Source: an uncultured Clostridia bacterium (GTDB lineage: Bacteria > Bacillota > Clostridia > Oscillospirales > Acutalibacteraceae). From it: a stretch of 64,000 nt of DNA. The stretch spans positions 10,533 to 74,532 of the forward strand of contig CANQUV010000014.1 in assembly GCA_947627135.1 (NCBI GenBank). Reading direction: 5' to 3'. How positions within the stretch are numbered: the first letter of the stretch is position 1; every line of letters starts with the position of its first letter. The notes under the pieces were generated by a model. That model was not told where the DNA came from and searched no databases. It was given only the letters and a program-made list of their open reading frames with translations. This document shows, piece after piece, positions 1 through 64,000 of the stretch. Made by a program: the position numbers and the translations under genes.

Positions 1-8
1 TTAAAAAA

Positions 9-1169
9 TTATTTAATAACTCTTACTCTGATCACACCGTCAATTTCTTTAATTGCAGATGTTACGGAAGCATCTGCTCCTGTTGTATCAATAACTGTAT
101 AAGCTACATCTTTACGACTTTTACTCTCCATATTTTCAACATTTGCGTTATTTTCAGTAACAGCTCCTAAAACCTTTGTAAGAATATTTGGCGTATTGTT
201 ATGCATTACGCAGAAACGAACATCGCCTGTTCTCGCCATTGTAACTGATGGATAGTTTACTGAATTTAAAATATTACCGTTTTCGAGATAATCTTTGATT
301 TCGTCAACAGCCATAATAGCACAGTTGTCTTCACTTTCAGGTGTTGAAGCTCCCAGGTGAGGCATAACTGTTACGCCTTCCTGACCTAAAATCTTATCGT
401 CACCGAAATCAGTTATATAAGCTGAAACTTTACCGCTCTTTAAACCTTCAAGAACTGCATCTTCATTAACAAGACCGTTACGGGAATAGTTGAGTATTCT
501 TACACCGTCTTTCATTTTTGCAAGAACTTCAGCATTTACCATATCTTTTGTGTCATCTGTAAGCGGAACATGGATTGTTAAATAATCGCAGTCAGTTAAA
601 ACCTCTTCAACACTGTTCTTTAAAACAATATGTCTGTTAAGCTTTAATGCGTTATTTACTGACATAAACGGATCAAAACCTACAACATTCATTCCAAGTG
701 CAATTGCAGCATTGGCAACTAAAATTCCGATGGCACCAAGTCCTACAACACCAAGTGTTTTGCCCATAATTTCAGGACCTACAAACTGACTCTTTCCTTT
801 TTCTATCATTTTTGCAACAGCGTCGCCGTTACCTTTTAATGTTTCTGCCCATTTTATACCGTCTACAATTTTTCTTGAACTTAAAAGAAGTCCTGTAATA
901 ACAAGTTCTTTAACTGCATTTGCGTTTGCTCCCGGAGAATTAAATACTACAATTCCCTTTTTTGCACATTCATCAACAGGAATGTTGTTTGTTCCTGCTC
1001 CTGCTCTTGCAATTGCCAAAAGTGACTCGGGCATTTTCATTTCGTGCATTGATGCGGAACGTACTAAAACTGCATCCGGATTTGTAATATCATCGCCGAA
1101 TGTGTAATTATCCCCTAAACGCCCTGTTCCCACAGGAGAAATTTTATTTAAAGTTAAAACATTAAACAT
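9..1169 (-). CDS. serA: D-3-phosphoglycerate dehydrogenase (2-hydroxyacid dehydrogenase fold with C-terminal ACT-like domain)
   Basis: 386-aa ORF. NAD-binding glycine-rich motif GVVGLGAIG, a D-isomer 2-hydroxyacid dehydrogenase core, and a C-terminal ~70-aa regulatory-type domain. Lies directly downstream of serC on the same strand. Confidence 0.85.
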   Translation of the reverse strand: MFNVLTLNKISPVGTGRLGDNYTFGDDITNPDAVLVRSASMHEMKMPESLLAIARAGAGTNNIPVDECAKKGIVVFNSPGANANAVKELVITGLLLSSRKIVDGIKWAETLKGNGDAVAKMIEKGKSQFVGPEIMGKTLGVVGLGAIGILVANAAIALGMNVVGFDPFMSVNNALKLNRHIVLKNSVEEVLTDCDYLTIHVPLTDDTKDMVNAEVLAKMKDGVRILNYSRNGLVNEDAVLEGLKSGKVSAYITDFGDDKILGQEGVTVMPHLGASTPESEDNCAIMAVDEIKDYLENGNILNSVNYPSVTMARTGDVRFCVMHNNTPNILTKVLGAVTENNANVENMESKSRKDVAYTVIDTTGADASVTSAIKEIDGVIRVRVIK

Positions 1170-1202
1170 TTTAAACCAACCCTTTTTAATATTTAATATA
1201 AA

Positions 1203-2288
1203 TTATTTATTTTCTGCTTCAAATTTCTTCATAAACTCTACAAGCTTTTCTACACCCTCATAAGGCATAGCATTGTAAATAGAAGCTCTCATACCGCCCA
1301 CTGTTCTGTGACCTTTAATATTAACAAAGCCGCTTTCAGTTGCTTCTTTAACAAATTTAGCGTCTAAATCTGCGTTGCCTGTTACAAAAGGAACATTCAT
1401 TAATGAACGATCTTCAGCAACAACCGTACCCTTAAATAATTCTGAACTGTCGAGAAAATCATAAAGTAACTTAGCCTTTTTCTCATTAAGTTCTTTCATT
1501 TTATCAAGACCGCCGATTTCGTTCTTTACCCATTCAAGAACAAGCTTGCAAATATAAATTGCATAACAAGGCGGTGTGTTAAATAAAGAATCGTTATCAG
1601 CGTGAGTCTTATAATTAAGCATCGTAGGAGTGATATCCATAGCGTTGCCGATTAAATCTTCTCTGATAATAACAATTGTTACACCTGAAGGTCCCATATT
1701 CTTCTGAGCGCCTGCAAATAAAAGTCCGAATTTTGAAACATCGATAGGTTCTGAAAGAATACATGATGAAATATCTGCTACAAGAGGAACATCTCCTGTA
1801 TCAGGAAGTTGATGATATACTGTACCGTATATTGTATTGTTCATACAAATGTAAGCATAATCTGCATCATCACGGAACATTGACTTATCTGTTTTAGGTA
1901 TATATGAGAATGTTTTATCTTCTGAAGATGCAACAATTTTTACATCGCCGTAACGAGCAGCTTCTTTAGCTGCTTTTTTAGCCCACTGACCTGTAACTAT
2001 GTAATCTGCCTTATTGTTTTTGTTCATAAGGTTTAATGCTGTCATGGCAAACTGTGTAGAACCGCCGCCCTGAAGGAATAAAACTTTGTAGTTATCAGGA
2101 ATATTCATAACTTCACGAAGTAATGCTTCTGCACCCTTGATAATTGCATCATAAGTCTTGCTTCTGTGGGACATTTCCATTACTGACTGACCGCTACCCT
2201 CGTAATCCAGCATTTCTGCGGCTGCTTTTTTGAGCACACTTTCAGGTAACATTGAAGGACCTGCTGAAAAATTATAAACTCTTGACAT
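1203..2288 (-). CDS. serC: phosphoserine aminotransferase
   Basis: N-terminus MSRVYNFSAGPSMLPESVL is the classic SerC start. AGGAG lies 10 nt upstream of the ATG at 2288. The ORF-track start at 2300 is a GTG inside that RBS. Confidence 0.9.
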   Translation of the reverse strand: MSRVYNFSAGPSMLPESVLKKAAAEMLDYEGSGQSVMEMSHRSKTYDAIIKGAEALLREVMNIPDNYKVLFLQGGGSTQFAMTALNLMNKNNKADYIVTGQWAKKAAKEAARYGDVKIVASSEDKTFSYIPKTDKSMFRDDADYAYICMNNTIYGTVYHQLPDTGDVPLVADISSCILSEPIDVSKFGLLFAGAQKNMGPSGVTIVIIREDLIGNAMDITPTMLNYKTHADNDSLFNTPPCYAIYICKLVLEWVKNEIGGLDKMKELNEKKAKLLYDFLDSSELFKGTVVAEDRSLMNVPFVTGNADLDAKFVKEATESGFVNIKGHRTVGGMRASIYNAMPYEGVEKLVEFMKKFEAENK

Positions 2289-2394
2289 ATTTCTAAACAC
2301 TCCTATATAAATTATTTTAACCGTATGTTACGATTATAACTCTAATACTTTTTAAAGTCAATAAATACATACATAATATGTATGTTTAATAAAC

Positions 2395-3336
2395 TTATTT
2401 TTGTAATTTTATTTCTCCGACAGAAGATAAAATTTCATCTCTCATACGAATAGCTTCTTTTCTTGCGGCTTGTGCGTATTCTTGCTCATTTGCATTTTGT
2501 TTTTTATATGCACACATAATTCCACGGCTTGAATTGATTACTGCTCCTAATCCGTTTTTATCAAAGGCATATTTAACATCATCTGCTCCTCCGCCCTGCG
2601 CACCGTAGCCCGGAACAAGGAAGAAAGTTGTGCTTAATTTTTCACGAAGCTCTTTTAGCTGCTTAGGATATGTTGCTCCTACAACTGCTCCAACTCCCGA
2701 ATACCCGTATTTACCTGTAAGTTCCTTGCCCCAATCCTCGCACATTTTTCCTATATGTTCGTAGATGGTTTCTCCGCTTTCACTTAATGTTAAGTTTTGA
2801 AGCTCACCTGAGCTGGGGTTTGATGTTTTTGCAAGAACAAAAATTCCTTTATCTTTGGTTTTGCAAATATTAAGTAAAGGTTTTATACCATCACTGCCTA
2901 AATATCCGTTTACTGTTAAGGCGTCTGCTCCAAAAGCTTCTGTCATTTTGCCCTCAATATCTGTTTCTCCTAAATGAGCAGTTGCATAGGCTTCCATTGT
3001 TGTACCGATATCGTTACGTTTACCGTCCGTTATTACAAACATACCCTTTAATTTTGCATATTTAATTGTTTCTGCAAGAGCCTTGACTCCCTGCCAACCG
3101 TACATTTCATAATATGCCGCCTGAGGTTTTACTGCAGGTACAATATCATAAAGATTATCAATAAGTCCCTTATTGAACTGCAAAAGTGCCTGTGCGGCAC
3201 CCTCAAGGTTTTTGCCGTATTTTGAAAAGCACTCTTCCTTAATATATGAGGGAACATAATCAAGCTTCGGGTCAAGTCCTGCAACGGTAGGATTTTGCTT
3301 TTCTGCAATTTTTTTTATCAATCTGTCAAGTGACAT
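2395..3336 (-). CDS. pyrF: orotidine-5'-phosphate decarboxylase (long, type 2 form)
   Basis: 313 aa. The VAGLDPKLDYVP and DGKRNDIG motifs are typical of type 2 OMP decarboxylases. Confidence 0.85.
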   Translation of the reverse strand: MSLDRLIKKIAEKQNPTVAGLDPKLDYVPSYIKEECFSKYGKNLEGAAQALLQFNKGLIDNLYDIVPAVKPQAAYYEMYGWQGVKALAETIKYAKLKGMFVITDGKRNDIGTTMEAYATAHLGETDIEGKMTEAFGADALTVNGYLGSDGIKPLLNICKTKDKGIFVLAKTSNPSSGELQNLTLSESGETIYEHIGKMCEDWGKELTGKYGYSGVGAVVGATYPKQLKELREKLSTTFFLVPGYGAQGGGADDVKYAFDKNGLGAVINSSRGIMCAYKKQNANEQEYAQAARKEAIRMRDEILSSVGEIKLQK

Positions 3337-3406
3337 ATTTATTCTCCTTTACTAATTTGACTTGCGAAACCTCTTAACAAGTGGAACTGTTGAGGTAATT
3401 TTAATA

Positions 3407-3844
3407 TTATAAAAATCCCAGCTTTTCAGCCTGCTTTATAAGTTTTGGCTGAATCAGCGGATAAGTCCAGCTATCAGGCAATTTATCCGTAATGATTATT
3501 TTTTCAATTTCACTGTGTATTTCCTTTTCAAAAGACTTTATATCAGCAAAATAAAGCATACCGAATGTTTCTTCATCAGTATTTTCATTAACTCTTGTTT
3601 TTCCCGTAACGGAATATACGCAAACAGGCTTAATTTCAAAATCAATGGCTCCTGTTTCTTCCATAAGTTCACGCTTTGCCGTATATAAAATATCTTCTCC
3701 TGTTTCACGGTGTCCGCCGGGGATTTCATAGGTATCTCTTTCTTTATGTTTGCAAAATACCCATTTACCCTCATATTTAGAAATTATCACGGCAAATTTT
3801 AATTTTGTATCATCAACTGTTTTATAAAACTTTACTTCAAGCAT
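3407..3844 (-). CDS. NUDIX hydrolase
   Basis: Nudix box GGHRETGEDILYTAKRELMEETG. Confidence 0.8.
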   Translation of the reverse strand: MLEVKFYKTVDDTKLKFAVIISKYEGKWVFCKHKERDTYEIPGGHRETGEDILYTAKRELMEETGAIDFEIKPVCVYSVTGKTRVNENTDEETFGMLYFADIKSFEKEIHSEIEKIIITDKLPDSWTYPLIQPKLIKQAEKLGFL

Positions 3845-3845
3845 T

Positions 3846-4190
3846 TTAAATCACCTTAATTTCTATTCCCAAAACTCCGTATTTTCTTTGCATTTCCCTT
3901 GAATAATAAACATCCATATCACTTGCCTTGGCGCTTGCAATATCCTCTTTTGTATATCCGCATTTTAAAAGAGGCAGGCTTTTATACAACTCATCAAAGG
4001 AATCAAAATGATGTATTGCCGTAATTTTTGCAATAAGTTTTAATTTTGGGTCTTCTGTATTTATAAATTCGATTTCATCGCCTTTATTTAACAAGCTTCG
4101 TTTTTCGTCATTAAGTCTAAGTTCAATGGTTTTTTGACCTGTTTTTATCATATAAAACGGCGACGGGTTTAATCTCATTTGATGTATCAT
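3846..4190 (-). CDS. ASCH-domain protein
   Basis: 114 aa. The N-terminal segment ...PFYMIKTGQKTIELRLNDEKR... resembles the ASCH/PUA-like beta-barrel family. Confidence 0.6.
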   Translation of the reverse strand: MIHQMRLNPSPFYMIKTGQKTIELRLNDEKRSLLNKGDEIEFINTEDPKLKLIAKITAIHHFDSFDELYKSLPLLKCGYTKEDIASAKASDMDVYYSREMQRKYGVLGIEIKVI

Positions 4191-4199
4191 AATTTAAAA

Positions 4200-5180
4200 T
4201 CAGCTATTGATAATATCATAAAGCTCGTTTACAAACTTTGAGTAATCTTTTCTTTCTTCTTTTACATAAGAAATTGCAGGACGGGGATGAGTATTATACT
4301 GACCTGTAAGCATATAAGGAATATCATATCCCCATTTTACTCCGTCTGCTTTAAGCTTTTGAGTATGCTCCTCAATAACCTTAAGAATAGGATTAACCTT
4401 ATATTTTGGATTTTTAAGGAATCCCAGCAAAAGCTCAAGCGCACAGTTTCCTGCACCTCTGCCCATTCCGTCAACAGTAGCGTCAAGATAGCTTACGCCC
4501 TGCGTCATGGCTTCGATTGTATTTGCAAAAGCAAGCTGTTGGTTATTGTGAGCGTGAATACCTACAACCTTATTATATTTATCTGCAATTTCACAGTAAA
4601 GCTCTGCAAGTCTTCTTGACTGTTCAGGATACAAAGCACCGTAGCTGTCAACAATATAAAATGCGTTAACAGGGCTTTTTCCAAGAATTTCAAGAGCCTT
4701 TACAATATCCTCTGTGTTAGCCTTTGACACAGCCATAATATTTATGGTTGTTTCATAGCCTTTCTTTGCACAGTCCTCAATTATTTCAACTGCTGCGGGA
4801 ATCGTATTGATATATGTAGCAATTCTTACTAAATCAATAGGACTTTCCTTTTTGGGAATAATATCCTTTTCAAAGTCTGTTCTTCCCACATCTGCCATTA
4901 CGGCAATTTTCAGCTTTGTTTTGTTATCTCCGATGATCTTTCTAATATCGTCATCATTACAAAATTTCCATTTCCCGAAGTCATCCACATTAAAAATCTC
5001 TTTTGAAGCCTTATAACCAAACTCCATATAATCTACCCCGGCCTTTACATTTGCCTGATACAAATCTTTTATAAATTTATCATCAAACCTAAAGTCGTTA
5101 CATAATCCACCGTCTCGAATTGTAGCGTCTACAACTCTGATATCTTGCCTTACTGAAAGTAAATCTCCTTTTTGTGCCAT
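4200..5180 (-). CDS. HMGL-like (DRE-TIM) aldolase / pyruvate carboxyltransferase-domain protein
   Basis: DATIRDGG motif at the N-terminus and HAHNN metal-site motif. GGAGGA lies 8 nt upstream of the ATG at 5180 (MAQKGD...), so the start is trimmed from the ORF-track 5195. Confidence 0.7.
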   Translation of the reverse strand: MAQKGDLLSVRQDIRVVDATIRDGGLCNDFRFDDKFIKDLYQANVKAGVDYMEFGYKASKEIFNVDDFGKWKFCNDDDIRKIIGDNKTKLKIAVMADVGRTDFEKDIIPKKESPIDLVRIATYINTIPAAVEIIEDCAKKGYETTINIMAVSKANTEDIVKALEILGKSPVNAFYIVDSYGALYPEQSRRLAELYCEIADKYNKVVGIHAHNNQQLAFANTIEAMTQGVSYLDATVDGMGRGAGNCALELLLGFLKNPKYKVNPILKVIEEHTQKLKADGVKWGYDIPYMLTGQYNTHPRPAISYVKEERKDYSKFVNELYDIINS

Positions 5181-5210
5181 TTTATCATCCTCCATATATT
5201 AAAATTTTTA

Positions 5211-6479
5211 TTAATCTTTAAAAACAATCTCGCCGTCTTTTATAGTATATTTGACCTTTCCCTGTAATGTCATATTTTTAAATGGTGTGTTTTTGCTTTT
5301 ACCGTGTAGTTTGTTTACATCAACTGTCCATTTTTCATTTATGTCGAAAATCACAATGTCTGCCGGCGCTCCTGTTTTAAGAGTTCCGCCGCAAATTTTT
5401 AATATTCTTGCAGGGTTTGTACTCATTTTTTCAATTAGTTGATTGATTGTTAATTTATTTGTTGCAACCAAGTTTGTTATACCCGCCGAAAGTGATGTTT
5501 CCATTCCTATTGATCCGTTTGGCGCAGTTGTAAAGTCTGATTTTTCTTCCGGTGTATGAGGTGCATGGTCGGTAGCGATTGCATCAAGGGTGCCGTCATG
5601 CAAGCCTTCTATAATTGCCTGTTTGTCTTCTTCTGTTCGTAAAGGCGGATTCATTCTGAAATCTGCATCCCTTTTTAGAAGTTCCTGTTCCGTAAAGGTA
5701 AAATAATGGGGAGCTGTTTCGGCAGTAACCTTTACTCCTCTTCTTTTTGCGTCCCTTATTAATGCAACTGATGTTTTTGTGCTTACGTGGCAAATATGAA
5801 CGGGAACATTATCCGCCGCCGCAAGGGCAATTTCTCTGGCTGTTCCGCAATCTTCTGCCGCTGCGGGAATTCCCTGAATATTAATCTGCTCTGAAACCTT
5901 TCCCTCGTTAATTTTTCCTTTTCCTGCTAAAAACAGGTCTTCACAATGAGCAACGACCGTCATTTTATTTTGGCTTGCAAACTTCATAGCATTTCTAAGC
6001 ATCGCTGTATTTTCAACGGGTCTGCCGTCATCAGATAAAGCGATCGCTCCTGCATATTTTAATGCTTTAAGATCGCTTGGCTCTTTGCTTTTCAGACCTT
6101 TTGTAATGCTTGCCGCAACATAAACCTTACTGCTTGCAGTTTTTGCTTTATCTAAAATATAATTTACGGTTTCTTCGTTATCTGTTGTGGGAACGGTATT
6201 TGGCATCGCCAGCAAAGAGGTAACTCCTCCTGCTGCTGCGGCATTACAGCCTGTTATAATATCTTCCTTTTGGGTTTGACCCGGGTCTCGCAAATGAACA
6301 TGCATATCAACAAGCCCAGGAGCCGAAATTAATCCCTTAGCCTCAATAACATTATCGCACTCGGGCATTTCTCCGCCGATTTGCATAATATGTCCGTCTT
6401 TAACATAAATATCCGCCTGAAAATCAATATTTTGAGAAGGATCAATCACTCTGGAATTTTTTATTATTAAATCTTTCAT
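5211..6479 (-). CDS. pyrC: dihydroorotase
   Basis: 422 aa. DMHVHLRDPG metal-binding motif and a later DHAPH motif, in the amidohydrolase fold. Confidence 0.9.
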   Translation of the reverse strand: MKDLIIKNSRVIDPSQNIDFQADIYVKDGHIMQIGGEMPECDNVIEAKGLISAPGLVDMHVHLRDPGQTQKEDIITGCNAAAAGGVTSLLAMPNTVPTTDNEETVNYILDKAKTASSKVYVAASITKGLKSKEPSDLKALKYAGAIALSDDGRPVENTAMLRNAMKFASQNKMTVVAHCEDLFLAGKGKINEGKVSEQINIQGIPAAAEDCGTAREIALAAADNVPVHICHVSTKTSVALIRDAKRRGVKVTAETAPHYFTFTEQELLKRDADFRMNPPLRTEEDKQAIIEGLHDGTLDAIATDHAPHTPEEKSDFTTAPNGSIGMETSLSAGITNLVATNKLTINQLIEKMSTNPARILKICGGTLKTGAPADIVIFDINEKWTVDVNKLHGKSKNTPFKNMTLQGKVKYTIKDGEIVFKD

Positions 6480-6497
6480 AGGCTTTTCCTTATTAAT

Positions 6498-8297
6498 TTA
6501 CTTGTCTTTATTATTTTGTACCGGATATTCGTTTCTGCTGTGTACCTTTAAAAGACCATTTGCATCTTTAGATATATTTTGCTGTTTTCTTCTTAAATTT
6601 TCTTCTCTTCTTCGCTTTGCTTCCTCGTACTGACGTCGTTTAATCATTTCAGCCTTACGACGCTTACGCATGGTTATATTTCTCTTTATCATTCTGTAAA
6701 GATTTGTGAAAAAATATCCTAAATGTATAAAAAATGATTTTACTCCGTTTAAGAAAATTAAAATTCCGTTAAGAATTACTGCACCAACAGTTTTTGCTTT
6801 TTTCTTAACAATCTCTTTATTTACACTGCTTACATGGTTTCTTTCATTTCTTTCATAATTATCTTCATCATCAACAGTTTTTCTGGAATAAATATCATTA
6901 TCTAATTCTAATTCTTCATCAAAATAGTCCTCGCTTTGCTCAAAACTTCTCTCACTTCCGATTACAGGACTATCCTCGAAATCTACATATTCTTCTTCAT
7001 ATTCTTCTTCATATTCCTCTTCTTCATCTTTGCTATATTCCTGTGTTACTTCACCCTCAAAATGGCTATGTGATACTACTTTGGTTTTCTTAAACGATTC
7101 TTCTTCATACTTATCTGTTACAGAATCTTTCTGTTCGGCTTCTTTAGTTTCTTTATCAGGAGTAACAACTTTTAATATAGGATTTTCTTCTGAGGTAAAT
7201 GCTGTATTGCTATTTTTATTTTGTGTCTCTTTTTCACTTGACGTACTAACTATATTATTTTCACTTACAATACTGATATTATCTGAATTTATCTTTTTTT
7301 CTTCTGTTTTTGCTTCTTCTTTTGACAAAGCCTCTCTTTTTTTATTGATTTCTTCAAAATCTTTTGAATTTCTGAACTGTGTAATAATATCATCTGCAGT
7401 TTCTTCATCATAGGCTGAATTCTTTAATGCTTTTTCTGTTGGAGACATATCTCCCGAAAAATTATTTTGTGAAATAATCGGATGAGATGAATATTCCTTT
7501 GCAAGCTCTGAAAGTATCTCTTGATTTTTGATTTTTTTCTCGTTGTTTTTTATATTTTTTTTCTTTTTCTTGTGCTTTTTCTTTATCATAAAAACAATAA
7601 GAACAATTAATATGATTATTACAAATACTATTATCCAAAAAATTGGATTTGTAATTAAATTCTTCACTTCAAACATTTTATGACCGTCAAACTCTACACT
7701 TTGAAGTATAATATCCATATTCTGATAATCTTCATTTGTAAGCTCGCTGTCTTTTGCAGGCTGCAAGGTTAATGTAATATTTTGACCGTCAATTACTGTG
7801 TTGCATTGAGTTGCATATACAGTTTGATCGTTTGATTTTGTTTTTAGCTGTAACTGCATAAATACATAATTGTTATATCTTTTAACTGTACAGCTTGTAT
7901 ATTCCGCTTCCGCTAAAAAGGAATTTTGAACATTTAAAAGCTGCTCATCATTTAAATCACTATAATTGCCCACGCTTTTACTGTTTTCATCAGAAAACAT
8001 TGTAACAGTAAAAACTCTTGAGCTGTCTTCATACATACCTTGCAAATAAATATTGTTACTATTAAAATTGTTCATAGTTGTAGAATAATCTAAACCAAAA
8101 AGAGAAAAATATTTATCTGTTTCGGGACTCTCTCTTGTAATTGCATACATATTATCAGGTAGATCTAAACCCATATTCAGTTCTTTTATGTAATAATGAT
8201 TTTCTGCAGCAAACGCTGAAAAACATGAAAAAGACAATAGCATTAAAACTACAAAAAAAACGGAATAAATACAAAATCCTTTCCTCATATTAAACAT
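6498..8297 (-). CDS. membrane protein with signal peptide, ~200-aa extracytoplasmic domain, TM helix and long E/K-rich low-complexity cytoplasmic region
   Basis: N-terminal hydrophobic signal ending FSAFAAE. TM segment IFWIIVFVIIILIVLIVFMI followed by KKKHKKKKK. Acidic repeats EEEYEEEYEEEY. A second hydrophobic segment and a basic tail follow. No recognised catalytic motif. Confidence 0.5.
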   Translation of the reverse strand: MFNMRKGFCIYSVFFVVLMLLSFSCFSAFAAENHYYIKELNMGLDLPDNMYAITRESPETDKYFSLFGLDYSTTMNNFNSNNIYLQGMYEDSSRVFTVTMFSDENSKSVGNYSDLNDEQLLNVQNSFLAEAEYTSCTVKRYNNYVFMQLQLKTKSNDQTVYATQCNTVIDGQNITLTLQPAKDSELTNEDYQNMDIILQSVEFDGHKMFEVKNLITNPIFWIIVFVIIILIVLIVFMIKKKHKKKKKNIKNNEKKIKNQEILSELAKEYSSHPIISQNNFSGDMSPTEKALKNSAYDEETADDIITQFRNSKDFEEINKKREALSKEEAKTEEKKINSDNISIVSENNIVSTSSEKETQNKNSNTAFTSEENPILKVVTPDKETKEAEQKDSVTDKYEEESFKKTKVVSHSHFEGEVTQEYSKDEEEEYEEEYEEEYVDFEDSPVIGSERSFEQSEDYFDEELELDNDIYSRKTVDDEDNYERNERNHVSSVNKEIVKKKAKTVGAVILNGILIFLNGVKSFFIHLGYFFTNLYRMIKRNITMRKRRKAEMIKRRQYEEAKRRREENLRRKQQNISKDANGLLKVHSRNEYPVQNNKDK

Positions 8298-8448
8298 CCC
8301 TTTTACTTATTCTTTATAAAAAATACTCATACATTTTTATTATACAAAAAAATAATGTAAAAGACAAGAGCAAAAATAAAAATACAGTCTTGACAATTGA
8401 AAACGGTTACTGTATAATAATAAAGCTTTATAAAAAAGATAACTATTT

Positions 8449-8525
8449 CGAGGTGTAACTCAGTTTGGTAGAGTGCTTGGTTTGGGACCAAGATGCCGCA
8501 GGTTCAAGTCCTGTCACCTCGACCA
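8449..8525 (+). tRNA. tRNA-Pro (anticodon UGG)
   Basis: Cloverleaf read by eye. 7-bp acceptor stem CGAGGTG/CACCTCG, anticodon loop TTTGGGA with TGG at 8483-8485, T-loop TTCAAGT, encoded CCA. Confidence 0.9.
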
Positions 8526-8531
8526 TAAAAT

Positions 8532-8563
8532 AAGGAATGCCCTTGGGTATTCCTTATTTTTTT
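8532..8563 (+). terminator. intrinsic terminator after tRNA-Pro
   Basis: Hairpin AAGGAATGCCC/GGGTATTCCTT followed by a T-run. Confidence 0.7.
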
Positions 8564-9026
8564 AATGAAAGTAGTTGAAATAATTTAAAGTTAAATTTTA
8601 ATTAAAAACTTAGTGTGGCGTTTTTAGTAAGAATATATAAATAATATACTTCATCAAACCACAAGAATAAAATGAAATTCTTTACATAATAAACTTATGT
8701 TACCCCCTCCAATTGAATTTTAAAAATCTAATGAGGATTTTAATTTTTCACTAACAACTTCTTACATTATACTATTTGAGAGTTGATTTTTGTAAATAAT
8801 AGCGAAATTTCATTTTAAGCTCTGCTTTTTAAATAATTAAATTAATAATTATTTATTAAAAAATTTTAAAGTCAAAAGTTAAAAATATTTTTATGATCTT
8901 TTGCAAATAGATCTTAATACCTACTAATATAAACCTATTGAAATCTTAACCTTTACATGATAAAATTATTTTTATAAAAATTATTATATAAGTTTACATT
9001 TTAATAATTTTAAAGGAGAAATTTCA

Positions 9027-10097
9027 ATGTCTGATACATCTATATTAAAAAAAAGAGTTTTTTCTTATGATATAATACGAATCATAGCTGTTTTAGCAGT
9101 TATTATGATTCATTCATCGGTAGGTTTCGTTACAAGTAACCCGCAATCCACTAACTTTATTTTCGGTAATATTTTTGACGGCATGTCTAGAATTGGCGTA
9201 CCGTTGTTTGTAATGATTTCCGGAGCACTGATGTTAGATGAAAACAAAACTGTTACTATAAAAATAATGCTTAAGTATGCCTTGAGAATTTTTATACTTC
9301 TATGTATATGGTCGCTGTTGTATGCATTTGTATATCAAATTATAAATCCAATAATTAATAATGCTTCTATTTCAATGGACAAGTTTTGGAACGCATTTGT
9401 TTACGGACATTATCATTTATGGTATCTGTATATGCTGATTGGGCTATACTTAATAACACCTATATTAAAAACATTTGTAAAGAAATCAAATGAAAAAATA
9501 ATTCTTTATTTTATAACTCTTGCTGTAATTATTCAATTCACTATACCTCTATGTAATTTATTGATTAATCAAATTACGGGAACAACTAATTTACTGCAAA
9601 ACTTTTTCAGCAAATTTCAGTTAGGTTTTGTCGGGCAATACACTGCATACTATCTTTTAGGCTGGTATATTACAAACATAAATATAAAAAAGAAACACAG
9701 AAATTTATTGTATGCGTTAGGAGTTGTCGGATTATTGATAACCATATTAGGACCTCAGCTATTAATAAACGATACAAATAAAATATACAACAATTTTTAT
9801 TCGGATACGAGCATAAATGTTATGTGTTACAGCGTAGGAGTTTTTGCATTCTTCTTTTACTCTTTAAGTAATAAAAAATACAAACGAAATAGTTCATTTA
9901 TTATGACACTGTCAAATTTAACATTCGGCGTATATTTAATTCACCCGTATATTTTATATCTATTGGGCAAGTTCATTAATACAGGAAATGCATTGACTCA
10001 AGTACCGTTGAATTGGATAACAGCAACTATAATTTCATTCATTATTGTATTTTTAATGTCAAAAATCCCATTGTTAAAAAAGCTTGTAAGGTTTTAA
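9027..10097 (+). CDS. acyltransferase family 3 (integral membrane O-acyltransferase)
   Basis: 356 aa and polytopic. The N-terminal segment FSYDIIRIIAVLAVIMIHS is typical of Acyl_transf_3. AAAGGAG RBS upstream. Confidence 0.7.
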   Translation: MSDTSILKKRVFSYDIIRIIAVLAVIMIHSSVGFVTSNPQSTNFIFGNIFDGMSRIGVPLFVMISGALMLDENKTVTIKIMLKYALRIFILLCIWSLLYAFVYQIINPIINNASISMDKFWNAFVYGHYHLWYLYMLIGLYLITPILKTFVKKSNEKIILYFITLAVIIQFTIPLCNLLINQITGTTNLLQNFFSKFQLGFVGQYTAYYLLGWYITNINIKKKHRNLLYALGVVGLLITILGPQLLINDTNKIYNNFYSDTSINVMCYSVGVFAFFFYSLSNKKYKRNSSFIMTLSNLTFGVYLIHPYILYLLGKFINTGNALTQVPLNWITATIISFIIVFLMSKIPLLKKLVRF

Positions 10098-10213
10098 AAA
10101 TACAGGTAAATCTTTTATTATTTTAATTTTCAAATTACTTATTTTATAACTTATTATTTTTCTTTATATTAAAATACAAAAACAAAGTCAATTAATTTTA
10201 AAAAGTTACATAT

Positions 10214-10275
10214 TGTGCCGCAATAATACAAATTTTGTCATATTTATTGACAATTTTTTTCACATTATTTATTTT
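10214..10275 (+). promoter_or_regulatory. putative AgrA(LytTR)-dependent promoter of agrB
   Basis: Half-sites GTGCCG (G at 10217) and TTGTCA (G at 10237) lie 20 bp apart. The proximal half-site is 10 bp from -35 TTGACA (10247-10252). A 17-bp spacer leads to a weak -10 TATTTT (10270-10275). Geometry matches the modules at 10905 and 13517. Confidence 0.45.
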
Positions 10276-10297
10276 ATTTATAAAGAAGGCTGGTAAT

Positions 10298-10888
10298 ATG
10301 ATTGCGGAAATTTCAGAAAAGATCTCATCTTTTATTTTAAGCAATTCCGATAACAGCAATAAAGAACTTAAAAGTATTTATAAATACGGTATAGAAATTT
10401 TTATTTCTTCTCTACTTAATATATTTTTAATTTTTATTATTGGCTTTGTTACTGATACTTTAATTCAAAGTCTTTGGTTTTTGATTTGTTTTATTCCTTT
10501 GAGACAATTTACCGGAGGATGGCATGCAAATACTTACTTTAAATGTAATCTAATATTTTGTATATCATATATACTTATAATTCTGTTTTCATTTTTATTT
10601 TCTCATATTGAAAACGCATATCTTATCTTTATACTGCTCTTAACAGGTTTATTGCCTGTAATAATTTTAAGTCCTGTTGAAAATAAAAATAAAAAAATTA
10701 AAAATAGAAAAAAATTAAAATTTTTAAGTACTGTATTGTATATCATATTTTCTATAACAAGTCTTTGCTTTTACTTTTTTTATAAGGAGATATCTTTTAT
10801 AATATTATTTACACTGTTGTGTGTATCAATTGCAGTAATTGCAGGGCGTTTATCAGAAGTTCTACAAACCTTTAATCGACAAAGTTAG
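10298..10888 (+). CDS. agrB: AgrB-family accessory gene regulator B (AgrD-processing membrane peptidase)
   Basis: Polytopic membrane protein with LRQFTGGWHANTYFKC. His and Cys are 7 residues apart, as in the S. aureus AgrB catalytic pair (HAPSSFWC). GAAGG RBS precedes the ATG at 10298. The ORF-track start at 10235 would overlap the promoter. Confidence 0.8.
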   Translation: MIAEISEKISSFILSNSDNSNKELKSIYKYGIEIFISSLLNIFLIFIIGFVTDTLIQSLWFLICFIPLRQFTGGWHANTYFKCNLIFCISYILIILFSFLFSHIENAYLIFILLLTGLLPVIILSPVENKNKKIKNRKKLKFLSTVLYIIFSITSLCFYFFYKEISFIILFTLLCVSIAVIAGRLSEVLQTFNRQS

Positions 10889-10904
10889 ATAAAATAATAC
10901 AAAC

Positions 10905-10970
10905 TTTGCCTAAATTATACATATTATGCCTAAATCATTGACTTTATAATTAAATAATTTATTCTAAAAT
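10905..10970 (+). promoter_or_regulatory. putative AgrA(LytTR)-dependent promoter driving an intergenic transcript
   Basis: Direct repeats TTGCCTAAAT and ATGCCTAAAT with G at 10908 and 10928 (20-bp period). -35 TTGACT at 10938-10943, 10 bp from the proximal repeat. -10 TAAAAT at 10965-10970 with a 21-bp spacer. About 27 of 41 positions match the agrD promoter module, including the blocks TTGCC, TACATATT, TGCC and ATTGA. Confidence 0.55.
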
Positions 10971-10977
10971 TACCAAA

Positions 10978-11228
10978 GTAATGTAGCCTATTAAATTAAT
11001 TTTTAATTTACTATCTTTTGCACAACAGTCCTGCTGCATTACTTGGGTCAATTTCGGACCATGGTGTTTGTAATTCTTTGTAAAGGATGCGGCTTTTGCA
11101 TGAAGTGTTGTCGGCTCCTTCTTCAATTTCGACAACTCAGTTTTATAAACGAGGGCGTATAATTCTTTTTTCTGTTGTGCTTTTACGATAGACTAAAGAC
11201 CTTCCCGCATCGGAAGGTCTTTGTGTTA
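10978..11228 (+). ncRNA. candidate quorum-sensing-controlled small RNA (ends approximate)
   Basis: Bounded by the promoter module above and the intrinsic terminator at 11198-11228. Closing helix GCACAACAG (11020-11028) / CTGTTGTGC (11172-11180). Internal hairpin GTTGTCG/CGACAAC (11107-11136) has a 16-nt CU-rich loop GCUCCUUCUUCAAUUU. No ORF has a usable RBS. Confidence 0.4.
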
Positions 11229-11229
11229 A
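11198..11229 (+). terminator. intrinsic terminator of the candidate RNA / agrB read-through
   Basis: Hairpin AGACCTTCC-CGCAT-CGGAAGGTCT followed by TTTGTGTT on the plus strand. Confidence 0.7.
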
Positions 11230-11261
11230 GCTTTTTATATTTTCATTTTCCTTTTTACCCT

Positions 11262-11300
11262 AAACAGACTAATTGATCGATCGGTCAATTAGTCTGTTTT
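11262..11300. terminator. bidirectional terminator (terminates agrC on the minus strand)
   Basis: Near-perfect 15-bp stem AAACAGACTAATTGA / TCAATTAGTCTGTTT, flanked by T-runs on both strands. Confidence 0.75.
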
Positions 11301-11333
11301 ACTTTTAATGCCGGTTTGTAATAATATAATTTT

Positions 11334-12662
11334 TTAATCTGTTCTTAGAATTACAGTTACGCAAAACATATTGTCGGGACTTTCGTATATATCAAGTTTT
11401 CCGTTGTATTTATTTACAATATGATTTACAGAAGTGAAACCAAATCCATGCTTTGATGAATCTTTCTTAGAAGTTAAAAGCTTAGAATTATTTTTCAACA
11501 CGGATTTTTCAATTGAATTTTTAATGGATAGAGTCATCATATCGTTATCAGCGCTTATTTGTATTTTTATGTATCTTTCATTTGATGTGATCTTTTCGCA
11601 GGCTTCAATGGCATTATCAAGTAAATTGCCCAGAAGATTACATAAATCAATATCATCAATATTAATAATATACTTGCTTGACTGCACAAACACATTTATA
11701 CCCACACTTTTTGCATAAATTATTTTAGAATTAATAATTGCATTTACAGTCTCATTATCTGTGCAGACTGTTCCTCCTAAAAACACCTGTTGGTGAAGAA
11801 GCGTTGAAATATATTTTTGAGTTTCTTCAATTTTTCCTTGTTTAAGCTGCGCTTCTATTACAAACAAATTATGCTTTAAATCGTGGCGAATGGTTTTAAT
11901 TTCTTTTTCCTCAAGTTTTATATTCTCCACATAATGAGCCTGATACTCATTTTGAAGTTTCAAGAGTTTATTTTCTGATTCAATATAGTTCGTGCGACTG
12001 AGCCTGACAATCATATAAAATGAAACAATATTCAGTATAACCAGACATAACAGTCCAAATAAGGCAAGAATTTTACCCATTTCATTGAGTTTGTTCTCAA
12101 TATTTATTAAGTCAATGATTGTAAAAACTGCAGTTGAAATTAAAAATGTTGTTATAATTGAAATCCATTCACTGAAACTCATACTGAACTTTTTTTCTTT
12201 TTCAAAAACTTTCTGAATTACAAGTAATAAATAATAGAGTAAAAACTTTGTAATTACAACAGTAAAGGTACGATAAATACTTTGCTGATAAATTAAATTT
12301 TCGAGCCCCTCTCCGCAAATTGTGGAAACTGCTGTTGCAACAACACTATTTACAATAATTATACTTACAATGGGAATAAGCGACACAATAAACTTTATGG
12401 GAATACTTCCGTTTAAGTAAAGCAAACAGAAAATGAATACAATAGTTGAATATAGCACTGCCCCAAAGCTTTCAAATTCAGTTATGCTGTTGACTGCTGT
12501 TACAAGTAAAGAAAACAACAACCAAAAAATCCAAAAGCCCATTATAAATTTTTTGCCGTTTACTTTTTTGCCCAAAAATTCTTTGGCAAAATTTAAAATA
12601 ATAAGGGTTTCAAAACAAGTTGCCAATATTTCAAATACATACCAACAAATTTTTTCCATCAT
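11334..12662 (-). CDS. agrC: AgrC-like sensor histidine kinase (HPK10 family, GHKL ATPase)
   Basis: About 6 N-terminal TM helices. H-box IRHDLKHNL, N-box NLLDNAIEA, G-box HGFGFTSV. Its start overlaps the stop of the LytTR regulator by 4 nt. Confidence 0.8.
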   Translation of the reverse strand: MMEKICWYVFEILATCFETLIILNFAKEFLGKKVNGKKFIMGFWIFWLLFSLLVTAVNSITEFESFGAVLYSTIVFIFCLLYLNGSIPIKFIVSLIPIVSIIIVNSVVATAVSTICGEGLENLIYQQSIYRTFTVVITKFLLYYLLLVIQKVFEKEKKFSMSFSEWISIITTFLISTAVFTIIDLINIENKLNEMGKILALFGLLCLVILNIVSFYMIVRLSRTNYIESENKLLKLQNEYQAHYVENIKLEEKEIKTIRHDLKHNLFVIEAQLKQGKIEETQKYISTLLHQQVFLGGTVCTDNETVNAIINSKIIYAKSVGINVFVQSSKYIINIDDIDLCNLLGNLLDNAIEACEKITSNERYIKIQISADNDMMTLSIKNSIEKSVLKNNSKLLTSKKDSSKHGFGFTSVNHIVNKYNGKLDIYESPDNMFCVTVILRTD

Positions 12663-13381
12663 ATAGTTTTCCTCAAATAATCCGTAAATTTTTCATCCGC
12701 AAAATTTTTATGATTTCGACTTATTTCAAGCCGTTCACCGTTTTTTAAAATTAAAATTTCTCTTCGTTTGTCAACAAACTGAACATATTTTAAGTTTACC
12801 AAATATCTCTGATGAATTTTGATAAAATCATATTCTTCAAATTCTTTGTCTTTGTCTTTCATAACATCTCTTACTTTTATAACTTTATCATTTGATAAAT
12901 GATATTCTATGTAATGTCTGTCACTTTTAAGATATAGTATATCCATATAAGAAACAACTGTATTAATACCTTCCGCATTTAAAATAAGTGACTTGTTTTG
13001 CTTGTTGAACAAAAGTAGTTTTTCAATAACTTTTCTAATATTATTTTTTATATTATTTGATCCGTCTTTTCTAATAAAATAAAAGGGTTGGTAGTTAAAG
13101 CTGTCATATACAAGTTCATCTTTTGATGTTATAAAAATAATTATTGCATCCCTGGAATCCTTTCTTATTTTTTCCGCAATTTTAAATCCATCTATATCCG
13201 GCATTGAAATATCAAGAAAAAATACATCGTAATGTTCCTTGCCAAGATCTTTTAAAAGTTTTATGCTGTCATTAAATGGAGTAATTTTTGCTGAAGATTT
13301 ATGTTTTTTAAATTCATCACAAACAGTCAGATATATGAAATCCAATGACGACGGATTATCGTCACAAATAGCTATTTTCAT
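12659..13381 (-). CDS. agrA: AgrA-like response regulator (REC + LytTR DNA-binding domain)
   Basis: N-terminus MKIAICDDN, phospho-acceptor region FLDISMPDIDG, and a C-terminal LytTR-type domain (...HQRYLVNLKYV...). AAGGAGGG RBS. Confidence 0.85.
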   Translation of the reverse strand: MKIAICDDNPSSLDFIYLTVCDEFKKHKSSAKITPFNDSIKLLKDLGKEHYDVFFLDISMPDIDGFKIAEKIRKDSRDAIIIFITSKDELVYDSFNYQPFYFIRKDGSNNIKNNIRKVIEKLLLFNKQNKSLILNAEGINTVVSYMDILYLKSDRHYIEYHLSNDKVIKVRDVMKDKDKEFEEYDFIKIHQRYLVNLKYVQFVDKRREILILKNGERLEISRNHKNFADEKFTDYLRKTI

Positions 13382-13435
13382 AATTACCCTCCTTATCTAC
13401 TCATCATTAAAATACAATTATATGTAACTAAAATA

Positions 13436-13494
13436 ATTATATCATTATTTGTCATTTTTTCAATAATAGGCGCAAAACAACCGTAAATGTACAA
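13436..13494 (-). promoter_or_regulatory. putative promoter of agrA-agrC with weaker LytTR-like half-sites
   Basis: On the minus strand: -35 TTGAAA (13458-13463), 16-bp spacer, -10 TATAAT (13436-13441). Half-site TTGCGC lies 10 bp upstream of the -35, and TTGTAC lies 19 bp further upstream. Confidence 0.35.
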
Positions 13495-13516
13495 TTTATT
13501 ATGTTTATAAAACATT

Positions 13517-13579
13517 TCTTGCCATAATATTACATATTTTGCCAGTTTAATTGAACATTTATACAAAGCATAGTAAAAT
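13517..13579 (+). promoter_or_regulatory. putative AgrA(LytTR)-dependent promoter of agrD
   Basis: Repeats CTTGCCATAA and TTTGCCAGTT with G at 13521 and 13541 (20-bp period). -35 TTGAAC at 13551-13556, 10 bp from the proximal repeat. 17-bp spacer, then -10 TAAAAT at 13574-13579. Confidence 0.55.
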
Positions 13580-13632
13580 ATTTTCACAAATAAATGATAG
13601 TTTTCTATTATAAAACGAAGGAGGTAAAAATT

Positions 13633-13773
13633 ATGAAGTTTAAAAGAACACTTGCAAATGCAGTTGAGTCTGTATCTGTAAAAATGGCTAAAGCAGCTCA
13701 AGGCAGTGCATCAATCTTTGGTTTTCATCAGCCTAAAGAGCCTGATATGTCTAAACTTACAGAAAAGAAGTAA
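13633..13773 (+). CDS. agrD: AgrD-like autoinducing peptide precursor (46 aa, below the ORF-track cutoff)
   Basis: AGGAGG lies 8 nt upstream of the ATG. Product: MKFKRTLANAVESVSVKMAKAAQGSASIFGFHQPKEPDMSKLTEKK. It has an amphipathic N-terminus, a five-residue SIFGF segment, then the charged HQPKEP tail typical of clostridial AgrD C-termini. An intrinsic terminator follows. Confidence 0.7.
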   Translation: MKFKRTLANAVESVSVKMAKAAQGSASIFGFHQPKEPDMSKLTEKK

Positions 13774-13785
13774 TTAAATTTTAAA

Positions 13786-13822
13786 AAGAGAGTAACAGCA
13801 TTTAAGGCTGTTACTCTTTTTT
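13786..13822. terminator. bidirectional terminator (agrD on plus, Zn-ribbon membrane gene on minus)
   Basis: Stem AGAGAGTAACAGC / GCTGTTACTCT followed by a T-run. Abuts the stop of the minus-strand gene at 13825. Confidence 0.75.
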
Positions 13823-13824
13823 TA

Positions 13825-14235
13825 TTAAAATAAAATATTCTTTTTAAATTGGTGCCTGCATTTTGGGCAGCGAACTGTATGAACTCCCTTTTTTCTGGGA
13901 ACTCTCAACTGTGCCTTGCAATTGGGACATTTAAAGTAACATAAGCTCTTAATATCTCTGATCTTTTTTATTTGAAATGAAAAAAATGAATTAACCTTTT
14001 TATAAACAGGTAAAAACTTGTTATTTTCATACAATCTTTTTGTAATATTTTTAGATAACGATCTGTAAAGGCATAATCCTAAAAAAAACAGACCTATTAT
14101 ACTTAAAATCCAATTTCTGAAAAAAAGGTTTATTACAAAAATTATTCCCCACAGAATCAGTAAAAAAGTATTGAGCTGGTCGTTACCATAACGACCCTGC
14201 ATAAAATAATACAGTTTTTGTATTAACATTCTCAT
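13825..14235 (-). CDS. small membrane protein with C-terminal zinc ribbon
   Basis: Two hydrophobic helices, then CPNC...(17 aa)...CPKC. Confidence 0.5.
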   Translation of the reverse strand: MRMLIQKLYYFMQGRYGNDQLNTFLLILWGIIFVINLFFRNWILSIIGLFFLGLCLYRSLSKNITKRLYENNKFLPVYKKVNSFFSFQIKKIRDIKSLCYFKCPNCKAQLRVPRKKGVHTVRCPKCRHQFKKNILF

Positions 14236-14321
14236 ATAGAATTATCCTTTCTGTATGATATAAGCTAATACTAGCACATTTTTATTTAAACAACAATATA
14301 CATATCATAATTTTTATAAAA

Positions 14322-15512
14322 TCACTTTAATATTTCTTCCGCAAGCTGATTAAGCGCTTCCATATCTGATGATTTAAGTGAGGATTTTATAGTTAAACTG
14401 CTGTCTATAACTTCTATTTTCATAGTTTCCAAAATTTCAAGCATTTGCTTTCTTGCAGACGCTGCCCAGCTTCCGTTATCAAAAACGGCTACTTTTCTGT
14501 TCTTTAATGCGTGAGCCTTTAAATCAAGCAACAAGGTTTCCATTTTCGGATAAATACCTCCATTATAGGTAGGTGCTGCAAAAACAATTCTCTTGTATTT
14601 AAATGCGTCGCTTAAAATATAAGATACATCAGTCTTGGAAACATCGTAAACCTTAATGTTTTTAACGCCCTTTTCTGCAAGTAATGTTGCCAGTACATTA
14701 ACCGCATTTTCAGTATTCCCGTACATTGAAGCATAAGCGATTAATACTGAATCAAGTTCAGGCTCATAAAGACTCCATTTATTATATTTATCAATGATAT
14801 ATTCAAGGTTTGTTCTCCATACGGGACCGTGTAAAGGACAAATCATTTTTATATCAATTTCTGAAGCTTTTTTCAAAACTGCCTGAACCTGTGCACCGTA
14901 TTTGCCTACAATATTTGTATAGTAGCGGCGTGCCTCCTCTAAAAATTCAGCTTCAAAATCATATTCATCGTTAAATATATTTCCGCCTAGTGCCCCAAAT
15001 GTACCGAATGCGTCTGCGGCAAACAAAGCTTTTGTATATATATCATAGGTAAGCATAACCTCCGGCCAATGTACCATCGGCGCATTTACAAATGTAAGGG
15101 TATGCTTGCCAAGCTCAAGGTTGTCTCCCTCTTTTACTGCAATAAAACGATTTATTACTTCAATATCGTAAAACTGTTCAATCATTTTGAGCGTTTTTAC
15201 ATTACCCACAACCTTAACTTCCGGGTATCTTAATATAAGTTCGTCCAGGTTTGAACAATGGTCAGGTTCCATGTGGTTTATTACAACATAGTCAAGTTTT
15301 CTGCCGTTTAATACACCTGCAATATTGTCAAATCCCTGCTTGCTTACACTGTCATCCATTAAATCAAGAAGTGCAGTCTTTTCATCTGCAATTATATAAG
15401 AGTTATAGGAAACGCCTTTTGGAATCGGAAAAATATTTTCAAATAATGCAAGTCTTCTGTCGCTTACTCCAACATAAAATGTGTCTTCTGTAATTTTTCT
15501 TGTAAAATACAT
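14322..15512 (-). CDS. FprA-type flavodiiron protein (metallo-beta-lactamase fold + flavodoxin domain)
   Basis: Diiron motif HMEPDH and a C-terminal flavodoxin-like domain (LIAYASMYGNTE). 396 aa. Confidence 0.85.
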   Translation of the reverse strand: MYFTRKITEDTFYVGVSDRRLALFENIFPIPKGVSYNSYIIADEKTALLDLMDDSVSKQGFDNIAGVLNGRKLDYVVINHMEPDHCSNLDELILRYPEVKVVGNVKTLKMIEQFYDIEVINRFIAVKEGDNLELGKHTLTFVNAPMVHWPEVMLTYDIYTKALFAADAFGTFGALGGNIFNDEYDFEAEFLEEARRYYTNIVGKYGAQVQAVLKKASEIDIKMICPLHGPVWRTNLEYIIDKYNKWSLYEPELDSVLIAYASMYGNTENAVNVLATLLAEKGVKNIKVYDVSKTDVSYILSDAFKYKRIVFAAPTYNGGIYPKMETLLLDLKAHALKNRKVAVFDNGSWAASARKQMLEILETMKIEVIDSSLTIKSSLKSSDMEALNQLAEEILK

Positions 15513-15698
15513 AATACCACCGCCAAATAATAATTATTATTATTTTATCCGATTTTTCAAATAATATCCAAAATTTTCAAAATAATTATACCACAAAAAT
15601 GCTTATTATTGTTCTATATGAGAATTTATTTTACAACTGTATAAAATGAAAAAATACAAGCAAAATAATATATATAGAAATCAGAAAGGTTTGATATT

Positions 15699-16643
15699 AT
15701 GTCTAAAAGCGGAAGAAAAGTAGTTTTAATCGGCACAGGAATGGTTGGAATGAGCTTTGCTTATGCTTCTTTAAACCAAAATGTATGCAGTGAGCTTGTT
15801 TTATGCGACATAAACGAGAAAAAAGCCATTGGCGAAGCACAGGACTTAAACCACGGACTTGCCTTTTCAAATTCAAGCATGAGAATTTATCAAGGCAGTT
15901 ATGAAGACTGCAAAGATGCAGAAGTTGTGGTTATATGTGCAGGAGTAAACCAAAAGCCCAAGGAATCACGTCTTGAACTTTTACAGAGAAATGTCCAGGT
16001 ATTTCAGTCAATTGTTGAGCCGGTAGTAAAATCAGGTTTTGACGGTATTTTTCTTGTAGCAACGAATCCTGTTGATATTATGACAAGCGTTACTTGTTCA
16101 CTTTCCGGCTTTGAGCCTACAAGGGTTATCGGAACAGGAACAACTCTTGACACAGCAAGACTGCGATATTTATTAGGCAGCTATTTTGAAGTAAGTCCTC
16201 AAAATGTTCACGCTTATGTTATAGGCGAACACGGTGACAGCGAATTTACACCATGGTCGCAGGCACTGGTCTCAACAAAGCCGGTACTTGATATTGTTGA
16301 AGATAACGCCAATCTATACAATTTAGACAGCTTAAATGAAATAAGTGAAAATGTAAAAAATGCTGCGCAGGAAATTATTGCCGCAAAAGGTGCAACTTAT
16401 TACGGAATCGGCATGGCAACAGCAAGAATTGTAAGAGCTATATTATCTGATGAAAATTCTATTCTTACCACATCAGTTCTACTCGAGGGAGAATACGGAC
16501 AAAATGATGTATTTGTAGGAAATCCCAGTATAATAAACCACTCCGGAATAAGCAGAAAAATTGAGCTTTCATTAACAGATAACGAGCTTGAAAAGCTTAA
16601 TAATTCCTGCAATATTTTAAGAAAAAATTTAAACAGTATTTAA
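15699..16643 (+). CDS. ldh: L-lactate dehydrogenase
   Basis: KVVLIGTGMVGMS Rossmann motif, a GEHGDS catalytic-region motif, 314 aa. Confidence 0.9.
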   Translation: MSKSGRKVVLIGTGMVGMSFAYASLNQNVCSELVLCDINEKKAIGEAQDLNHGLAFSNSSMRIYQGSYEDCKDAEVVVICAGVNQKPKESRLELLQRNVQVFQSIVEPVVKSGFDGIFLVATNPVDIMTSVTCSLSGFEPTRVIGTGTTLDTARLRYLLGSYFEVSPQNVHAYVIGEHGDSEFTPWSQALVSTKPVLDIVEDNANLYNLDSLNEISENVKNAAQEIIAAKGATYYGIGMATARIVRAILSDENSILTTSVLLEGEYGQNDVFVGNPSIINHSGISRKIELSLTDNELEKLNNSCNILRKNLNSI

Positions 16644-16699
16644 ACTATACTAAAATATTTTTTGTTTTAACTTAAAATTAATAGCTTTCTATAATTTTA

Positions 16700-16740
16700 C
16701 CCCGATCGTTGTATATTAACAATCGGGGCAGTTTTATTTT
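16700..16740 (+). terminator. intrinsic terminator after ldh
   Basis: CCCCGATCGTTG / CAACAATCGGGG-type stem followed by TTTTATTTT. Confidence 0.7.
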
Positions 16741-16782
16741 TATTCATCTTTCGCTTTATATATAATACAGATTGTAAACAGT

Positions 16783-16841
16783 CGGGCAGAAAAGGCATTT
16801 TTTATATGGCGCTGTCTGCTCGAAAAAACAGCCCACCGGCT
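16783..16841 (+). repeat. intergenic hairpin-forming repeat, copy 1
   Basis: CGGGCAGAAAAGGCATTTTTTATATGGCGCTGTCTGCTCGAAAAAACAGCCCACCGGCT. Nearly identical to copy 2, which lies 94 bp downstream. Confidence 0.8.
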
Positions 16842-16876
16842 TTTGCAAAGTTTATTATAAACTGCCATGTAGCAAC

Positions 16877-16935
16877 CGGGCAGAAAAGATATTTTTTATA
16901 TGGTGCTGTCTGCTCGAAAAAACAGCCCACCGGCT
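16877..16935 (+). repeat. intergenic hairpin-forming repeat, copy 2
   Basis: CGGGCAGAAAAGATATTTTTTATATGGTGCTGTCTGCTCGAAAAAACAGCCCACCGGCT. Ends at the stop codon of the DHHW gene. On the minus strand it begins with the hairpin CAGCC-GGTG-GGCTG plus a T-run, which looks like a terminator. Confidence 0.8.
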
Positions 16936-16936
16936 G

Positions 16937-18103
16937 CTATTTTAACCAGGCAAGATCAGTATCCGTTGCAAAATTGTCAATACCGTAAAGAACTAAAACC
17001 TTATCAAAGTTTCCTTTTTTTACAATCTCTGAAACAGAACCCTTATAATACCTTAAATCAACAAGGGTTATACTGTTGAAATTATCTGCTGCAAAGGGTG
17101 CAAAACAATGTGAAAAACTGTCTTTGATAATTAAAAGATTTCCTGTTTTTACATTTGTATTTGTTATATGTTCAATTGGATGGTTTCCGTCGAGAAAAAT
17201 CGGATATTTATCATCTTCTTCCAGATGATTAAAAAAATACATATTATGATATGTTTGTTGGGTATCTCCTTCTACAATTTCTAACGTAATATTTTTTTCC
17301 GTATCATCAGGATTGTTCCATACCTGAACTTTATCGGGATCTGTAAACCAGAACCCGCTTGTAGAATATGTTGTTCCGTAAAAATCATCGTAAGTTTCTA
17401 TATTGAACTTCTCTTCGCTTGTTGGTGTAATTCCCCATTTATCGCAAAGCTGTTTATATCCTTCGTATGCTCCTTGCGTTGTCCAATGGTGGTCGGTTTT
17501 ATAGTAAAGCTGGATACCGTCGCTTGAACTTTTCTTAAATCTTTCCCGTAAATCTATAAATTCTATATTGTTTGTACTGCAAGCGTTTATAATTTGATTA
17601 AAATAAATATCATCATTATAATTAAAATGATTTACAGGAAGTTTATCGCTCATTATATATCCTGTGCTGGGAACGATCTCCACAGATACCGGAACATCAA
17701 TACTTTTACTGAACTTTACAACTGTATTTATATTATTTTGTACTTTACTGTTCTTTTCTTCTACGGGAACATTTATTAAATAACCGTCTTTACCGTTGTA
17801 AACGCCGTCAGCTCCGTTATGACCTATATAAAGATTATAATATGAATTTAAACCCTTCCAGAAATTTCTGCCATAGAATTGGTCTGCAAGGTAAGTTTCA
17901 AAATTTTCGGTAAATTCACCGCTAAACAAGGTTTCAAAAGAAAACTCCGGAAATTGCTCTAAATACCTTTTTTCGGTTGAGCTGTAATCACTTTTCGGCA
18001 TTATTATAAAAAGTATGCAAAAGGTAAAAATAAATCCAACAAACAAAACTAATGGTCCAAATCTTAAAATACTTTTATTTTCTTTTGTATTATCCATAGT
18101 CAC
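16937..18103 (-). CDS. DHHW-family protein (AlgX/AlgJ/PatB-like SGNH-type O-acyl transfer partner of MBOAT)
   Basis: N-terminal TM anchor and the signature YYKTDHHWTTQGAY. Immediately downstream of the MBOAT gene. Confidence 0.75.
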   Translation of the reverse strand: MTMDNTKENKSILRFGPLVLFVGFIFTFCILFIIMPKSDYSSTEKRYLEQFPEFSFETLFSGEFTENFETYLADQFYGRNFWKGLNSYYNLYIGHNGADGVYNGKDGYLINVPVEEKNSKVQNNINTVVKFSKSIDVPVSVEIVPSTGYIMSDKLPVNHFNYNDDIYFNQIINACSTNNIEFIDLRERFKKSSSDGIQLYYKTDHHWTTQGAYEGYKQLCDKWGITPTSEEKFNIETYDDFYGTTYSTSGFWFTDPDKVQVWNNPDDTEKNITLEIVEGDTQQTYHNMYFFNHLEEDDKYPIFLDGNHPIEHITNTNVKTGNLLIIKDSFSHCFAPFAADNFNSITLVDLRYYKGSVSEIVKKGNFDKVLVLYGIDNFATDTDLAWLK

Positions 18104-18120
18104 AGCTCCTTTCTAAAAAA

Positions 18121-19515
18121 TTAAAATCTAAAATACAAAAACGGATTGTAGCTTTGATTTACCAATGAAGCTGTGCATAAAAGAAGTACAACTGCACAAT
18201 AAGCTGTTTCCGGAATCCATATAAATCCTCCGGATTTCACCTTTTCGTATAATTTTGCACCGAGAGGCGTACTTGCCAGAGCTGCAATAATAAACAACGG
18301 CAAGTAAGATATAGTAATGGACAAAGCCTCCTGACCGATAATACCCTGAGTAAAATCAAACATACCCGCAAGATAAGACATAAGCTGACCCATATCTTCA
18401 AAGTAGAACAATGTCCAGCCTATCATTACAATAAATAATGTATATATATGCTGAACTGCCGATGGCAGTTTTTCAAGCCATTTCATTAAAATGAACTTTT
18501 CTATAATTAGAATTATGCCGTAGTAAAGTCCCCATAATATAAAATTGTACGCCGCACCGTGCCAAAAGCCTGTTAGAAACCATACAACAAGCAAATTGAA
18601 TATTTGGCGTTTAACACCCTTTCTGTTGCCGCCGAGAGGAATGTAAACATATTCCCTGAACCATGTACTTAAGGAAATATGCCACCTTCTCCAAAATTCG
18701 GTAATTGTCTTTGAAATATACGGATAATTAAAGTTCTTTAAAAATTCAAACCCGAACATATTTCCAAGACCGCACGCCATATCGCTGTAACCGCTGAAAT
18801 CAAAGTAAATTTGAAAAGTATATGCCGCAATACCAATCCAACTGCCCAACACACCGTTAGCTTGTCCCGTTTCACGGATTGCGTCCCACATAGCTCCCAT
18901 CTGATTTGCTATTAAAACCTTTTTGCCAAGGCCTACCATAAACAGTTTAACACCGTGTGTTACCTGGTCAAGTGTTTCTTTTCTGTGGTCAAGCTGATAA
19001 GCAACATCTTTGTATCTTACAATAGGACCTGCTATCAACTGCGGAAACAAAGCCACATAAGTTCCAAAGGTAATTATATTTTTCTGAACAGGAGCGTCTC
19101 CTCTGTAAACATCTATTGAATAGGACATCGTCTGGAATGTATAAAAGCTTATGCCTATTGGCAGAGGAATCGTTAAAACAGGAAGATTTACAAAGGGCAA
19201 AACATTTAATGTGTTTGTAATAAAACCTGCATATTTGAAGAATCCCAGCAAAGACAAATTAATTACAACCGATGATATTAAAAATACCTTCGCTTTTCTT
19301 TTGTTATCCCTGTATTTGTCAATAAAATAACCGTGGGTATAGTCTACTGCCGTTGAAAAGAGCATAAGAAGAACAAAAACAGGCTCTCCCCAGCCGTAAA
19401 AAATCAAGTTTACTATAAATAAAAATAAGTTTCTGAATTTTCGGGGAACTATATAATAAACTAAAAGTACAAAGGGCAGATACATAAATAAAAATATAAT
19501 ACTTGAAAATACCAA
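18121..19515 (-). CDS. MBOAT-family membrane O-acyltransferase (AlgI/DltB/PatA-like)
   Basis: Polytopic, with the conserved region WRRWHISLSTWFREYVYIPLGGNR and FLTGFWHGA. Likely TTG start at 19515 (giving MVFSSIIFLF...) with AGGGGAG 6 nt upstream. The ORF-track start at 19560 adds 15 atypical residues. Confidence 0.8.
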   Translation of the reverse strand: MVFSSIIFLFMYLPFVLLVYYIVPRKFRNLFLFIVNLIFYGWGEPVFVLLMLFSTAVDYTHGYFIDKYRDNKRKAKVFLISSVVINLSLLGFFKYAGFITNTLNVLPFVNLPVLTIPLPIGISFYTFQTMSYSIDVYRGDAPVQKNIITFGTYVALFPQLIAGPIVRYKDVAYQLDHRKETLDQVTHGVKLFMVGLGKKVLIANQMGAMWDAIRETGQANGVLGSWIGIAAYTFQIYFDFSGYSDMACGLGNMFGFEFLKNFNYPYISKTITEFWRRWHISLSTWFREYVYIPLGGNRKGVKRQIFNLLVVWFLTGFWHGAAYNFILWGLYYGIILIIEKFILMKWLEKLPSAVQHIYTLFIVMIGWTLFYFEDMGQLMSYLAGMFDFTQGIIGQEALSITISYLPLFIIAALASTPLGAKLYEKVKSGGFIWIPETAYCAVVLLLCTASLVNQSYNPFLYFRF

Positions 19516-19677
19516 ATTTTGCTCCCCTTTCCTTAATACATTAAAGTCAACATTATCCAATTATAATTTTAGAGCAAAAAGTACAAATAGTCAATAAAAA
19601 ATCATACAATGATTTAAAAATACTTTTTTATAAGCAAAAAAGCTGTCTAAAAACAAATAAACTTTCAAGACAGCTCT

Positions 19678-19932
19678 TTATGATTTATTATTATCGTCAT
19701 CAAAGGAATAATCGTTTAATTCCTTAAAATCTAAAAATTCAGCTAAAGTCATATTAAAAGTAGTTGCTACTTTGTGAAGTGTTTTTACTCCGGGATTTTT
19801 TGTTATACCTCTTACAATATTATCTAATGTTGATTGCTTAACATCACTCATATATGCAAGCTTATTAATACTTAGTCCCCGATTTTTGCAAAGTTGACGA
19901 ATTCTTTTTACATATATTTCCGAATAATCCAT
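19678..19932 (-). CDS. XRE-family HTH transcriptional regulator
   Basis: HTH segment LCKNRGLSINKLAYMSDVKQSTLDNIVRG. AAGGAG RBS before the ATG at 19932. The longer ORF-track N-terminus lacks an RBS. Confidence 0.75.
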   Translation of the reverse strand: MDYSEIYVKRIRQLCKNRGLSINKLAYMSDVKQSTLDNIVRGITKNPGVKTLHKVATTFNMTLAEFLDFKELNDYSFDDDNNKS

Positions 19933-20092
19933 ACTAAGCTCCTTTATTATCATTATTACCCGTTTAAGGGTTAATATAATGATAATACGAGCCATAGGGT
20001 AAATTACCCGAATACGGGTTGACAATTCAGGTGATTATAAATACAATAAAGGTTACCCATATTAAGGTAACCGTTTTGTTTGATCTTTTGCT

Positions 20093-20377
20093 TTAATCTA
20101 ACTCTTCCAGCTCTTTTATAATTTGCGAAAAAGCGTCATTCCAGCCCTCAATGGCGTTTACTCCGCCTCCGTTTACACTTCTTAATTTACTGTCATTCAT
20201 ATCTTCGCCGTATGCAAAAAGCTCACCCGGATAAATTTCAAAACCGTTTTGTAAGCAAACATCACAAAAGCTTTTTAGCGGATCCTTATCCTCAGAAGCA
20301 TTCAGCAAAGCTTTTCTTAACTTTTTATCTTCTCTCGCCTTTTCGCTAAGACGGATTAGTTCGCTGTATATTGCCAT
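20093..20377 (-). CDS. Nif11-domain protein with internal GG(G) motif
   Basis: The N-terminal ~55 aa match the Nif11 pattern (L..L..K...D..L...L.......L...C....GFEI...EL). Then LRSVNGGG, then the 22-aa acidic amphipathic tail VNAIEGWNDAFSQIIKELEELD. Confidence 0.55.
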   Translation of the reverse strand: MAIYSELIRLSEKAREDKKLRKALLNASEDKDPLKSFCDVCLQNGFEIYPGELFAYGEDMNDSKLRSVNGGGVNAIEGWNDAFSQIIKELEELD

Positions 20378-20393
20378 AACAACACCAACCGTT

Positions 20394-20828
20394 TCAATTT
20401 TGCTTGTTTAAAAGTTTTTTCATATAATATCTACAATGCTCAAAGGGACAATCCTCCAACACTCCAAATATTTCATATCCATGTTTTATATAAAAATCCT
20501 TTGCCTGAAAATCAAACGTATCTAAATGAATAAGGTTACATTTCTTTTTTGAGGCTATTTTTTCAACCTCTTTAAGCAGTTTACTGCCTATTCCTTTGTT
20601 TCTGAAGCTTTCATCGACCCATAGAATATCCACATAAACTACATTCCAACAGTACATTTTGGCAATACAACCGCCAATTATATTTCCGTCTTGGTCAACA
20701 CTTTTAATATTTATATTTTCAAAATCAATTTCCTGAGTTTTAGGAACCTTTGATAAATTATATTCAACAAGTCTGTCGCAAATATAATCAGAGTCGCTTT
20801 TTTCACAATTTACAATTTTATAATTCAT
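20394..20828 (-). CDS. GNAT-family N-acetyltransferase
   Basis: Acetyl-CoA binding motif FRNKGIGSKLL. 144 aa. Confidence 0.8.
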   Translation of the reverse strand: MNYKIVNCEKSDSDYICDRLVEYNLSKVPKTQEIDFENINIKSVDQDGNIIGGCIAKMYCWNVVYVDILWVDESFRNKGIGSKLLKEVEKIASKKKCNLIHLDTFDFQAKDFYIKHGYEIFGVLEDCPFEHCRYYMKKLLNKQN

Positions 20829-20920
20829 TTTATCTCTTCTATAATTATCTTTTTATCGGATGTATATAATGCCTTTGTATATAATATAACCTCTCCGTGA
20901 AAAATTTCACAAGAGAGGTT

Positions 20921-20996
20921 TGGAGCTGATGACGGGACTTGAACCCACGACCTGCTGATTACGAATCAGCTGCTCTACCAACTGAGCTACATCAGC
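20921..20996 (-). tRNA. tRNA-Thr (anticodon CGU)
   Basis: The reverse complement gives GCTGATGTAGCTCAGTTGGTAGAGCAGCTGATTCGTAATCAGC... with anticodon loop TTCGTAA, a perfect 7-bp acceptor stem and encoded CCA. Confidence 0.9.
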
Positions 20997-21194
20997 ATGT
21001 AAAAAATATTATATATTAAAAATTTTTTATTTTCAATACCTAAAAAGAATAAAAAATAGGGAAAAGTGCATAATAATCCAGTAAAAAATAGCTTTTTGAG
21101 TGATTATACTTCACAATATGTGTCAGAAAAAATTTTTCCATTTATAATGTAGATAAATTAAAAATTTTGTCACAAGGAGGTATGAAATATAGTT

Positions 21195-21620
21195 ATGAAG
21201 AAAAATGAAAATCGTGAAAAATTCGGCCAGCGTCTTAAAAAATTAAGAAACAATAATGATTTTACCCAACAGCAGGTTGCTGATGCTTTAAAAATCGACC
21301 GCTCAACATACAGTTATTATGAAACAGGCAAAACCGAACCTAATTATGAATCTACATTAAAGCTTGCTAAAATTTTCGGTGTAACTGTTCAAGAGCTTTT
21401 AACTGGTGAAATTCCTAAAAGTTCCGGCGTATCAGAACCTCCCCCATTTAACTTACCCACTACCCTTAACGATAACCTATCAAATGATGAAAAGTTTTTA
21501 ATAATTAATTTCAGAACTCTTCCTAAAGAACAGCAAAGAAAAATTTTGGAAGGGATTATTAATAATGAAAACACCATAAATAACGAAAACTCTGATAAAA
21601 CTCAAAAGAATAATTTTTAA
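21195..21620 (+). CDS. XRE-family HTH regulator with low-complexity C-terminal tail
   Basis: HTH segment FTQQQVADALKIDRSTYSYYETGKTEP. Confidence 0.75.
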   Translation: MKKNENREKFGQRLKKLRNNNDFTQQQVADALKIDRSTYSYYETGKTEPNYESTLKLAKIFGVTVQELLTGEIPKSSGVSEPPPFNLPTTLNDNLSNDEKFLIINFRTLPKEQQRKILEGIINNENTINNENSDKTQKNNF

Positions 21621-21774
21621 TGTTTTTCCATTTTTTACTTTACTTTTGAAAATCAGTGTGATATAATTCAACTGTTACGCCCCTTTCTCGGGTTTAGGAT
21701 TAAGCCGTATTGCGGAATTTCACAGCCTTTTCCTGAGATTGAACGGGAAAATTTTATATAAAGGTGGAATAAAA

Positions 21775-22038
21775 ATGCTTAAAGAAGAAAAGCAGGCCAT
21801 TATGGCTGAATATGCAACTCATGAAGGCGATACAGGTTCTCCTGAGGTTCAAATTGCATTATTAACAAAAAGAATCAATGATTTAACAGAACATTTAAAG
21901 GTTCATAAAAAAGACCATCACAGCCGCCGAGGTTTATTTAAAATGATTGGTCAGAGAAGAAGCCTTCTAAACTACCTTATTAAGGTTGATATTGAAAGAT
22001 ACCGTTCAATTATTTCAAGACTCGGTATTCGTAAGTAA
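21775..22038 (+). CDS. rpsO: 30S ribosomal protein S15
   Basis: [31 protein letters not shown]... 87 aa from the ATG at 21775, preceded by AAAGGTGG. Followed by pnp, as in most bacteria. Confidence 0.95.
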
Positions 22039-22226
22039 TTTTAATACTATTGGGGCAGGCGGTTTCCGTTTGCCCTATATTGCGTTTTTTACAGGTTTTT
22101 TATATTGGCACTTTAGCGGTAAAACGAGCTTGTATTTTTTAAAATTCAAGTTGGTTTTATTGCTAAGACAATGTAAAAATCCTGTTATTATATAAAATGA
22201 AAGTTTTACTTTCGGAAAGGATTTTT

Positions 22227-24434
22227 ATGAACAAACCAATGATATTTGACAAGTACAAAGTATTTGAAACAGAATTTGCCGGCAGACCATTAAAGGTCGA
22301 AACAGGCAAAATGACTCAGCTTGCTAACGGTGCGTGCTTAGTACACTACGGCGAGACGGTAGTACACGTTGCTGTTACTGCATCAGAAAAACCCAGAGAG
22401 GGAGTCGATTTCTTTCCGCTTTCGGTTGATTACGAGGAGAAACTTTATTCAGTAGGCAAAATTCCCGGCAGTTTTTTAAAGCGTGAGGGCAGACCAACTG
22501 AAAAGGCAATTTTAACAAGTCGTGTTATCGACAGACCTATTCGTCCATTATTTCCTAAAGATATGAGAAACGACTGTTCTGTTGTCTGCACAGTTATGGC
22601 TGTTGACCCTGACTGCTCACCTGAAATTACAGCTATGATAGGTACATCAATTGCCATATCCATTTCCGATGTTCCTTGGAACGGACCTATTTCAGGCTGT
22701 TCCGTAGGTTATATTGACGGAGAATTTGTAATCAATCCTACAAACGAGCAGAAAGAAATATCAAAGATGGCAACAACCGTTGCATCAACCGACAGCAGAA
22801 TTGCCATGATCGAAGCAGGTGCCGACTGCGTAAGCGACGAAGTTATGTACAATGCAATCATGGCAGGTCACGAAGCAAATCAGAAAATAATTGAATTTAT
22901 CAAGGGCATTCAGGCAGAGATCGGAAAAGACAAGTTTACTTATCCAAGTAATGACCCCGAACACGAAATGTTTGAAGCAATTATGGAATTTGCAGAGGCA
23001 GATGTTAAAGCAGCTCTTGATACTGACGACAAAACAGTAAGAGACGAAAGACTTTTGCCGATTTATGACGCAGTTCACGCTAAATTTGACGAGATTTATC
23101 CAGAATGTGAAGCAAAAATCGACGAATGTCTTTATAAAACACAAAAGACTATCGTACGCCGTTGGTTATTAGACGAACAAAAGCGTGTTGACGGCAGAGG
23201 AATGAACGATATCAGACCGCTTGCCTCAGAAGTATCAGTACTGCCGAGGGTTCACGGATCAGGCTTATTTACAAGAGGTCAGACACAGGTTTTGACTGTT
23301 GCTACGTTAGGGCCTGTATCAGACAAGCAAATTCTCGATGGCATTGACGGTGAAGACGAAAAAAGATATATGCACCATTACAACTTCCCAAGCTATTCTG
23401 TTGGAGAGACAAAGCCAAGCAGAGGCCCCGGAAGAAGAGAAATCGGTCACGGCGCATTGGCAGAGCGTGCATTAGTTCCTGTAATACCGTCAGTTGAGGA
23501 TTTTCCTTATGCAATCAGACTTGTTTCTGAAGTTCTTTCATCAAACGGTTCAACATCACAAGGTTCTATATGCGGTTCTACTCTTGCCCTTATGGATGCA
23601 GGTGTTCCCATTAAAGCACCTGTTGCAGGTATCTCCTGCGGTCTTATTACAGAGGGCGACCGTTGGATGACTATGGTTGACATTCAGGGGCTTGAAGATT
23701 TCTTCGGTGATATGGACTTTAAGGTTGCAGGTACTCACGACGGTATAACTGCAATTCAGATGGATTTAAAAATCAGCGGACTAACTCCCGAAATGGTTAA
23801 AGAGGCTCTTGAAAAAACTCACAATGCAAGAAATTATATTCTTGATGAAGTTATGCTAAAAGCTATTGCAAAACCTAGAGAAGAACTTTCAAAATATGCT
23901 CCTAAAATGTTTACAACAACAATTCCGGCTGAAAAAATCAGTGAGGTTATCGGTAAGAGCGGTAAAGTTATCAAAGAGATTCAGACAGAATGTGAAGTTA
24001 AAATCGACATTGAAGAAGACGGCGATATAGGACAGGTATTTGTATCCGGTCTTGATACCGAAAAATGTAAAAGAGCAGTTGAAATCGTTAATACTATTGC
24101 AAGGGACCCTGAACCGGGTGCAATATTCCTCGGAAAAGTAACAAGAATTATGGACTTTGGTGCGTTTGTAGAGATTGCTCCGGGCAAAGAAGGACTTTGC
24201 CATATTTCACAACTTGATGTAAAACATACCAATAAGGTTACCGACGTTGTAAACGTAGGTGATATTATCAGAGTTAAGGTTCTTGAAATTGACGATAAGG
24301 GTAGACTTAACCTTTCAAGAAGAGACGTTCTAATTGAGGTTGACGGCTTAACTCCTGAAAACGATGCCGATTCAGAACAGTCACGTCCGAGAAAGCCATT
24401 TAACGATAGAAGAGGAAAAAATAACAGACATTAA
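22227..24434 (+). CDS. pnp: polyribonucleotide nucleotidyltransferase (PNPase)
   Basis: Two RNase PH domains, KH (IGKSGKVIKEI) and S1 (GKVTRIMDFGAFVEI) domains. GAAAGGA RBS before the ATG at 22227. Confidence 0.95.
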   Translation: MNKPMIFDKYKVFETEFAGRPLKVETGKMTQLANGACLVHYGETVVHVAVTASEKPREGVDFFPLSVDYEEKLYSVGKIPGSFLKREGRPTEKAILTSRVIDRPIRPLFPKDMRNDCSVVCTVMAVDPDCSPEITAMIGTSIAISISDVPWNGPISGCSVGYIDGEFVINPTNEQKEISKMATTVASTDSRIAMIEAGADCVSDEVMYNAIMAGHEANQKIIEFIKGIQAEIGKDKFTYPSNDPEHEMFEAIMEFAEADVKAALDTDDKTVRDERLLPIYDAVHAKFDEIYPECEAKIDECLYKTQKTIVRRWLLDEQKRVDGRGMNDIRPLASEVSVLPRVHGSGLFTRGQTQVLTVATLGPVSDKQILDGIDGEDEKRYMHHYNFPSYSVGETKPSRGPGRREIGHGALAERALVPVIPSVEDFPYAIRLVSEVLSSNGSTSQGSICGSTLALMDAGVPIKAPVAGISCGLITEGDRWMTMVDIQGLEDFFGDMDFKVAGTHDGITAIQMDLKISGLTPEMVKEALEKTHNARNYILDEVMLKAIAKPREELSKYAPKMFTTTIPAEKISEVIGKSGKVIKEIQTECEVKIDIEEDGDIGQVFVSGLDTEKCKRAVEIVNTIARDPEPGAIFLGKVTRIMDFGAFVEIAPGKEGLCHISQLDVKHTNKVTDVVNVGDIIRVKVLEIDDKGRLNLSRRDVLIEVDGLTPENDADSEQSRPRKPFNDRRGKNNRH

Positions 24435-24455
24435 TCAAAATGAATTTATTTTTTA

Positions 24456-24490
24456 AAGGCAGTATTATCAATTGATAATACTGCCTTTTC
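24456..24490 (+). terminator. intrinsic terminator after pnp
   Basis: Stem AAAGGCAGTATTATCAA / TTGATAATACTGCCTTT followed by TTTC. Confidence 0.75.
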
Positions 24491-24581
24491 TGTAATTATC
24501 AATAATAAGTTGCAAAAGTGCAACTGTAAATTGGTAGAAAAATAATTTAATTTATTGTAAAATTAAATTAAGGTGATAAAT

Positions 24582-25187
24582 ATGAAATTTGGACAAAAAA
24601 TTCAAACATTAAGAAAAATTCAATGCTATTCTCAGGAGGAACTGGCACAAATATGTAATGTGAGCAGACAAACAGTTTCAAAATGGGAAACCGATAATAC
24701 TTATCCCGAAATTGAAAAAATAGTGTTATTAAGCAAAATTTTTAATACCACTTTAGATATATTGCTTAAAGATGATTTATCCCTTAATACAATAAAAAAT
24801 GTAAGTTATTGCGGAGGTAATATTTTGGAAGAAAAGAACACATCGATTTTTGAAGGAATACTTATAAAGGAAAGCATAGATGATGAAAATTTGCTTGATT
24901 TTTTATCTGTAAATAAAATAGAATTATGGCATACAAACGATAAACCAAAGTATTGGACAGTTTTGTTTTTTACCTCTTCGGTACAAAATTTACCCGAATT
25001 GATTTCCAATGCTGTAAAACCTGATAATCAATGGTTTGTTGATTTTAAATCGGGTAATATAAAATATATCGTTTTTAAAAATAAAATATTAAAATATACT
25101 ATCGGAAATATTGAAGAAAAAAATACCGTCTGTAACGAATGCAGAAGGCTGGGAATAAAAGAGGAACAATTACAATGGGCGGAATAG
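24582..25187 (+). CDS. XRE-family HTH regulator with ~130-aa C-terminal domain of unknown function
   Basis: HTH segment YSQEELAQICNVSRQTVSKWETD. AAGGTG RBS before the ATG at 24582. Confidence 0.7.
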   Translation: MKFGQKIQTLRKIQCYSQEELAQICNVSRQTVSKWETDNTYPEIEKIVLLSKIFNTTLDILLKDDLSLNTIKNVSYCGGNILEEKNTSIFEGILIKESIDDENLLDFLSVNKIELWHTNDKPKYWTVLFFTSSVQNLPELISNAVKPDNQWFVDFKSGNIKYIVFKNKILKYTIGNIEEKNTVCNECRRLGIKEEQLQWAE

Positions 25188-25540
25188 TTACCTCGGAAAA
25201 ATTACAAAAGCTTTGTGAAGAAAAGTTTGGTGCTTATATTGACTTTCCCTTTGGTGACTTACCGATATGCTATAAGGTTAAAGGAAAAATATTTGCAGAA
25301 ATCTACCCTGCCGAGGATTTAAAAATTACAGTTTCGTTAAATGCTGATGACAATGATTTTTTCAGAAACTCGTATCCTGACGCAGTTGCAAGAGGATACC
25401 ATTGTCCTGCCTCTTTACAGCCATATTGGAGCACCGTATCTGTAAATAAACTCTCAGAACATATATTATTTGAAATAATAGACCTTTCATACAAGCGAGC
25501 AGTTTCAAAATTACCTGTAAAAGTACAAAAAAGTATATGA
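25175..25540 (+). CDS. MmcQ/YjbR-family protein
   Basis: Pattern ...FGAYIDFPFGDLPICYKVKGKIFAEI... Start ATG at 25175 with an AGAGGA RBS. Overlaps the upstream stop by 13 nt. Confidence 0.6.
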   Translation: MGGIVTSEKLQKLCEEKFGAYIDFPFGDLPICYKVKGKIFAEIYPAEDLKITVSLNADDNDFFRNSYPDAVARGYHCPASLQPYWSTVSVNKLSEHILFEIIDLSYKRAVSKLPVKVQKSI

Positions 25541-25681
25541 AAAAAGACTAATTTATAAATTTTTGCAGTTCAAATTAAATTACTTACCCGAACTTAATAA
25601 ATTTTTAAAATAAAATATTTATTTCCTTTTTATAAAATCACCGGAAGAATTTATCTTCCGATGATTTATCTAAAGTTATTT

Positions 25682-25900
25682 TTAATTTTCTCTTATTTCA
25701 AATAGTTCATTGGGCGTACATTTTAATAATAAACACAAAGTTTCAATGTTTTCATAACGTATGGATTTTGTTTGATTATTTATCATTCTGCTAAAATTCT
25801 GATAACTCATTCCAAGCTGTTTATATAACCAATATTTTGTTTTGCCGTTTTTCTCCAATAAATTTAATACATTTAATTTTATCATAAGATATTTCTCCAT
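25682..25900 (-). CDS. small XRE/Cro-type HTH regulator
   Basis: 72 aa with HTH segment KYWLYKQLGMSYQNFSRMINNQTKS. Confidence 0.7.
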   Translation of the reverse strand: MEKYLMIKLNVLNLLEKNGKTKYWLYKQLGMSYQNFSRMINNQTKSIRYENIETLCLLLKCTPNELFEIREN

Positions 25901-25946
25901 AACTTATTTTATAATGAGATAATATCTTATTATTTCACTTTACATA

Positions 25947-25978
25947 TAGACTATTACATTATATAATGTAATAGTCTA
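25947..25978. promoter_or_regulatory. perfect 32-bp palindrome (candidate operator) in a divergent promoter region
   Basis: TAGACTATTACATTAT|ATAATGTAATAGTCTA. The two 16-nt arms are exact reverse complements. Lies between the Cro-like gene and the Cys-rich small ORF. Confidence 0.6.
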
Positions 25979-25999
25979 CAAACTTTCAGGAGGTATAAA

Positions 26000-26179
26000 A
26001 TGATACTTGATGTTACAGGGATAGGGATAACTCCCAGCAAAAAAGGGGTTGATTGTATAGGTAACGGAAAATATAAGGATAAAAACGGAAACTATATTGA
26101 ATGTTGCTGCGATGAATGTGATTATTTTATATATTGTTTTGAAGAATATATAAATAAAAATTATCATATTAAATTTTAA
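26000..26179 (+). CDS. unannotated 59-aa cysteine-rich small protein
   Basis: AGGAGG lies 6 nt before the ATG. Product: MILDVTGIGITPSKKGVDCIGNGKYKDKNGNYIECCCDECDYFIYCFEEYINKNYHIKF. A terminator hairpin follows at 26224-26252. One codon below the ORF-track length cutoff. Confidence 0.6.
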   Translation: MILDVTGIGITPSKKGVDCIGNGKYKDKNGNYIECCCDECDYFIYCFEEYINKNYHIKF

Positions 26180-26251
26180 TATGATATAAATATTTTTAAA
26201 TTGCAATACTGCAAAGCTGCAAAAAATCCTCAGCTTAATAGCTGAGGATCT

Positions 26252-26950
26252 TTATTTCAATAAATGTATTGCTGTCTCCGCTTTATCAATAATTCTTAAA
26301 TCATTATCATAAGTACATAATTTCCTTGCCTGCTGTATATCCACCCAAATATAGCTGTCTATTTCTGATTCCTGAATTTTTACATTATCAGTAAACGCCC
26401 TAGCCAGAAAAAATACAACTCTTTTTCTTATTTTTCCAAAAGGACAATACTCGCTGATTTCTCTGAAATCACCGCAGATTTCAACATCAAGGTTTGTCTC
26501 TTCCTTAATTTCTCTTACAGCAGTTTCCTGTTCTGTTTCGTTTTTTTCAATATGACCTTTCGGAAAACTCCAATATCTTCCGTTGCTGTTCTTGACCAGC
26601 AAAAGATTTACGCTGTTCTGTCGGCCTTTATAAAAAATTACTGCGCCGCAGGATTTTTCATATAAACATTTAATTTTTTCTACAACTACATTTTTAAGTA
26701 CAGATAAAATTTCTAAAAGCTCCGGCTCATAAAAAATCTCGCCGTCACAAGCAATTATCTGCTTTTCTTCTCCGTCTTTAAATGTTACTACTGCAATAAC
26801 CGTACCGTTAAAAAAGTCAGCGGGCCTTTTTCTGGATACTATATATATACTTTTGTTTTTTTCGGAATCTGTGTTTGCATATCCTGTATAAAGACCTGCT
26901 TTTTCAGACAATATTCCGAAAACATTTGCCTCTGCCCTTTCTGCCAGCAC
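26252..26950 (-). CDS. NUDIX hydrolase with ~100-aa N-terminal extension
   Basis: Nudix box GHIEKNETEQETAVREIKEETNL in the C-terminal half. Confidence 0.75.
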   Translation of the reverse strand: MLAERAEANVFGILSEKAGLYTGYANTDSEKNKSIYIVSRKRPADFFNGTVIAVVTFKDGEEKQIIACDGEIFYEPELLEILSVLKNVVVEKIKCLYEKSCGAVIFYKGRQNSVNLLLVKNSNGRYWSFPKGHIEKNETEQETAVREIKEETNLDVEICGDFREISEYCPFGKIRKRVVFFLARAFTDNVKIQESEIDSYIWVDIQQARKLCTYDNDLRIIDKAETAIHLLK

Positions 26951-26989
26951 GGTAATACCTCCTTTTCAATTCTTTATTTATGCTTTTTT

Positions 26990-28264
26990 TCAGAACAAAG
27001 AGTCCATAGCTCTGATCTGCATAGGCGTATTGGCAGACATAATTCCATTTATAAACAATACTTCATCTATTTTGTTTTCACTGCAATACTTCGGAAGATT
27101 GCCTGTCCAGTGTCTAAAATCTATTACATGAACTTCGTCATAATTATAGGTAAGATAAGGTACAAATGCATTTCCGTAACTTTCCTTAATAACAGCAATT
27201 TTCTTGCCTGTTTCCCTGTTTGATTTTAAAATTGAGAGAGGATTATCTCCGTATATAAACACGCCGTAAGAATTAGAACCGCCTGTTTCTCCCTCATAAT
27301 ATACAGAATCATAAGTATTCATTTCCGATTCTGTTTCGGTTGCCATTTCCATTGTTGTTTCATAAGGGAATTTCCAATATGATACTGTATCAGTTCCTAA
27401 ATCTTCACTTACCATATTTGTAAACGATCCTGTAAATCCCTCTATTTTCCCCTCTGTACATTCTGTCAAAGGAAGTACTTCCTGATTTGTTGTCTTTGCA
27501 AATGCTTCATAAGCATAATATGAACCTAAACCCGTCCAATGATGATCTGTGTTAAAATATATATACTCATTACAATGCTTCGATAAATTATTATAACAGT
27601 TTATCGGTGTAACATTAGATCCCAATTTGCTGTATATTGTTTTTATATTTTCTGCTTGAGATGTTGTAGTGTATCCTTCACCATTTTTTAGTCTTTCAGG
27701 CAGACCCATTTCCGTGTGATTAGGCACTACCATACTGTAAACAGTAACTGATGGTCCCAGACTTTCAGCATAACCGTTTATTGCCTGGGAATAACTTGTT
27801 GCACTATCTTCAGAACCGTAAAAAAGCTCATATCCGGCGTTATTCCATATTAAAATATTTCCGTCAAGAGTTGCACTTTCGTTATTATCCTCCGGTTCAG
27901 GTGTTAAAAACTCTGTTGTGCTGGTAATATCAGAAATATTGTTTGATGTTCCGCTTGATGACGCTTTAGATTCACTTGCAGACGGTGCAGCTGTTGTTGC
28001 AGCAACAGTTTCTGTATTTATCGTTTCTGAATCTTTCCCGTTATCTCTACCTCCAAAACAACTTTTAAACATAACCGACAGCAACAGAATAATCAATACA
28101 ACAATAATAATCATTGAAGAAACAATAAGGATCCTGTTTCTTAATCTTTTTCTGTTACGTCTTCTTCTGTTATTTCTGTTATAATTTCTATTTTGAGAAG
28201 GTCTGTTATAATTACTGCTTCTGTAATTTTTGTTGTAATTCCTGTTGTACCCGTTATTTGCCAC
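26990..28264 (-). CDS. DHHW-family protein (second paralog) with N/R-rich cytoplasmic tail
   Basis: Signature FNTDHHWTGLGSYYAY. TM anchor follows the NRNYNKNYRSSNYNRPSQNRNYNRNNRRRRNRKRLRNR tract. Likely GTG start at 28264, 5 nt after AAGGAGGA. Confidence 0.7.
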   Translation of the reverse strand: MANNGYNRNYNKNYRSSNYNRPSQNRNYNRNNRRRRNRKRLRNRILIVSSMIIIVVLIILLLSVMFKSCFGGRDNGKDSETINTETVAATTAAPSASESKASSSGTSNNISDITSTTEFLTPEPEDNNESATLDGNILIWNNAGYELFYGSEDSATSYSQAINGYAESLGPSVTVYSMVVPNHTEMGLPERLKNGEGYTTTSQAENIKTIYSKLGSNVTPINCYNNLSKHCNEYIYFNTDHHWTGLGSYYAYEAFAKTTNQEVLPLTECTEGKIEGFTGSFTNMVSEDLGTDTVSYWKFPYETTMEMATETESEMNTYDSVYYEGETGGSNSYGVFIYGDNPLSILKSNRETGKKIAVIKESYGNAFVPYLTYNYDEVHVIDFRHWTGNLPKYCSENKIDEVLFINGIMSANTPMQIRAMDSLF

Positions 28265-28395
28265 AACTTTCCTCCTTAATTCACGAATTCCCCTATTTAA
28301 GTACTTATAATATGTTATTATACTACAAACCGTATTTAAATACAATCATTTTTTACAATCTTAAATCTTTTTCTGTTTTAAAAAAATATTTTTTA

Positions 28396-28424
28396 TTGAC
28401 AGTTAGTATGATGAATTGTATAAT
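28396..28424 (+). promoter_or_regulatory. sigma-A type promoter of the T-box leader
   Basis: TTGACA (28396-28401), 17-bp spacer, TATAAT (28419-28424). Confidence 0.7.
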
Positions 28425-28430
28425 GTACTT

Positions 28431-28720
28431 AATATTTTAAACCTGTGATCAAGAGTAGTAAGAATCATATTCTGCTTACAGAGAACCGTGTTTGGTGGAA
28501 ATCGGCAGCAGAATTTTTCCCAATGGACTTGTGAGGGCAGAGCAAAATCATATTAATATCATTTGTAATGTGCAAAAAGCAGTATGAGAGTAGTATCTGA
28601 CGGTATCCTCCGTTACAGGAAATGTTTTTGCAAAGTGGATGTTTACATCAATTTGGGTGGCACCGCAGAAGTTTTTTAGCTTTTGTCCCTTGTTATATAG
28701 GGATAAAAGCTTTTATTTTT
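28431..28720 (+). promoter_or_regulatory. T-box riboswitch leader, specifier UGG (Trp)
   Basis: AGAGA element in stem I. Specifier-loop UGG at 28496-28498, followed by A. Conserved T-box sequence AATTTGGGTGGCACCGC at 28650-28666. Terminator AGCTTTTGTCCC / GGGATAAAAGCT plus a T-run at 28678-28720. Confidence 0.8.
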
Positions 28721-28829
28721 AAAACATTAATTTAAAATAAAATTAAAAATGCCAAGTGGTTATCTGCCTCCGTATAATTTGGAAATATAACTTAATATAT
28801 TACTTAATTTATTAAAAAGGGTGATTTAA

Positions 28830-30017
28830 TTGGAATATAAATTTTCACAAAGGGTAAAAAATTTAAAACCCAGCGCAATCAGAGAAATTTTTAAATATGC
28901 ATCGGATCCGGAAGTTATTTCTCTTTCAGCAGGAAACCCTTCTCCCGAAGCTTTTCCATGTAAAGAAATTGAGGAAATATCAAAAAAAATATTTGAAGAA
29001 AATCCGATTTCCGTTTTACAATACAGTGTTACAGAAGGCTATACTCCATTAAGAGAACATCTTAAAAAGTATTTAAAGGAAAGTCAAAATATTGGCTCTC
29101 AAAATGATGATATTTTAATTACATCAGGCGCACAGCAAATTATGGATTTATGTTCTAAATCACTTCTTAACGAGGGCGAAGTTGTAATTTGTGAATCACC
29201 CAGCTTTATCGGCTCTTTAAATACCTTTAGAAGCTACAACGGTAAGCTTGCAGGAGTTCCCGTTGAATCAGACGGTATGAATATGCAGGCTTTAGAGAAA
29301 GTTTTGCAGGAAAACAAAAATACAAAATTTATTTATACCATTCCCAACTATCAAAACCCGTCGGGAGTTACAATGAGTCTTGAAAAACGCAAAAAAATGT
29401 ATGAACTTGCAAAAAAATACGGCGTACTTATTATTGAAGATAACCCCTACGGAGAACTTCGGTACAGCGGCGAGGCAATTCCCGCAATCAAATCATTTGA
29501 CACAGATAACATTGTAATTTATGCAGGAAGCTTCAGCAAAGTTGTTGCTCCGGGTATTCGTGTTGCATATACTGTTGCACCAAAGGAAATTTTTTCAAAG
29601 TTTGTTGTATGCAAGCAAGGCAGTGATGTTCACTCAAATATATGGGCACAGGTTGTTTGTTATGAATATATGACAAAGTATAATTTTGAACAGCATCTTG
29701 AAGAATTAAGAAAAATATACAGTATTAAAGCAAATTTCTGTATGGATTTGCTTGATAAATATGCTCCTAAAATCAAATATCATAAAATCGACGGCGGTTT
29801 ATTTATATGGTGTGAGCTTCCAAAGAGCGTTGATATGCCCGAGTTTTGCAAGACAGCAGTATTAAATAAGGTATGCGTTGTACCGGGAAACGCTTTTTTA
29901 ACTGACGAAAATGAAAAATGCCAAAGTTTCAGAATCAATTTTTCTACTCCTACCGACGAACAACTGGAAAAAGGAATTAAAATTTTGGGTAAACTGGCAG
30001 ATAAAATAATTAAATAA
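28830..30017 (+). CDS. PLP-dependent aminotransferase, class I/II fold
   Basis: 395 aa. PLP-lysine motif SFSKVVAPGIRVAY. TTG start after GGGTGA. Confidence 0.75.
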   Translation: MEYKFSQRVKNLKPSAIREIFKYASDPEVISLSAGNPSPEAFPCKEIEEISKKIFEENPISVLQYSVTEGYTPLREHLKKYLKESQNIGSQNDDILITSGAQQIMDLCSKSLLNEGEVVICESPSFIGSLNTFRSYNGKLAGVPVESDGMNMQALEKVLQENKNTKFIYTIPNYQNPSGVTMSLEKRKKMYELAKKYGVLIIEDNPYGELRYSGEAIPAIKSFDTDNIVIYAGSFSKVVAPGIRVAYTVAPKEIFSKFVVCKQGSDVHSNIWAQVVCYEYMTKYNFEQHLEELRKIYSIKANFCMDLLDKYAPKIKYHKIDGGLFIWCELPKSVDMPEFCKTAVLNKVCVVPGNAFLTDENEKCQSFRINFSTPTDEQLEKGIKILGKLADKIIK

Positions 30018-30051
30018 AACATAATTATAAAATAATAAAAAGGTGATAAAA

Positions 30052-31053
30052 ATGGAAAATACAGAAAAGAAAAAAATTGTTTTCAGCGCAATTCAGCCAA
30101 GCGGAACTATTACATTGGGCAACTATTTAGGTGCTGTAAGAAACTGGGTAAAAATGCAAGATGAATTTGACTGTATTTATGCTCTTGCAGATTTGCACAC
30201 AATTACCGTAAAACAGGAACCGGCGCAAATGAGAAAAAATATAATAGACGCTTATGCTTCTATCATGGCATGCGGTATTGATATAGAAAAAAGTTTATTT
30301 TTTATACAGAGTCATGTTCATACCCACGCAGAACTTGCATGGATATTAAACTGCAACACGCAATTTGGAGAGCTTTCAAGAATGACGCAATTTAAAGACA
30401 AATCTGCAAAACACGCAGATAACATAAACGCAGGATTATTTACCTATCCTTGTTTAATGGCGGCAGATATTTTGCTTTACCAAGCAGATTATGTTCCTGT
30501 TGGAGCAGACCAGAAACAACACCTTGAATTGACTCGTGATATAGCGCAGAGATTTAACGGTCTTTACGGAAATGTATTTAAGGTACCCGAGGGATACTAT
30601 CCAAAGCATGGTGCAAGAGTTATGAGTTTACAGGATCCGTCTAAAAAAATGAGTAAAAGTGATGAAAATGTAAACGGCTGTGTTCATCTTCTTGATACAC
30701 CTGAAGTTATTATGAAAAAATTTAAGCGTGCGGTAACAGACAGTGATTCTTGTGTTCGTTTTGCAGAAGGAAAAGATGGAATTAATAATCTTATGTCTAT
30801 TTACGGCGCAGTAACAGGGCTTACAAATGAGCAGATCGAAAAGGATTTTGAGGGTAAAGGCTACGGAGATTTTAAGGTTGCAGTAGGCGAAGCGGTTATT
30901 GAGGCTTTAAGACCCATAAGAGAAAAATACGAACAGTTAATTAAAGATAAGTCATATCTTGAAGAATGTTACCGTAAAGCTGATGAAATTGCCTTTAAAA
31001 TCAGCAGAAGAACTCTTAATAAGGCTATGAAAAAGACAGGATTTATTCTTTAA
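30052..31053 (+). CDS. trpS: tryptophan--tRNA ligase
   Basis: Class I aaRS motifs: IQPSGTITLGNYLG (HIGH region variant) and KMSKS. 333 aa from the ATG at 30052 with an AAAGGTG RBS. Confidence 0.92.
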   Translation: MENTEKKKIVFSAIQPSGTITLGNYLGAVRNWVKMQDEFDCIYALADLHTITVKQEPAQMRKNIIDAYASIMACGIDIEKSLFFIQSHVHTHAELAWILNCNTQFGELSRMTQFKDKSAKHADNINAGLFTYPCLMAADILLYQADYVPVGADQKQHLELTRDIAQRFNGLYGNVFKVPEGYYPKHGARVMSLQDPSKKMSKSDENVNGCVHLLDTPEVIMKKFKRAVTDSDSCVRFAEGKDGINNLMSIYGAVTGLTNEQIEKDFEGKGYGDFKVAVGEAVIEALRPIREKYEQLIKDKSYLEECYRKADEIAFKISRRTLNKAMKKTGFIL

Positions 31054-31162
31054 TTTGATAATTCATATTTAAAGTTTTAAAATAATCAAAATCATCCCTC
31101 AAAAGACGGTTATGTGTTTTTCTCTTAAAATCGGAACTGTCTAAAGTTATTAGTTTAAATAA

Positions 31163-31208
31163 CGCAAAAGGTTGACCAAAAATGCGGTCAACCTTTTGCG
31201 TTTATTTT
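31163..31208. terminator. bidirectional terminator between trpS and the convergent lipoprotein gene
   Basis: 15-bp stem CGCAAAAGGTTGACC / GGTCAACCTTTTGCG with T-runs. Confidence 0.75.
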
Positions 31209-31216
31209 ATTTACTG

Positions 31217-31687
31217 TCATTTACTTGATCTTTCTAAATACTTAACATAAGCTTTTTTGATAGCATCATATTTTTCCTCATCAGTATATGATTGATTCCA
31301 ATCGGTACCGCTTACTATGGTTTTGCCAATACAGCCCATAATTCTCGTGTGTGTATCGGTATCATATACATCGGCCTGTTCTATTCTTTCCATAGTGCCA
31401 TCATCTAAAACATAATAACCGGCTCCCAAAACATAATTCACATCATAAGATACAAAGAATGAGAGTTTTCCTGTTCCGTCAAAATCAAAGAACATAATTT
31501 TATTTATATATTCATCAGTGGTAGTCCCTGTTTGAGACGGTGTATCCCATTCGGAATTTAGTTTAAAAACATTATCAATGTTTTTACTGTCAGAATCCGT
31601 CAATGTAACACCCTGATTTGATGTGCATCCAACAAAAAGCAAAGTTAAGATTAAAACTGCTGATAGTGTAATATAAAACTTTTTCAT
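31217..31687 (-). CDS. lipoprotein of unknown function
   Basis: Signal peptide with lipobox LFVGC. ATGA overlap with the upstream gene. Confidence 0.55.
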   Translation of the reverse strand: MKKFYITLSAVLILTLLFVGCTSNQGVTLTDSDSKNIDNVFKLNSEWDTPSQTGTTTDEYINKIMFFDFDGTGKLSFFVSYDVNYVLGAGYYVLDDGTMERIEQADVYDTDTHTRIMGCIGKTIVSGTDWNQSYTDEEKYDAIKKAYVKYLERSSK

Positions 31688-32166
31688 TTCGGCTTAACCT
31701 CCCCGCATCCGCATGTTCCGACATAACTTGAATTGATTTTACCACACTTTTTACAAACCCATTCGCCTGTATGTACTGATCCTTTTGTTGTATTATAATC
31801 CAATTTAGTTCGGCACTTAAAGCATTGTGTATTATTGCTGCCGTTTAATTCACCGCAATTAGGGCACTCTATAAAACAAGGTTTTTTAGATACAGGAACA
31901 TTATCATTATCGTTTGGATTAATTTGTTCTTTGATGTTCAAAACCGCAATTCCGGCTATAAAAAGAACAATGCCGACAATTAAAAACAGCACAAATAAAG
32001 TATCGTAAATTTCACTCCAACTGCTTCTGCCGATATAATGCCCCAGAAAATAAATACTTGTTTTTGAATGGCTTGCGTCATTTGCAACATTTTTTATTAT
32101 GATTGCAAAGACAATAGATATTATTCCGGAAACAACATAAATTGAACCTGCTGTATTTTTCTTCAT
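31684..32166 (-). CDS. membrane protein with two C-terminal zinc-ribbon motifs
   Basis: Two TM helices, then CPNCG...CFKC and CKKCG...CGCG. Confidence 0.5.
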   Translation of the reverse strand: MKKNTAGSIYVVSGIISIVFAIIIKNVANDASHSKTSIYFLGHYIGRSSWSEIYDTLFVLFLIVGIVLFIAGIAVLNIKEQINPNDNDNVPVSKKPCFIECPNCGELNGSNNTQCFKCRTKLDYNTTKGSVHTGEWVCKKCGKINSSYVGTCGCGEVKPK

Positions 32167-32306
32167 ATTAAACCACCCCCTTATTATAAAAAATCAATAA
32201 ATGCCTTGTGTTAATTATAATATGCTTTCTATTAAAAAGCAAGTGCTTTTTAAAAAAATATTTAAAACTTTTATTTCATGGAGTATTATAAAAATGAGGT
32301 GTGAAT

Positions 32307-32558
32307 ATGTCTAAATCAAAACCAATATCCTTTGACAATGTAGATAAGTTTGTTGAGCTTGGGTTGAATATTGCATTTTACAGAAAGAAAAAAGGATTTA
32401 CACAGGAAGAATTGGCCGAAAAAATCGGTATAAGCCGTTCGCATCTCAGCGCTATCGAGGCCCCTAATGTTATTAAGGCGTTTTCCATTGAATTGCTCTT
32501 TGATATTGCAAATGTTCTTGATATTGAACCCTACAAGTTATTGGTTTTTAGAGATTAA
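32307..32558 (+). CDS. XRE-family HTH regulator
   Basis: HTH segment FTQEELAEKIGISRSHLSAIEAP. GAGGTG RBS 5 nt before the ATG at 32307. Confidence 0.7.
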   Translation: MSKSKPISFDNVDKFVELGLNIAFYRKKKGFTQEELAEKIGISRSHLSAIEAPNVIKAFSIELLFDIANVLDIEPYKLLVFRD

Positions 32559-32577
32559 AATTTTTAATAAAAACAAA

Positions 32578-32616
32578 AGATCACCCTGATATTACAGAAA
32601 ATATCAGGGTGATCTT
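32578..32616 (+). terminator. intrinsic terminator
   Basis: Stem AAGATCACCCTGATATT / AATATCAGGGTGATCTT. Confidence 0.7.
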
Positions 32617-32719
32617 AATTTTAGAATAATTTTTAGAAAACTGCCTGCAAACAGTTTTGAACAAAAGAAAACTTTTATATGATATTGTCATTCGGAAGAA
32701 ACATTCCGTTTTATTGTAA

Positions 32720-34258
32720 TTAGATTTTTATCATTAAAAAGCTTTGTGCTCCTAATGTAACTTTGCCGCTTTTTACTTTGCTTTCCTTGATTTTATATAC
32801 AACTTCTTTAACAGGAGTATCAAAATCAACAGAAGCGTCATTTAAGGTTGGATTTACAAATATTACAAACTGACCTCTTTTATATACAAAAGGAAACTTA
32901 TTTTCCTCTGCATAAAGTACTTCAAAATCTCCGTCTGCTTGTAAATCTTCATTTTCATGACGAAGCTTAATAATATCCGTTACAACCTTATAAATGCTGT
33001 CAGGGTCGTCTTTCTGATTTTCAACAGTGGGTGCGTCTGAAGATGGGTCAACCGGTAAATATGGATTATCTGATGTGGAAAAGCCCAGGTTTTTTCCGCT
33101 GTTCCACTGCATCGGAGTACGGGTTCCCGTTCTGCTGAAACCTCCTTCTTTACTTACAAGTCCTTTTATATATTTCATTCCGATTTCATCACCGTAATAA
33201 AGAAACGGCACTCCCGGAAGTGTAAAAATTACTGCATCACCAAGCTTAATTGCTTCCTTGTCAAGATAATTTGTCAGTCGGGGTGTATCGTGATTACAGG
33301 TAAACATACTGATATATCCGTTGCCTTTTGTTTTTTCATAACCTTCAAGATAAGTTCTTGTAAAGTCTTTAATGTTGCCTTTTCCGTTTTTATTGAAAAA
33401 TCCCTTGTTTTCTCCGTCCTCTGAAAAACGGAAAAGATAGTTGTTGGGATTTTTAAAGTGGTCAAGACAAAAATCCATGTGAAATCCTGCATTATTAATA
33501 GCTCGTACCGGATTAGACCATTCTGCTACAAGTGCAGCCTCCGGGTATTCCTCATCAAGCATTTTGCGGATACCTCTCCAGATTTTTGCAGTTGCAATTT
33601 TTTCTTCATCATTTTTTACAAGTGAATCAGCCATATCCACTCTGAATCCGTCTGCCCCCATATCAAGCCAAAAACGCATTATATCCTTTAACGCCTCAAC
33701 AGTTTTAAGACAGTCGGGATGGTCGCAGGGCAGCTGCCATGCAGGGTGTGTAATATCGTAAAAACCATAATTTAATGCAGGCTGTGAACTGAAAAAGTTT
33801 ACAAGATAATTGCTGTCTCTTTCACATATTCCGCACATTAATCGGTATTGCGGAGGTGCTTCCCATACACTGTCTGTAAAAATATATCTGTTTGACAAAT
33901 CATTTTTTTCAGCTTTCTTTGCCTGTTGAAACCACGGGTGTGTATCTGATGTATGCCCCGGAACTAAATCAAGCAAAATTTTAATTTCTTTTTCGTGAGC
34001 AACTTTAAAAAGCCTGACAATATCTTCATTTGTTCCGTAACGCTCTGCTACTTTTTTATAGTTCCTTACATCGTATCCTGCATCCATAAATGGTGAATCA
34101 TATATGGGATTTATCCAAATCGCATTACAGCCTAACCCTTTTACATAGTCGAGCTTTTGTATAATACCCTCTATATCCCCGATACCGTCGCCGTTAGTAT
34201 CATAAAAGCTTTGAGGATAAATTTCATAAAACACTGCGTTTTTTAACCACTTAGGCAT
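32720..34258 (-). CDS. cytoplasmic GH13 alpha-glucosidase / oligo-1,6-glucosidase-like enzyme
   Basis: GH13 regions: YEIYPQSFYDTNGDGIGD, DLVPGHTS, GFRVDMAD, and NHD in FTCNHDTPR. No signal peptide. ATG at 34258 after AAAGGA. Confidence 0.8.
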   Translation of the reverse strand: MPKWLKNAVFYEIYPQSFYDTNGDGIGDIEGIIQKLDYVKGLGCNAIWINPIYDSPFMDAGYDVRNYKKVAERYGTNEDIVRLFKVAHEKEIKILLDLVPGHTSDTHPWFQQAKKAEKNDLSNRYIFTDSVWEAPPQYRLMCGICERDSNYLVNFFSSQPALNYGFYDITHPAWQLPCDHPDCLKTVEALKDIMRFWLDMGADGFRVDMADSLVKNDEEKIATAKIWRGIRKMLDEEYPEAALVAEWSNPVRAINNAGFHMDFCLDHFKNPNNYLFRFSEDGENKGFFNKNGKGNIKDFTRTYLEGYEKTKGNGYISMFTCNHDTPRLTNYLDKEAIKLGDAVIFTLPGVPFLYYGDEIGMKYIKGLVSKEGGFSRTGTRTPMQWNSGKNLGFSTSDNPYLPVDPSSDAPTVENQKDDPDSIYKVVTDIIKLRHENEDLQADGDFEVLYAEENKFPFVYKRGQFVIFVNPTLNDASVDFDTPVKEVVYKIKESKVKSGKVTLGAQSFLMIKI

Positions 34259-34468
34259 AAAAGAACATCCTTTCAAAACAGGTAAATACCCTTAATTATT
34301 TTAATAAAGTTTACCATTTTATTATAACTATTGCAATATATTTTTCATCTCCAAAATAAATTTTATTTTATAAAACATGTAAATTTTAGTTACCAATAAT
34401 ATTCACTTGCAAATTTTAATAATTCATCATAATATGGTAACAGAAACTTTATTTTTAAGGAGATAATT

Positions 34469-35038
34469 ATGACAATAGAGCAAATAGACAGCTCAAAGGT
34501 GTTGATTGCACTTTGTAATCAGGATATGAAGGATTACGAACTTGAATTTGACTCTATGGGCTTTGAAAATACTCATTCAAAAAAGATTCTCAACAGGTTT
34601 ATCACAATGGTTTGCAACAAAACAGGCTTGTCTACTAATAACAAAAGGCTTTTAATGGAAGCCCTTCCACATCAAAACGGATGCTTGATACTTGTAACAT
34701 TTATGGAAAAACGGATTCCGAGAACAAAGTACAGAATAAAAAAGCCAAAAGAAAATACCTGCTTTTGTTTTGAAAAAACTGAAGATTTTTTAAATGCAAT
34801 ATCACTTATTTACAAAGAAAATATTTATATTCGTTCAAGCAAGGCATATTTGTTTAAAAAGGAATATTACCTTGTTTTTGACTATCAGCCTATCCCCCAG
34901 ATTGCTAAAAGGATACTAAATGAATACGGAAAGCGAAAAAAATGCACAAGAGCATTTTTATCTGCCTTAAAAGAGGCAGGAACGACAATATGCGATAAAA
35001 ATGCAGTTGATACCATAGGCAAAGCTTTTTCAAGATAA
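34469..35038 (+). CDS. mecA: MecA-like adaptor protein
   Basis: Start M.IE.I....V resembles MecA (MEIERINEHTV in B. subtilis, recalled from memory). The C-terminal half (AYLFKKEYYLVFDY ... LNEYGK) parallels the MecA ClpC-binding domain. Confidence 0.55.
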   Translation: MTIEQIDSSKVLIALCNQDMKDYELEFDSMGFENTHSKKILNRFITMVCNKTGLSTNNKRLLMEALPHQNGCLILVTFMEKRIPRTKYRIKKPKENTCFCFEKTEDFLNAISLIYKENIYIRSSKAYLFKKEYYLVFDYQPIPQIAKRILNEYGKRKKCTRAFLSALKEAGTTICDKNAVDTIGKAFSR

Positions 35039-35041
35039 TTA

Positions 35042-35072
35042 AAGCGGTCATCATTTTTGATGACCGCTTTAG
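35042..35072 (+). terminator. intrinsic terminator after the mecA-like gene
   Basis: Stem AAAGCGGTCATCA / TGATGACCGCTTT. Confidence 0.7.
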
Positions 35073-35291
35073 TTTATTAAAATAATTACTTTCCAAAATT
35101 GACTGTGAAAAATAGTTTTGTACTTTACTTTAAATTCTTTAAAATATACATTTTATGTATTATTAAAGTTTCGCTAAAATTATTCGGCGGCAAAGGGATT
35201 CTTGCCTTTTGAACTCGTCGGCTTTTTTTAAAAATCTAAGAAAAAACTTTTAATATATTAAGGTATAAGCTTATTTTTTATACCCTGAACT

Positions 35292-35951
35292 TTATATTTC
35301 CAGATCTGCAGCAGCTTTTAAGTTTTCAATGGCTTTTTTGCTGTTTTGAGCTTTAAAAACAGCCGTTCCTGCAACGCATATATCAACTCCTGCCTTTGCT
35401 GCTTGTCCGATTGTATCTTCTGAAATACCGCCGTCAACTTCAATTAAAAGAGCTGGATTTTCTGTTTTTGTTTTTGCCTTTATTTCTATAACTTTTGAAA
35501 GCATATCTGCCATAAAGCTCTGTCCTCCAAAACCGGGCTCTACTGTCATTACAAGCACCATATACAAATCCTTTAAATACGGAAAAACCGAGCTTGCAGG
35601 GGTATTGGGCTTAATTACAAGGCCTGCCTTAATTCCCTTGCTTTTAATTTTATTAATCGTCTGTTTAATATCAGAGTCGCTTTCTACATGAAAAGTTATT
35701 ATATCTGCACCTGCAGAAGCAAAATCATCAATATATTTAAGCGGCTCCGAAATCATTAAATGAACATCAAAAGGAATTTTTGTATAAGAACGAACAGCCT
35801 TAATTACAGGGGCTCCAAAGGTTATATTTGGTACAAAATGACCGTCCATTACATCAAGATGAATAAAATCAGCTTTAGCTTCTTCCATTCTTTTTATTTC
35901 TTGACCCATTTGTGAAAAATCACAAGATAAAAGTGATGGAGCTATTAACAT
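35292..35951 (-). CDS. rpe: ribulose-phosphate 3-epimerase
   Basis: PSLLSCDF, HLDVMDGHFVPN and VDGGI motifs. 219 aa. Confidence 0.92.
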   Translation of the reverse strand: MLIAPSLLSCDFSQMGQEIKRMEEAKADFIHLDVMDGHFVPNITFGAPVIKAVRSYTKIPFDVHLMISEPLKYIDDFASAGADIITFHVESDSDIKQTINKIKSKGIKAGLVIKPNTPASSVFPYLKDLYMVLVMTVEPGFGGQSFMADMLSKVIEIKAKTKTENPALLIEVDGGISEDTIGQAAKAGVDICVAGTAVFKAQNSKKAIENLKAAADLEI

Positions 35952-35963
35952 AAAATCTTCTCC

Positions 35964-38780
35964 TTAAGACCTTTTAATTAATGGTGCTATAACTGCGGCA
36001 GCTGCCCAAAATACGGAATAAATCAATATTTCCATTGTTCCGATCACTTGTACTCCTGCATACAAGCACAAAAGACTGCACATAAGTACACCTAAAATTA
36101 TTGATATAAGCTGAATCATTACAGATAAGGAAATATTGCTGTTAAGTCTTACACAACCGGAAACTCCTCTGATAAATGAAGTAAACTTTCCTCTTGTTGC
36201 TAGATATGCACGGGATGATTCTTCAACTTGTTCCTGAATTTCCTTACCCTCGTTGCCCAGTCCTGTGGGAAGCACCTTGACGGAACGGTAAAAAATTCTG
36301 AAATCTTCTGCAATTTTATCTGATGTAATATTGTTATCGGTAGTTCTTACTAAAATGCTTACTCCGTTTTCTTCTGCACGCCTCAATTCTTCTGCAATTT
36401 CAGGGTCTGCGCTGTATTTCAATACAAACATAGCCGCAAGCTGACCCGCTTTAGATAAATAAGTAATTTCCTTACCCTCTAAACGGTATTTTTCTTCATA
36501 ATCGTCGGAAGGGGTTTCAATATTATATTTTTCCATAAGCTCTTTTGAACCTATTAGTATGCGTTCGCTGTTTACCCAGCCTAAAAGTCCCATCGAATCC
36601 TCATATAAAAAGCTTTCCACCTGCGGAAGTCCTTGACCTTTATCAATAGCTCTGTCAAAAATTGTCGACATAGGACTCTCTGCCTCTCTTAAAATTGCCG
36701 CACAAGCTATCAGAGCCTCATCTGCACCGTGCTCAATAAAGGTTTTTATTCCGTCAAGCATAACCCTCCCCTCGGGATACAGTTCTTTTGCATCTACTAT
36801 AACTCCGGTACTGTCGCAAAATTGTTTAACTGAAGGATAACTTGAAACCATAGCATCCTTTGACAAAAGATTTTTGCATAACATTTTAAGGGGAATATTT
36901 ACAGCAAGTAATGTTGCAACCGGAATACTGATTGCCGTCATTACCGCAAAAACGTTAATTACGCCGTCAAAAGACTGATGAAAAAAGCCATAGACAATTG
37001 CAACAAGAAGAGAAATAATAATTGTAAAAGGTGCAAATTTGCCTGCAAGCTCTTCACTAGGGTCAGGTGCATAAGAAATTTTAAGAAAATTGGATAAAAA
37101 TTCTGTTTTATGCTGATAAGCAACAATCGGCCTTTCAAAAACCGTTCCGCTCATCATTTTTGATGCGACATCTTCGTTAGTATAAATTTTTGCAGCATAT
37201 TTAGGTGCATTAGAGCTTACAAACTTAAAGTTATCCTTAACTCTTAAAACCATATAGAGTTTGCCCAGCGTATTTGCAAAGAATCCTAAAATAACAATTA
37301 CACTAAAGTATTGTACCGTAAAAGTATTTGCCCCAATTAAAAAGAAAAAGCTGATTACAGCCTGAAGGCAAGCCGCAATTGCTGCTGCTGACAACGCAGT
37401 ATCCGAATTTCCCTTAAATTTTACAAGAGGCGTTAATCCACTGATTATGGTAACACGGTTAATAACCACCGAAATTCCTAAAAGCAGTAGATTTATAACT
37501 GCATAAACAATTGGTGCATTTGCAATACCTGCGCAAAGCTGCCGGGGAATTATTCTTACTAAAAAAGAAATTACAATTGCTATAAATGAAATTATTCCCA
37601 TTCCCAGACTTCTTAAAAACAGTCTTTTTATATTAAGTTTAATTTCATCCAATATACTTTTTGCGTCTTCTTTTGAGGTATAATCCTCAACGGTTTCAAT
37701 CTTTTCCGGTGGAACATCCTGCGCAATTTGCTGTTCTTCACTGGAAAAAAAGCCTACAACCGCTTGGAGTACCTTTTCTGCAAAGGGTTTGCTGTCTTTT
37801 TTATTTATCTGCGGTTCTTCCGAAGCTGTACTGCCTTCCTTTTTTATAACATGAGAAATTGACGGATCGTTGGCATTTAAATACATTTCATATTCTTCTC
37901 TGACAACTGTTGAAAATTTGCCTGCTCTGATATGTACTTTATCAACATCTTCTTCTCTTTGATACACAGGAACCTTTGAAATGATCACCTGAGTTTTCGG
38001 CTTCTTAATTCCGAACAGTTTTTCGTAATTTCCTTTTATTTCTTCTTTTAATTGCTCCGGATTAATTGTTTTATCCTTTTTGCTTTTATTTTCTTTCTTA
38101 ACTTCCTCTTTATTTTCCCGTTCACTAGAAAAATTTTCTATGGCTTCTTCTTTTTGCTTTTTATCAAGGTCTAAATCTATATCTATTGTGTCAAAATCAG
38201 TTACCGTTACATTTCTTATGTGCAAATCTTCAACATCATCTAATACATCTTCTGAAAATGTAGTGTTTTCTGTGTATTCCGGCTTAAGGGTAACAACTGA
38301 CTTTTCTTTTTGTTCTTCCTGTTCCTTTTCTGTATCTTCAGATGCTTTTATTTCATCAGATTTTTCTCCGTCTATTTCTGCATTTTTCTGTTTCTCTTTT
38401 TCTGATGAGGCGGCTATCTGCGGAATTATTCCTTCAGGATTATTGATCAATATTTCAGTCTGCATTGTTACGGCAGATTCTTCATCAACGAGTGAATTTT
38501 CTTCTTGAATGATTTCCTGACTTTTTTCTTCACTGTCCAATTCAAGAGGATTTGTATTTTTATATCTTATTTTTTTAGAGGCATTACTGAATATTTCATC
38601 CATCTTCGGCTTTGCACGATATTTTTTTGCAGTTTCTTCCATTCTATCCTTTTCTGTTAAAAAATGAGTTTCTTCAAGAATGTTATCTATTACTAAATCT
38701 TTATTTTTAAACTTAATGGTATCCTGTTTTACTTCCGAATGATTTTGCGAAATATCCATTTTTTTATCTTTATTTTTCAA
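35964..38780 (-). CDS. membrane protein homologous to P1B-type (heavy-metal) P-type ATPases but with degenerate catalytic motifs, plus ~370-aa charged N-terminal extension
   Basis: The C-terminal ~560 aa align by eye with the CopA-like core. VIVDAKELY replaces VVFDKTGTLT. ESPMSTIF replaces SEHP. LPQVESF...ILIGSKELM matches LPEVEDF...VLVGNRRLM. VRTTDNNITSDKIAE replaces MLTGDN..TA.AIA. ATRGKFTS replaces VGDGIND. No CPC motif was seen. Confidence 0.6.
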   Translation of the reverse strand: MKNKDKKMDISQNHSEVKQDTIKFKNKDLVIDNILEETHFLTEKDRMEETAKKYRAKPKMDEIFSNASKKIRYKNTNPLELDSEEKSQEIIQEENSLVDEESAVTMQTEILINNPEGIIPQIAASSEKEKQKNAEIDGEKSDEIKASEDTEKEQEEQKEKSVVTLKPEYTENTTFSEDVLDDVEDLHIRNVTVTDFDTIDIDLDLDKKQKEEAIENFSSERENKEEVKKENKSKKDKTINPEQLKEEIKGNYEKLFGIKKPKTQVIISKVPVYQREEDVDKVHIRAGKFSTVVREEYEMYLNANDPSISHVIKKEGSTASEEPQINKKDSKPFAEKVLQAVVGFFSSEEQQIAQDVPPEKIETVEDYTSKEDAKSILDEIKLNIKRLFLRSLGMGIISFIAIVISFLVRIIPRQLCAGIANAPIVYAVINLLLLGISVVINRVTIISGLTPLVKFKGNSDTALSAAAIAACLQAVISFFFLIGANTFTVQYFSVIVILGFFANTLGKLYMVLRVKDNFKFVSSNAPKYAAKIYTNEDVASKMMSGTVFERPIVAYQHKTEFLSNFLKISYAPDPSEELAGKFAPFTIIISLLVAIVYGFFHQSFDGVINVFAVMTAISIPVATLLAVNIPLKMLCKNLLSKDAMVSSYPSVKQFCDSTGVIVDAKELYPEGRVMLDGIKTFIEHGADEALIACAAILREAESPMSTIFDRAIDKGQGLPQVESFLYEDSMGLLGWVNSERILIGSKELMEKYNIETPSDDYEEKYRLEGKEITYLSKAGQLAAMFVLKYSADPEIAEELRRAEENGVSILVRTTDNNITSDKIAEDFRIFYRSVKVLPTGLGNEGKEIQEQVEESSRAYLATRGKFTSFIRGVSGCVRLNSNISLSVMIQLISIILGVLMCSLLCLYAGVQVIGTMEILIYSVFWAAAAVIAPLIKRS

Positions 38781-38818
38781 ACGGCTCTCTCCTGCTATTA
38801 AAACTTTTACTTTTATTT

Positions 38819-39568
38819 TTATCTTTGCTGTGCAATTTGATACATTAATATTCCTGCTGCAACTGACGCATTTAGGGAATCTATATGTCCCTTTATCGGA
38901 AGGCTTACTATTGCGTCACAATGTTCCTTTACAAGTCTGCCTAAACCCTTGCCCTCATTTCCTATTACAATTGCAACAGAACCTTTAAAATCACATTTAG
39001 TATAATCTGTTCCGTTCATATCAGCTCCGAAAACCCAAAGACCTCTATCCCTAAGGTCGTCAATGCAATTCACCAAATTCCTTACCCTTGCAACCGGCAA
39101 ATATTCAACGGCTCCTGCCGATGCTTTTCCTACCGTATAATTTAATGTTGCACTTCTTCTTTCAGGAATAATTACTCCGTGTGCGCCTGCGCATTCGGCT
39201 GTCCTTATTATTGCTCCCAGGTTGTGGGGGTCTTCTATTTCATCAAGTACTATTACAAAAGGATCTTCTCCCCTGCTTTTCGCCAAAGAAAAAATATCGT
39301 CTACCGTTTGATATTCTTTTACAGACGCTGTTGCAATAATTCCCTGATGAACTGTTCCTCCGCTTAAAAAATCAAGCTTTTTGGAATCAACTTCTCTAAC
39401 GGGAATTTTTTTCTCTTTTGCTTTCGCAAGGATCCCCACGATCGTTCCTGTTTTAGCCCCTTTGGCTATAAGAATTTTATCAATGTTTCTTCCGCTTTTT
39501 ATCGCTTCTGATACAGGATTTCTTCCGGCTATTACATCGGATTTTGACTCTTTTAATTTTTTTTCCAT
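38819..39568 (-). CDS. rlmB: TrmH-family 23S rRNA (guanosine-2'-O)-methyltransferase (RlmB/YacO-like)
   Basis: N-terminal substrate-binding domain (AGRNPVSEAI). SpoU motifs DPHNLGAIIRTA, GNEGKGL and LNASVAAGI. Confidence 0.8.
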   Translation of the reverse strand: MEKKLKESKSDVIAGRNPVSEAIKSGRNIDKILIAKGAKTGTIVGILAKAKEKKIPVREVDSKKLDFLSGGTVHQGIIATASVKEYQTVDDIFSLAKSRGEDPFVIVLDEIEDPHNLGAIIRTAECAGAHGVIIPERRSATLNYTVGKASAGAVEYLPVARVRNLVNCIDDLRDRGLWVFGADMNGTDYTKCDFKGSVAIVIGNEGKGLGRLVKEHCDAIVSLPIKGHIDSLNASVAAGILMYQIAQQR

Positions 39569-39731
39569 ATTTTATCCTTATTAAAATACTATATTAAAAT
39601 ACTACATAATGACAATTATTTTAATTAACCAACAAGATAATACTAAATGTTGTTTACATATATATTTTAGTATAACATAATTGACTTCGTTTTAGAATAG
39701 AAAATTTATAAATATTTATATAGAAAAAAGG

Positions 39732-40316
39732 TTAATTTCCGTACAAACTGTCAAGAAAAATTGCACCTTTATCGAAATTTGGGGGAATAATTCCGTACAA
39801 GTTGTTTTGAAAATCAAAAAATATCGGAATTTTTAAAGGATACGGAGTAAAACAAATATAAGAAACAGAAAAAAGCAAAAGCATAAAAAGACTGGGAACA
39901 AAAAGATAACTTACATTGAGTTCTTTCAATAACAGCTGATACGATAATGAGTAAATTACTGCCGAAAGCAACATTATAAAAATCGTCTCTATAATTCCCT
40001 TTACTTCAACTCCTAAAAGCTGAAGCAGGGTTGCTGCAATACAATATAATGCTCCCATTGAGTAAACAAGAAATGTTTTTATTACAACAAAGGTTTTAAA
40101 CTTAGGAATTATTACACACAGCTCAATTACGCTCCATCCCAAAAATGCCAGCAAATAAAGTTTAATACTTTCCCATACACTGTTGTTGGCCGAACCGAAA
40201 AACAAGTTGAGCAAATGGTCGCTTTCAAGAGAATTGAAATGGTGCAGTATAAACCAAATCAAAAATGTCACTGCTGCTCCTGAGATCTCTAAATATTTTA
40301 AAGTTTTTTTATTCAT
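39732..40316 (-). CDS. polytopic membrane protein of unknown function
   Basis: 194 aa with 5-6 hydrophobic helices and no diagnostic motif. Confidence 0.45.
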   Translation of the reverse strand: MNKKTLKYLEISGAAVTFLIWFILHHFNSLESDHLLNLFFGSANNSVWESIKLYLLAFLGWSVIELCVIIPKFKTFVVIKTFLVYSMGALYCIAATLLQLLGVEVKGIIETIFIMLLSAVIYSLSYQLLLKELNVSYLFVPSLFMLLLFSVSYICFTPYPLKIPIFFDFQNNLYGIIPPNFDKGAIFLDSLYGN

Positions 40317-40448
40317 AAAAATGCCCCCGTCATAATTCTAGTTAAATATATGACAAGGGGTAAAATTAAATGATTTAGTTTTTAACGAAAAAAGTCCAAT
40401 AAATACAATGTGAAAATTTTATTTTAAACGCAAAGCAATATCAGCTGT

Positions 40449-40724
40449 TTATCGTACAGCTCCTAAGATCCCGATACAGCATAAAGTTAGTACCGCACCT
40501 GCCAACATAGGCATTATAAGAAATACAAGCCTTTTTATAAATTGTCTTTTATTTTTTATTACAGACGGAGGGTTTAAATCTTTTAACATTCTCTTTGCTT
40601 CTTTTTCAAGCAGTCGTTTTTCTTCTCCCGTAAACTCAGGTCTTACAATCAAAATGGCTCTTTCATAATAAATATTGTCAGTTTTTGTAACCTCTATTAC
40701 ATGTCTGTTTATTCCTTTTATCAT
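40449..40724 (-). CDS. small protein with C-terminal TM helix, unknown function
   Basis: 91 aa. Soluble N-terminal domain MIKGINRHVIEVTKT... and C-terminal segment LVFLIMPMLAGAVLTLCCIGIL. Confidence 0.45.
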   Translation of the reverse strand: MIKGINRHVIEVTKTDNIYYERAILIVRPEFTGEEKRLLEKEAKRMLKDLNPPSVIKNKRQFIKRLVFLIMPMLAGAVLTLCCIGILGAVR

Positions 40725-41423
40725 AAATTCTCTCCCAGAATAAAAATTTTCAAAAATATTATGGGTAAAAATCTGGAAAACTATACATTTATTTCTTTTA
40801 AAAATTTAAAAAGTTTTCTTTTTTTCGATAAAAAATATATTTAAAGAATTATACTTTAAGTATTATTCTGTTTTATTAACAAAAATGTTGATAACTATGT
40901 GGAAAGTGTTAATAACTTAATAAAAAATACTTGATTTTCACTTAATAAACTTTAATTTCTAACTTTTTTTAATTTTTTAGACTTTTCAACATCAAGTTTT
41001 TTTAATAAAAATTGTTGTAAAATTCATTACATTTAGTATAAATATGTGTGTCAACAAAAATTTTAGCATATAACAAAAATGTAACTTTTGTAATAAATTA
41101 TCATTTTCCCTGATAAAAAACTATATAATAAAAGATTTTAAATTTTCAATAAAATTATTAAAAAATTGATAAATCAACATTATTATGTTAAAGTCATTTA
41201 ATGCTGTTTAACACCTCAAAAAAATTTATATATTTTTATATATTACATAATAAAATTTGCTGTTAAGATAAAGCAATTCACCCAACTGTTGTGTTATGCT
41301 GTAAAAAAGTTACCGGAAAAATTTCCGTTTTTATATTGCTACTTTTTCATATAACTGAAATCGGCAGCCGAATATTTCAGCTGCCGATCTTTTCTTTTAA
41401 TATATAGTTAATATTATGTAATT

Positions 41424-42359
41424 TTAACCAAACAATGAACCTAATGATGAAATTCCGCTCATTGCGCTGTTCATTGTACTGCCTAATAAACTGGCAACTC
41501 CCAAAATGCCTGATGCCCATAAACATACAAACACAATAATAAACAGAGCAATTGTAATAAACAAAGCATTCAGTAATATAAATTTGCAATCGTTAGTAAT
41601 TTGTACGATAATAGTATTTTTTATTTCATTTAACAAAGCAACTATTAAATAAATGATTGTAAAAACAAGCAATATTATCATTAAATAAGCTGATATAAAT
41701 GAGCAAAGTCCTGCTAAAATAAATCCGATAGAGGCAGGGATTGAAAGGATTGCAAAGCTGACAAATGAATTTACAAAAGCATTTTTGGTATCAGGATTTT
41801 TGTTAAATATTTTTTCCTGTAATAATAAAATCACAGTAAAGCAACCGCCTATAAGAACCGTTATCACTACGGATACAAGCAAGGATTTAGGAAAATCCAA
41901 CACACTTGCTCCGGACCAACCTATTAGGGGCTTAAGCAAATTATCAAAAGATAAAGGAACAAAAATATTGAACAGCAAAACTGAAATAAACAAAATTACC
42001 GAATAAATAACTGATACTGCAATATCCTTTGTTTTTTTAGCAACATTTATTGTCTGTCTTAAGTTTTTCCAAAATGACATAAAAATAACCGGAGTATTTT
42101 TTAAGGCTTTAACCACATTACCGTCACCTGAAGAAGCAGAAGCCGCCTCTACCTTATACGGTGACTGATTTATAACAGGAGGCTGTTGAACAAACTGCTG
42201 ATTCTGATTGTTTTCAAAAGCGACCGTTTGATTTTCTTGTTGATTTTGTTGTACCGAAGCCTGTTTGGCAGCATTTTCTGCTTGTTCTTTTAATGCCTCC
42301 TCACAATTACATACTGCATTGTCATCTAATTGTTTACCACAATGTCTGCAAAATTTCAT
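41424..42359 (-). CDS. zinc-ribbon membrane protein
   Basis: N-terminal CRHCG...CNC ribbon, Q-rich linker, then 4-5 TM helices. Confidence 0.5.
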   Translation of the reverse strand: MKFCRHCGKQLDDNAVCNCEEALKEQAENAAKQASVQQNQQENQTVAFENNQNQQFVQQPPVINQSPYKVEAASASSGDGNVVKALKNTPVIFMSFWKNLRQTINVAKKTKDIAVSVIYSVILFISVLLFNIFVPLSFDNLLKPLIGWSGASVLDFPKSLLVSVVITVLIGGCFTVILLLQEKIFNKNPDTKNAFVNSFVSFAILSIPASIGFILAGLCSFISAYLMIILLVFTIIYLIVALLNEIKNTIIVQITNDCKFILLNALFITIALFIIVFVCLWASGILGVASLLGSTMNSAMSGISSLGSLFG

Positions 42360-42428
42360 AGTTTTTTCTCCTTTAATTAATTTTATATTATTCCAAATAA
42401 TTATTCCAAATAATTATATTTTATAAAA

Positions 42429-44228
42429 TCAGCCCGCAATTTTTGTATATGAATAATTATCAGAATTTAAATATGTAGCATATTTTATTGCGTCATTAAC
42501 ATTTTTATTTGATGAATCATATTCATCACGGCTATAAACAAATTTACCGTCTGATACATAGCAGTCTATAAAGTAATAAACCAAATAACTGTCTTCTTCT
42601 TTATCGCTCAGCCAACCTTTATATTTACCCTTAACGACTGCAGCAACAACATTAGTTTTGCTGTCTGTATTCTTTTTAGGTGTAACATAATATATTGAAA
42701 CAACCTCCGGATTTGTAAAATTATAAAAATCTTTATCCTTTAAAACTTCGTTAAAGGTAGTTTTTATAAGTTCTACATTACTTTTAGCTTCATCTAATGT
42801 TAACGGTGTATTAGCCTCTACAACAATATCTTTTTTAGTTTCAGTAAAGAATAAACCTTCTTCAGGAATATATTCTTCATCAAGATAAAGAGTTACCTTC
42901 TCTCCGCTTGATAATCCGGAACTGTAATAACTATCATCATTTTTTACGGAAATTCCTACTTTATCAACAATAACAGAATCTTTCTTTATCGTAATGTAAT
43001 AATCATCTGTATCATAGCTGTATGTATAATCTCCTTCTGTGTATTCAAAATCACTTAAAGAAAATTCCAGTTCTTTATCTTTAAAACCGGTCACTGTATA
43101 TAATTTATTGCTCTCTATATATCCCAGAGGATCGGAATCTGTTGCCTCTAATACCGAAATACCTTCGTCTTCTAAAATACTGTTTAATGCAAATTCATAT
43201 TGTCTGTCGCTTTTATCAAATGAAATTCCAAGTTTCTTTTCTGCTTCTTCAATTGTTCTCAAATCACTTTTACTTTCAGGCCATTTAACGCTTACTATAA
43301 TTACATCGCTGCTTTTCAAGTTGGTAAGTCTTGCATCATCATCGCTTGATGAAAATTCTGTTTGACTACTTGCTTTATCTCCGCCTGAATTAGAATCCGC
43401 ATCATCATTTGTTGCTTTTTCATCAGCGTCTTTAACTTCTGCTGAAATATCACAGTACGATATTATTGAATATATACTTGCCGATGAACTTGATGAACCG
43501 CCGATACTGTTTATAAGATCTCCTAAATCTTTAATGTCATCAATATCTTCAAGACTTTCAAGACCATCTTTTGCTTTTATATTGACATCATAGTCATCTG
43601 ATAATTTTTCTTCATCAATAGAAACTGTTAAACTTCCGTGACCTTCATAAAATTTACTGCTGTCAAAATTGAATTTTATGTATTCTTCATTTATTTTTAT
43701 TTTGTTAAACATAGGAATCACAATAATTAAAGTAACTACTATTGCAATTACTAATACTGCTGCTACTGCGCATAATATTATTGCCTTTTTATTAAGAGGC
43801 TTTTTTTGTTTTTGTGGTTTTGCTGCAGTTTGAGTTATGTCAACATTTTGCGGCTGTACCGCAATCTCGTTTGTTAAATTATAAGTTTGCTGTATTGACT
43901 CTTGATTTACTGAATTGTCAGCAATACTTTCAGGGGCTTGATTTTCTGCTTTAGTTTCATTTACTGAATTATCAGCAGTATTTTCAGGGACTTGGTTTTC
44001 TGCTTTAGTTTCATTTACTGAATTGTCAGCAGTATTTTCAGGGACTTGATTTTCTGCTTTAGTTTCATTTACTGAATTGTCAGCAGTTCTTTCAGGGACC
44101 TGATTTTCAGTTTGTTCTTGATTTGTTGCAGTTTCTTCCGATACAGGCAGCAATCTATTGCCGCACTTTTCACAAAACTTGTCTCCTTCATTAATTTTTG
44201 CTCCACACTTCGTGCAAAACATACCCAT
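42429..44228 (-). CDS. zinc-ribbon / single-pass membrane protein with 18-aa tandem repeats and large extracytoplasmic domain
   Basis: N-terminal CTKCG...CEKCG ribbon. Repeats ENQVPENTADNSVNETKA x ~4. TM segment AIILCAVAAVLVIAIVVTLIIVI. Confidence 0.5.
   Translation of the reverse strand: MGMFCTKCGAKINEGDKFCEKCGNRLLPVSEETATNQEQTENQVPERTADNSVNETKAENQVPENTADNSVNETKAENQVPENTADNSVNETKAENQAPESIADNSVNQESIQQTYNLTNEIAVQPQNVDITQTAAKPQKQKKPLNKKAIILCAVAAVLVIAIVVTLIIVIPMFNKIKINEEYIKFNFDSSKFYEGHGSLTVSIDEEKLSDDYDVNIKAKDGLESLEDIDDIKDLGDLINSIGGSSSSSASIYSIISYCDISAEVKDADEKATNDDADSNSGGDKASSQTEFSSSDDDARLTNLKSSDVIIVSVKWPESKSDLRTIEEAEKKLGISFDKSDRQYEFALNSILEDEGISVLEATDSDPLGYIESNKLYTVTGFKDKELEFSLSDFEYTEGDYTYSYDTDDYYITIKKDSVIVDKVGISVKNDDSYYSSGLSSGEKVTLYLDEEYIPEEGLFFTETKKDIVVEANTPLTLDEAKSNVELIKTTFNEVLKDKDFYNFTNPEVVSIYYVTPKKNTDSKTNVVAAVVKGKYKGWLSDKEEDSYLVYYFIDCYVSDGKFVYSRDEYDSSNKNVNDAIKYATYLNSDNYSYTKIAG
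43903..44110. repeat. 54-bp in-frame tandem repeat (~3.8 copies) inside the CDS
   Basis: The TTTAC landmark recurs at 43906, 43960, 44014 and 44068, an exact 54-bp period. Confidence 0.9.
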
Positions 44229-44270
44229 CTCTCCTTTAAAATTATATTTTAATTATAAACATATTTTTGT

Positions 44271-44810
44271 TTATAAAAAAGATGCAACCAGATGCTCAAA
44301 AATAGAAACTGATGCCCAACCGCATATTAATCCTAAACATGCCCCTGCCACTACATCAGACAAATAATGTACCCTTAAATAAAGTCTTGAAAATCCTATA
44401 AGCAAAGCTAAACACAATACACAAAGTATTACAGGCATACTACATCTAAGCATTGTCACTCCAACAACTGAAAAGGATGCCGTTGTATGTCCGGATGGGA
44501 ATGAATAATACTTTGGCTTATTGATTATCTGTTCTTCTTCTTTTAAATCGTGACAAGGTCTTGTTCTTCTTACAATATGTTTAATAATAATCTCGCCCAT
44601 TAAATGTGCAATAGCAAGTCCAAAAATAATATTTGCACCTGTTGCCCGCCATGGAGCATTTATTAAAAAGGGCAAACATATAGCAAACCATACAAGTCCC
44701 ATATTGCCGGCAGTTGAAACAGCAATCATTATTTTATTTTTTATCGGTGAATGCAGTTTAGCAATTCGCTCAATAACTACATCATCGATATTCTGAATGC
44801 GTTTAAACAT
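44271..44810 (-). CDS. PAP2-family lipid phosphatase (undecaprenyl-diphosphate / phosphatidate phosphatase-like)
   Basis: Tripartite motif KHIVRRTRP ... PSGH ... SRLYLRVHYLSD. The start is uncertain: ATG at 44810 versus TTG at 44831. Confidence 0.8.
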   Translation of the reverse strand: MFKRIQNIDDVVIERIAKLHSPIKNKIMIAVSTAGNMGLVWFAICLPFLINAPWRATGANIIFGLAIAHLMGEIIIKHIVRRTRPCHDLKEEEQIINKPKYYSFPSGHTTASFSVVGVTMLRCSMPVILCVLCLALLIGFSRLYLRVHYLSDVVAGACLGLICGWASVSIFEHLVASFL

Positions 44811-45043
44811 AAAAATACCCCAATATATCAATTAAAATAATTATATCACAATAATCACAATTTGAAAAGTATAACTATATATAATTTTGGAAATCATTAA
44901 ATGTTATAAAAAAGAAACTCATTTACTATAAAAAAAATTATTATATTATATAAAATATAAAAAGAAACATTAATATATAAAAACCGATGAATTGTTAAAT
45001 TAATTACAAATCATCGGTTTTGCTTTTTTGTTCACAATTAAAA

Positions 45044-45110
45044 CAGCAGCCAATGGGTTGCCATTCTCGAACAGACAGCTCCATATATAAACAATTTTTG
45101 TACCCGACTG
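45044..45110 (-). repeat. intergenic hairpin-forming repeat, copy 3 (inverted relative to copies 1 and 2)
   Basis: The reverse complement reads CAGTCGGGTACAAAAATTGTTTATATATGGAGCTGTCTGTTCGAGAATGGCAACCCATTGGCTGCTG. This aligns with the 16.8-kb copies over its whole length. Confidence 0.7.
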
Positions 45111-45245
45111 TTCTCGGGCAGTTTTTTATAAAGTAAAAAATGTCCCCTTCATAACAAATAACCTGAAAATACTGGGAAAACTATATTAAAAACAAATATT
45201 ATCGTCAAGAATATTAAAAATTTTTGCGTCTCTTTTTCAAATGGA

Positions 45246-45310
45246 AACCGGCAGACTGCACCACGTATCCTATCAAACAGCACTATATAAAATCCATTTT
45301 TTATGCCCGA
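45246..45310 (-). repeat. intergenic hairpin-forming repeat, copy 4 (more diverged)
   Basis: The reverse complement reads TCGGGCATAAAAAATGGATTTTATATAGTGCTGTTTGATAGGATACGTGGTGCAGTCTGCCGGTT. It shares the CGGGCA..AAAA...TATATRGYGCTGTYTG...CCGG framework. Confidence 0.6.
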
Positions 45311-45348
45311 TTTTTTACCGATAATTTTCTAAAAAGTAAAATATAAAA

Positions 45349-46359
45349 TTATCTCATTTTTATATTTACTGCGTGAGCTATTCCGGGAATGCTTTCACCC
45401 TGAAAACAGGTGGTAGGACTCATAAGCGCTCCTGTTGCCATAAAAATTATATTATTAAATGTACCATTTTCCATATTATTTAAAATATAAGAACACAATA
45501 CACTTGCACTGCATCCGCAGCCTGAACCTCCACAATGGACATCCTGTTTTTTCCCGCTATAAATCATAAGTCCGCAGTCATGATGTTTATCGCTTATATA
45601 TATTTTCTCTTTAGCCAGTACCTCATAGAGCAAGTCACTGCCAAGTTTACCCAAATCTCCTGTAAAAATTGCGTCATAATCATTTGCTGTTGTAGCAGTA
45701 TCTTCAAAATATCTCATTAGAGTCTGTGCTGCTGCAGGTGCCATAGCTGCCCCCATATTATTTACATCGTTTACTCCGTAATCTACTATTGACCCTACCG
45801 ATGCCCTGGCTATACATGGTCCTTTTTTTGCATTAGATAAAATACAACTTCCACTTCCGGTTACTGTCCATTGTGATGTTGGGGTTCTTTGACCACCATA
45901 CTCAAGAGGAAAACGGTATTGTCTTTCTGCGCTGCAAAAATGTGAAGACGTAACACACGCGGCAGTTTTCGCAGCACCGCTTTCTACCATTACGCTTGCC
46001 ATTATAAGTCCTTGCGCCATAGTTGAACAAGCTCCGTACTGGCCTAAATAAGGTATATCAAAGCCTCGCATTGAAAAGCTGGATGAAACACACTGATTAA
46101 GCAGATCCCCTGCAAAAATAAAATTTACCTCTTCATTTGAAATTTGGGATTTTTGTAATGCAATTGTAAATGCCTCTTCCTGAAAAAAGCTTTCTGCTTT
46201 TTCCCAACTATCCTTACCTGCATAAGAATCATATATTATCTTATCAAAGTAATTTTTAAGAGGTCCTTCTGATTCTTTCTTTCCTGCCACTGAACCGTAT
46301 CCGATAATTGCAGGCATTTCTTCAAATCCTAAAGTATAATGTCCTATTCTTCGTATCAT
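45349..46359 (-). CDS. spoVAD: stage V sporulation protein AD
   Basis: Thiolase/KAS-III-like fold. Start MIRRIGHYTLGFEEMPAIIGYGSVAGKKESEGPL is typical of SpoVAD. AAAGGAG RBS before the ATG at 46359. Confidence 0.85.
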   Translation of the reverse strand: MIRRIGHYTLGFEEMPAIIGYGSVAGKKESEGPLKNYFDKIIYDSYAGKDSWEKAESFFQEEAFTIALQKSQISNEEVNFIFAGDLLNQCVSSSFSMRGFDIPYLGQYGACSTMAQGLIMASVMVESGAAKTAACVTSSHFCSAERQYRFPLEYGGQRTPTSQWTVTGSGSCILSNAKKGPCIARASVGSIVDYGVNDVNNMGAAMAPAAAQTLMRYFEDTATTANDYDAIFTGDLGKLGSDLLYEVLAKEKIYISDKHHDCGLMIYSGKKQDVHCGGSGCGCSASVLCSYILNNMENGTFNNIIFMATGALMSPTTCFQGESIPGIAHAVNIKMR

Positions 46360-46494
46360 AAAAAACTCCTTTTTGCATAAAGCTGACTTAATACATGTTT
46401 TAGCTTTATTATCTGCAAAAAGGAGTAAATTAATCATTTATTGAGCAGGCATAATCTAAAAATTTTATTAAATGCTGAATTTTAAAAATTAAAT

Positions 46495-48489
46495 TCATTC
46501 ATTTGCATTTTCATCATTAGAGTTACCTTCAGTTGCGTGTAAAGTTTCAGGTTTAGATTGTTCAACAGGAGGTGTTTGACTATCGGTTGTATTTGATGAA
46601 GACGAATTATTACCATTATCAGAGCCGGTTGCAGTATTACTGCTTGGCGACGAATCTGTTACCGTACTGTTTTCTCCTGCGTTATTATTGTTATTATTGC
46701 TAACCTCTGATTGAGAATCGTTATCTCCGCTGTTATCAGCTGTATCTTGTTTCGGTTTGTCTGAACTGTCATCTTCCGATGAATTACTTGTTACATTTGC
46801 CGCTCCTTCGGGTCTTTTCCTGTGTGTACCTTCGTCAGAATACTGAACATAGTGACCTTCGGTAAGGCTGTAATGTGAGCTTGGAAGTTCTTCTCTTGAA
46901 ACCTCGTTACCGTTTTTATATAATACTCTGTAAGATGTGGTATCGTAGCTTTCTCCGCTTACTATATCATAGTTTTCAGAGTATGTTACTATATCATCAT
47001 AGCTTGGATCTTGATATCCGTAAATAGTACAAGACAACTCTCTGCCGTTAATTGTACATTCCATAAACATTTGATAATCTGTTATATTTTTTAATTTTAA
47101 ATCTAATCCGGGATAGTCAATAGTTGCATCAAGACCTGCCGGAACATACACAGACGCCCAAAAATGATTATGTCTTTCTACGATTTCCATATTTGCAAAA
47201 ACTGCTGCATTGTATATAGTACTGCTTGCCTGGCAAAGTCCGCCCCCGATACCTTGGGTCATACTTCCGTCTGAAATCACTCCGGCAGGTAAATACCCGT
47301 TTGACTCAAGATTGCTGTCGCCTGTACATTCATTAAACGACCATGTCTCACCCGGCTCAATTATTGAACCGTTGCAGGCTGATAAAGCAGTTCCCATATT
47401 TAAGGTTGCATTTTCAGTATTAACAGAAGTAGTTGTGAAATATGAAAGCGGCACTATGTTTTTCTTAACCATTTCTTTTGTAATTTTCGGTTCAACCACA
47501 TCAATCTTTGCGGATATTACTCCTGTTTTTTGCTTTGCATTTATAAATGCTTTTATTGCGGCAACAAGGTCTTCTTTATTGGTTTTATAGCCAACTGAAC
47601 CGTCTTCATATTCAAATTTATTCTCTGCAAAAGGAGTAAATTTTGATACGCGTGCATTTTTCACTTCAACATCTGTATCTTCTGCAATCTTGTTTGAAAC
47701 CGCTTCTATTGAATCCTCAACAACAGTTGCCGTAACGGTGTACATATCGCTATAATGACCTTGATCATCTGTTGTTGGTTGAGTTACATCAATTTCTCCC
47801 TTATGAGCATCTTCACAATATTTTTTTGCCTGATTAAGAATTTCTTCTATGTTATAAGTATATGTAAAATCTTTTGAAGCAAATTCATAGCTTTTTTCAT
47901 TTGCTTCAACAGTCATGGTAAAATCATCTGCAAATTTTGACTTATTATCCTCTAAAAGCTTTTTTGCTTCATCATAAGTTTTTCCGGAAATATCTATGCC
48001 GGAAATTTGTACTCCGGATAAAAATGTGAACTCTCCCTCTTCATTTACAATAGGTCCCACTGTTTCTTCAAATGGATTAGGTATAATTCCGTTTGAAGCA
48101 AGCTGCCATAAAACTACTCCTACTGCCGCTATAACCACAACAGCAGCACTTGTTATAATAAAGAGAAGCTTGTGTTTAACAAAAAAGTTCTTTTTTTCAG
48201 ATGTTGAATATCTTTTTTTCTGTTTTGAATTTTCTTCAGAACTTTCACTTGAATTTTCAATACTTTTAACATCTTGAACAAATTCTATTTCTTTCGTAGG
48301 TTTATCGGATATATATTTATCAGTTTCTAAATTGGAACTGATTTGATTTATATCGGTTTTATCATCTTCAGACTTTTCATCATCATTGTAATCAGGTTTA
48401 ATAAAACCTGCACTTTCGGAAGAAATATCTACAAATTCTTCTTGAGTATTGTCAAAATCACTTTGACCGTTTAAGTTTTTATCCTGCAT
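46495..48489 (-). CDS. VanW-family protein (TM anchor, PG-binding-like region, VanW domain, S/N-rich C-terminal tail)
   Basis: VanW core GGGLCQASSTIYNAAVFANMEIVERHNH. TM segment LLFIITSAAVVVIAAVGVVLW. Confidence 0.8.
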   Translation of the reverse strand: MQDKNLNGQSDFDNTQEEFVDISSESAGFIKPDYNDDEKSEDDKTDINQISSNLETDKYISDKPTKEIEFVQDVKSIENSSESSEENSKQKKRYSTSEKKNFFVKHKLLFIITSAAVVVIAAVGVVLWQLASNGIIPNPFEETVGPIVNEEGEFTFLSGVQISGIDISGKTYDEAKKLLEDNKSKFADDFTMTVEANEKSYEFASKDFTYTYNIEEILNQAKKYCEDAHKGEIDVTQPTTDDQGHYSDMYTVTATVVEDSIEAVSNKIAEDTDVEVKNARVSKFTPFAENKFEYEDGSVGYKTNKEDLVAAIKAFINAKQKTGVISAKIDVVEPKITKEMVKKNIVPLSYFTTTSVNTENATLNMGTALSACNGSIIEPGETWSFNECTGDSNLESNGYLPAGVISDGSMTQGIGGGLCQASSTIYNAAVFANMEIVERHNHFWASVYVPAGLDATIDYPGLDLKLKNITDYQMFMECTINGRELSCTIYGYQDPSYDDIVTYSENYDIVSGESYDTTSYRVLYKNGNEVSREELPSSHYSLTEGHYVQYSDEGTHRKRPEGAANVTSNSSEDDSSDKPKQDTADNSGDNDSQSEVSNNNNNNAGENSTVTDSSPSSNTATGSDNGNNSSSSNTTDSQTPPVEQSKPETLHATEGNSNDENANE

Positions 48490-48838
48490 AATGACCCCCG
48501 AGAATAAATTATTTTGTTAAATTTGCAATTTACAAATATAATTCATAAACAAAGATATATATTATATATTACTATATATTTTTAAAAAAATAAAGCATTA
48601 ATTTTAAATTTTAACTTAAATTTTTATAAGAAAATATATTAAATATGACAAATAAGTTTAGCAATTTTTACCACAGTTATTTTAATAAACTTACTAAAAA
48701 CATGATGATAAGATCAATTTACTTTTAATTTTTCATAAAACGAAATGCAAATTTATAATTATTATTGAAAAATATTGAAAATTGTATATAATTATATTTA
48801 TGTAAGCTTAATTTACTAAATTATTAAGGAATAATTAA

Positions 48839-49999
48839 ATGAAAATTTTAATTTTAACAGCTTCAACCGGCGGCGGACATAAAAGTGCTGCCGCTGCATT
48901 ATTGGACACAATTAAAAAGACCTCTACTGATACTGTTGTTGAAATTGAAGACGGTCTTAAATATTGCGGAAAACTGTATAACAAACTTATATGCGAAGGA
49001 TATGTGGTTTTAGCAACCAAGACTCCGAGACTTTACGGAAAGCTTTACAACATAAGCGATAAGGAAAGCACAATTAATTCTATTTGCAACAATATAAACT
49101 ATAAGGAAGGTAAAAAACTCATCTCCCTTTTTAATGAAAAAAAACCTGATGTTGTAATTTCCTGCCATGCATTTGTAACAACAATGCTTGCCATGCTAAA
49201 ACGCAAAAATAAGATTTCAGTTCCTATAATAAGTCTTATTACCGATTTTGCTCCGCACAGAACTTATTTTGCTTCGGGAATAGATGCTTATGTTACATCA
49301 AACGAAAATATGCTTGAAGAAATAGAAAACTACAACTTAATTTCAGCCGATAAAATTCATGCTTTGGGAATACCGATTGCCGATAAGTTTTATAAGCCGC
49401 AAAACAAAAAGCAAATTGCCAAAAAATTGGAGTTTGACATCAACAAACCTACTGTTTTGTTGATGTCCGGCAGCTTTGGGGTTTCTGAAGTTCTTGATTT
49501 TTACGAAAGTCTTATGCTTACAGACGTTGATTGTCAGTGTATTGTTATAACAGGTCACAATAAAAAACTATACAATGAATTTAGCAAATATTTAAGTAAT
49601 CCTAATGTATCCCAAAAGCCTACAAGACTGTTTGAATTTATTTCAAATGTTGAAGAATATATGCATTTTGCCGATTTAGTAGTTACCAAGCCCGGTGGAC
49701 TTACTGTTACGGAAAGTCTCGCCTGCTCATTACCTATGGCAATTTACAATGCAATTCCGGGGCAGGAAAACGAAAATGCACAATATCTGATCAGTCAAAA
49801 TGTTGCCATATCCCTTAATGATGCCAAAACAGGCGGAAAACAAATTGCAGAACTTATTAAAGATAAAGATAAACTAAACGAAATGCGTGAAAACTGCAAA
49901 AAAATAAGAAAAGAAAATTCTGCTCTTAATATATTCCGTTTGGCGCAAAACCTTGTAGAACAAAGTCAAATTAATAGTAAATTCGGAGAACAGGTATGA
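48839..49999 (+). CDS. MGDG-synthase/GT28-family diacylglycerol glycosyltransferase (UgtP/YpfP-like)
   Basis: MKILILTASTGGGHKSAAAAL N-terminal motif. C-terminal GT28 motif TKPGGLTVTESLA. Confidence 0.8.
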   Translation: MKILILTASTGGGHKSAAAALLDTIKKTSTDTVVEIEDGLKYCGKLYNKLICEGYVVLATKTPRLYGKLYNISDKESTINSICNNINYKEGKKLISLFNEKKPDVVISCHAFVTTMLAMLKRKNKISVPIISLITDFAPHRTYFASGIDAYVTSNENMLEEIENYNLISADKIHALGIPIADKFYKPQNKKQIAKKLEFDINKPTVLLMSGSFGVSEVLDFYESLMLTDVDCQCIVITGHNKKLYNEFSKYLSNPNVSQKPTRLFEFISNVEEYMHFADLVVTKPGGLTVTESLACSLPMAIYNAIPGQENENAQYLISQNVAISLNDAKTGGKQIAELIKDKDKLNEMRENCKKIRKENSALNIFRLAQNLVEQSQINSKFGEQV

Positions 50000-51270
50000 A
50001 AAAATTATTTTTTCTTTTTTTGACTGCTTTAATTACAGCCACATTTTTATGTTCCTGCAACACAGATCCTTCAAAAGTTTCTGAAAACGATAATTTAATT
50101 ACAGATATTCAGCTGGATTCTTCAGAAAAAAATTATAATTATCAAGAGGGTAATACTTCTCCTCCTACGTCTTATACTGAATATCAGGCAAATAGCTTAA
50201 ACTTTGCCTTCAATTTGTTAAAAAACAGCTACATTCCTAATCAAAATACAGCTGTATCACCTGCCAATACTTATTTACAGCTTTCACTTATAGCAAACGG
50301 TACTGCAAAAAATACAAAATCAGAAATATCTTCTGTTTTAGGAAGTAACTTAAACTCGGACAATTTAAATCAATGCTCACAGTATTTTCAAACAAGAATA
50401 AACAGCTTTACTGACAAAAAAGATAATAAATATTCTCTTTACCTTAAAAACTTCTTCTGGTGTAATGATACCTTTGATATAAAAAGAGATTTTCTTAAAA
50501 CTGACAAAACTTACTATGATATTGAAATTTACAGATTTTTGTTTTCTGATGAAAATGCACTTTCTAAAATAAATAATCGTACTGCTGATTTTACAAATCA
50601 AGATATTACAATAAAAGAAATAAATAAAGACGATCATATTTATTTTACAAGTGCTGCTGAAATAAAGGACAATTGGCTTGAAGATTATGCAGAGAAAAAC
50701 ATAGTTAAAGATACCTTCAGCGGAACACAAAAAAAATCTGTTGCAGAATTTTATGCAAGCAGTGAATTTTTACTTAAGGACAGCACAAGCACCGGATTTG
50801 TTAAAAGCTTTAAAAACACTCCTCTCAAAATATGTGTTATGGTTCCAAATGATGATGTATCCTTATCTGATTATTTAAAAAACTTAAGCAGTGAAAAATT
50901 TATTAATTTTCTTAACAGTTTAAATCCAACAACACGATGTAATGCTTATTTGCCTGCATTCTCAAAAAGTGAATCCGTTGATATAACAGACGCTCTTAAA
51001 AATATGGGTATTAATTTGCTTTTTACCGATGAGGCAAATATTTTCAATATTACGCAATCGGAAAATGTATATGTAAACAAAATTGTAGAAAGCATAGATT
51101 TCAGTATATCCGAAAACGGTATTTCTTCTGACATCATAAATGAAAAAACAGCTTCAAATACTGAACTTAACAATGATACTGATGTTAAAGTAAACAAGCC
51201 ATTTATTTATGCAATAATTGATAATGAAAGTAATATTCCTATTTATTTGGGGATCGTGGAGAATTTATGA
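49996..51270 (+). CDS. serpin-family lipoprotein
   Basis: Lipobox FLCSC. Serpin N-terminal pattern NFAFNLLK......NTAVSPANTYLQLSLIANGT. C-terminal signature VKVNKPFIYAIIDNESNIPIYLGIV (compare VKFNKPFVF in alpha-1-antitrypsin). ATGA overlaps at both ends. Confidence 0.8.
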   Translation: MKKLFFLFLTALITATFLCSCNTDPSKVSENDNLITDIQLDSSEKNYNYQEGNTSPPTSYTEYQANSLNFAFNLLKNSYIPNQNTAVSPANTYLQLSLIANGTAKNTKSEISSVLGSNLNSDNLNQCSQYFQTRINSFTDKKDNKYSLYLKNFFWCNDTFDIKRDFLKTDKTYYDIEIYRFLFSDENALSKINNRTADFTNQDITIKEINKDDHIYFTSAAEIKDNWLEDYAEKNIVKDTFSGTQKKSVAEFYASSEFLLKDSTSTGFVKSFKNTPLKICVMVPNDDVSLSDYLKNLSSEKFINFLNSLNPTTRCNAYLPAFSKSESVDITDALKNMGINLLFTDEANIFNITQSENVYVNKIVESIDFSISENGISSDIINEKTASNTELNNDTDVKVNKPFIYAIIDNESNIPIYLGIVENL

Positions 51271-52352
51271 AACTAAAGAAAAAAATTTCAGGCAAGTTGA
51301 TATTTAATATATTAGTTGTTTTTCTGTGTTTGTTTATCATTTTTTACTTTTTTTACAGCGAAAACGGTTTAAACGATTTACTTCATTCATCCATTCAGAT
51401 AAGCGTTTTATGGATTTTGGCTGCAATCGGATTTCAGCTTCTGTATATGTTTATTGAGGCTTTTATTATCTATTATTTTATAAAGGCCGATTACGCAAAT
51501 TTCACTTTTAGAGACGCCGTTAAAGTTTCTTTTGTGGGACTTTTTTGGTGTGCGGTAACGCCTTCTTCAACAGGGGGACAGCCAATGCAGATTTATCTGC
51601 TTCATTCAATGGGTATTGATATAGGTTACAGTACCTCCAGATTATTGCAGAAATTCCTTGTATATCAGGTGGTTTTAACCAGCATCAGCATTATGGCGTT
51701 TCTTTATAAACTTGATTATTTTATAAATGCCATGTCGTCACCTATAATTGTAATATTTATAATTGTTGGATTTGGCTCACAGCTTATAATAACAGGTGCA
51801 TTAATGCTGGTATCCTTTAAACCTATTATTACTAAAAAATTTATTTTCTTTATTGCTAAAATTCTTTCTAAAATTAAATTACTTAAAAATATAGATAAAA
51901 AAACTTCTCATATTCAAAAACAACTTGATTTATTTCACGAAAGCAACAAGACGCTTTATAAGCATAAAAAAGCTTTAGCAATAACTGCTATTTTGACATT
52001 TATTCAGTTTATTGCCATGTTTACCGTTCCATACTGCGTTTATCGCAGTTTAGGATTAAATGAAGCTACCCCGCTTGATATGATAAGTTCACAAGCCTTT
52101 GTAAACCTTGTTTCAGGTATGATTCCGATCCCCGGCGCTTCAGGTGCAGCAGAGCTTGGATTTACTGCATTTTTCAACGGATTTTTCACTCCTGAAACCT
52201 TAAAGAGCGCAACTCTTATCTGGAGAATGATCAACTATTACGGCGTTGTAATTTGTACTGCTCCGTTTGCTTATATTACAAACGGAAAAACCAGAGGTGC
52301 AAAAATTGAAAAAACAATAGAAGATGAATTTTCAAAAGAAAATAATAAATAA
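51267..52352 (+). CDS. flippase-like / lysylphosphatidylglycerol-synthase TM-domain family (UPF0104) membrane protein
   Basis: 361 aa with ~8 TM helices and a basic N-terminus MKLKKKISGK. Typical partner of lipid glycosyltransferases. Confidence 0.55.
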   Translation: MKLKKKISGKLIFNILVVFLCLFIIFYFFYSENGLNDLLHSSIQISVLWILAAIGFQLLYMFIEAFIIYYFIKADYANFTFRDAVKVSFVGLFWCAVTPSSTGGQPMQIYLLHSMGIDIGYSTSRLLQKFLVYQVVLTSISIMAFLYKLDYFINAMSSPIIVIFIIVGFGSQLIITGALMLVSFKPIITKKFIFFIAKILSKIKLLKNIDKKTSHIQKQLDLFHESNKTLYKHKKALAITAILTFIQFIAMFTVPYCVYRSLGLNEATPLDMISSQAFVNLVSGMIPIPGASGAAELGFTAFFNGFFTPETLKSATLIWRMINYYGVVICTAPFAYITNGKTRGAKIEKTIEDEFSKENNK

Positions 52353-52417
52353 ACAAAGTCATTTTTAAAACTTTATTTTTAAAACTTTATTTTTTAATTA
52401 ATAATTATTAAGTCATA

Positions 52418-52452
52418 TAAAACCTCCCTCTTAAATTAGAGGGAGGTTTTTG
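52418..52452 (+). terminator. intrinsic terminator after the three-gene operon
   Basis: Stem AAAACCTCCCTC / GAGGGAGGTTTT followed by T. Confidence 0.75.
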
Positions 52453-52611
52453 CGGGTAATTTTCCCAGTTTTATTACAGGTTTATTACAGGTTTAAATCT
52501 TGAGATCGACTGCGAGTTTTTTATGTTTTTCTATTAAAAACGAAAGTACCTATATTTTATATAATCCTCATTAAATATAGCACAACCGAATCAGATATAC
52601 AAATTTACCGT

Positions 52612-54942
52612 TTACTCATTATCAATAAGCTTTATTGCTATTGCTGTTATATCGTCGTCATGACCGTCGTTTCTCCTTACTGCGGCTTCCTTTACAATTT
52701 GCTGCGCAAGTTCAACCGTACTTGCCTCATTCCATGTTTTTATTAATGATTCAAGCCACATATCGTCGTTTTGAAACAAGGCTCCGTCTGATATCATTAC
52801 TATTAAATCTCCTGCCGACAAACCAATTGTCTCTTTTGAAAATTTAATATCCGTTAAAATCCCCGCAGGCAGAGATTCTGTCTGCTTTTTTACTAAATGC
52901 CCGTTTTTCTTGATGTATGTTAGCGGTGCACCTGCTTTCATAAGCGTAACCTTTCCTGTAAACAGGTTTATATCTGAAACATCTAAAGTTGCAAGTGATT
53001 CATCTTCAGATTTCACCATAAGCGCTGCATTTACTACCTGTAAAGCGCTGTCATAAGACAGTCCTGATTTACAAAGCTTTGTCATTATGGAAACTGCCAT
53101 ATTTCCGTCAACTGCGGCTCTGCCTCCTGTTCCCATTCCATCTGAAATCATGGCTACCATGCTCCCGAAGCTGTTGTTAAAATAATTTAAACTGTCACCG
53201 CACAGCTTTCCGTTATTGCAAACATGTTGTGCTGAACCAATCTCTACATCAAAATACGGCATTTCGTTAAATGTCATTCTGATTCGATTTCCAAGCTCTG
53301 TAATACAGGGAGTATCAAATCTTCTTCCGCAGCATTTGGATATCTCATTCATTAAAATACTTTTTCTGATTTTTTCTTTATAGTTTCTGGCAAGCTCAAC
53401 TTCAACTGACATTCGTCCGTTTCTATCAAGCATACAACTGCATTCCATTGGCACAAGTCCGTTGTAATGCAAATAATCCTCCACTCTGTTTGCACTTTCT
53501 GTATCATAAGTTATATAATTCTCAAATTCCCCCGACATATCTTTAAGAATTGAACTTAACCCTGCAAATTGTCCCGCAACAACGCTCCTTACACCTGTAA
53601 CACGCCTTTGAGCCTCCAGACAAGATAAATATTCGTTGTAATTATAGTTTACTCTATCGGCAATTTCCTGCTGTTTACAACAGTTCTTTGTAAATAATAC
53701 ATTAACTGTTTCTGCGCTAATTCTGCCTTCATTTTTAAGCGGTCCTGTCAAACGTGAAAAATCATCCTTTGTAAGTTCCTTTTGCTTATCCCAGCAATAA
53801 ACCTTTAATCCGCAATTTGTGCAAACTTCATTATTTACATTTTCATATACCCAATTCATGGTTGGAGAATAAAGCCTTTTGAGTTTGTCCGATACTTTAT
53901 TGACACAGTCGGTTACACTTTCCATAGCCTTTGATGCAAAATCCAAGCGCATAACAATATTCTGTTTAAGCGCCTCATGATTTTTAACACTTTCCGACGG
54001 CATAAATATTGCCGATACAAAGTTTCCCACCTGTTTTGGAAGTATCATAAAAACTGTTGACGCAATCAAAGTTTCTATGAACAAAGCTATAATAAGCTGA
54101 TTATCACCTGAAGCAAAGGTCATTATTGTACTGCAAATCGTAAAGGCAATTGCGCAGCCTGCTTTACCTACTCCTGCAAAAAGACCTGCCATCAGTCCTC
54201 CGAAAGCATATCCTCCGCAAAGATATGACATTGTATATGAACTCAGGCTGAATATTGAACCTGTTGCAATTCCGCTGATACTTCCTCCTGTTACATTACC
54301 GTATCTTGCGCAAAAAAGAATTATCATAACTGCAAAAATTCTGCCTATTGAAACATTTTCTACTGCTATACTGCCCAGAGATAAAATAAGAATACAGCCT
54401 GTCATTACAAGACTTGCGATCTCCTGCTGACTAAAGCTTTTAAAGGTACGTCTGGAATAGTACATTTCAGTTGTTTGCTTGAGAAAAAATGCCGCCGCTC
54501 CTGCAAGGCAGGATTCAATAACAGTTTGTGTTATCTGAGTTGTGCTTGACGTTGTAAAAGATAAAATCACCCCTGTTAAAAGTACGGGAATAAACGCTGC
54601 CAAACAGGAAAAAAGGCGGCTTTGTGCTATCTTTTTAATGTCGCTTAACATCCAACGTAAAACCCCTATTGCAATCACTATCGCCATATATCTGAAGCTG
54701 TTTCTGGGATTGAGCGTTATGTAACCCAAGCTTGTCCCGGCTACCGCCCAAACTAATTGTTTTTTAGGTACTGCTGCTGTATATGATGCACCAAACGGTG
54801 AAAGTTCTCCCATTAATGCACCCCTTGAAATTATAATACCGCACAAAAAATAAATTCCATGCATCACAACAGCTTTTACGGCTGCATAATCGTCTTTTGC
54901 ATTTTTTTTATAAGTAACCTTTGTTGATTGCCTTGCTTCCAT
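52612..54942 (-). CDS. spoIIE: stage II sporulation protein E (membrane PP2C phosphatase)
   Basis: 776 aa. About 10 N-terminal TM helices, a central regulatory region and a C-terminal PP2C domain (MISDGMGTGGRAA ... VMISDGA ... DDITAIA). Confidence 0.85.
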   Translation of the reverse strand: MEARQSTKVTYKKNAKDDYAAVKAVVMHGIYFLCGIIISRGALMGELSPFGASYTAAVPKKQLVWAVAGTSLGYITLNPRNSFRYMAIVIAIGVLRWMLSDIKKIAQSRLFSCLAAFIPVLLTGVILSFTTSSTTQITQTVIESCLAGAAAFFLKQTTEMYYSRRTFKSFSQQEIASLVMTGCILILSLGSIAVENVSIGRIFAVMIILFCARYGNVTGGSISGIATGSIFSLSSYTMSYLCGGYAFGGLMAGLFAGVGKAGCAIAFTICSTIMTFASGDNQLIIALFIETLIASTVFMILPKQVGNFVSAIFMPSESVKNHEALKQNIVMRLDFASKAMESVTDCVNKVSDKLKRLYSPTMNWVYENVNNEVCTNCGLKVYCWDKQKELTKDDFSRLTGPLKNEGRISAETVNVLFTKNCCKQQEIADRVNYNYNEYLSCLEAQRRVTGVRSVVAGQFAGLSSILKDMSGEFENYITYDTESANRVEDYLHYNGLVPMECSCMLDRNGRMSVEVELARNYKEKIRKSILMNEISKCCGRRFDTPCITELGNRIRMTFNEMPYFDVEIGSAQHVCNNGKLCGDSLNYFNNSFGSMVAMISDGMGTGGRAAVDGNMAVSIMTKLCKSGLSYDSALQVVNAALMVKSEDESLATLDVSDINLFTGKVTLMKAGAPLTYIKKNGHLVKKQTESLPAGILTDIKFSKETIGLSAGDLIVMISDGALFQNDDMWLESLIKTWNEASTVELAQQIVKEAAVRRNDGHDDDITAIAIKLIDNE

Positions 54943-55361
54943 AGTTTTAACTTCCTTATAATTTATTGTGTAAATTATTATAAAAGTTAAGGTTTGATAG
55001 TTTTGTCATTTACTGTTTGCATTTTTTTAAATTGTTTTGTAAAAAACAGGAGGTGAGTAACTGTTTTTTTAAACTAAATATACTTAATAAACCGTTTGCT
55101 GTTGCAAAAATAAATTTTATGACGAACTTTTTTAAAGATTTTTTATTATTATACAAAAGTTTTAAGGCAACCGTGCGGAGTTAAATGGTTTTAGTCCCCT
55201 GAACCTTAGCAGTTTTTTGAAAAAATACAAAACTTTTATTTTCCTTATTAATTCCTTTACATTTTATAGAAATTACTATTTTGTTTTTGCAAATGGTTAT
55301 CCCCGACTAAACTTTTATAATTTAATTTCTTATTTTCATTTAATAATGATAACCCTTCTTT

Positions 55362-56315
55362 TTAAATATATTTATCTAAAAAATTTTTTACGGTACCCCA
55401 ATAAAGTTCAGGATCAGTACCTGATGAACCTACATGACCTGCTCCCTCTACAACAAGCTTTTCTTTTGGACAGGCTGCTGCGTTATACACCTTATCGAGC
55501 ATTGAAAAAGGAACAAATTCATCTTCACTTCCGTGAATAAACAATGTGGGCGTTTTTGATTTTTTAACCTGCTCAACACTTGAAGCTTGTTCAAAAGTAT
55601 AACCTGCCCTGAACAAACATACTATATCCGATGAGGTTATAATAGGAAATGCAGGCAATCCGAAAAATTCCTCGATTTGAATATCAAATTCCTCTTTTAC
55701 AGAACTGTAACCGCAATCTTCGATTGCACATTTAACATTCTGAGGAAGTTCCTCACCGGTGACCATCATAACTGCCGCCCCGCCCATGGAAACGCCGTAA
55801 AGTAAAATCTCTGATTTTTCGTCAATTGCAATAATATAATCAAGCCATCTTAAAATATCTATTCTGTCAAGCCAACCCATTCCTATTGCACTGCCTTCAC
55901 TTTCACCACAGCCCCGCATATCAGGCATTATAATATTATATCCCATATTGTAGATCTGCTCTGCCTCTGTACACATTTTCAGCGCATTTCCGCCATAACC
56001 GTGGAGTATGATTGCCCATTTTTTTGTTTCGGGATTATCTATTCTATATCCATGTAGCTTTAAATTATCATCTGATGTAATATAAACATCTTTCTCCTTA
56101 TCTGTCATCCAATTTATCGATTTAACCCGATTTGCTTTTTTATTCTCTGATAAATCTAATGCTTCAGATATAACTATACTTTTATCCGAATCTGAATTTA
56201 ACGCTAAATCATAAAAAAAATTTCCTACACACCCTAAAGCAATAATAACAACAATTAACAGCGAAGATAATACAAATATTGTTGTTTTTAACGCTGCTTT
56301 TCTTTTTCCCTTCAT
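55362..56315 (-). CDS. membrane-anchored alpha/beta hydrolase
   Basis: TM anchor, HGYGG oxyanion region, nucleophile elbow GVSMGG. GGGAG RBS before the ATG at 56315. Confidence 0.75.
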   Translation of the reverse strand: MKGKRKAALKTTIFVLSSLLIVVIIALGCVGNFFYDLALNSDSDKSIVISEALDLSENKKANRVKSINWMTDKEKDVYITSDDNLKLHGYRIDNPETKKWAIILHGYGGNALKMCTEAEQIYNMGYNIIMPDMRGCGESEGSAIGMGWLDRIDILRWLDYIIAIDEKSEILLYGVSMGGAAVMMVTGEELPQNVKCAIEDCGYSSVKEEFDIQIEEFFGLPAFPIITSSDIVCLFRAGYTFEQASSVEQVKKSKTPTLFIHGSEDEFVPFSMLDKVYNAAACPKEKLVVEGAGHVGSSGTDPELYWGTVKNFLDKYI

Positions 56316-56424
56316 TTCAACAGCTCCCAAGTTCTCTTTAAGTATTTTCCCTTATATATTCTTGACATAAAAAAGCAAAGCAATCATAAAAATTGCTTCG
56401 CTTAAAATTTATTTTTATCTTTTC

Positions 56425-58044
56425 TTACTTATTTGTTTTTAATATTACCGTTGATTGTTCAGGCAGGTAAAGTTTACTTTCATTTAATGTTATATGCTTT
56501 GAATTTTCTTTTGATGACGCCGCCGTTAAATCTGCCCTTATTTGTGGAGCTTCAATCATTTCAGCTGTAATTGTCAGATTTTTTTCTTCTGTACTGCTTA
56601 AATTATGAATTATCATCAGTTTACTATCATTGTATTCTACATAGTATGCTAAAATATTTTCATCTCCAAAATCCTCTGACGCAGTAATTTTTCCTCTTGC
56701 AATTTCAGGATTTTGATTTTTTATCTTAATTATCCGTTTATAAAAGTTAAGCAGTGAATATTCATCTTCCTGCTGTTGCTTGACTCCTCCCCATTGTGGG
56801 TCTGATACTATATTTTGACCGTCTACATTTATGTTGGAAGGATTTTCACTGTCCCAAATCATAGGCGTTCTGAAATTTTCATCACCAGATGATTCAGGTG
56901 CTGTCATACCGATTTCTTCTCCGTAATAAATATATGAGTTACCCGGAAACAACATATATACTGAAGCTGCCATTTTTTCAAATGAAACACCTTTGCTTCC
57001 TAAAGCATTACCGCTTCGTATCATATCGTGATTACTTAAAAACATGGCATTTATTGCGTTTTTATTTCTTTTTGTTATATTTTCATTATATTTTTCTATC
57101 TTATCCGCAAGCTTTCCGTTTTGCTCTGTTCTTACAGCATTTATAATTCCTCCGGATGTAGTTGCATATTGAAAACAAAATTGGCTGTCTATTCCCGATT
57201 TATAAATGTTGTAAATATCACCCGGAGTAGTCCAATTTTCTCCTACCATATAAATATCTTCTTTGTATTCTTTGCAGGCATTATAATACCAGTTTAGAAA
57301 CTCTTCTCCGTCTGTTGTATTGTTTGTAAAGTATTTTACAGCATCAAGCCTGAATCCTCCTACTCCTCGGTCTATCCAGAACTTTGCTATATTTAAAAAT
57401 TCTTCTCTTGTATCTTCAGAACTTAAATTCCATTCAGGCATATACGATGAAAAGTTGGATTCACACCAGTAATCACCTGCAATATGTGTATAAGCGTTTT
57501 CATTTACAGGACCGTCCTTATATTCCTCTATCTGAAAATATTTTGCATATCCGTTAAGATTGTCCTCTGCAACTTCTTTACAGGCTTGCTCAAACCAAGG
57601 ATGAAATTTTGAACAATGGTTTAATACCATATCAATTATAATTTCTATTCCCCTTTTATTACATTCTGAAACAAGCTGATCAAAATCATCTAATGTACCG
57701 AAGGTTTCATCAATCTCATAATAGTCAATTACATCATACTTATGATACGATTGAGACGGCATAATCGGAGTAAGCCAGATTGCGTCAACACCTAAATCTG
57801 TATCTGTATCGGGATTTCCGTCGTTTAAATAATCTAATTGAGATATTATCCCCTGTAAATCTCCTATACCGTTATTATCTGAATCACAAAAGGAATTAAC
57901 AAAGATCTCATAAACATTCTTGTATTTATCCTCTGAAACAGTTACCTTAATATCTTTTACCGGGTCATTATAAGATGAACAGCTTGTTAAAATGCAGCAG
58001 GCCAGTATAGATATTGCTACTAAAACGGAAATGAGTTTTTTCAT
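56425..58044 (-). CDS. GH13 alpha-amylase-family lipoprotein
   Basis: Lipobox ILTSC. GH13 regions DMVLNHCS, GFRLDAVK and SNHDMIR. Confidence 0.85.
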   Translation of the reverse strand: MKKLISVLVAISILACCILTSCSSYNDPVKDIKVTVSEDKYKNVYEIFVNSFCDSDNNGIGDLQGIISQLDYLNDGNPDTDTDLGVDAIWLTPIMPSQSYHKYDVIDYYEIDETFGTLDDFDQLVSECNKRGIEIIIDMVLNHCSKFHPWFEQACKEVAEDNLNGYAKYFQIEEYKDGPVNENAYTHIAGDYWCESNFSSYMPEWNLSSEDTREEFLNIAKFWIDRGVGGFRLDAVKYFTNNTTDGEEFLNWYYNACKEYKEDIYMVGENWTTPGDIYNIYKSGIDSQFCFQYATTSGGIINAVRTEQNGKLADKIEKYNENITKRNKNAINAMFLSNHDMIRSGNALGSKGVSFEKMAASVYMLFPGNSYIYYGEEIGMTAPESSGDENFRTPMIWDSENPSNINVDGQNIVSDPQWGGVKQQQEDEYSLLNFYKRIIKIKNQNPEIARGKITASEDFGDENILAYYVEYNDSKLMIIHNLSSTEEKNLTITAEMIEAPQIRADLTAASSKENSKHITLNESKLYLPEQSTVILKTNK

Positions 58045-58121
58045 AATTACACCTCCTTAAAATATTATTTACAAAAAGGGTGGCAGCATAAGCTTCCACC
58101 CTTAATAAGTATTTTAAAATC

Positions 58122-58976
58122 TTATCCTTTAACACCGCCGGCTGTAACACCTTCAACATAATATTTTTGCATCATAAGGAAAAGTACAGTAATCGGAACT
58201 GCAACTAGTACAGAACCTGCCATAAACTGTTTAAAGTAATTTACTTTAAACTCATTGGAAACCATTAACTGCAAACCTATGGCAACAGTATAATTATCTC
58301 TGTTATCACCCATAATCAATTTACAAAGAATGAAGTCTGTCCAAGGACCGATGAATGATGTAAGAACTGTATATACTACAATCGGCTTTGACATAGGAAG
58401 TATAATCTTCCAGAAAATCTGATTTCTTGTAGCACCGTCAACTGTTGCTGCTTCGTCAAGAGCTCTGGGGATTGTATCAAAGAAGCCCTTTGAAATCTGG
58501 AATCCAAGACCTGCACCTGCACTGTAACATATAACAAGAGCAACCAGTGTTTGTGAAAGGTTCATAGCTTTAAGCAGATAGTAAATAGCAATCATTGTCA
58601 TGAAACCCGGGAACATACCCAAAATCATACCTACATTGATAAACTTTTTACGACTCTTAAATCTTAAACGGCTGAATGCGTAACTTACCATAAGAACTGA
58701 AAGTGTAGAAATTACGCAGGCACAACAAGCAACAACAAATGTGTTCAAATACCATCTTGGGAAATTAAGAGTACCTGTATTTACAAACAAATTAATATAA
58801 TTATCAAATGAATATGAATGAGGAATAAGGTATGGTACGGTTGCCAAACCCTCTGCTCTGAACGAGTGCAATACTAAATATACCAGGGGAGAAACCCATA
58901 TTATACCCAATACTGCAAGAACAATATAAATAATTGTATTAGAAATAATTCTTCTGGCTTTATAACTTTTTATCAT
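58122..58976 (-). CDS. carbohydrate ABC transporter permease (MalG-like)
   Basis: 6 TM helices. EAA loop ALDEAATVDGATRNQIFWKIILP. Confidence 0.85.
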   Translation of the reverse strand: MIKSYKARRIISNTIIYIVLAVLGIIWVSPLVYLVLHSFRAEGLATVPYLIPHSYSFDNYINLFVNTGTLNFPRWYLNTFVVACCACVISTLSVLMVSYAFSRLRFKSRKKFINVGMILGMFPGFMTMIAIYYLLKAMNLSQTLVALVICYSAGAGLGFQISKGFFDTIPRALDEAATVDGATRNQIFWKIILPMSKPIVVYTVLTSFIGPWTDFILCKLIMGDNRDNYTVAIGLQLMVSNEFKVNYFKQFMAGSVLVAVPITVLFLMMQKYYVEGVTAGGVKG

Positions 58977-60469
58977 GAGAACGCCTCCTCGTCTTTCATA
59001 GACTTAGACATATTGAATGTAATCAAGGACAAGGTTGCGCAAACAATAAATACTAAGATACCTATGGCGGCAGCAAGGTCGTAATCCTGCTGGTTCATAG
59101 TTAATTTAAACAGCCATGTTACCAAAATATCGGTGTAACCTGCCTGATAGAATCTCTCTGTTGACGGACCTCCGCCAGTTAACAGGTAAATAACATTAAA
59201 GTTATTAATATTACCTACAAACTGTGTAATAAGTGACGGTGCTGTTACAAACAGCATATAAGGTAATGTGATCTTCGTAAACTGTTTAACAGGACCTGCA
59301 CCGTCAATTCTTGCACTTTCGTACAAGTCGGCAGGAATATTCATAAGAATACCCGAAGCAGAAAGAATGGTATATGGAATACCTACCCAACAGTTAATGA
59401 TTATTACAGTAATTCTTGCCATCAATGCATTGGTATTTAGGAACTGTATCGCCACTTCCTGACCTGTTATGTCAGATAAAAGAATATTGATAGCGCCGTT
59501 TACCTGTAACATCTGGTTCATGAGAAGAAGTGATACGAACTGAGGAACAGCTATTGTAATTACAAAAAGTGTTCTCCAAAGTGATTTAAGCTTAATGCCT
59601 TTTTTATTAATCATAAGGGCAACAATCATACCCAAAATGTAGTTTGTAAATGTAGCAAAAATTGCCCAAATTATGGTCCATTGAGTAAGTTCAATAAATG
59701 TAACTCCTCTTTTACCACCTGTTGTAACATTTACAAGCTGTGAAAAGTTTTCAAATCCGACCCAAGTAAATAGTGTTCCGGGCGGCATGTGGCTCTTATT
59801 ATAATTTGTAAATGCAATTAAAATCATAAAAATCAAAGGCATTATTGTGAAAATTGCAATAAGAGTTACCGGCAAAGAAAGCATTGTAACATGGAATTTG
59901 CCGTCGAGGAAATCTTTTGTTTCCTCTTTAAATGTCATAATATGTTTTCCTTCTGATTTTAATTGCTGTAATTTATATGCTGATTTTGTATTTGTTATGT
60001 AGATAAATAATACAACAAATGTAACTGCAATAGTAACAACACTATAAAGCAGAATAAGCATTGAGTTATCGCCGAAAACAGTCTTTTTAAATGGACCGTC
60101 ATCAACTAATTGTGTTTCAACTGTACCTAATGTATTAAATTTGGAAAGGTTTGGCCAACCAAATGTAATCATAAAGTAAATATACGCTACCTCAGTAGCT
60201 AAAAACAAAAGACCTTTTATAATTTGACCTTTTGCGAAGTTTCCAAAACCAAAAATAAGGTAAGAAAGCTTTACAGCAAAATCTCCCTTAATAAATCTTG
60301 TAACGTAATTAGCTACGCCCTTACCGATACCAGTGAATAATTTTACAAAGAATCTTCCGATTGCTTTAAAGAATGCTGCCACTCTGCCCGGAAGCTTTTT
60401 AAAGAATTCTGTAAAATTATATGCAAACTTCTGGAAAGGATTAAGCTGTTTATAATCGATATATTTCAA
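58973..60469 (-). CDS. carbohydrate ABC transporter permease (MalF-like, extended N-terminus)
   Basis: EAA loop YESARIDGAGPVKQFTKITLP. 4-nt overlap with the MalG-like gene. Confidence 0.85.
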   Translation of the reverse strand: MKYIDYKQLNPFQKFAYNFTEFFKKLPGRVAAFFKAIGRFFVKLFTGIGKGVANYVTRFIKGDFAVKLSYLIFGFGNFAKGQIIKGLLFLATEVAYIYFMITFGWPNLSKFNTLGTVETQLVDDGPFKKTVFGDNSMLILLYSVVTIAVTFVVLFIYITNTKSAYKLQQLKSEGKHIMTFKEETKDFLDGKFHVTMLSLPVTLIAIFTIMPLIFMILIAFTNYNKSHMPPGTLFTWVGFENFSQLVNVTTGGKRGVTFIELTQWTIIWAIFATFTNYILGMIVALMINKKGIKLKSLWRTLFVITIAVPQFVSLLLMNQMLQVNGAINILLSDITGQEVAIQFLNTNALMARITVIIINCWVGIPYTILSASGILMNIPADLYESARIDGAGPVKQFTKITLPYMLFVTAPSLITQFVGNINNFNVIYLLTGGGPSTERFYQAGYTDILVTWLFKLTMNQQDYDLAAAIGILVFIVCATLSLITFNMSKSMKDEEAFS

Positions 60470-60665
60470 TCAGTACACTCTCCTTATGTAAGTTTGCGGA
60501 ATATTCCGTTTACTAAGTAATTTTTGTCTTGCTCCCCTTTATTTCAAAATATTATTTTTAGATAATAAATCGAAATTTCTTTAGCAAGAATACATCGTTT
60601 TATGTATTTGTTACAAATATTTTAAGATTATTTTCTATTATACCTAAATTATGTGGAAATAAAAA

Positions 60666-60702
60666 CCGTTTCAGACAGCCCCTAAAAGGGGCTGTCAAAA
60701 CG
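60666..60702 (-). terminator. intra-operon hairpin/partial terminator after the binding-protein gene
   Basis: 17-bp stem CCGTTTTGACAGCCCCT / AGGGGCTGTCTGAAACGG (one mismatch), followed by TTTTT on the minus strand. Lies between the malE-like and malF-like genes. Confidence 0.65.
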
Positions 60703-60752
60703 GAAATATACTCTAAACACTAAACTTTATAAAATGTTTTTACAAAATTACA

Positions 60753-62042
60753 TTAAACATCCTTAATGTTTGTAAGTGTTTCATTGAGAAGTTGCTTCAT
60801 AGCATCTGTGTTAGTAGGATCTGTCTTTTCTGCAATAAGCTGGTTACCTAAGTTGCCCATCGGATCCCAGAACTGATCAGCAAGATCTGCCTGTGCAACA
60901 GAATTTTCTGCCTGTGCAAGAATAGCAGAAATTGTTACATTATTCTTTACAAAATCAGACTGTGCAGCCGCTTTATTTGATGGACCCCAACCAAGTTCCT
61001 GTGCTCTTTCAAGCTGGCAATCTTCAGATGTTAAATAGTTAGCAAGAATCTGTGCTGCTCTTGGGAATTTTGCAGCAGCATTAACACCCACATACTTATA
61101 ACCGAACATTGAAACGATTTGTTTGTCTTCGCCGTTAACATTGATTGTTGGTAACTTAGCAGCTCCGTATTTATCTCCTAAAGCTGTCTGGTTTGCAACT
61201 ACATCCCATGTACCGTCAATTCCTGCTCCGCATGTTCCGCTTGAGAAACCAGATGCGATATTAGATACTTCCAATGACTGGAATGTACTTGAATAATCAT
61301 GGAATAATTTTGAGAATGCCTGCATTGTTGCAACAACATCGTCTTCATTATAATCTGTGAATTTTTGTGTTAATCCGTCTTCTTCAAGACCGTCTGTCTT
61401 TAATCCGCCTGTAAATACGAACATACATGAATAGAATCCGTTACCGGCATCCATGATGAATTTCTTTCCGGCTGCCTTACAGTCTTCAAGAATTGTTTCT
61501 AATTTAGCTTCGTCTCCTGATTTTACAACAGAATTATCATATACAAGATAATAACCGTTGTCTGCTGTTTCAGGATATGCATAAATTTTGTCGTCGATTG
61601 TAGCAGCTTCTACAACATTTGTATCATTGTTAGCTTTAACCTCGTCAGCAAAAGCAACTTCCTGAATAACCTTTGCGTTTACAAGTTTATTGATCTGATC
61701 ACTTGGAAGTCCGAATACATCGGCTGCTGTTGATGCATCGTTAAGAAGCTGTGTAGCTGCGTCACTTTCACCCTGAGCAACAACTTCAATTGAAATTTTC
61801 TTTTCCGGATAAAGAGCAACAAATGCATCGCACTGTTTCTTTAACAGATTAATTGAAGCATCAGGTCCCCAAACTTTTAACGAAATGTTATCTTCTTCAC
61901 CAAATAACGATGTATCTGTTGATGAACCTTCTCCTGAAGATCCATTTGAAGATCCTTCGCCTGTTGATGTTTGCCCACCGCAACCTGCAAATGCTGTTGC
62001 CATCATCATTACTGCGAGCAAACCTGCAATAATTTTCTTCAT
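60753..62042 (-). CDS. maltodextrin/sugar ABC transporter substrate-binding lipoprotein (MalE-like)
   Basis: Lipobox FAGCGG, an S/G-rich linker, and a type 2 periplasmic binding fold of the expected length. Confidence 0.8.
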   Translation of the reverse strand: MKKIIAGLLAVMMMATAFAGCGGQTSTGEGSSNGSSGEGSSTDTSLFGEEDNISLKVWGPDASINLLKKQCDAFVALYPEKKISIEVVAQGESDAATQLLNDASTAADVFGLPSDQINKLVNAKVIQEVAFADEVKANNDTNVVEAATIDDKIYAYPETADNGYYLVYDNSVVKSGDEAKLETILEDCKAAGKKFIMDAGNGFYSCMFVFTGGLKTDGLEEDGLTQKFTDYNEDDVVATMQAFSKLFHDYSSTFQSLEVSNIASGFSSGTCGAGIDGTWDVVANQTALGDKYGAAKLPTINVNGEDKQIVSMFGYKYVGVNAAAKFPRAAQILANYLTSEDCQLERAQELGWGPSNKAAAQSDFVKNNVTISAILAQAENSVAQADLADQFWDPMGNLGNQLIAEKTDPTNTDAMKQLLNETLTNIKDV

Positions 62043-62566
62043 AAATTATTTCCTTCTTTCTTTTTTTAATAAAAAATCACAAATTATTTTCGGAAGATAC
62101 CGAAGCAACTAACGACACAAACGCATCATTGTTACTATTAAAATAATACCACAAAAAGTCTTAAAATTGCAACTCCCTTTGTACTTTTTGTCTAAAACGA
62201 TAATTTTATTCACCTGTTTTGTGCAAAAAGACAATGCGTTTTTAGAAATTTTATTTTACTGTCAAAATTTAATTTAAATTTTTGTTTAATTTGCTAAAGC
62301 CGCTTTGTTAAATATGACAATAAGATTTTTTGTTTATAGCAAAATCGCCTATACTATATGTTTTTAACTTCTAAATTTGACCGTGTGTTTTTAGTAAATT
62401 TTTAAAACTTAAATCTTTAGTAGTTAAAATCCTCAAAACCTTATTTTAATACAAATTAATAACTCAAAGTTGTAATTTTTCTTTTATGTTGATATAATAA
62501 TTATATATTGAAAAGATATATTTTATGTACAACCTATATATACATATTAAACAAGGGGATAAATTT

Positions 62567-64000
62567 ATGACACTTGAAAATCTTTTAATAAATACAAGTT
62601 TTAATTTGGTACAGGGTAATACTGACATTGAAATTTCTGATTTAATTTACGATTCAAGAAAAGTTTCAAAAAATACCGCTTTTGTTTGTCTTGTGGGATA
62701 TAATACCGACGGTCATCAATATATTCACGACGCTGTAACAAAAGGTGCTTCTGCTCTTGTGGTATCAAAAGATATTAAAATCGATGATAAAAATGTAACC
62801 GTAATTAAAGTTGATGATACCAGAAAAGCTCTTGCCTTTATGAGTGCAGAATTTTTCGGCAACCCTGCTAAAGAACTTATAACAATTGCTTTAACGGGAA
62901 CAAAAGGTAAAACTACAACAGTTGCTATGATAAAATCAATTTTGGATGCAGAAGGAATTAAAGCTGGAACTATTGGAACTTTGGGAATTATTATAGGCGA
63001 TGAGCTGATAAAAACTAATAATACAACTCCTGAATCCTATGAAATAGAAAAATCAATGAGAAAAATGGTAGACTCGGGTTGTAAGGCTATGATTATCGAA
63101 GCCTCTTCCCTGGGCCTTAAATGGCACAGAGTAGACGGTATTACTTTTGATATCGGTGTGTTTACAAACTTTTCAGATGACCACATCGGCGATAGTGAAC
63201 ATAAGGATTTAAATGAATACTTGTTCTGCAAAAGTTTGCTCTTTCAAAAATGTAAAACGGGAATTCTAAATCGTGACGATAATGCTTTCATTAAAATTCT
63301 TGAAAACAGTACTTGTGAGGTTACAACCTTCGGTTATTCTGAAAATGCCGATTTAAAAGCTGATAATGACCACCTTATCTCAAAACCCGGCTTTATCGGA
63401 GTTCATTTCAACACAACAGGTCTTGCAAATATGTCTGTTGATGTTGCTATTCCGGGTAAATTCAGCGTTTATAACGCCCTCTCTGCTATTGCCGTTTGCC
63501 TTAAGTTGGGAGTTTCTCAAAAATCAATTCTTGAGGGTCTTTATAATGTTAAAGTCAAAGGCAGAGTTGAGGCAGTTAAAGTTCCCGGAAATTATACTCT
63601 ACTTATCGACTATGCTCACAATGCTATGTCTATGGAGAATGTGCTTACAACTTTAAGGCAATATAACCCCAACCGTCTTGTGACAATGTTCGGTGCAGGA
63701 GGTAACAGACCAAAGGTTCGCCGTTATGAAATGGGTGAAGTTTCCGGTAATTTGTCTGACCTTTCTGTTATTACCGAAGATAATTCAAGGTTTGAAGATG
63801 TTATGGATATTATAGAAGATATTAAAGTTGGTATTAATAAGACAAATGGTAAGTATGTTGTAATTCCCAATAGAAAAGATGCTATAAAATATTGTATGGA
63901 AAATGCTCAAGACGGAGATATTGTTGTTCTTGCAGGTAAAGGACACGAAGATTATCAGGAAATAAAGGGTGTTAAATATCATCTTGACGAAAGAGAAGTT
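62567..64000 (+). CDS. murE: UDP-N-acetylmuramoyl-L-alanyl-D-glutamate--2,6-diaminopimelate ligase (3' end beyond the window)
   Basis: ATG at 62567 after AAGGGGA. Open frame of 478 codons to the window edge, so it is absent from the ORF track. ATP-binding P-loop LTGTKGKTTT, and GKGHEDYQEIKG...LDEREV near the C-terminus. Confidence 0.9.
   Translation, partial: MTLENLLINTSFNLVQGNTDIEISDLIYDSRKVSKNTAFVCLVGYNTDGHQYIHDAVTKGASALVVSKDIKIDDKNVTVIKVDDTRKALAFMSAEFFGNPAKELITIALTGTKGKTTTVAMIKSILDAEGIKAGTIGTLGIIIGDELIKTNNTTPESYEIEKSMRKMVDSGCKAMIIEASSLGLKWHRVDGITFDIGVFTNFSDDHIGDSEHKDLNEYLFCKSLLFQKCKTGILNRDDNAFIKILENSTCEVTTFGYSENADLKADNDHLISKPGFIGVHFNTTGLANMSVDVAIPGKFSVYNALSAIAVCLKLGVSQKSILEGLYNVKVKGRVEAVKVPGNYTLLIDYAHNAMSMENVLTTLRQYNPNRLVTMFGAGGNRPKVRRYEMGEVSGNLSDLSVITEDNSRFEDVMDIIEDIKVGINKTNGKYVVIPNRKDAIKYCMENAQDGDIVVLAGKGHEDYQEIKGVKYHLDEREV

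Follow-up and report, generated by a model that had tools for sequence, protein, structure and literature searches.

A probable complete agr-type quorum-sensing locus split into four transcription units, with a candidate regulatory RNA, in an uncultured Ruminococcus-type bacterium

Can a peptidase and its peptide substrate that are encoded apart still belong to one agr circuit, and what is the RNA gene that lies between them? The agr system is the model for peptide quorum sensing in Gram-positive bacteria, and its wiring outside pathogens is mostly inferred from gene presence. The locus analyzed here lies in a 64-kb stretch of DNA (the window), whose host is described as an uncultured gut or rumen Ruminococcus-type bacterium. 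Its order is agrB(+), an RNA gene(+), agrC(-) and agrA(-), and agrD(+), all within 3.6 kb. The canonical adjacency of agrB and agrD in one operon is absent, as 2745 bp separate the agrB stop from the agrD start and the RNA gene and the opposite-strand agrC-agrA pair occupy this interval. We consider it likely that the locus is a complete agr-type cyclic-peptide quorum-sensing system of an uncultured Ruminococcus/Oscillospiraceae bacterium, in which four transcription units replace the single operon.

An earlier note on this DNA had read all four agr functions from the letters; AgrB, the kinase, the regulator and AgrD each pass profile (HMM) tests, and its placements of the four genes agree with ours. 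The gene agrB (10298..10888, + strand) encodes a 196-aa membrane cysteine peptidase/cyclase of PF04647 (131.6 bits, cutoff 23) with about 5-6 hydrophobic segments. AgrB scores 43 against the staphylococcal equivalog model NF002210, far below the cutoff of 282, and therefore belongs to the family without being a staphylococcal orthologue. Its His/Cys pair, H76 and C83, which stand 7 residues apart in GGWHANTYFKC, is invariant in an alignment of five AgrB homologues. The start is the ATG at 10298; the homologues begin at ATG, and the alternative TTG at 10235 falls inside the promoter. A PDB sequence search with AgrB gave no match. The gene agrC (11334..12662, - strand) encodes a 442-aa HPK10-type sensor kinase with a polytopic N-terminal sensor, a GHKL domain (88.9 bits against HATPase_c_5) and the H-box IRHDLKHNL. 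The first ~210 residues are hydrophobic, with 6-7 segments, and AgrC aligns over its full length, weakly, with the staphylococcal AgrC model NF046015. The 240-aa product of agrA (12659..13381, - strand) is a REC-LytTR response regulator (48.7 bits against PF00072, Response_reg; 51.9 bits against PF04397, LytTR), which also matches AgrA/LytR/BtsR models and, over its full length, ComE (4cbv). The regulator precedes the kinase, and the end of agrA and the start of agrC share 4 nt (ATGA), an overlap whose length the earlier note had given. Finally, agrD (13633..13773, + strand) encodes a 46-aa peptide, MKFKRTLANAVESVSVKMAKAAQGSA-SIFGF-HQPKEPDMSKLTEKK, which matches TIGR04223 with 26.7 bits (cutoff 19). 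The gene has a GGAGG ribosome-binding site 8 nt upstream and is followed by a terminator (13789..13826, + strand) with an 11-bp stem and then TTTTTTATT.

Searches of 5.8 billion proteins yielded a total of five lineages for AgrB and five for AgrD; when GTDB genomes and JGI metagenomes were scanned with an AgrB alignment, a single close locus (L013) and four distant loci appeared. Four lineages, all from one small Oscillospiraceae/Ruminococcus clade and with AgrB proteins 48-100% identical, have the split layout in the same gene order, and this synteny is the check that the earlier note had proposed. A fifth lineage, L023, is represented by a 1.2-kb contig only and has the agrB-RNA half. L023 is also the closest relative of the window sequence. 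The chromosomal neighbours of the split locus are partly different between lineages. In L018 an inserted gene of 3 kb separates the RNA gene from agrC and widens the agrB-agrD gap to 6.2 kb, yet the units and promoters persist. In relatives at ~41% AgrB identity, agrD directly follows or overlaps agrB. L012 has the order agrA-agrC-agrB-agrD with one module, before agrB (34.5 bits), driving agrBD; L014 has the order agrB-agrD-agrA-agrC, and a second module drives a 128-aa secreted protein. Both share with the window the regulator-before-kinase order, the TGCC-box module before agrB and the AgrD ring and follower pattern, and no homologue of the window RNA is detectable in either locus. An origin of the split layout by a single inversion was rejected. 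No ancestor with the order agrACBD or agrBDAC can be brought to these orientations by one inversion; promoter duplication is needed.

The split locus is a conserved rewiring in which the enzyme, the substrate and the RNA each stand behind their own copy of one promoter module. The module spans 46 bp and consists of two xACAxxTxTTGCC boxes (13 bp each, 20-bp period) followed by a TTGAC -35 element. It precedes agrB, the RNA gene and agrD and occurs nowhere else in the 64 kb, where TACATATTNTGCC has exactly three occurrences, all at the agr locus; paired boxes number 3 in the window versus 0.06 expected. With a weight matrix trained on the other lineages only, the window being left out, the three sites score 35-46 bits and the next best window site 4.5 bits. 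PagrB (10207..10275, + strand; 39.8 bits) comprises box 1 at 10207-10219 (TACATATTGTGCC), box 2 at 10227-10239 (TACAAATTTTGTC), the -35 element TTGACA at 10247-10252 and a -10-like TATTTT at 10270-10275. The promoter of the RNA gene, P_RNA (10898..10970, + strand), comprises boxes at 10898-10910 and 10918-10930, the -35 element TTGACT at 10938-10943 and a conserved TATTCTAAAAT at 10960-10970; with 45.6 bits it is the highest-scoring site in the window, and it is conserved in all five lineages. PagrD (13511..13579, + strand; 35.3 bits) comprises boxes at 13511-13523 and 13531-13543, the -35 element TTGAAC at 13551-13556 and the -10 element TAAAAT at 13574-13579. Every lineage has the module at the agrB, RNA and agrD promoters wherever its contig includes the promoter: before agrB in L007, L013, L018 and L023, and before agrD in L007, L013 and L018. 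The module aligns at 13 promoters from five lineages, and a 14th site, PagrD of L013, has a 21-bp box spacing. The modules before agrB and agrD support the view that the two genes are separate units and that a direct-repeat promoter of LytTR type stands before each. The paired boxes abutting the -35 elements of these two promoters are putative AgrA sites, through which AgrA would autoinduce signal production.

The promoter of the receptor pair, PagrAC (13436..13463, - strand), is of another kind. It is a near-consensus sigma-A promoter (TTGAAA, 16 nt, TG-extended TATAAT; 11/12 matches plus TG), and neither same-strand LytTR boxes nor the module were found at agrA-agrC. The pattern TTGAAAAA-N-TGnTATAAT is kept in four lineages, and its distance to the agrD boxes differs by lineage. 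Because of this sigma-A promoter without same-strand boxes and the variable distance, the AgrC-AgrA pair looks constitutive and is probably not autoinduced. The earlier note had placed four arms under one regulator; the agrB, agrD and RNA arms stand, and agrA-agrC drops out for want of a same-strand module, so that its housekeeping-type promoter leaves three regulated arms, not four.

In the circuit that we propose, agrA-agrC would be expressed from this strong housekeeping-type promoter, presumably at a constant level, and basal expression of agrD and agrB would supply the 46-aa AgrD. AgrB would cleave AgrD between F31 and H32, removing the follower HQPKEPDMSKLTEKK, and would then cyclize the new C-terminus onto Ser27 to form a predicted five-residue lactone ring, S-I-F-G-F. 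The cyclic peptide would activate AgrC, which would phosphorylate AgrA. AgrA~P would then bind the two 13-bp boxes at the three promoters and raise agrB, agrD and the ~255-nt RNA, giving positive feedback on enzyme and substrate separately, together with an RNA output. A layout of this kind allows the ratio of peptide to enzyme to be adjusted independently and keeps the receptor out of autoinduction, and both properties alter the switching behaviour of the circuit. The system is directly testable through its three promoters and the predicted SIFGF lactone.

The RNA is the most interesting part of the locus. The earlier note had suspected an RNA between agrB and agrC, and a promoter, body blocks and a terminator are conserved there in five lineages, in one copy per locus. 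The candidate regulatory RNA would span 10972..11227 (+ strand, ~255 nt, with a predicted 5' end). It contains a long-range helix (11020-11028 with 11172-11180, + strand), a hairpin (11107-11136, + strand) with the C-rich loop GCUCCUUCUUCAAUUU (11114-11129), and an intrinsic terminator (11195-11227, + strand) that is invariant among lineages. Its GC content is 37.5% versus 24-29% in the neighbouring genes, and its fold has a z-score of -3.1. In per-sequence folds the hairpin stems covary and the loop CUCCUYC is conserved; we relied on these folds because the stem register shifts between lineages and MAFFT column-based counts consequently undercount the hairpin covariation. The long helix shows two compensatory changes. 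Pairing is found in 92% of cells versus 40-51% with the partners slid, a shuffle control that is not a probability, and the covariation amounts to 4 compensatory pairs from five lineages only, the long helix and the terminator being almost invariant. In an alternative structure from RNAalifold, the C-rich block is paired within the RNA to a conserved GGGYGU block, and the loop would be masked.

No Rfam family matched the RNA: at gathering thresholds the whole window yielded nothing but a T-box and two tRNAs, all of them elsewhere, and at E-values up to 5 the stretch 10100-13900 showed neither a family for the RNA nor an RNAIII (RF00503) or VR-RNA-type match. The RNA may function like RNAIII, yet it is not a member of RF00503. 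By analogy with the C-rich loops of RNAIII, its own C-rich loop suggests that it pairs with Shine-Dalgarno regions of target mRNAs. The loop pairs with any strong Shine-Dalgarno sequence and target prediction is not specific; among its duplexes with translation start regions, no target ranked consistently high across lineages. P_RNA starts 10 nt past the agrB stop, and a terminator between agrB and the RNA gene is absent, so the RNA is expected both from its own promoter and as the 3' UTR of the agrB mRNA, which it probably also forms. A second hairpin (11262..11299, 17 bp, unstranded) lies in the interval from the RNA to the agrC stop and probably serves the RNA/agrB transcript as a back-up terminator, terminates agrA-agrC, or both; L007 and L008 have a hairpin of different sequence at the equivalent place.

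Our tentative reading, which we hold at a little under an even chance, is that the RNA is an AgrA-dependent effector, an RNAIII analogue inside a Clostridia agr locus that would act through an anti-Shine-Dalgarno loop and arise by both transcript routes. If true, this would extend locus-linked agr RNA effectors beyond the staphylococci for the first time. The rival view, that the 450-bp agrB-agrC spacer is merely the 3' UTR and terminator of agrB and that its boxes are the relic of a duplicated promoter or a sink for AgrA, seems to us unlikely. It would account for read-through from agrB into the spacer, which would occur anyway with no terminator before the boxes, and it sits well with the thin covariation and with an RNA that has neither an Rfam family nor a specific target. 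It does not explain why the strongest site of the window is intact in five lineages with its -35 and -10 elements at fixed spacing, nor the conserved blocks, the covarying hairpin with its conserved loop and the GC content above that of the flanking genes. Moreover, the spacer keeps a length of ~450 bp where agrC follows directly, and the RNA remains beside agrB even where agrC lies 3 kb away, in L018.

Turning to the signal, AgrD has no Cys, and Ser27 is the sole candidate for the ring nucleophile. The predicted core is SIFGF, closed as a Ser lactone, the cleavage site and the ring both being predicted. Ring and follower align position by position with those of the distant relatives: SIFGF|HQPKEP in the window, SLWGL|KQAKEP in L012 and SCWGY|YQVKEP in L014. 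The NCBI name of one AgrD homologue (P0056) is 'cyclic lactone autoinducer peptide'. Residues 25-38 of AgrD are identical across five lineages, whereas AgrB and the AgrC sensor domains have diverged to 48-57% identity across the lineages that share this signal. The invariance of the predicted SIFGF in five species-level lineages points to a 'language' common to several species and not to pherotypes that diverge, in contrast to the pherotype diversification of staphylococci, and bears on possible cross-species signalling among gut or rumen Ruminococcus relatives.

It could be argued that agrB and agrD are not cognate, their proximity being coincidental, and that another AgrB processes the 46-aa peptide or this AgrB serves another precursor. 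The visible part of the genome is 64-75 kb only, and in C. autoethanogenum AgrB can serve a distant AgrD (PMC8748961). We regard this as very improbable, since all four genes are found together, in one and the same order, in the four lineages whose sequence is long enough, one module is common to all three promoters, and relatives whose agrD overlaps agrB have the same follower motif, (H/Y/K)QxKEP. In addition, no other AgrB or AgrD-like sequence was found within the 64-kb window, and the second agrBD pair that would have counted against the earlier note is likewise missing there.

The S. aureus agr system consists of P2-agrBDCA and a divergent P3-RNAIII, and RNAIII has C-rich loops (PMC12312760, PMC8748961). 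The window locus resembles it in the four protein functions, the REC-LytTR regulator, the paired direct repeats next to the -35 element, the (here predicted) positive feedback on signal production and the locus-encoded candidate RNA with a C-rich loop. It differs in that a distance of 2.7 kb lies between agrB and agrD, which form independent units; the receptor pair begins with agrA, followed by agrC, and is served by a housekeeping-type promoter of its own; the boxes have a period of 20 bp; and the predicted ring nucleophile is Ser, not Cys. The RNA is also different: instead of being divergent it follows agrB directly on the same strand, and it is ~255 nt long versus 514 nt for RNAIII, unmatched by RF00503 and devoid of an ORF conserved across the five lineages. 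We reject, as very improbable, that the RNA region acts by encoding a small peptide (delta-toxin/PSM-like or bacteriocin-like): RNAIII itself encodes delta-toxin (PMC12312760) and a short ORF, MKCCRLLLQFRQ..., is common to the window and L023, but the ORF lacks a start codon in L007 and has no equivalent in either L013 or L018, the lineages differ by indels that are not multiples of three, and the supposed ribosome-binding site is 12 nt from the ATG.

The earlier note had implied that the layout is new. It is unusual, but Clostridia provide precedents. C. autoethanogenum has agrD1-agrC1-agrB1, plus agrD2-agrC2 dependent on the distant AgrB1 (PMC8748961). There, too, agrB and agrD are non-adjacent and AgrB can act on a separately encoded AgrD; its loci are without agrA and neither per-gene LytTR promoters nor an RNA gene are reported, whereas the window locus is complete and compact. 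The C. (Acetivibrio) thermocellum agrD Clo1313_2818 lies outside any agr operon, and its product was detected as a Ser25-Phe29 lactone pentapeptide with no exocyclic tail, Tyr30 coming next and a conserved Pro35 at +6 (PMC5322536). The predicted window peptide has the same Ser-x-x-x-Phe | aromatic...Pro(+6) pattern; the cognate AgrB, AgrC and AgrA are not identified in C. thermocellum, whereas the window has all four within 3.6 kb. Given these published exceptions (PMC8748961, PMC5322536), adjacency is typical, not defining, of the agr family. LytTR quorum-sensing regulators also drive small RNAs, namely RNAIII, VR-RNA and SpoZ (PMC10602386). In C. difficile RgaS-RgaR and C. perfringens VirS-VirR, paired direct repeats that lie in front of agrBD and of a small RNA are binding sites of the LytTR regulator, the RNAs of these regulons being SpoZ and VR-RNA, VirT and VirU, respectively (PMC10602386). 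As would be the case in the window, signal production and RNA output have separate promoters under one regulator; unlike the window, the components are scattered round the chromosome, agrB and agrD form one operon, and the RNAs are unrelated in sequence to the window RNA. Both the uncoupling of agrB from agrD and LytTR-driven small RNAs thus have published precedents, and the locus is a variant of a known system. What it offers is a candidate RNA effector for agr in Clostridia, a group usually described as having no such RNA; a 2025 primer gives the RNAIII equivalent as absent in this group (PMC12312760).

The surroundings only partly match their first description. The locus had been placed just downstream of tRNA-Pro in a very AT-rich stretch. 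The tRNA-Pro (8449-8525) does lie upstream, but at a distance of 1.77 kb and with an acyltransferase_3 gene intervening, and its closeness has no visible significance. The GC content of the locus, 27.5% versus 33% for the window, is low but not the window's extreme. A mobile island at the tRNA-Pro was rejected, with an integrase absent, the acyltransferase gene intervening, and the downstream synteny chromosomal and shared between lineages. The downstream neighbours, encoding a Zn-ribbon protein, FprA, LDH and DHHW, are common to the window, L007 and L018.

The locus is a variant agr system and comes from an uncultured bacterial lineage of the gut or rumen. Profile searches identified all four agr functions, and the four ORFs that the earlier note had read from the sequence were all found in place. 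agrB (10298..10888, +; stop codon 10886-10888) encodes a protein that scores 131.6 bits against PF04647 (cutoff 23), and the His and Cys of its GGWHANTYFKC motif are unchanged in five homologues. A longer agrB frame with a TTG start at 10235 crosses the promoter, and the homologues start with ATG. The kinase AgrC (11334..12662, -) matches HATPase_c_5 with 88.9 bits; its N-terminal half is hydrophobic and its H-box reads IRHDLKHNL. The regulator AgrA (12659..13381, -), whose stop codon lies in a 4-nt overlap with the start of agrC, possesses Response_reg (48.7 bits) and LytTR (51.9 bits) domains and matches ComE (PDB 4cbv) across the full length. agrD (13633..13773, +) is a 46-codon ORF preceded at 8 nt by a GGAGG ribosome-binding site, and its product scores 26.7 bits against TIGR04223, "AgrD family cyclic lactone autoinducer peptide" (cutoff 19). 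As the locus proteins score far below the cutoffs of the staphylococcal "equivalog" models, they are family members and not S. aureus orthologues. No second agrB or agrD lies within the 64-kb window. The functional steps past gene identity, layout and motif conservation are those that we infer from sequence.

Searches of 5.8 billion proteins with AgrB and AgrD each returned five close lineages. The neighbouring FprA shares >90% identity with a protein from a "Ruminococcus sp." MAG, and the annotation of the AgrD homologue P0056 comes from an Oscillospiraceae MAG; the host is an uncultured Ruminococcus/Oscillospiraceae-type bacterium. The split layout claimed earlier is confirmed and recurs across the contigs of these relatives. 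The order agrB(+), a gap of ~450 bp, agrC(-), agrA(-) and agrD(+) is seen in the window lineage (L001-L003), in L007 (AgrB 69% identical to that of the window) and in L008-L010/L013 (57-59%). No relative with sufficient sequence lacks the 46-aa ORF, and AgrB passes its HMM, so these two refuting conditions from the earlier note did not apply. In L018/L019 (AgrB 48-49%) a 1010-aa ABC2_membrane_3 gene stands between the RNA candidate and agrC and the agrB-agrD distance is 6.2 kb, with each unit and its promoter module retained; L018 is the most divergent of the split-layout lineages. The inserted gene (L018 2360-5392, minus strand; also in L019) is YhgE/Pip-like and follows the RNA terminator. 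A 1.2-kb contig, L023 (AgrB 68%), bears the agrB promoter, agrB, the RNA promoter and the RNA. Genes for a Zn-ribbon protein, FprA, LDH and DHHW are common to the downstream regions of the window, L007 and L018, which points to vertical inheritance at one chromosomal site. Distant relatives (AgrB ~41%) are colinear, with the order agrA-agrC-agrB-agrD in L012 and agrB-agrD-agrA-agrC in L014, and in both agrD comes straight after agrB or overlaps with it. Together with the retention of the split in the close lineages, this makes the split a derived, stable feature of one small clade.

An inspection of the intergenic regions indicated a shared promoter module. The 64 kb contain just three copies of the 13-mer TACATATTNTGCC (10207, 10918 and 13531), each paired with a degenerate box at a distance of 20 bp (10227, 10898 and 13511, respectively). 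A -35 element (TTGACA, TTGACT or TTGAAC) stands exactly 40 bp past the first box of each pair. Simulated sequence with the dinucleotide content of the window gave an expectation of 0.06 such pairs, against three observed. With a 46-bp weight matrix built solely from the matching sites of other lineages, the three modules score 45.6 (RNA candidate), 39.8 (agrB) and 35.3 bits (agrD), and no unrelated site, whichever the strand, exceeds 4.5 bits. All three are on the + strand, before agrB, the intergenic RNA candidate and agrD. Paired direct repeats beside the -35 are likewise found in the promoters of the LytTR regulators AgrA, VirR and RgaR (PMC10602386), and the modules share this architecture as putative regulator sites. 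The colinear L012 has a single module (34.5 bits), ahead of agrB, so the module is older than the split layout. In that contig (L012 7870-7960) a terminator past agrC is followed at once by the TGCC-box module before agrB. A second module in L014 (13.2 bits; ~4224 down to 3625, minus strand) faces away from agrB; the gene downstream of it codes for a 128-aa protein that carries a signal peptide and may belong to the direct regulon in that lineage.

The promoter of agrA-agrC, PagrAC, is of another kind: TTGAAA, 16 nt and TGnTATAAT, kept as TTGAAAAA...TATAAT in four lineages. It lies ~10 to ~50 nt, varying by lineage, from the oppositely oriented agrD boxes. The receptor pair would thus be constitutively expressed. 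The earlier reading, four arms under one regulator, is essentially right for agrB, the RNA and agrD, which bear boxes, but not for agrA-agrC with its own housekeeping-type promoter, so that the regulated arms number three. Over the same agrA-agrD intergenic region, the automatic gene calling of public assemblies places a 64-aa ORF (L001 13096-13290, -; ~13393-13590 in the window); as the region really carries PagrAC and the agrD box module, this ORF is probably spurious.

The RNA candidate is ~255 nt long, lies on the + strand downstream of a conserved TATTCTAAAAT and ends in an invariant terminator at 11195-11227, AAAGACCUUCC...GGAAGGUCUUU followed by a U-rich tract; a second hairpin stands 3' of it at 11262-11299. 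No Rfam match was obtained, even at E-values up to 5. With a profile of this region, each locus of the five lineages yielded one copy and no more, and neither the colinear relatives nor the rest of the window gave a match. The GC content is 37.5% vs 24-29% in the adjoining genes. The RNA folds more stably than shuffled sequences (z = -3.1), and as the reverse strand is nearly the same (z = -3.3), the strand was assigned from the promoter and the U-tract. A conserved 9-bp long-range helix, GCACAACAG/CUGUUGUGC (11020-11028/11172-11180), has undergone compensatory change twice, with a G-C pair replaced by U-A in L007 and by A-U in L018. A conserved hairpin at 11107-11136 keeps (G)CUCCUYC in the loop, and its stem varies in every lineage (GUUGUCG/CGACAAC, GUUGCCG/CGGCAGU, GUGU-UCC/GGA-ACAC, GCAUU-CCGG/CCGG-AAUGC). 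In the MAFFT alignment 92% of cells pair, vs 40-51% with slid partners, and four pairs show double changes. This covariation, from five lineages only, is suggestive of the fold.

The region might alternatively be merely the UTR of agrB: the first box of the RNA promoter starts 10 nt past the agrB stop, and no terminator is found between the two. That box belongs to a module of the RNA's own. We propose that the RNA would be an AgrA-dependent sRNA that doubles as the 3' UTR of the agrB mRNA and carries an anti-Shine-Dalgarno loop. No conserved ORF is found in the region among the lineages, and duplex prediction against start regions was non-specific. Within 11020-11232, two conserved blocks rich in G, GGUGUUUGUAA and GGGYGUA, lie on either side of the C-rich hairpin. 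An alternative RNAalifold structure pairs the C-rich block with the conserved GGGYGU block, and pairing of GGGYGUA with the CUCC loop might act as a switch that hides the anti-Shine-Dalgarno sequence.

AgrD has no Cys. The five lineages (window 13633-13773 and the L007, L013, L018 and P0054 homologues) show 100% identity over its residues 25-38 (SASIFGFHQPKEPD), and identity among them falls to 42% in the AgrD leader, 48% in AgrB and 57% in the AgrC sensor domain. Aligned position by position, the precursors read SIFGF/HQPKEP (window), SLWGL/KQAKEP (L012) and SCWGY/YQVKEP (L014). In C. thermocellum, AgrD yields a lactone pentapeptide that spans Ser25-Phe29; the residue that follows is Tyr30, and a Pro is conserved at +6 (PMC5322536). 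From this alignment and that product, the window AgrD is predicted to be cleaved behind Phe31 and to form a lactone ring on Ser27, S-I-F-G-F. The clostridial nucleophile is usually Cys, according to Molloy et al. (PMC8251862), and the Ser form seen here is of the rarer lactone type. One signal would be common to species-level lineages, in contrast to the divergence of staphylococcal pherotypes. This predicted invariant Ser-lactone signal and the uncatalogued RNA are the most interesting aspects of the locus.

Varied agr gene orders have been reported previously. Separate agrBD and agrCA operons occur, and the C. difficile order is agrACDB (PMC12312760, PMC3754575). Uncoupling of agrB from agrD is known from C. 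thermocellum (PMC5322536) and from C. autoethanogenum, where the order is agrD1-agrC1-agrB1 and agrD2-agrC2 is served by AgrB1 (PMC8748961). LytTR regulators are known to drive the sRNAs RNAIII, VR-RNA/VirT/VirU and SpoZ (PMC10602386). According to a 2025 primer, clostridial agr systems have no associated RNAIII equivalent (PMC12312760), and the C. autoethanogenum paper says that none has been described (PMC8748961). We found no description in the literature of the present combination, in which a single compact and complete locus has one copy of the regulator promoter module apiece for agrB, agrD and an RNA encoded within it, the receptor pair is placed behind a housekeeping-type promoter of its own, and the RNA sits as a 3' extension of agrB that bears a promoter.

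The locus has a GC content of 27.5% vs 33% for the window. It was said to sit just downstream of tRNA-Pro (8449-8525), but an acyltransferase_3 gene (9027..10097) stands between the tRNA and agrB. Directly past agrD lies the gene for a 136-aa membrane protein (13825-14235, -) with a C-terminal CxxC...CxxC zinc ribbon, which is also near the locus in L018 (12072-12482) and L001-L002. Well away from the locus, a T-box leader is found at 28436-28693 (+), with 99 bits vs a gathering score of 93.

Follow-up and report, generated by a model that had tools for sequence, protein, structure and literature searches.

What controls the three similar promoters of an agr locus in an uncultured Clostridia bacterium, and what does this locus express besides the genes for its own signal? 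The agr genes are common in rumen and gut Firmicutes, and their wiring and targets are little known (PMC10838665). Agr-type regulons generally include a small RNA (sRNA) that is activated by the regulator, as seen for RNAIII, VR-RNA/VirT/VirU, and SpoZ (PMC10602386). LytTR-dependent promoters carry, upstream of the -35 box and 4-11 bp away from it, direct repeats spaced 11-13 bp apart (PMC6193735). An initial annotation of a 64-kb stretch of DNA, referred to here as the window, had described a promoter module present in three copies and had read it as the target of a LytTR regulator encoded in the same locus.

RESULTS

Organization of the agr locus

Judged by domain content, the window carries a complete agr-type locus with predicted AgrB, AgrD, histidine kinase, and Response_reg plus LytTR regulator genes. 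On the plus strand, agrB (10298-10888; 196 aa; PF04647, E = 1.5e-38) and agrD (13633-13773; 46 aa; TIGR04223, 27.1 bits versus a cutoff of 19) form separate transcription units. These flank two minus-strand genes, one encoding an AgrC-like histidine kinase (11334-12662; 442 aa; HATPase_c_5, PF14501, E = 2.3e-25) and the other an AgrA-like response regulator (12659-13381; 240 aa; PF00072 receiver and PF04397 LytTR domains), which is the presumed binder of the repeats described below. The regulator showed full-length similarity to ComE (PDB 4cbv), and the kinase was a weak match to staphylococcal AgrC. Given that both proteins scored far below cutoff on the staphylococcal AgrC/AgrA equivalog models, they are family-level relatives and not orthologues. 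The promoter of the regulator/kinase operon (13436-13463, minus strand) consists of TTGAAA, a 16-bp spacer, and a TG-extended TATAAT, matching 11 of 12 consensus positions plus the TG, and this TTGAAA-16-TGnTATAAT arrangement is kept in the related loci L006/L008, L014, and L015. With a strong TG-extended promoter of their own and no repeats, the regulator and kinase genes are probably constitutively expressed. A 64-aa gene called at ~13393-13587 (minus strand; L001 3795-3989) in the same-species contigs L001-L003 overlaps both the agrD operator-promoter and the regulator promoter; it was not called in other species and is probably a spurious gene call.

Related loci were found by exact-protein look-ups of regulator and AgrB homologues, and all come from uncultured metagenome-assembled genomes (MAGs). 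Syntenic loci were recovered from seven further species, with regulators 51-74% and AgrB proteins 41-69% identical. The window's organism is Oscillospiraceae/Ruminococcus-like: close relatives of its regulator belong to MAGs with these names, and a protein scan of 185,579 GTDB species representatives found no relative of it. Neither the GTDB r232 representatives nor the JGI metagenomes contain the window species or most of its clade, and relatives occur almost only in Logan and ENA assemblies. Locus L015 (1-1433) holds a regulator homologue (P0006, 51% identical) with a 196-aa gene before it and a convergent unrelated gene after it. No kinase gene is adjacent, the TTGAAA-16-TGnTATAAT promoter is kept, and L015 may represent an orphan regulator or a rearranged locus.

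The core of AgrD, SASIFGF, is followed by an HQPKEP C-terminal motif that is kept in the orthologues. Both SASIFGF and HQPKEPDM are identical in four species (the window, L005 3008-3148, L006 4543-4683, and L010 4586-4726), even though the regulators of these species are only 65-74% identical, suggesting that the signal is common to several species rather than split into specificity groups. The cores in L013 and L014 read CSSIFCF and CSSMLGL instead. In SASIFGF, Ser rather than Cys occupies the expected ring position, which would make the mature signal a lactone peptide.

Predicted operator modules and their promoters

Each of the three plus-strand modules consists of two 13-bp direct repeats, T-R-C-A-W-W-W-Y-T-T-G-C-C, with a 20-bp period. 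The agrB operator (10207-10239) comprises half-sites TACATATTGTGCC (10207-10219) and TACAAATTTTGTC (10227-10239). The sRNA operator (10898-10930), which begins 10 nt 3' of the agrB stop codon, comprises TACAAACTTTGCC (10898-10910) and TACATATTATGCC (10918-10930), and the agrD operator (13511-13543) comprises AACATTTCTTGCC (13511-13523) and TACATATTTTGCC (13531-13543). All six half-sites are 13-mers of the form TACAnnnyTTGCC. One exact 13-mer, TACATATTNTGCC, is found once in each of the three modules and nowhere else in the window. The two half-site G residues and the first T of the -35 box lie at 10217/10237/10247, 10908/10928/10938, and 13521/13541/13551, exactly where the initial annotation had placed them, and a direct count on the sequence reproduced its 27 of 41 identical positions between the second and third copies. 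The similarity among the three copies is stronger than had been stated.

The proximal TGCC is separated from the TTGA of the -35 box by 7 nt at every site. A search pattern with a 6-nt gap (TGCC-N16-TGCC-N6-TTGA), as proposed earlier for defining the regulon, had zero matches in the 64 kb. When the pattern was corrected to TGCC-N16-TGCC-N7-TTGA and one mismatch was allowed, it matched exactly the three modules, compared to 0.19 matches expected from 100 dinucleotide-preserving shuffles, none of which (0/100) reached three. We also scored the window with a position weight matrix (PWM) trained on 22 half-sites from other species only, with the window sites left out. The agrB, sRNA, and agrD operators scored 28.5, 30.4, and 35.4 bits, respectively; the next best dimer in the 64-kb window reached 13.6 bits, and the maxima in 30 locally shuffled windows averaged 11.9 bits, the highest being 19.5. 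The three modules are real and far above chance. A fourth, weaker copy that had been proposed on the minus strand before agrA (13470-13494) scored -11 bits with the same PWM, and the region is missing in the L006/L008 orthologue. We rejected this copy; the operon has the repeat-free conserved promoter instead. The operator thus appears to be carried by the signal-production genes and the RNA only, and not by the receptor genes.

Downstream of the repeats, the predicted agrB promoter (10247-10275, plus strand) has a -35 box TTGACA (10247-10252), a 17-bp spacer, and a -10 box TATTTT (10270-10275), with the -35 box and spacing kept in L005 and L006. The sRNA promoter (10938-10965, plus strand) has TTGACT (10938-10943), a 16-bp spacer, and TATTCT (10960-10965), with transcription predicted to start at ~10972. 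The agrD promoter (13551-13579, plus strand) has TTGAAC (13551-13556), a 17-bp spacer, and TAAAAT (13574-13579), and its spacing is kept in L005, L006, and L010. Across seven species the second module reads TTGACT/TTGAAC, 16-17 bp, and then TATTCT (TATTTT in L036). The sRNA promoter had previously been assigned a different -10 box, TAAAAT, behind a 21-bp spacer. In L005 that hexamer reads TAAAGT, and L013, L014, and L036 lack it. The likeness drawn to the over-long spacer of staphylococcal P3 fails as well, because in each of the three promoter classes the conserved -10 box follows after 16-17 bp. Activator dependence had been deduced from the suboptimal spacer; with spacers of 16-17 bp in seven species, it cannot be argued from spacer length. 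The near-consensus -35 boxes and optimal spacers instead mean that the promoters could have substantial activity independent of the regulator, and some basal activity is likely. The conserved TTGAC could also be partly operator rather than -35 box.

A predicted non-coding RNA downstream of agrB

The second module precedes a putative non-coding RNA of ~260 nt (10972-11227, plus strand), which possibly extends to a second terminator at ~11305. The GC content of this region is 36-38%, compared to ~20-25% in its surroundings, and plus-strand folding was more stable than that of shuffled sequences (z = -6.7 for 10975-11305 and -3.1 for 10972-11232). Homologous RNAs of 251-295 nt lie behind the same promoter in seven species. 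A search of 10850-11350 against Rfam 15 gave no match at gathering score, and the best permissive matches (E 0.09-0.2) were to unrelated models. In the window as a whole, the only Rfam matches at the gathering threshold were a T-box leader (28436-28693, plus strand, 99 bits) and two tRNA genes (8449-8522, plus strand; 20924-20996, minus strand).

The structure of the RNA is conserved through compensatory change. In the terminator hairpin (11195-11227; AAAGACCUUCC / GGAAGGUCUUU plus a short U-containing tail), 7 of 12 pairs show compensatory changes (RNAalifold, six sequences). A long-range helix pairs 11020-11028 (GCACAACAG) with 11172-11180 (CUGUUGUGC), the latter an invariant block in two RNA alignments. 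This helix is compensated in L005 (…CAU/AUG…) and L036 (ACAC…/…GUGU) and is replaced by CAACGGUU/AACCGUUG in L013 and L014. Between its strands, a GUUGUCG / CGACAAC hairpin (11107-11136) carries a CU-rich, anti-Shine-Dalgarno-like loop, CUCCUUCUUC (11115-11124). The hairpin recurs with changed stems in local folds of L035, L005, and L036, and the CUCCUUC run is unpaired in the minimum free energy folds of all seven species. When RNAalifold was run on MAFFT alignments of either the complete RNA or its 3' half, nothing emerged beyond the terminator and a single weak local hairpin; the internal helices are missed because their stems are out of register in the alignment, and these helices were checked sequence by sequence. 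The RNA thus has its own promoter, no conserved open reading frame (ORF), a covarying structure, and a terminator, the features of a base-pairing sRNA. We conclude that the predicted transcript is a conserved non-coding RNA, and with no Rfam match it falls outside the described families. Translational control through pairing with Shine-Dalgarno sequences is suggested by the CU-rich loop, although complementarity of such a loop to the Shine-Dalgarno sequence is a generic feature.

We considered that the transcript might not act in trans and could be a small-protein mRNA, an antisense RNA into agrC/agrA, or the 3' untranslated region (UTR) of agrB, which we regard as unlikely overall. Short ORFs are present in it, such as a Cys-rich (…CKGCGFCMKCC…) 39-aa TTG-start ORF at 11043-11162 (plus strand) that lacks a ribosome-binding site, but comparison of five species revealed no ORF whose sequence, frame, or ribosome-binding site is conserved, and the 39-aa ORF, which has no counterpart in other species, was taken as chance. 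The absence of a terminator between agrB and the sRNA promoter means that the RNA probably also forms the 3' end of agrB transcripts; the dedicated conserved promoter, however, argues for an independent transcript and against a mere 3' UTR. An antisense role is favored by convergence on the kinase gene in the window, L005, and L006 and by the weak U-tail of the first terminator (UUUGUGUU). Read-through would nevertheless have to pass a strong bidirectional terminator (11262-11299; a 17-pair stem followed by a T-run) that separates the sRNA from the convergent kinase gene. Moreover, in L013 and L014 the regulator, kinase, and agrB genes share one strand and the RNA is not convergent with the kinase gene; the RNA still follows agrB with its promoter, terminator, and CU run intact, which argues against a purely antisense role.

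Conservation of the predicted operator in related species

The motif was found before agrD or agrBD in the window, L005, L006-9, L010, L013, and L014 (and before agrBD in L037), before agrB in the window, L005, L006, L013, L035, and L036, and before the transcript 3' of agrB in the window, L005, L006, L013, L014, L035, and L036. Over 36 half-sites from eight species, the counts per position were T28, A24/G9, C33, A33, W, W, W, T24/C11, T29, T36, G36, C34, and C36. The TGCC core (positions 10-13) is accordingly present in 36, 36, 34, and 36 of 36 half-sites, and positions 3 and 4 are C and A, respectively, in 33/36 each. The period is 20 bp at the three window sites; among 19 orthologous sites, 18 share it and one, the L006 agrD site, has 21 bp. 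In alignments, the half-sites and the TTGAC box are kept, whereas the 7-nt spacers, the inter-repeat spacers, and the flanks diverge. Searches of the related loci with a loose regular expression and with the PWM revealed no further motif sites, and in every related locus examined the motif occurred only beside agr genes or the sRNA. This linkage extends to L010, which has agrD, regulator, and kinase genes and no agrB, and to L013 and L014 with their different gene order.

Several of these loci show variations on the arrangement. In L013, the agrB operator (7087-7119, 29.1 bits) lies in a 130-nt gap after the kinase gene; agrB shares its strand with the regulator and kinase genes and still has its own operator, with a poorer -35 box, TTGTTA. 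In L014, the kinase-agrB gap is only 22 nt and holds no operator. L010, which lacks agrB and the sRNA and has agrD, regulator, and kinase genes, and L036, which has agrB and the sRNA only, come from runs of the same accession series, ERR1465xxxx. They could be separate pieces of an agr system that is split within one organism, with the shared operator as their only link. A 1010-aa ABC2_membrane_3 gene follows the kinase gene of L010 and has no detectable operator.

In 596 Gb of genomes, the strict sRNA-promoter pattern had only 15 matches: 2 in the L006 species, 1 at a related Acetatifactor site, and 12 in unrelated phyla, 11 of which lack the upstream CA dinucleotide. The same scan of genomes and JGI metagenomes yielded no additional sRNA homologues, and the other matches were set aside as almost all chance occurrences in unrelated phyla. 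The Acetatifactor site (L021 1109-1177; Acetatifactor sp. MAG, JAZSFW010000053.1) reads AACTTGCC-N7-GGCATCACTTGCC-N7-TTGACT-17-TATTCT and scored 24.3 bits; this operator-promoter sits between an AgrC-like kinase gene, which it directly follows, and two downstream genes for ABC-2-type permeases. The more distant locus L037 has TnCAnCTTGTGCC twice with a 20-bp period before agrBD. Given these sites, TTGCC-type operators may be widespread in agr-like systems of Clostridia; as LytTR operators, they may also reach into Lachnospiraceae and have transporter genes among their targets.

The repeats could also be bound by a factor other than the locus's own regulator, either a paralogous LytTR protein or a repressor, for example the XRE-type helix-turn-helix (HTH) protein of L013, an explanation that we consider unlikely. 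The linkage to agr would then stem from co-regulation by this factor. The half-site does differ from all characterized LytTR consensus sequences, and in L013 agrD and the regulator gene are separated by an HTH_3/HTH_19 gene, but this gene is missing in the other seven species. Palindromes are the usual binding sites of dimeric HTH repressors. Direct repeats in tandem, with a period of 20-21 bp and placed 7 bp from the -35 box, are instead typical of LytTR regulators (PMC6193735), and the motif accompanies the regulator/kinase pair even where agrB is lacking, as in L010. It is very improbable that the copies are a local duplication relic or an effect of composition with no regulatory role: although the window is AT-rich, the spacers here are 12-25% GC, and promoter-like hexamers are common (36 versus 27.9 expected), the shuffles gave 0.19 matches against the 3 observed, the PWM built from other species singles out exactly the three sites, and the orthologous loci, with regulators 51-74% identical, are not recent undiverged copies. 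Invariant cores amid diverged spacers and flanks point to selection on the cores rather than recent duplication, and we interpret the conservation of the motif as a phylogenetic footprint.

DISCUSSION

In this study, we analyzed three repeat-promoter modules in the agr locus of an uncultured Clostridia bacterium, and our findings suggest, with a probability that we put at roughly 0.78, that they are operator-promoter units of the locus's own AgrA-like LytTR regulator. The direct-repeat period lies within the ~20-22 bp and the distance from the proximal repeat to the -35 box within the 4-11 bp of LytTR promoters. The half-site sequence itself is unlike the AgrA, ComE, or VirR consensus, and so the modules are assigned to this regulator by linkage and geometry only. 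Of the LytTR-operator reading offered by the initial annotation, the agr locus and the geometry stand, supported by a footprint across eight species, and the agrA copy and the 21-bp spacer do not.

We propose the following model. From the 46-aa AgrD, AgrB would produce an autoinducing peptide whose ring, SIFGF, is probably closed as a serine lactone. Detection of this peptide by the AgrC-like kinase would lead to phosphorylation of the regulator. A regulator dimer would then bind the two 13-bp direct repeats 20 bp apart; this period corresponds to about two helical turns, which would place both repeats on one face of the DNA. Positioned 7 bp upstream of TTGAC, the regulator would aid RNA polymerase at promoters that have a normal 16-17-bp spacer and a non-consensus -10 box (TATTCT, TATTTT, or TAAAAT). 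Separate activation of agrB and agrD would create positive feedback on signal production. The regulator would also activate the ~260-nt RNA that starts just 3' of agrB, and this RNA would most likely serve as the trans-acting effector, through pairing of its CUCCUUC loop with the ribosome-binding sites of target mRNAs.

The closest parallels in design come from agr systems of other Firmicutes. The consensus of S. aureus AgrA consists of 9-bp ACAGTTAAG-type repeats 12 bp apart, whereas the repeats here lack a GTT core and read T-R-C-A-N4-TTGCC, with a period of 20 bp. In both systems, LytTR repeats lie upstream of the promoters of a signal gene and of a regulatory RNA within the locus, and the AgrA dimer binds two repeats immediately upstream of P2 and P3 (PMC4227749). 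The spacers of P2 and P3 are 18 and 20 bp (PMC4227749), in contrast to the 16-17 bp observed here. Unlike in S. aureus, agrB and agrD are separate units that flank agrA/agrC, agrA/agrC are not under the repeats, and the RNA has neither an Rfam RNAIII match nor an hld-like ORF. Given that neither the AgrA repeat sequence nor its spacer rule applies, the modules do not belong to the staphylococcal operator class.

The VirR box of C. perfringens is of the CCAGTTNTNCAC type and differs from the repeats described here. The VirS/VirR system is similar in having a LytTR regulator, two tandem boxes upstream of the -35 box, and the regulatory RNAs VR-RNA, VirT, and VirU as direct targets (cited in PMC10602386). 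Its regulon also includes toxin genes, and agrBD lies elsewhere. In C. difficile, RgaS-RgaR likewise activates agrB1D1 and the sRNA SpoZ through LytTR direct repeats, with a critical G in each repeat, 21 bp apart, at -51 and -72 (PMC10602386). The RgaR sites are VirR-box-like, however, and RgaS and RgaR are encoded adjacent neither to each other nor to agrB1D1. AgrD1 exerts no feedback on RgaSR, whereas here the kinase and regulator genes lie inside the agr locus, making a closed autoinduction loop the simpler reading. SpoZ has no detectable sequence kinship with the RNA described here, which matched no Rfam family.

Two further comparisons concern autoregulation. HdrR and BrsR of S. mutans resemble this system in repeat spacing and in the distance to the -35 box, and both are positively autoregulated (PMC6193735). 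In those systems, the regulator is paired with a membrane inhibitor and not with a kinase and peptide, and it is the regulator's own operon that is autoregulated, while the regulator operon here is without repeats. The fsr system of E. faecalis has its regulator on its own promoter and its signal genes autoinduced through LytTR repeats, as proposed here, but its kinase gene is co-transcribed with the signal genes, and its effector targets are protease genes. No sRNA is known for fsr.

In summary, systems of this kind are well known, and the architecture is what a specialist would have expected. The new details are the operator sequence, the placement of agrB and agrD on either side of a receptor operon that appears constitutive, and the sRNA family. 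More tentatively, and with somewhat less than an even chance of being right in full, we propose that the only conserved agr output of this clade beyond the signal genes is a ~260-nt sRNA family not described before, whose anti-Shine-Dalgarno loop is exposed and which would be an RNAIII analogue without detected RNAIII kinship, and that the SASIFGF signal is shared between species, in contrast to staphylococci, where signals have diversified into specificity groups. If this is true, a gut or rumen commensal would carry an analogue of RNAIII. The operator, T-R-C-A-N4-TTGCC twice, 20 bp apart and 7 bp from TTGAC, would allow regulon prediction in complete genomes of the clade. Together, the candidate effector sRNA and a synthesizable SIFGF lactone would make quorum sensing approachable in an uncultured fiber-degrading lineage. 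Nothing is overturned by these findings; rather, they would extend to a new family the rule that agr-type regulons include an sRNA.

Follow-up and report, generated by a model that had tools for sequence, protein, structure and literature searches.

The 64,000-nucleotide stretch of DNA analysed here (the window) carries agr-type quorum-sensing genes at 9-14 kb. Their layout is unusual: agrB lies on one strand, genes for an AgrC-like kinase and an AgrA-like response regulator lie on the other, and agrD forms a separate unit whose candidate peptide has the sequence MKFKRTLANAVESVSVKMAKAAQGSASIFGFHQPKEPDMSKLTEKK, with S-I-F-G-F as its predicted lactone ring. The agrA-agrC operon has a near-consensus sigma-70 promoter. 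The gap between agrB and the kinase gene contains a further promoter, paired LytTR-type boxes and a stretch predicted to encode a structured non-coding RNA. The features of the locus and of this RNA are collected in Table 1.

Table 1. Features of the agr locus and of the predicted RNA, in window coordinates
Feature	Position	Strand	Details
Composite promoter-pattern site before agrB	10208-10250		
agrB	10298-10888	+	Pfam AgrB, 1.5e-38
Gap from agrB to agrC-like kinase gene			445 bp; site of the RNA gene
Composite promoter-pattern site before the RNA	10899-10941		
Direct repeats	10899-10910, 10919-10930	+	ACAAACTTTGCC, ACATATTATGCC; predicted site of the LytTR regulator (AgrA-like)
Core promoter of the RNA	10938-10965	+	-35 TTGACT 10938-10943, 16-nt spacer, -10 TATTCT 10960-10965
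Predicted non-coding RNA	10972-11229	+	~255 nt; from promoter, fold, conservation and covariation
Helix H0	10972-10974 with 11063-11065	+	ACC with GGU; completes the 5' domain
Helix H1	10976-10987 with 11033-11044	+	12 bp; AAGUAAUGUAGC with GCUGCAUUACUU
Long-range helix, 5' arm	11011-11028	+	CUAUC 11011-11015; GCACAACAG 11020-11028
Hairpin H2	11046-11060	+	5' domain
Helix H3	11066-11073 with 11143-11150	+	GUUUGUAA with UUAUAAAC; closes the three-way junction 11066-11150
Hairpin H4	11079-11100	+	apical loop AUGCGG 11087-11092
Hairpin H5	11105-11138	+	stem GTTGTCG (11107-11113) with CGACAAC (11130-11136); 16-nt loop GCUCCUUCUUCAAUUU 11114-11129 (DNA GCTCCTTCTTCAATTT)
Conserved unpaired block	11153-11163	+	GGGCGUAUAAU; consensus GGGYGUAYRAU
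Long-range helix, 3' arm	11172-11191	+	CUGUUGUGC 11172-11180 (DNA CTGTTGTGC); GAUAG 11187-11191
Hairpin T1	11195-11229	+	AAAGACCUUCC 11195-11205 with GGAAGGUCUUU 11212-11222, then GUGUUAA; arms as DNA AAAGACCTTCC / GGAAGGTCTTT
Hairpin T2	11262-11310	+	stem-loop 11262-11299, then UACUUUU; -22.4 kcal/mol
agrC-like gene (AgrC-like GHKL kinase)	11334-12662	-	Pfam
LytTR response regulator gene, AgrA-like	12659-13381	-	240 aa; Pfam
Promoter of the agrA-agrC operon	13463-13436	-	TTGAAA, 16 nt, TG-TATAAT
Composite promoter-pattern site before agrD	13512-13554		
Candidate agrD	13633-13773	+	46 codons; strong GGAGG ribosome-binding site

The two boxes upstream of the RNA share the consensus ACAnnnnnTGCC and start 20 bp apart, compared with a spacing of 21-22 bp for AgrA sites and 21 bp for VirR sites. 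The composite pattern of boxes and -35 element (ACA-N5-TGCC-N8-ACA-N5-TGYC-N7-TTGA) has exactly three matches in the 64-kb window and none in 100 shuffles, a zero that is partly circular because the pattern was written from those three sites. Allowing up to two mismatches adds no further site in the 64-kb window. The AgrA-like regulator would bind these boxes. From the contrast between the sigma-70-like agrA-agrC promoter and the boxed promoters of agrB, agrD and the RNA, we infer a wiring in which the receptor genes are constitutive and the other three units are autoinduced.

Relatives were collected through AgrB and AgrC searches, contig inspection and one genome-collection scan. At least seven further distinct homologues of the RNA were found, which with the window makes eight distinct sequences, three of them close and all from uncultured organisms; an identical copy is present on six contigs of the same species. 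By nhmmer, homologues are full-length in L001 (AgrB 69% and AgrC 77% identical to the window), L002-L004 (57% and 67%), L005/L135 (49% and 65%), L006 (AgrB 68%; the contig ends just after T1) and L075, a metagenome-assembled genome labelled Ruminococcus sp. HAN024 in which adjacent agr genes are absent. The two copies in L136 and L137 (AgrC 51% identical) are diverged. Nucleotide identity of the RNA to the window is 59-83%, against 62-75% for agrB and 65-80% for agrC coding DNA, and coding-like conservation at such divergence is not expected of a neutral spacer.

The genomic context of the RNA varies. A position behind agrB and facing agrC is common to the window, L001 and L002, whereas the facing gene in L135 is an inserted ABC2-membrane gene. 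The L136/L137 copies come after an agrA-agrC-agrB operon, with a PAP2 gene as the facing gene. The L075 copy is flanked by an OmpR-type regulator gene in opposite orientation and by a Zn-ribbon gene, with no agrB beside it. The downstream gene is convergent in all five contexts, whether agrC, ABC2-membrane, PAP2 or Zn-ribbon. The promoter design recurs as well, providing an independent test of the pattern: it lies upstream of agrB, the RNA and agrD in L001, L005/L135 and L136/L137, ahead of agrB and the RNA in L002 and L006, and ahead of the RNA in L075. It also precedes agrB in the canonical agr locus of L134. Since the boxes are kept everywhere and the next gene is always convergent, the stretch appears to be a stand-alone gene, neither a leader nor merely an agrB 3' untranslated region (3'UTR). 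The earlier note had described a LytTR-type promoter facing the gap, and its boxes, -35 and -10 are all present in a design common to the agrB and agrD promoters, here and in relatives. Most RNA homologues have a -10 of TATTCT or TATGCT at 16-17 nt from the -35 (TATTTT in L005), and transcription would therefore start near 10972. The other coordinates given earlier hold exactly or to within a few bases, and only the RNA start, placed then at 10978, moves. The six added bases complete the conserved 12-bp 5' helix, which had been overlooked at that time.

The family appears to be confined to this group. No RNA homologue was found in L133, L134, L138/L139 or L140 (AgrB about 41% or AgrC 33-36% identical), where agrB and agrD are in the canonical order; the 464-bp gap of L140 contains nothing but a terminator and unrelated DNA. 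The RNA likewise has no match in plasmid or phage collections. A genome scan with the T1 pattern returned more than 119 loci from many phyla because the hairpin has a common terminator shape, and among the matches listed only L075 is a true homologue by nhmmer. The single match of a metagenome scan with CTGTTGTG and T1, L126, is attributable to chance. The earlier note had named a match to a known housekeeping RNA family, or a lack of conservation in related genomes, as objections to its proposal. A cmscan of 8000-15000 against 4227 Rfam families (E <=10) gave no match within 10972-11230 or the gap, and conservation of the sequence is on a par with that of the protein genes on either side. The nearest gathering-level Rfam match is a tRNA at 8449-8522. 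Literature text searches, of incomplete coverage, returned no description of an agr-linked RNA in Ruminococcus. On these comparisons the stretch represents a predicted new RNA family of the LytTR-activated regulatory kind, so far found in a narrow clade of uncultured Ruminococcus-like bacteria.

The gap would give rise to a discrete transcript. The plus strand at 10978-11240 folds at -67.6 kcal/mol, against -52.4 +/- 4.0 kcal/mol for 200 shuffles (z = -3.8). A comparable value is obtained for the minus strand (z = -4.1), so fold energy alone leaves the strand unassigned, and the plus strand is assigned because of the promoter and G-U pairs. GC content is 36.8% at 11000-11249, the maximum of a neighbourhood that otherwise lies at 20-31%.

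The 3' end is probably set by T1, acting as a terminator with an interrupted U-tract (UUUGUGUU). What the earlier note had called a clean intrinsic terminator proves to be so only in part: the hairpin is present (-17.5 kcal/mol), but the T-run behind it (TTTGTGTT) is weak and its TTT can join the stem. A consensus terminator scan did not call T1, and called the hairpin at 11262-11299 with TACTTTT instead. No change occurs in the T1 stem among the six close homologues, and L136/L137 have a U:A to A:U change there. Most loci have a T2-type hairpin with a better U-run further downstream; L075 retains it with a compensatory A:U to G:C change, and L005/L135 lack it. T2 may be either a back-up terminator of the RNA or a bidirectional terminator common to agrC, which it probably also serves. 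The predicted RNA length would be about 255 nt with an end at T1 and about 335 nt with an end at T2.

The predicted RNA is unlikely to act through a protein product. Open reading frames (ORFs) in the stretch, 33-39 aa among the small ones of the window, vary in start, frame and length between homologues, and a ribosome-binding site is absent from every one of them in the window and its homologues alike. Indels among the homologues are not multiples of three, and Pfam gives no match in the stretch. The homologues do not conserve the minus-strand ORFs (58 aa in the window). The earlier judgement that the gap contains no credible ORF, and that its small ORFs lack usable ribosome-binding-site spacing, thus extends to the whole family.

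The full structure model was derived from single-sequence folds and hand comparison of the homologues. It comprises a 5' domain, a three-way junction carrying the hairpins H4 and H5, a long-range helix and the conserved unpaired block. RNAalifold, applied to a structure-blind MAFFT alignment of six sequences, recovers a 5' helix, the helices of the junction, and T1, and 12 of the pairs show double changes. The alignment including L136/L137 was hand-built to fit the structure and counted in Python, and pair statistics were taken from a structure-blind MAFFT alignment, A2. In A2, 84% of cells pair, compared with 42-46% when partners are slid by 1-3 columns, a percentage inflated because the structure partly derives from the same sequences. 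Both-side changes, a count less affected by this, occur in 16 pairs, compared with 3-11 in the slid versions, and none of 500 shuffles reaches the A2 values.

The clearest compensatory events are those where sequence homology fixes the alignment. H1 changes from A:U to G:C in L001 and from G:C to A:U in L002, and has four pairs swapped in L005. The long-range helix changes from G:C to U:A in L001 and from G:C to A:U in L005, and in the hand alignment it is swapped whole for UCAACGGUU:AACCGUUGA and CUACU:AGUAG in L136/L137. H2 shows a G:C to U:A change and H3 a U:A to C:G change in L005; in the hand alignment, H3 and H4 each have a new stem in L136/L137. The H5 stem changes from U:A to C:G in L006, L075 and L001 and is replaced by other stems in L002 and L005. 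The model has weak points: H0 and the outer segment of the long-range helix fail in L002 and L005, H0 barely varies, H2 is broken in L075 and H3 is broken in L001. The comparison of homologous intergenic regions proposed in the earlier note thus finds a conserved sequence with covarying helices. Two elements described there, a 9-bp closing helix (11020-11028 with 11172-11180) and a 7-bp hairpin with a 16-nt loop (11107-11136), are both present with compensatory changes in their stems, while the crossing 5' helix and the three-way junction had been overlooked.

H1 and the long-range helix cross, because the 5' arm of the latter lies within the H1 loop. In four of the six close sequences, nested folds with one or the other helix forced have similar energies: -66.8 kcal/mol for H1 and -66.4 kcal/mol for the long-range helix in the window, -74.6 and -76.9 kcal/mol in L006, -77.4 and -78.7 kcal/mol in L075, and -73.2 and -71.7 kcal/mol in L005. 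For L001 the fold with the long-range helix is favoured by 7 kcal/mol (-73.4 versus -66.4 kcal/mol). In L002 the forced folds (-61.8 and -60.9 kcal/mol) both fall short of the unconstrained minimum of -67.2 kcal/mol. As both helices covary, they are predicted either to coexist in a long-range pseudoknot or to represent two alternative states. In the window the H4 loop (UGCGG) could also kiss the T1 loop (CCGCA), an interaction that was rejected because the homologues do not conserve it. The sequence CUGUUGUG pairs weakly with the UAYGRUAG that follows it, and strongly in L002.

Two apical loops of the junction are conserved. UGCGG occupies the H4 loop in all eight homologues despite sequence change in the stem. 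The H5 loop carries the anti-Shine-Dalgarno-like GCUCCUUC on its covarying stem; CUCCU is present in seven of the eight, with UUCUUCUUUCUU in its place in L136. The H5 loop is similar to the 16S rRNA 3' end (CCUCCUU) and complementary to ribosome-binding sites of the GAAGGAG type, and it may pair with Shine-Dalgarno sequences. When duplex energies of the loop were computed for 142 candidate start sites in the window (ORFs of at least 50 aa with a Shine-Dalgarno-like motif), there was no outlier; the best start-region duplex, at -16.3 kcal/mol, lies about 2.6 sd from the mean (-9.1, sd 2.8). The best near-complement in the 64 kb, at 17265-17280, was set aside as it lies inside a coding region.

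Together, these features define a conserved structured gene, predicted to be non-coding and tied to the agr autoinduction promoters. It has the attributes generally expected of a stand-alone small RNA (sRNA) gene, namely a promoter, the T1 and T2 hairpins (T1 with a weak U-tract), convergent neighbours and covariation. We consider it fairly probable that this gene produces a structured RNA of about 255 nt that is autoinduced through agr and acts in trans, likely via its CU-rich loop. Once the AgrD-derived peptide reaches high density, the LytTR response regulator would be phosphorylated by the AgrC-like kinase and, on the paired ACAnnnnnTGCC boxes, would switch on agrB, agrD and the RNA together. 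This co-induction is the best-supported step of the proposed mechanism because of the shared promoter design. The RNA would then fold into its 5' domain and three-way junction, with the large 5' loop pairing with the 3' tail as a pseudoknot or alternative closing helix, and the junction would present both the UGCGG loop and the CU-rich, anti-Shine-Dalgarno-like GCUCCUUCUUC. Acting in trans as the effector arm of quorum sensing, it would most likely use the CU-rich loop on ribosome-binding sites of target mRNAs; trans pairing via the H5 loop is the most economical reading of its downstream action.

A real, agr-controlled RNA could nevertheless work by means other than anti-Shine-Dalgarno pairing, such as protein binding or sequestration, or as a structural or catalytic RNA, which we regard as rather unlikely. 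The fold, with its crossing helices and three-way junction, seems more elaborate than pairing needs; the UGCGG loop (kept in all eight homologues, whereas CUCCU is lost in L136), the GGGYGUAYRAU block and the T1 stem are conserved or invariant; and the window holds no outstanding target of the H5 loop. However, the conserved neighbourhood contains no candidate partner protein across five different contexts, and size and structure do not keep RNAIII and VR-RNA from acting by pairing. CU-rich apical loops are, moreover, a typical pairing module of Firmicute sRNAs. A more elaborate reading, in which a pseudoknotted switch with H1 and the long-range helix as alternative or cooperative states gates exposure of the 16S-like anti-Shine-Dalgarno loop, or in which the fold and the UGCGG loop are a dedicated protein- or ligand-binding module, we judge unlikely. 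A switch would imply that ribosome-binding sites are titrated globally at quorum, and a binding module would define, for gut and rumen Clostridia, a novel class of structured effector RNAs.

Other explanations do without an independent trans-acting RNA. The earlier note had allowed that the stretch might be an agrB 3'UTR, and this or processed read-through acting in cis on agrB mRNA stability or translation would fit its position directly after agrB on the same strand in most loci; there is indeed no terminator-like site between the agrB stop (10888) and the boxes (10899). A full boxed promoter is nevertheless conserved directly upstream in all homologues, and the idea is weakened because L075 keeps promoter and RNA without an upstream agrB, behind an opposite OmpR-type gene, which leaves it quite improbable. 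The promoter could instead act by convergent transcription into agrC-agrA, where transcripts running past the weak T1 would have antisense or interference effects and exert negative feedback on the receptor genes. The RNA does point at the agrC 3' end in the window, L001 and L002, and the T1 U-tract is weak; but the convergent gene is a different one in L075, L135 and L136/L137, where the RNA is still conserved, its internal helices and loops would be needless, and a strong second hairpin with a U-run stands before agrC, all of which makes this very doubtful. Staphylococcal AgrA drives the genes for phenol-soluble modulins, and RNAIII contains hld. An AgrA-controlled small peptide, secreted or located in the membrane, or a decayed ancestral agrD, could be imagined here from the 33-39 aa ORFs of the window and from the normal place of agrD behind agrB, as in L133, L134, L138 and L140. 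The lack of any ORF conserved in start, frame or length, of ribosome-binding sites and of a Pfam match, the indels and the compensatory helix substitutions render it highly improbable, and coding-level conservation would not be expected of a remnant.

The preferred reading, a trans-acting RNA under agr control, matters because signalling by agr-type peptides is common among gut and rumen Clostridia, while very little of what it controls in them has been described. In this Ruminococcus-like clade, the circuit's most likely output would be an RNA tied directly to the autoinduction promoters, and such an RNA would give a handle on the regulon, with conserved loops for target prediction and a promoter suitable as a reporter. 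The conserved crossing helices pose a testable structural question. It would also be a fourth, independently evolved case of a LytTR quorum regulator switching on a regulatory RNA, after RNAIII, VR-RNA and SpoZ, and would strengthen the view of this wiring as a general design. Its impact would be moderate: the family is small and, while useful for understanding agr output in gut and rumen Clostridia, unsurprising in kind.

By analogy, the RNA is probably this clade's counterpart of RNAIII of Staphylococcus or of VR-RNA of Clostridium perfringens. The label "RNAIII analog" is acceptable as a functional analogy only, and the RNA is not an RNAIII homologue. Both it and RNAIII of S. aureus (RF00503) are encoded at an agr locus with paired LytTR-type repeats like those of agr promoters, and each is a large RNA of several helices with apical loops rich in pyrimidines. 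The C-rich loops of RNAIII pair with Shine-Dalgarno regions. RNAIII has several such loops, in contrast to the single CU-rich loop here. The RF00503 covariance model gives no match to our RNA. RNAIII is also longer (514 nt against about 255 nt) and encodes delta-haemolysin (hld), whereas there is no conserved ORF here. Finally, RNAIII is divergent from the agrBDCA operon (P3 against P2), while the RNA described here follows agrB in tandem and converges on agrCA.

Direct activation of regulatory RNAs by LytTR regulators is established for S. aureus, C. perfringens and C. difficile (PMC10602386, PMC4963840), and agr regulons generally include such an RNA according to the authors of one of these studies (PMC10602386). 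As in the clostridial examples, direct repeats lie immediately upstream of a stretch predicted to be non-coding and structured. VR-RNA and the related VirT and VirU of C. perfringens, like the wiring proposed here, involve a LytTR regulator that answers an agr-type peptide and upstream direct-repeat boxes, and a predicted pairing between the 5' and 3' ends of VR-RNA (PMC4963840) recalls the long-range helix. The VirR motif, CCAnTT-N15-CCAGTT (PMC4963840), is unlike ACAnnnnnTGCC, and VR-RNA, compared here by description, is 386 nt long and encoded far from agrBD and virSR. The wiring that we propose is paralleled by SpoZ (n00620/nc063) of C. difficile, an sRNA activated by RgaS-RgaR, in that RgaR activates agrB1D1 and the sRNA through the same direct repeats (PMC10602386). 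SpoZ, again compared by description, is about 530-560 nt long and antisense to a 58-aa ORF that it represses (PMC10602386), whereas no conserved opposite-strand ORF is present in the RNA here. Additionally, RgaS is unresponsive to AgrD1 (PMC10602386), in contrast to the present locus, where kinase, regulator, agrB, agrD and RNA are clustered.

The agr locus combines two types of promoter. A third copy of the paired LytTR-type box design lies before agrB, with a core promoter composed of TTGACA at -35, a 17-nt spacer and TATTTT. By contrast, agrA-agrC is preceded by a near-consensus sigma-70 promoter (TTGAAA, 16 nt, TG-TATAAT; 13463-13436, minus strand). This arrangement implies a receptor that would be expressed constitutively and a signal whose production would be autoinduced.

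The candidate agrD does not adjoin agrB and is preceded by a LytTR-type promoter of its own. The ring-forming residue of AgrD is normally a cysteine, whereas in the candidate AgrD a serine replaces it (SASIFGF|HQPKEP). This serine is conserved across the clade, including the CSSIFCF|YQPKEP version of L136 and L137, two related loci carrying RNA homologues; more distant loci feature SAWGI or SLWGL. The serine suggests that the autoinducers are lactones rather than thiolactones. A Pfam search with the candidate AgrD returned no match.

Coordinates of promoter, peptide and RNA-associated features in the window and related loci
Feature	Locus	Coordinates	Strand	Remarks
agrB promoter, third copy of box design	window	10208-10275	+	boxes ACATATTGTGCC and ACAAATTTTGTC
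Second hairpin, 17 bp	window	11262-11299		between RNA and agrC end; U-run on + strand
Candidate agrD promoter boxes	window	13512-13554		
Candidate agrD	window	13633-13773	+	
Candidate agrD	L001	3738-3878		
Candidate agrD	L002	6586-6726		
Candidate agrD	L135	2867-3007	-	
Candidate agrD	L136	2374-2523	-	
Candidate agrD	L137	2373-2522	-	
RNA, boxes and second hairpin	L075	4760-5331		MAG Ruminococcus sp. HAN024, JAFLSJ010000036.1

The second hairpin, downstream of the predicted non-coding RNA, is kept with compensatory changes: it reads CAGACUAAUUGA in the window and CAGGCUAAUUGA in L075, and has other stems in L001 and L002. In the U-rich 40-nt spacer on its 5' side, the window and L002 have UUUUCAUUUU in common. 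Within the RNA, at window 11172-11194, the sequence CUGUUGUG that serves as the long-range helix's 3' arm is also able to pair with UAYGRUAG just downstream, and this pairing is always preserved at the variable R and Y positions. In L002 (about 4060-4085), the arm forms a strong local hairpin, CUGUUGU-GCCG-ACAACGG. Such a local hairpin could constitute a third, competing structure of the RNA.

In L075, the RNA, its boxes and the second hairpin have an OmpR-type regulator gene on one side and, on the other, the Zn-ribbon gene found beside agrD in the window. None of agrB, agrC, agrA and agrD is present in the immediate surroundings. In the L005/L135 species, agrC and the RNA are separated by an inserted gene for a 1010-aa ABC2-type membrane protein (L135 5616-8648), and the RNA still adjoins agrB.

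A candidate target lies around the start of a 232-aa ORF (window 26950-26980, minus strand; AAAGAAUUGAAAAGGAGG...GUG). This start region is complementary to 14-15 nt of the CU-rich H5 loop of the RNA with one bulge (-15.2 kcal/mol in a duplex scan), and is no outlier among the 142 start regions of the window scanned with this loop. A tRNA gene (window 8449-8522, plus strand; Rfam RF00005, 67 bits) is followed, about 500 bp further downstream, by the acyltransferase gene located before agrB.

Follow-up and report, generated by a model that had tools for sequence, protein, structure and literature searches.

The agrD candidate lies at positions 13633-13773 on the plus strand of the 64 kb stretch of DNA analysed here (the window) and codes for 46 amino acids plus a stop codon, its translation being MKFKRTLANAVESVSVKMAKAAQGSASIFGFHQPKEPDMSKLTEKK. 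The product can be divided into a leader (M1-A26), a predicted five-residue macrocycle (S27-F31, SIFGF, codons at 13711-13725 on the plus strand), which would be closed between the side-chain oxygen of Ser27 and the carboxyl of Phe31, and a C-terminal follower, HQPKEPDMSKLTEKK (H32-K46, 13726-13770, plus strand), the presumed region of recognition and cleavage by AgrB with a putative cut before His32. The leader (residues 1-26) is moderately amphipathic, with a hydrophobic moment of ~0.4-0.46. A ribosome binding site, AGGAGG (13619-13624, plus strand), is found exactly 8 nt before the ATG; among relatives, AAGGAGG is kept in lineages L005, L007 and L014, while in L011 the site reads GGAGGA and is shifted in the alignment. 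Downstream of the gene there is a bidirectional intrinsic terminator (13782-13824), a hairpin followed by a T-run, whose fold of -23.3 kcal/mol stands well apart from shuffled sequences (z = -7.75) and which was also scored as the terminator of a convergent gene at 13825-14235 on the minus strand. The 46-aa ORF, its strong ribosome binding site and its terminator had all been reported in the initial annotation and are all present, with small corrections to the coordinates. That annotation had also dismissed as spurious a 102-aa ORF on the opposite strand (13393-13701, minus), and the lack of conservation of this frame in other lineages agrees with it: the ORF exists mechanically, but on identical contigs gene callers give it as 64 aa only, it has no Pfam hit, and gene calls are absent from its place in the other three lineages, where the region aligns only with large indels. 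A 59-aa reading of agrD from the ATG at 13594 was considered and rejected, since the homologues begin at the MKF/MSF position and the ribosome binding site serves 13633.

Other genes of the locus code for the proteins expected of an agr-type system. The membrane peptidase-cyclase AgrB is encoded at 10298-10888 on the plus strand (PF04647, E 1.5e-38), and its GGWHA...C motif places the histidine and cysteine of the active site at His76 and Cys83, with the same +7 spacing as H77 and C84 of AgrB from S. aureus. A search of PDB sequences with AgrB returned no match. A TTG at 10235 was rejected as the start of agrB, since it precedes the predicted promoter and the start chosen by gene callers is 10298. 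On the minus strand, a membrane histidine kinase is encoded at 11334-12662, with a GHKL domain of the HATPase_c_5 type (PF14501, E 2.3e-25), followed in the direction of the window by a response regulator at 12659-13381 that contains a receiver domain (PF00072) and a LytTR domain (PF04397); the two reading frames share 4 nt (12659-12662). Residues 51-417 of the kinase are matched by the staphylococcal AgrC model, with a score far below its cutoff, and the regulator is matched weakly, below cutoff, by the AgrA equivalog model. The two proteins are AgrC-like and AgrA-like, not equivalogs.

The agrD gene is not adjacent to agrB, as the two are 2.7 kb apart with agrC and agrA between them. The order of agrB, a gap, agrC and agrA on the opposite strand, and agrD in the same direction as agrB is shared by the lineage of the window, L005-L010 and L014, and the length of the gap between agrB and agrC (~445 bp) is kept in the L005 lineage. 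No agrB was found within the fetched flank in the lineage of L011-L013, where a large ABC2-type membrane gene is located in the place that agrB would have and, of the gap element, the edge of the locus shows just the 3' part. In the window, none of the ORFs of at least 20 aa at 10850-11340 is AgrD-like, so there is no canonical agrD directly after agrB. More distant Ser-type AgrDs are encoded directly beside AgrB, a regulator and a kinase in three different gene orders, so the partnership with AgrB is general, whatever the order of the genes, which is plastic.

Transcription of agrD is predicted to start from a sigma-70-like promoter (13551-13579, plus strand; TTGAAC, 17 nt, TAAAAT) preceded by a candidate AgrA box at 13513-13543 on the same strand, made of the direct repeats CATTTCTTGCC-N9-CATATTTTGCC with a period of 21 bp. 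Similar boxes precede two other predicted plus-strand promoters, that of agrB (10209-10275; box 10209-10239 with 2 mismatches, then TTGACA at 10247, 17 nt and TATTTT) and that of an element, here called X, which begins in the gap directly after the agrB stop codon (10900-10965; box 10900-10930, then TTGACT at 10938, 16 nt and TATTCT). In all three the second repeat ends 7 nt before the -35 (TTGAC/A). The pattern CAnnnnTTGCC-N9-CAnnnnnTGCC has two exact copies in the window, at 10900 and 13513, and none in 100 shuffles, and an independent repeat search recovered the same three copies of the box (repeat family D1). All three boxes, of agrB, X and agrD, are conserved in other lineages. The agrD box aligns in all four lineages and is exact in that of the window and in L011-L013, L014 and L019, while in L005 and L007 its second repeat deviates (CGCC); the agrB box is kept in L005, L009 and L014. 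Sites bound by LytTR regulators such as AgrA, as at P2 and P3 of S. aureus, consist of paired repeats about two helical turns apart that abut the -35. The boxes are candidate binding sites of the LytTR regulator, and agrB, agrD and X are candidates for autoinduction. The agrA-agrC pair has a predicted strong, near-consensus minus-strand promoter of its own (13436-13463; TTGAAA, 16 nt, TG-extended TATAAT, scored 11/12), and no repeat box was found before it.

The initial annotation had described the ORF as an AgrD-like precursor and had proposed that it be aligned to a curated family of cyclic lactone autoinducers. The 46-aa peptide matches NCBIfam TIGR04223, the curated model for cyclic lactone autoinducer peptides of the AgrD family, scoring 27.1 bits where the cutoff is 19 (E 3.4e-6), over peptide residues 6-38 and profile positions 2-34 of 38. 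This match above the cutoff and the presence in the same locus of AgrB, an AgrC-like kinase and a LytTR regulator bear out the description. The peptide matched no Pfam family at E <= 1, including the staphylococcal-type AgrD model PF05931. Its architecture is that of an AgrD, with 46 aa, a leader, a core whose Ser stands five residues ahead of the predicted cut, and a charged follower that contains proline. When the family profile was compared with the six-frame translation of the 64 kb, the sole match was the agrD ORF (13594-13770), with 78 bits, the next best score being 9. However, the claim that the ORF is unannotated and would be overlooked by automatic annotation is, as a general statement, not supported: the exact 46-aa product is called on 7 public contigs, the TIGR04223 cutoff is passed, and in NCBI the orthologue MDD5795685.1 bears the name "cyclic lactone autoinducer peptide", as do other members of the family in NCBI (Oscillospiraceae, Ruminococcus sp., Ruminiclostridium sp.) and in IMG. 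The window's own record is apparently an NCBI assembly that carries no protein accessions. The AgrD call is correct but ordinary, for a family that is already curated, named and partly characterised, and it is routine; there was already a model for the family, a name for the product and a relative whose Ser-lactone has been verified by experiment.

The initial annotation had made its reading depend on conservation of the SIFGF-HQPKEP segment in orthologous loci, and the segment proved to be conserved, as SASIFGFHQPKEPDM is invariant in four species-level lineages. Five close homologues, 63-85% identical, all keep it, and their leaders are variable; Ser25-Ala26 is also invariant in the four close lineages. 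Among six distinct DNA alleles, 10 of the 15 codons from 25 to 39 are synonymously variable and there are 0 nonsynonymous changes, which shows purifying selection on the translated product. The proteins encoded around the peptide are less constant between the lineages. Identity to the window is 57-69% for AgrB, 65-77% for AgrC (56-75% in the sensor half) and 65-73% for AgrA, which means that the core peptide has changed far less than the enzymes and the receptor have; for FprA and LDH the values are 81-86% and 84-91%, respectively. A scan of a genome collection with the AgrD alignment recovered a single locus, in a MAG of the P0005 type, and a metagenome scan with AgrA gave one distant match only, with 41% identity. 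With clustering at 90% or above, the FprA of the window falls together with a protein from a "Ruminococcus sp." MAG. Taken with the locus, these comparisons show that the ORF is a real and conserved AgrD gene of the Ser type, and it is best explained as part of a complete agr-type quorum-sensing locus whose host is an uncultured, low-GC, Ruminococcus-like Clostridium. We give this explanation, together with the mechanism proposed below, a probability of about 0.8.

The wider family was collected by a first profile search against 1.84 billion representatives (E < 1e-3), which gave 65 matches at 50% clustering, with Ser27, Gln33 and Pro37 invariant in all 64 aligned representatives, and by a second search with that alignment, which gave 193 proteins at 90% clustering, from which 183 distinct sequences were counted. 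The query profile carried Ser at the ring position, so that Cys was mildly penalised, not excluded. Of the 183 sequences, 181 have Ser at position 27, one has Thr, one has Phe and none has Cys. Position 26, directly before the ring, is Ala in 173 sequences. At position 25, Ser is found in 107 sequences, Ala in 35 and Thr in 28, and a further 8 have Asn, Arg, Glu, Gly or Tyr. After the ring, position 32 is His (110) or Tyr (67), and positions 34-36 are PKE in 163 sequences. SIFGF is the commonest ring of the family, found in 17 distinct precursors, and the all-Ser subgroup can be summarised by the signature A-S-x-[FWY]-G-x-[HY]-QPKEP. Two claims of the initial annotation gain from this comparison, namely that Ser27 closes a ring of S27-F31, since it is the only residue with a hydroxyl or thiol conserved across the family, and that HQPKEP is a recognition tail, since a [HY]QPKEP follower is a hallmark of the family. 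Because position 27 is Ser in 181 of the 183 sequences while Ser25 is replaced by Ala in 35, Ser27 is the predicted family-wide nucleophile and Ser25 is, by the same alignment, not a conserved one.

By homology, AgrB would use His76 and Cys83 to cut between Phe31 and His32, holding Phe31 as a thioester on Cys83, and the hydroxyl of Ser27 would then resolve the thioester to give a five-residue lactone macrocycle. A lactone had been proposed from the start, and it is supported as the expected AgrB product of a Ser27 precursor by a clostridial precedent with identical spacing from the Ser to the Pro. In that precedent, the AgrD Clo1313_2818 of C. (Acetivibrio/Hungateiclostridium) thermocellum, the numbering S25...F29, Y30...P35 corresponds to a tail-free lactone pentapeptide that was identified by LC-MS/MS against a synthetic standard (Verbeke et al. 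2017, Sci Rep 7:43355, PMC5322536). The leader would most likely be cut after the near-invariant Ala26, because the Ala at -1 is so strongly kept and an equivalent A24|S25 cut was predicted in C. thermocellum, where a product that fits it was detected, and the product would be a tail-free cyclo(SIFGF) with [M+H]+ 552.2817. Being invariant among the close orthologues, Ser25-Ala26 could alternatively form part of an exocyclic tail. The AgrC-like kinase would sense the peptide and activate the LytTR regulator, which in turn would bind the direct repeats at the agrB, agrD and X promoters and close a positive feedback loop. With agrA-agrC transcribed from its own strong promoter of a constitutive type, the sensor would be constitutive and production of the signal autoinduced.

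The gene and the AgrB step may also lead to a different active end product. A cut between Ala26 and Ser27 would free the alpha-amine of Ser27 beside its own O-acyl ester, so that an O-to-N acyl shift could convert the lactone into the lactam cyclo(Ser-Ile-Phe-Gly-Phe), with which it is isobaric. Migration from O to N is rapid at neutral pH. Clostridial thiolactone AIPs without a tail are known to rearrange to lactams (Molloy et al. 2021, PMC8251862), and the cut directly before Ser27 that the shift would need fits both the Ala that directly precedes the ring Ser in 173 of the 183 sequences, with a small residue at -2, and the C. thermocellum peptide, for which SignalP places a cut at the equivalent A24|S25 and a tail-free species was detected (PMC5322536). 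However, the C. thermocellum product matched a synthetic standard described as a lactone, and the cyclic form alone was active (PMC5322536), and in the four close lineages the invariant Ser25-Ala26 could be a two-residue tail that blocks the shift. We consider a lactam as the active form possible but rather unlikely, and the lactone remains the product that we would expect.

Two other ways of reading the core fare much worse. The ring could be closed through Ser25, giving the seven-residue macrocycle SASIFGF, for which the invariance of Ser25 in the four close lineages and the existence of larger rings, such as the nine-residue lactone GBAP of E. faecalis (PMC12312760), can be cited. Such a ring is very improbable given that position 25 is often occupied by a residue other than Ser (35 of the 183 sequences have Ala, and another 8 have Asn, Arg, Glu, Gly or Tyr), that 182 sequences have Ser or Thr at position 27, and that in the C. 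thermocellum relative the ring is closed by the Ser located five residues ahead of the cut (PMC5322536). The signal could also be linear, with the conserved A-S acting as a peptidase site and AgrB merely removing the follower; cyclisation is not provable from the sequence, and S-A-S does resemble a peptidase site of small residues. But the signature of an AgrD is an invariant Ser placed exactly five residues ahead of the cut made by AgrB, AgrB keeps its catalytic Cys83 and with it the acyl-enzyme chemistry, and the pentapeptide of C. thermocellum was active in its cyclic form and inactive in its linear form (PMC5322536), all of which leaves a linear signal with little credibility. Finally, the ORF could be no more than an open frame that arose by chance in AT-rich intergenic DNA and from which no peptide is made, a thought invited by its 46 aa and its overlap with a longer mechanical ORF on the opposite strand. 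This is already refuted as far as comparative data reach by the curated HMM and the 183 distinct relatives, by 15 invariant residues over 10 synonymously variable codons, by the conserved ribosome binding site, promoter boxes and terminator, and by the antisense ORF that other lineages do not share.

The element X is a candidate agr-controlled non-coding RNA of ~260-330 nt at 10972-11299 on the plus strand, between agrB and agrC. Its 3' end would be set by one of two elements, a conserved hairpin (11195-11222) or the terminator predicted on the plus strand at 11262-11299. X is conserved in three lineages, and on neither strand does it contain an ORF conserved across the three. A search of Rfam with the 8-16 kb region at E <= 1 returned tRNA only, with nothing above noise for X and the agrD region. 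Its predicted fold is more stable than that of shuffled sequences in both the window (z = -3.1) and L005 (z = -2.9), and a CU-rich motif, CUCCUUC, is found in a predicted loop. A consensus fold from four sequences of the three lineages showed weak covariation, at 7 pairs, in an alignment that is unreliable in the middle of the element. These features make X a candidate for an agr-controlled sRNA. In a fuller scheme, X would be a structured effector RNA driven by the AgrA box, an analogue of RNAIII that presents CUCCUUC in a loop as an anti-Shine-Dalgarno sequence, within a circuit in which SIFGF is a language shared between species; we put this forward tentatively and judge it somewhat more likely to fail than to hold, and calling X an RNAIII analogue is speculation.

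Comparison with the agrBDCA system of S. aureus brings out both what is shared and what is particular to this locus. The four protein roles are the same, as are the His/Cys dyad of AgrB with its +7 spacing, the LytTR type of regulator and the presence of paired direct repeats ~21 bp apart just upstream of the -35, and, as in the staphylococcal system with RNAIII, one of the box-driven transcripts is apparently non-coding. In contrast, the nucleophile here is Ser and not Cys, and the Pfam AgrD model is unmatched. The single agrBDCA operon of S. aureus is replaced by an arrangement in which agrB and X read in one direction, agrC and agrA in the other and agrD again in the first, and agrCA has its own promoter with no box. 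X is unrelated to RNAIII in sequence and by Rfam, and encodes no conserved peptide. The pattern of variation is opposite as well, since the AIP of S. aureus is hypervariable, whereas the core described here is invariant between species.

Other peptides closed by Ser are known from Bacilli, where the AIP of S. intermedius/pseudintermedius and GBAP of E. faecalis (from FsrD) are lactones made by enzymes of the AgrB/FsrB type (PMC12312760). Both differ from the predicted product by their exocyclic tails, and GBAP also by its ring of nine residues. The follower sequences of these precursors differ from [HY]QPKEP.

The closest parallel is the AgrD of C. thermocellum, which we compared by its published residue numbering and not by its core sequence. 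Both precursors have a five-residue ring closed by Ser and ending in Phe, an Ala before the ring Ser, a Pro exactly 10 residues after it (Ser25-Pro35 there, Ser27-Pro37 here) and an aromatic residue or His after the ring (Tyr30 there, His32 here), and two members of the family collected here, P0038 and P0067, fit the published S25/F29/Y30/P35 numbering. They differ in that no agrB, agrC or agrA is found near the gene in C. thermocellum (PMC5322536), while here the locus is full, and in that the present lineage is mesophilic, gut-type, uncultured and Ruminococcus-like. The cAIPs of Ruminiclostridium cellulolyticum are likewise clostridial, tail-free, five or six residues long and made via AgrB, and they raise the same question of a lactam; unlike the Ser-type subfamily, which is without Cys at the ring position, they use Cys and an S-to-N shift. 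With TIGR04223 there is no difference at the family level, and the peptide falls in its all-Ser subgroup.

Molloy et al. 2021 (PMC8251862) describe cyclisation through Ser as rare and count Cys among the conserved features of AgrDs from Clostridia. The initial annotation implied a similar rarity, which our results show to be overstated, as the peptide belongs to a large all-Ser subfamily and a Ser-lactone was already documented in Clostridia. This subfamily, centred on Oscillospiraceae and Ruminococcus, has Ser at the ring position in 181 of 183 sequences and never Cys. According to the same authors, what becomes of tail-free Ser-lactones, such as the one from H. thermocellum, "remains to be clarified" (PMC8251862), and a complete locus with a recognisable regulator box would be a convenient system in which to ask whether they persist or rearrange to lactams. 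Outside Staphylococcus, X is a candidate for an sRNA under agr control that lends itself to testing, and, if the fuller scheme holds, the invariance of SIFGF across several species would mean that Ruminococcus-like bacteria of the gut have a shared-language quorum circuit with an RNA output.

The agr direct-repeat box, a pair of repeats that form a candidate AgrA binding site, occurs for a third time in the gap between agrB and agrC, which spans 445 bp and is conserved. This copy lies directly 3' of the agrB stop codon, is accompanied by its own -35 and -10 elements, and together with its promoter and transcript defines the X region (10900-11299, + strand). As read from the sequence, the promoter would give rise to a structured, non-coding transcript, X, of approximately 260-330 nt, with a CU-rich CUCCUUC motif placed in a predicted loop. 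A search for a conserved ORF in X found none and comparison of X with Rfam returned no match. X is named here as a candidate agr-controlled sRNA.

In the orthologous lineage represented by L011, L012 and L013, a gene coding for a 1010-aa ABC2_membrane_3 protein (L011:360-3392) is found between the 3' end of X (L011:67-156) and agrC. agrB was absent from the fetched flank of these loci; agrD, agrA and agrC are intact, and the SIFGF core is identical to that of the window.

Among the 64 Ser-type AgrD representatives of the family alignment, 21 (about one third) carry a Cys four residues before the invariant Ser, as C-x-S-A-S, in the column of window-peptide residue 23. Neither the window peptide nor any of its close orthologues has a Cys there. 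In the members that have it, the upstream Cys could form a second ring or an alternative nine-residue thiolactone, or could be part of the leader.

Convergent with agrD, and sharing its terminator, is a gene (13825-14235, - strand) whose product, a membrane protein of 136 aa, has a CxxC...CxxC zinc ribbon of MJ0042 type (24 bits) at its C-terminus. It is kept near the agr locus in all lineages, with other genes inserted between agrD and its homologue in some. Elsewhere in the window, two 59-nt direct repeats (16783-16841 and 16877-16935, + strand; 95% identical, 94 nt apart) sit in the gap between ldh and a convergent DHHW/ALGX-family gene, and several mechanical small ORFs arise from this pair (16783-16935). 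An acyltransferase-3 gene (9027-10097) is preceded by a tRNA gene (8449-8522, + strand; Rfam RF00005, 67 bits). The predicted 599-aa protein at 6498-8297 (- strand) starts with a signal-like N-terminus and contains an internal hydrophobic segment as well as long low-complexity stretches rich in Lys and Glu; on public contigs it carries no recorded Pfam match.

The agrB promoter (10209-10275, + strand) is of the box type, as at agrD, and the agrA-agrC promoter (13436-13463, - strand) lacks the box and is of the TG-extended sigma-70 type, close to consensus. Since the box is present at the agrB and agrD promoters and missing from that of agrA-agrC, the sensor pair looks, from promoter sequence, to be constitutive, with autoinduction apparently limited to signal production.
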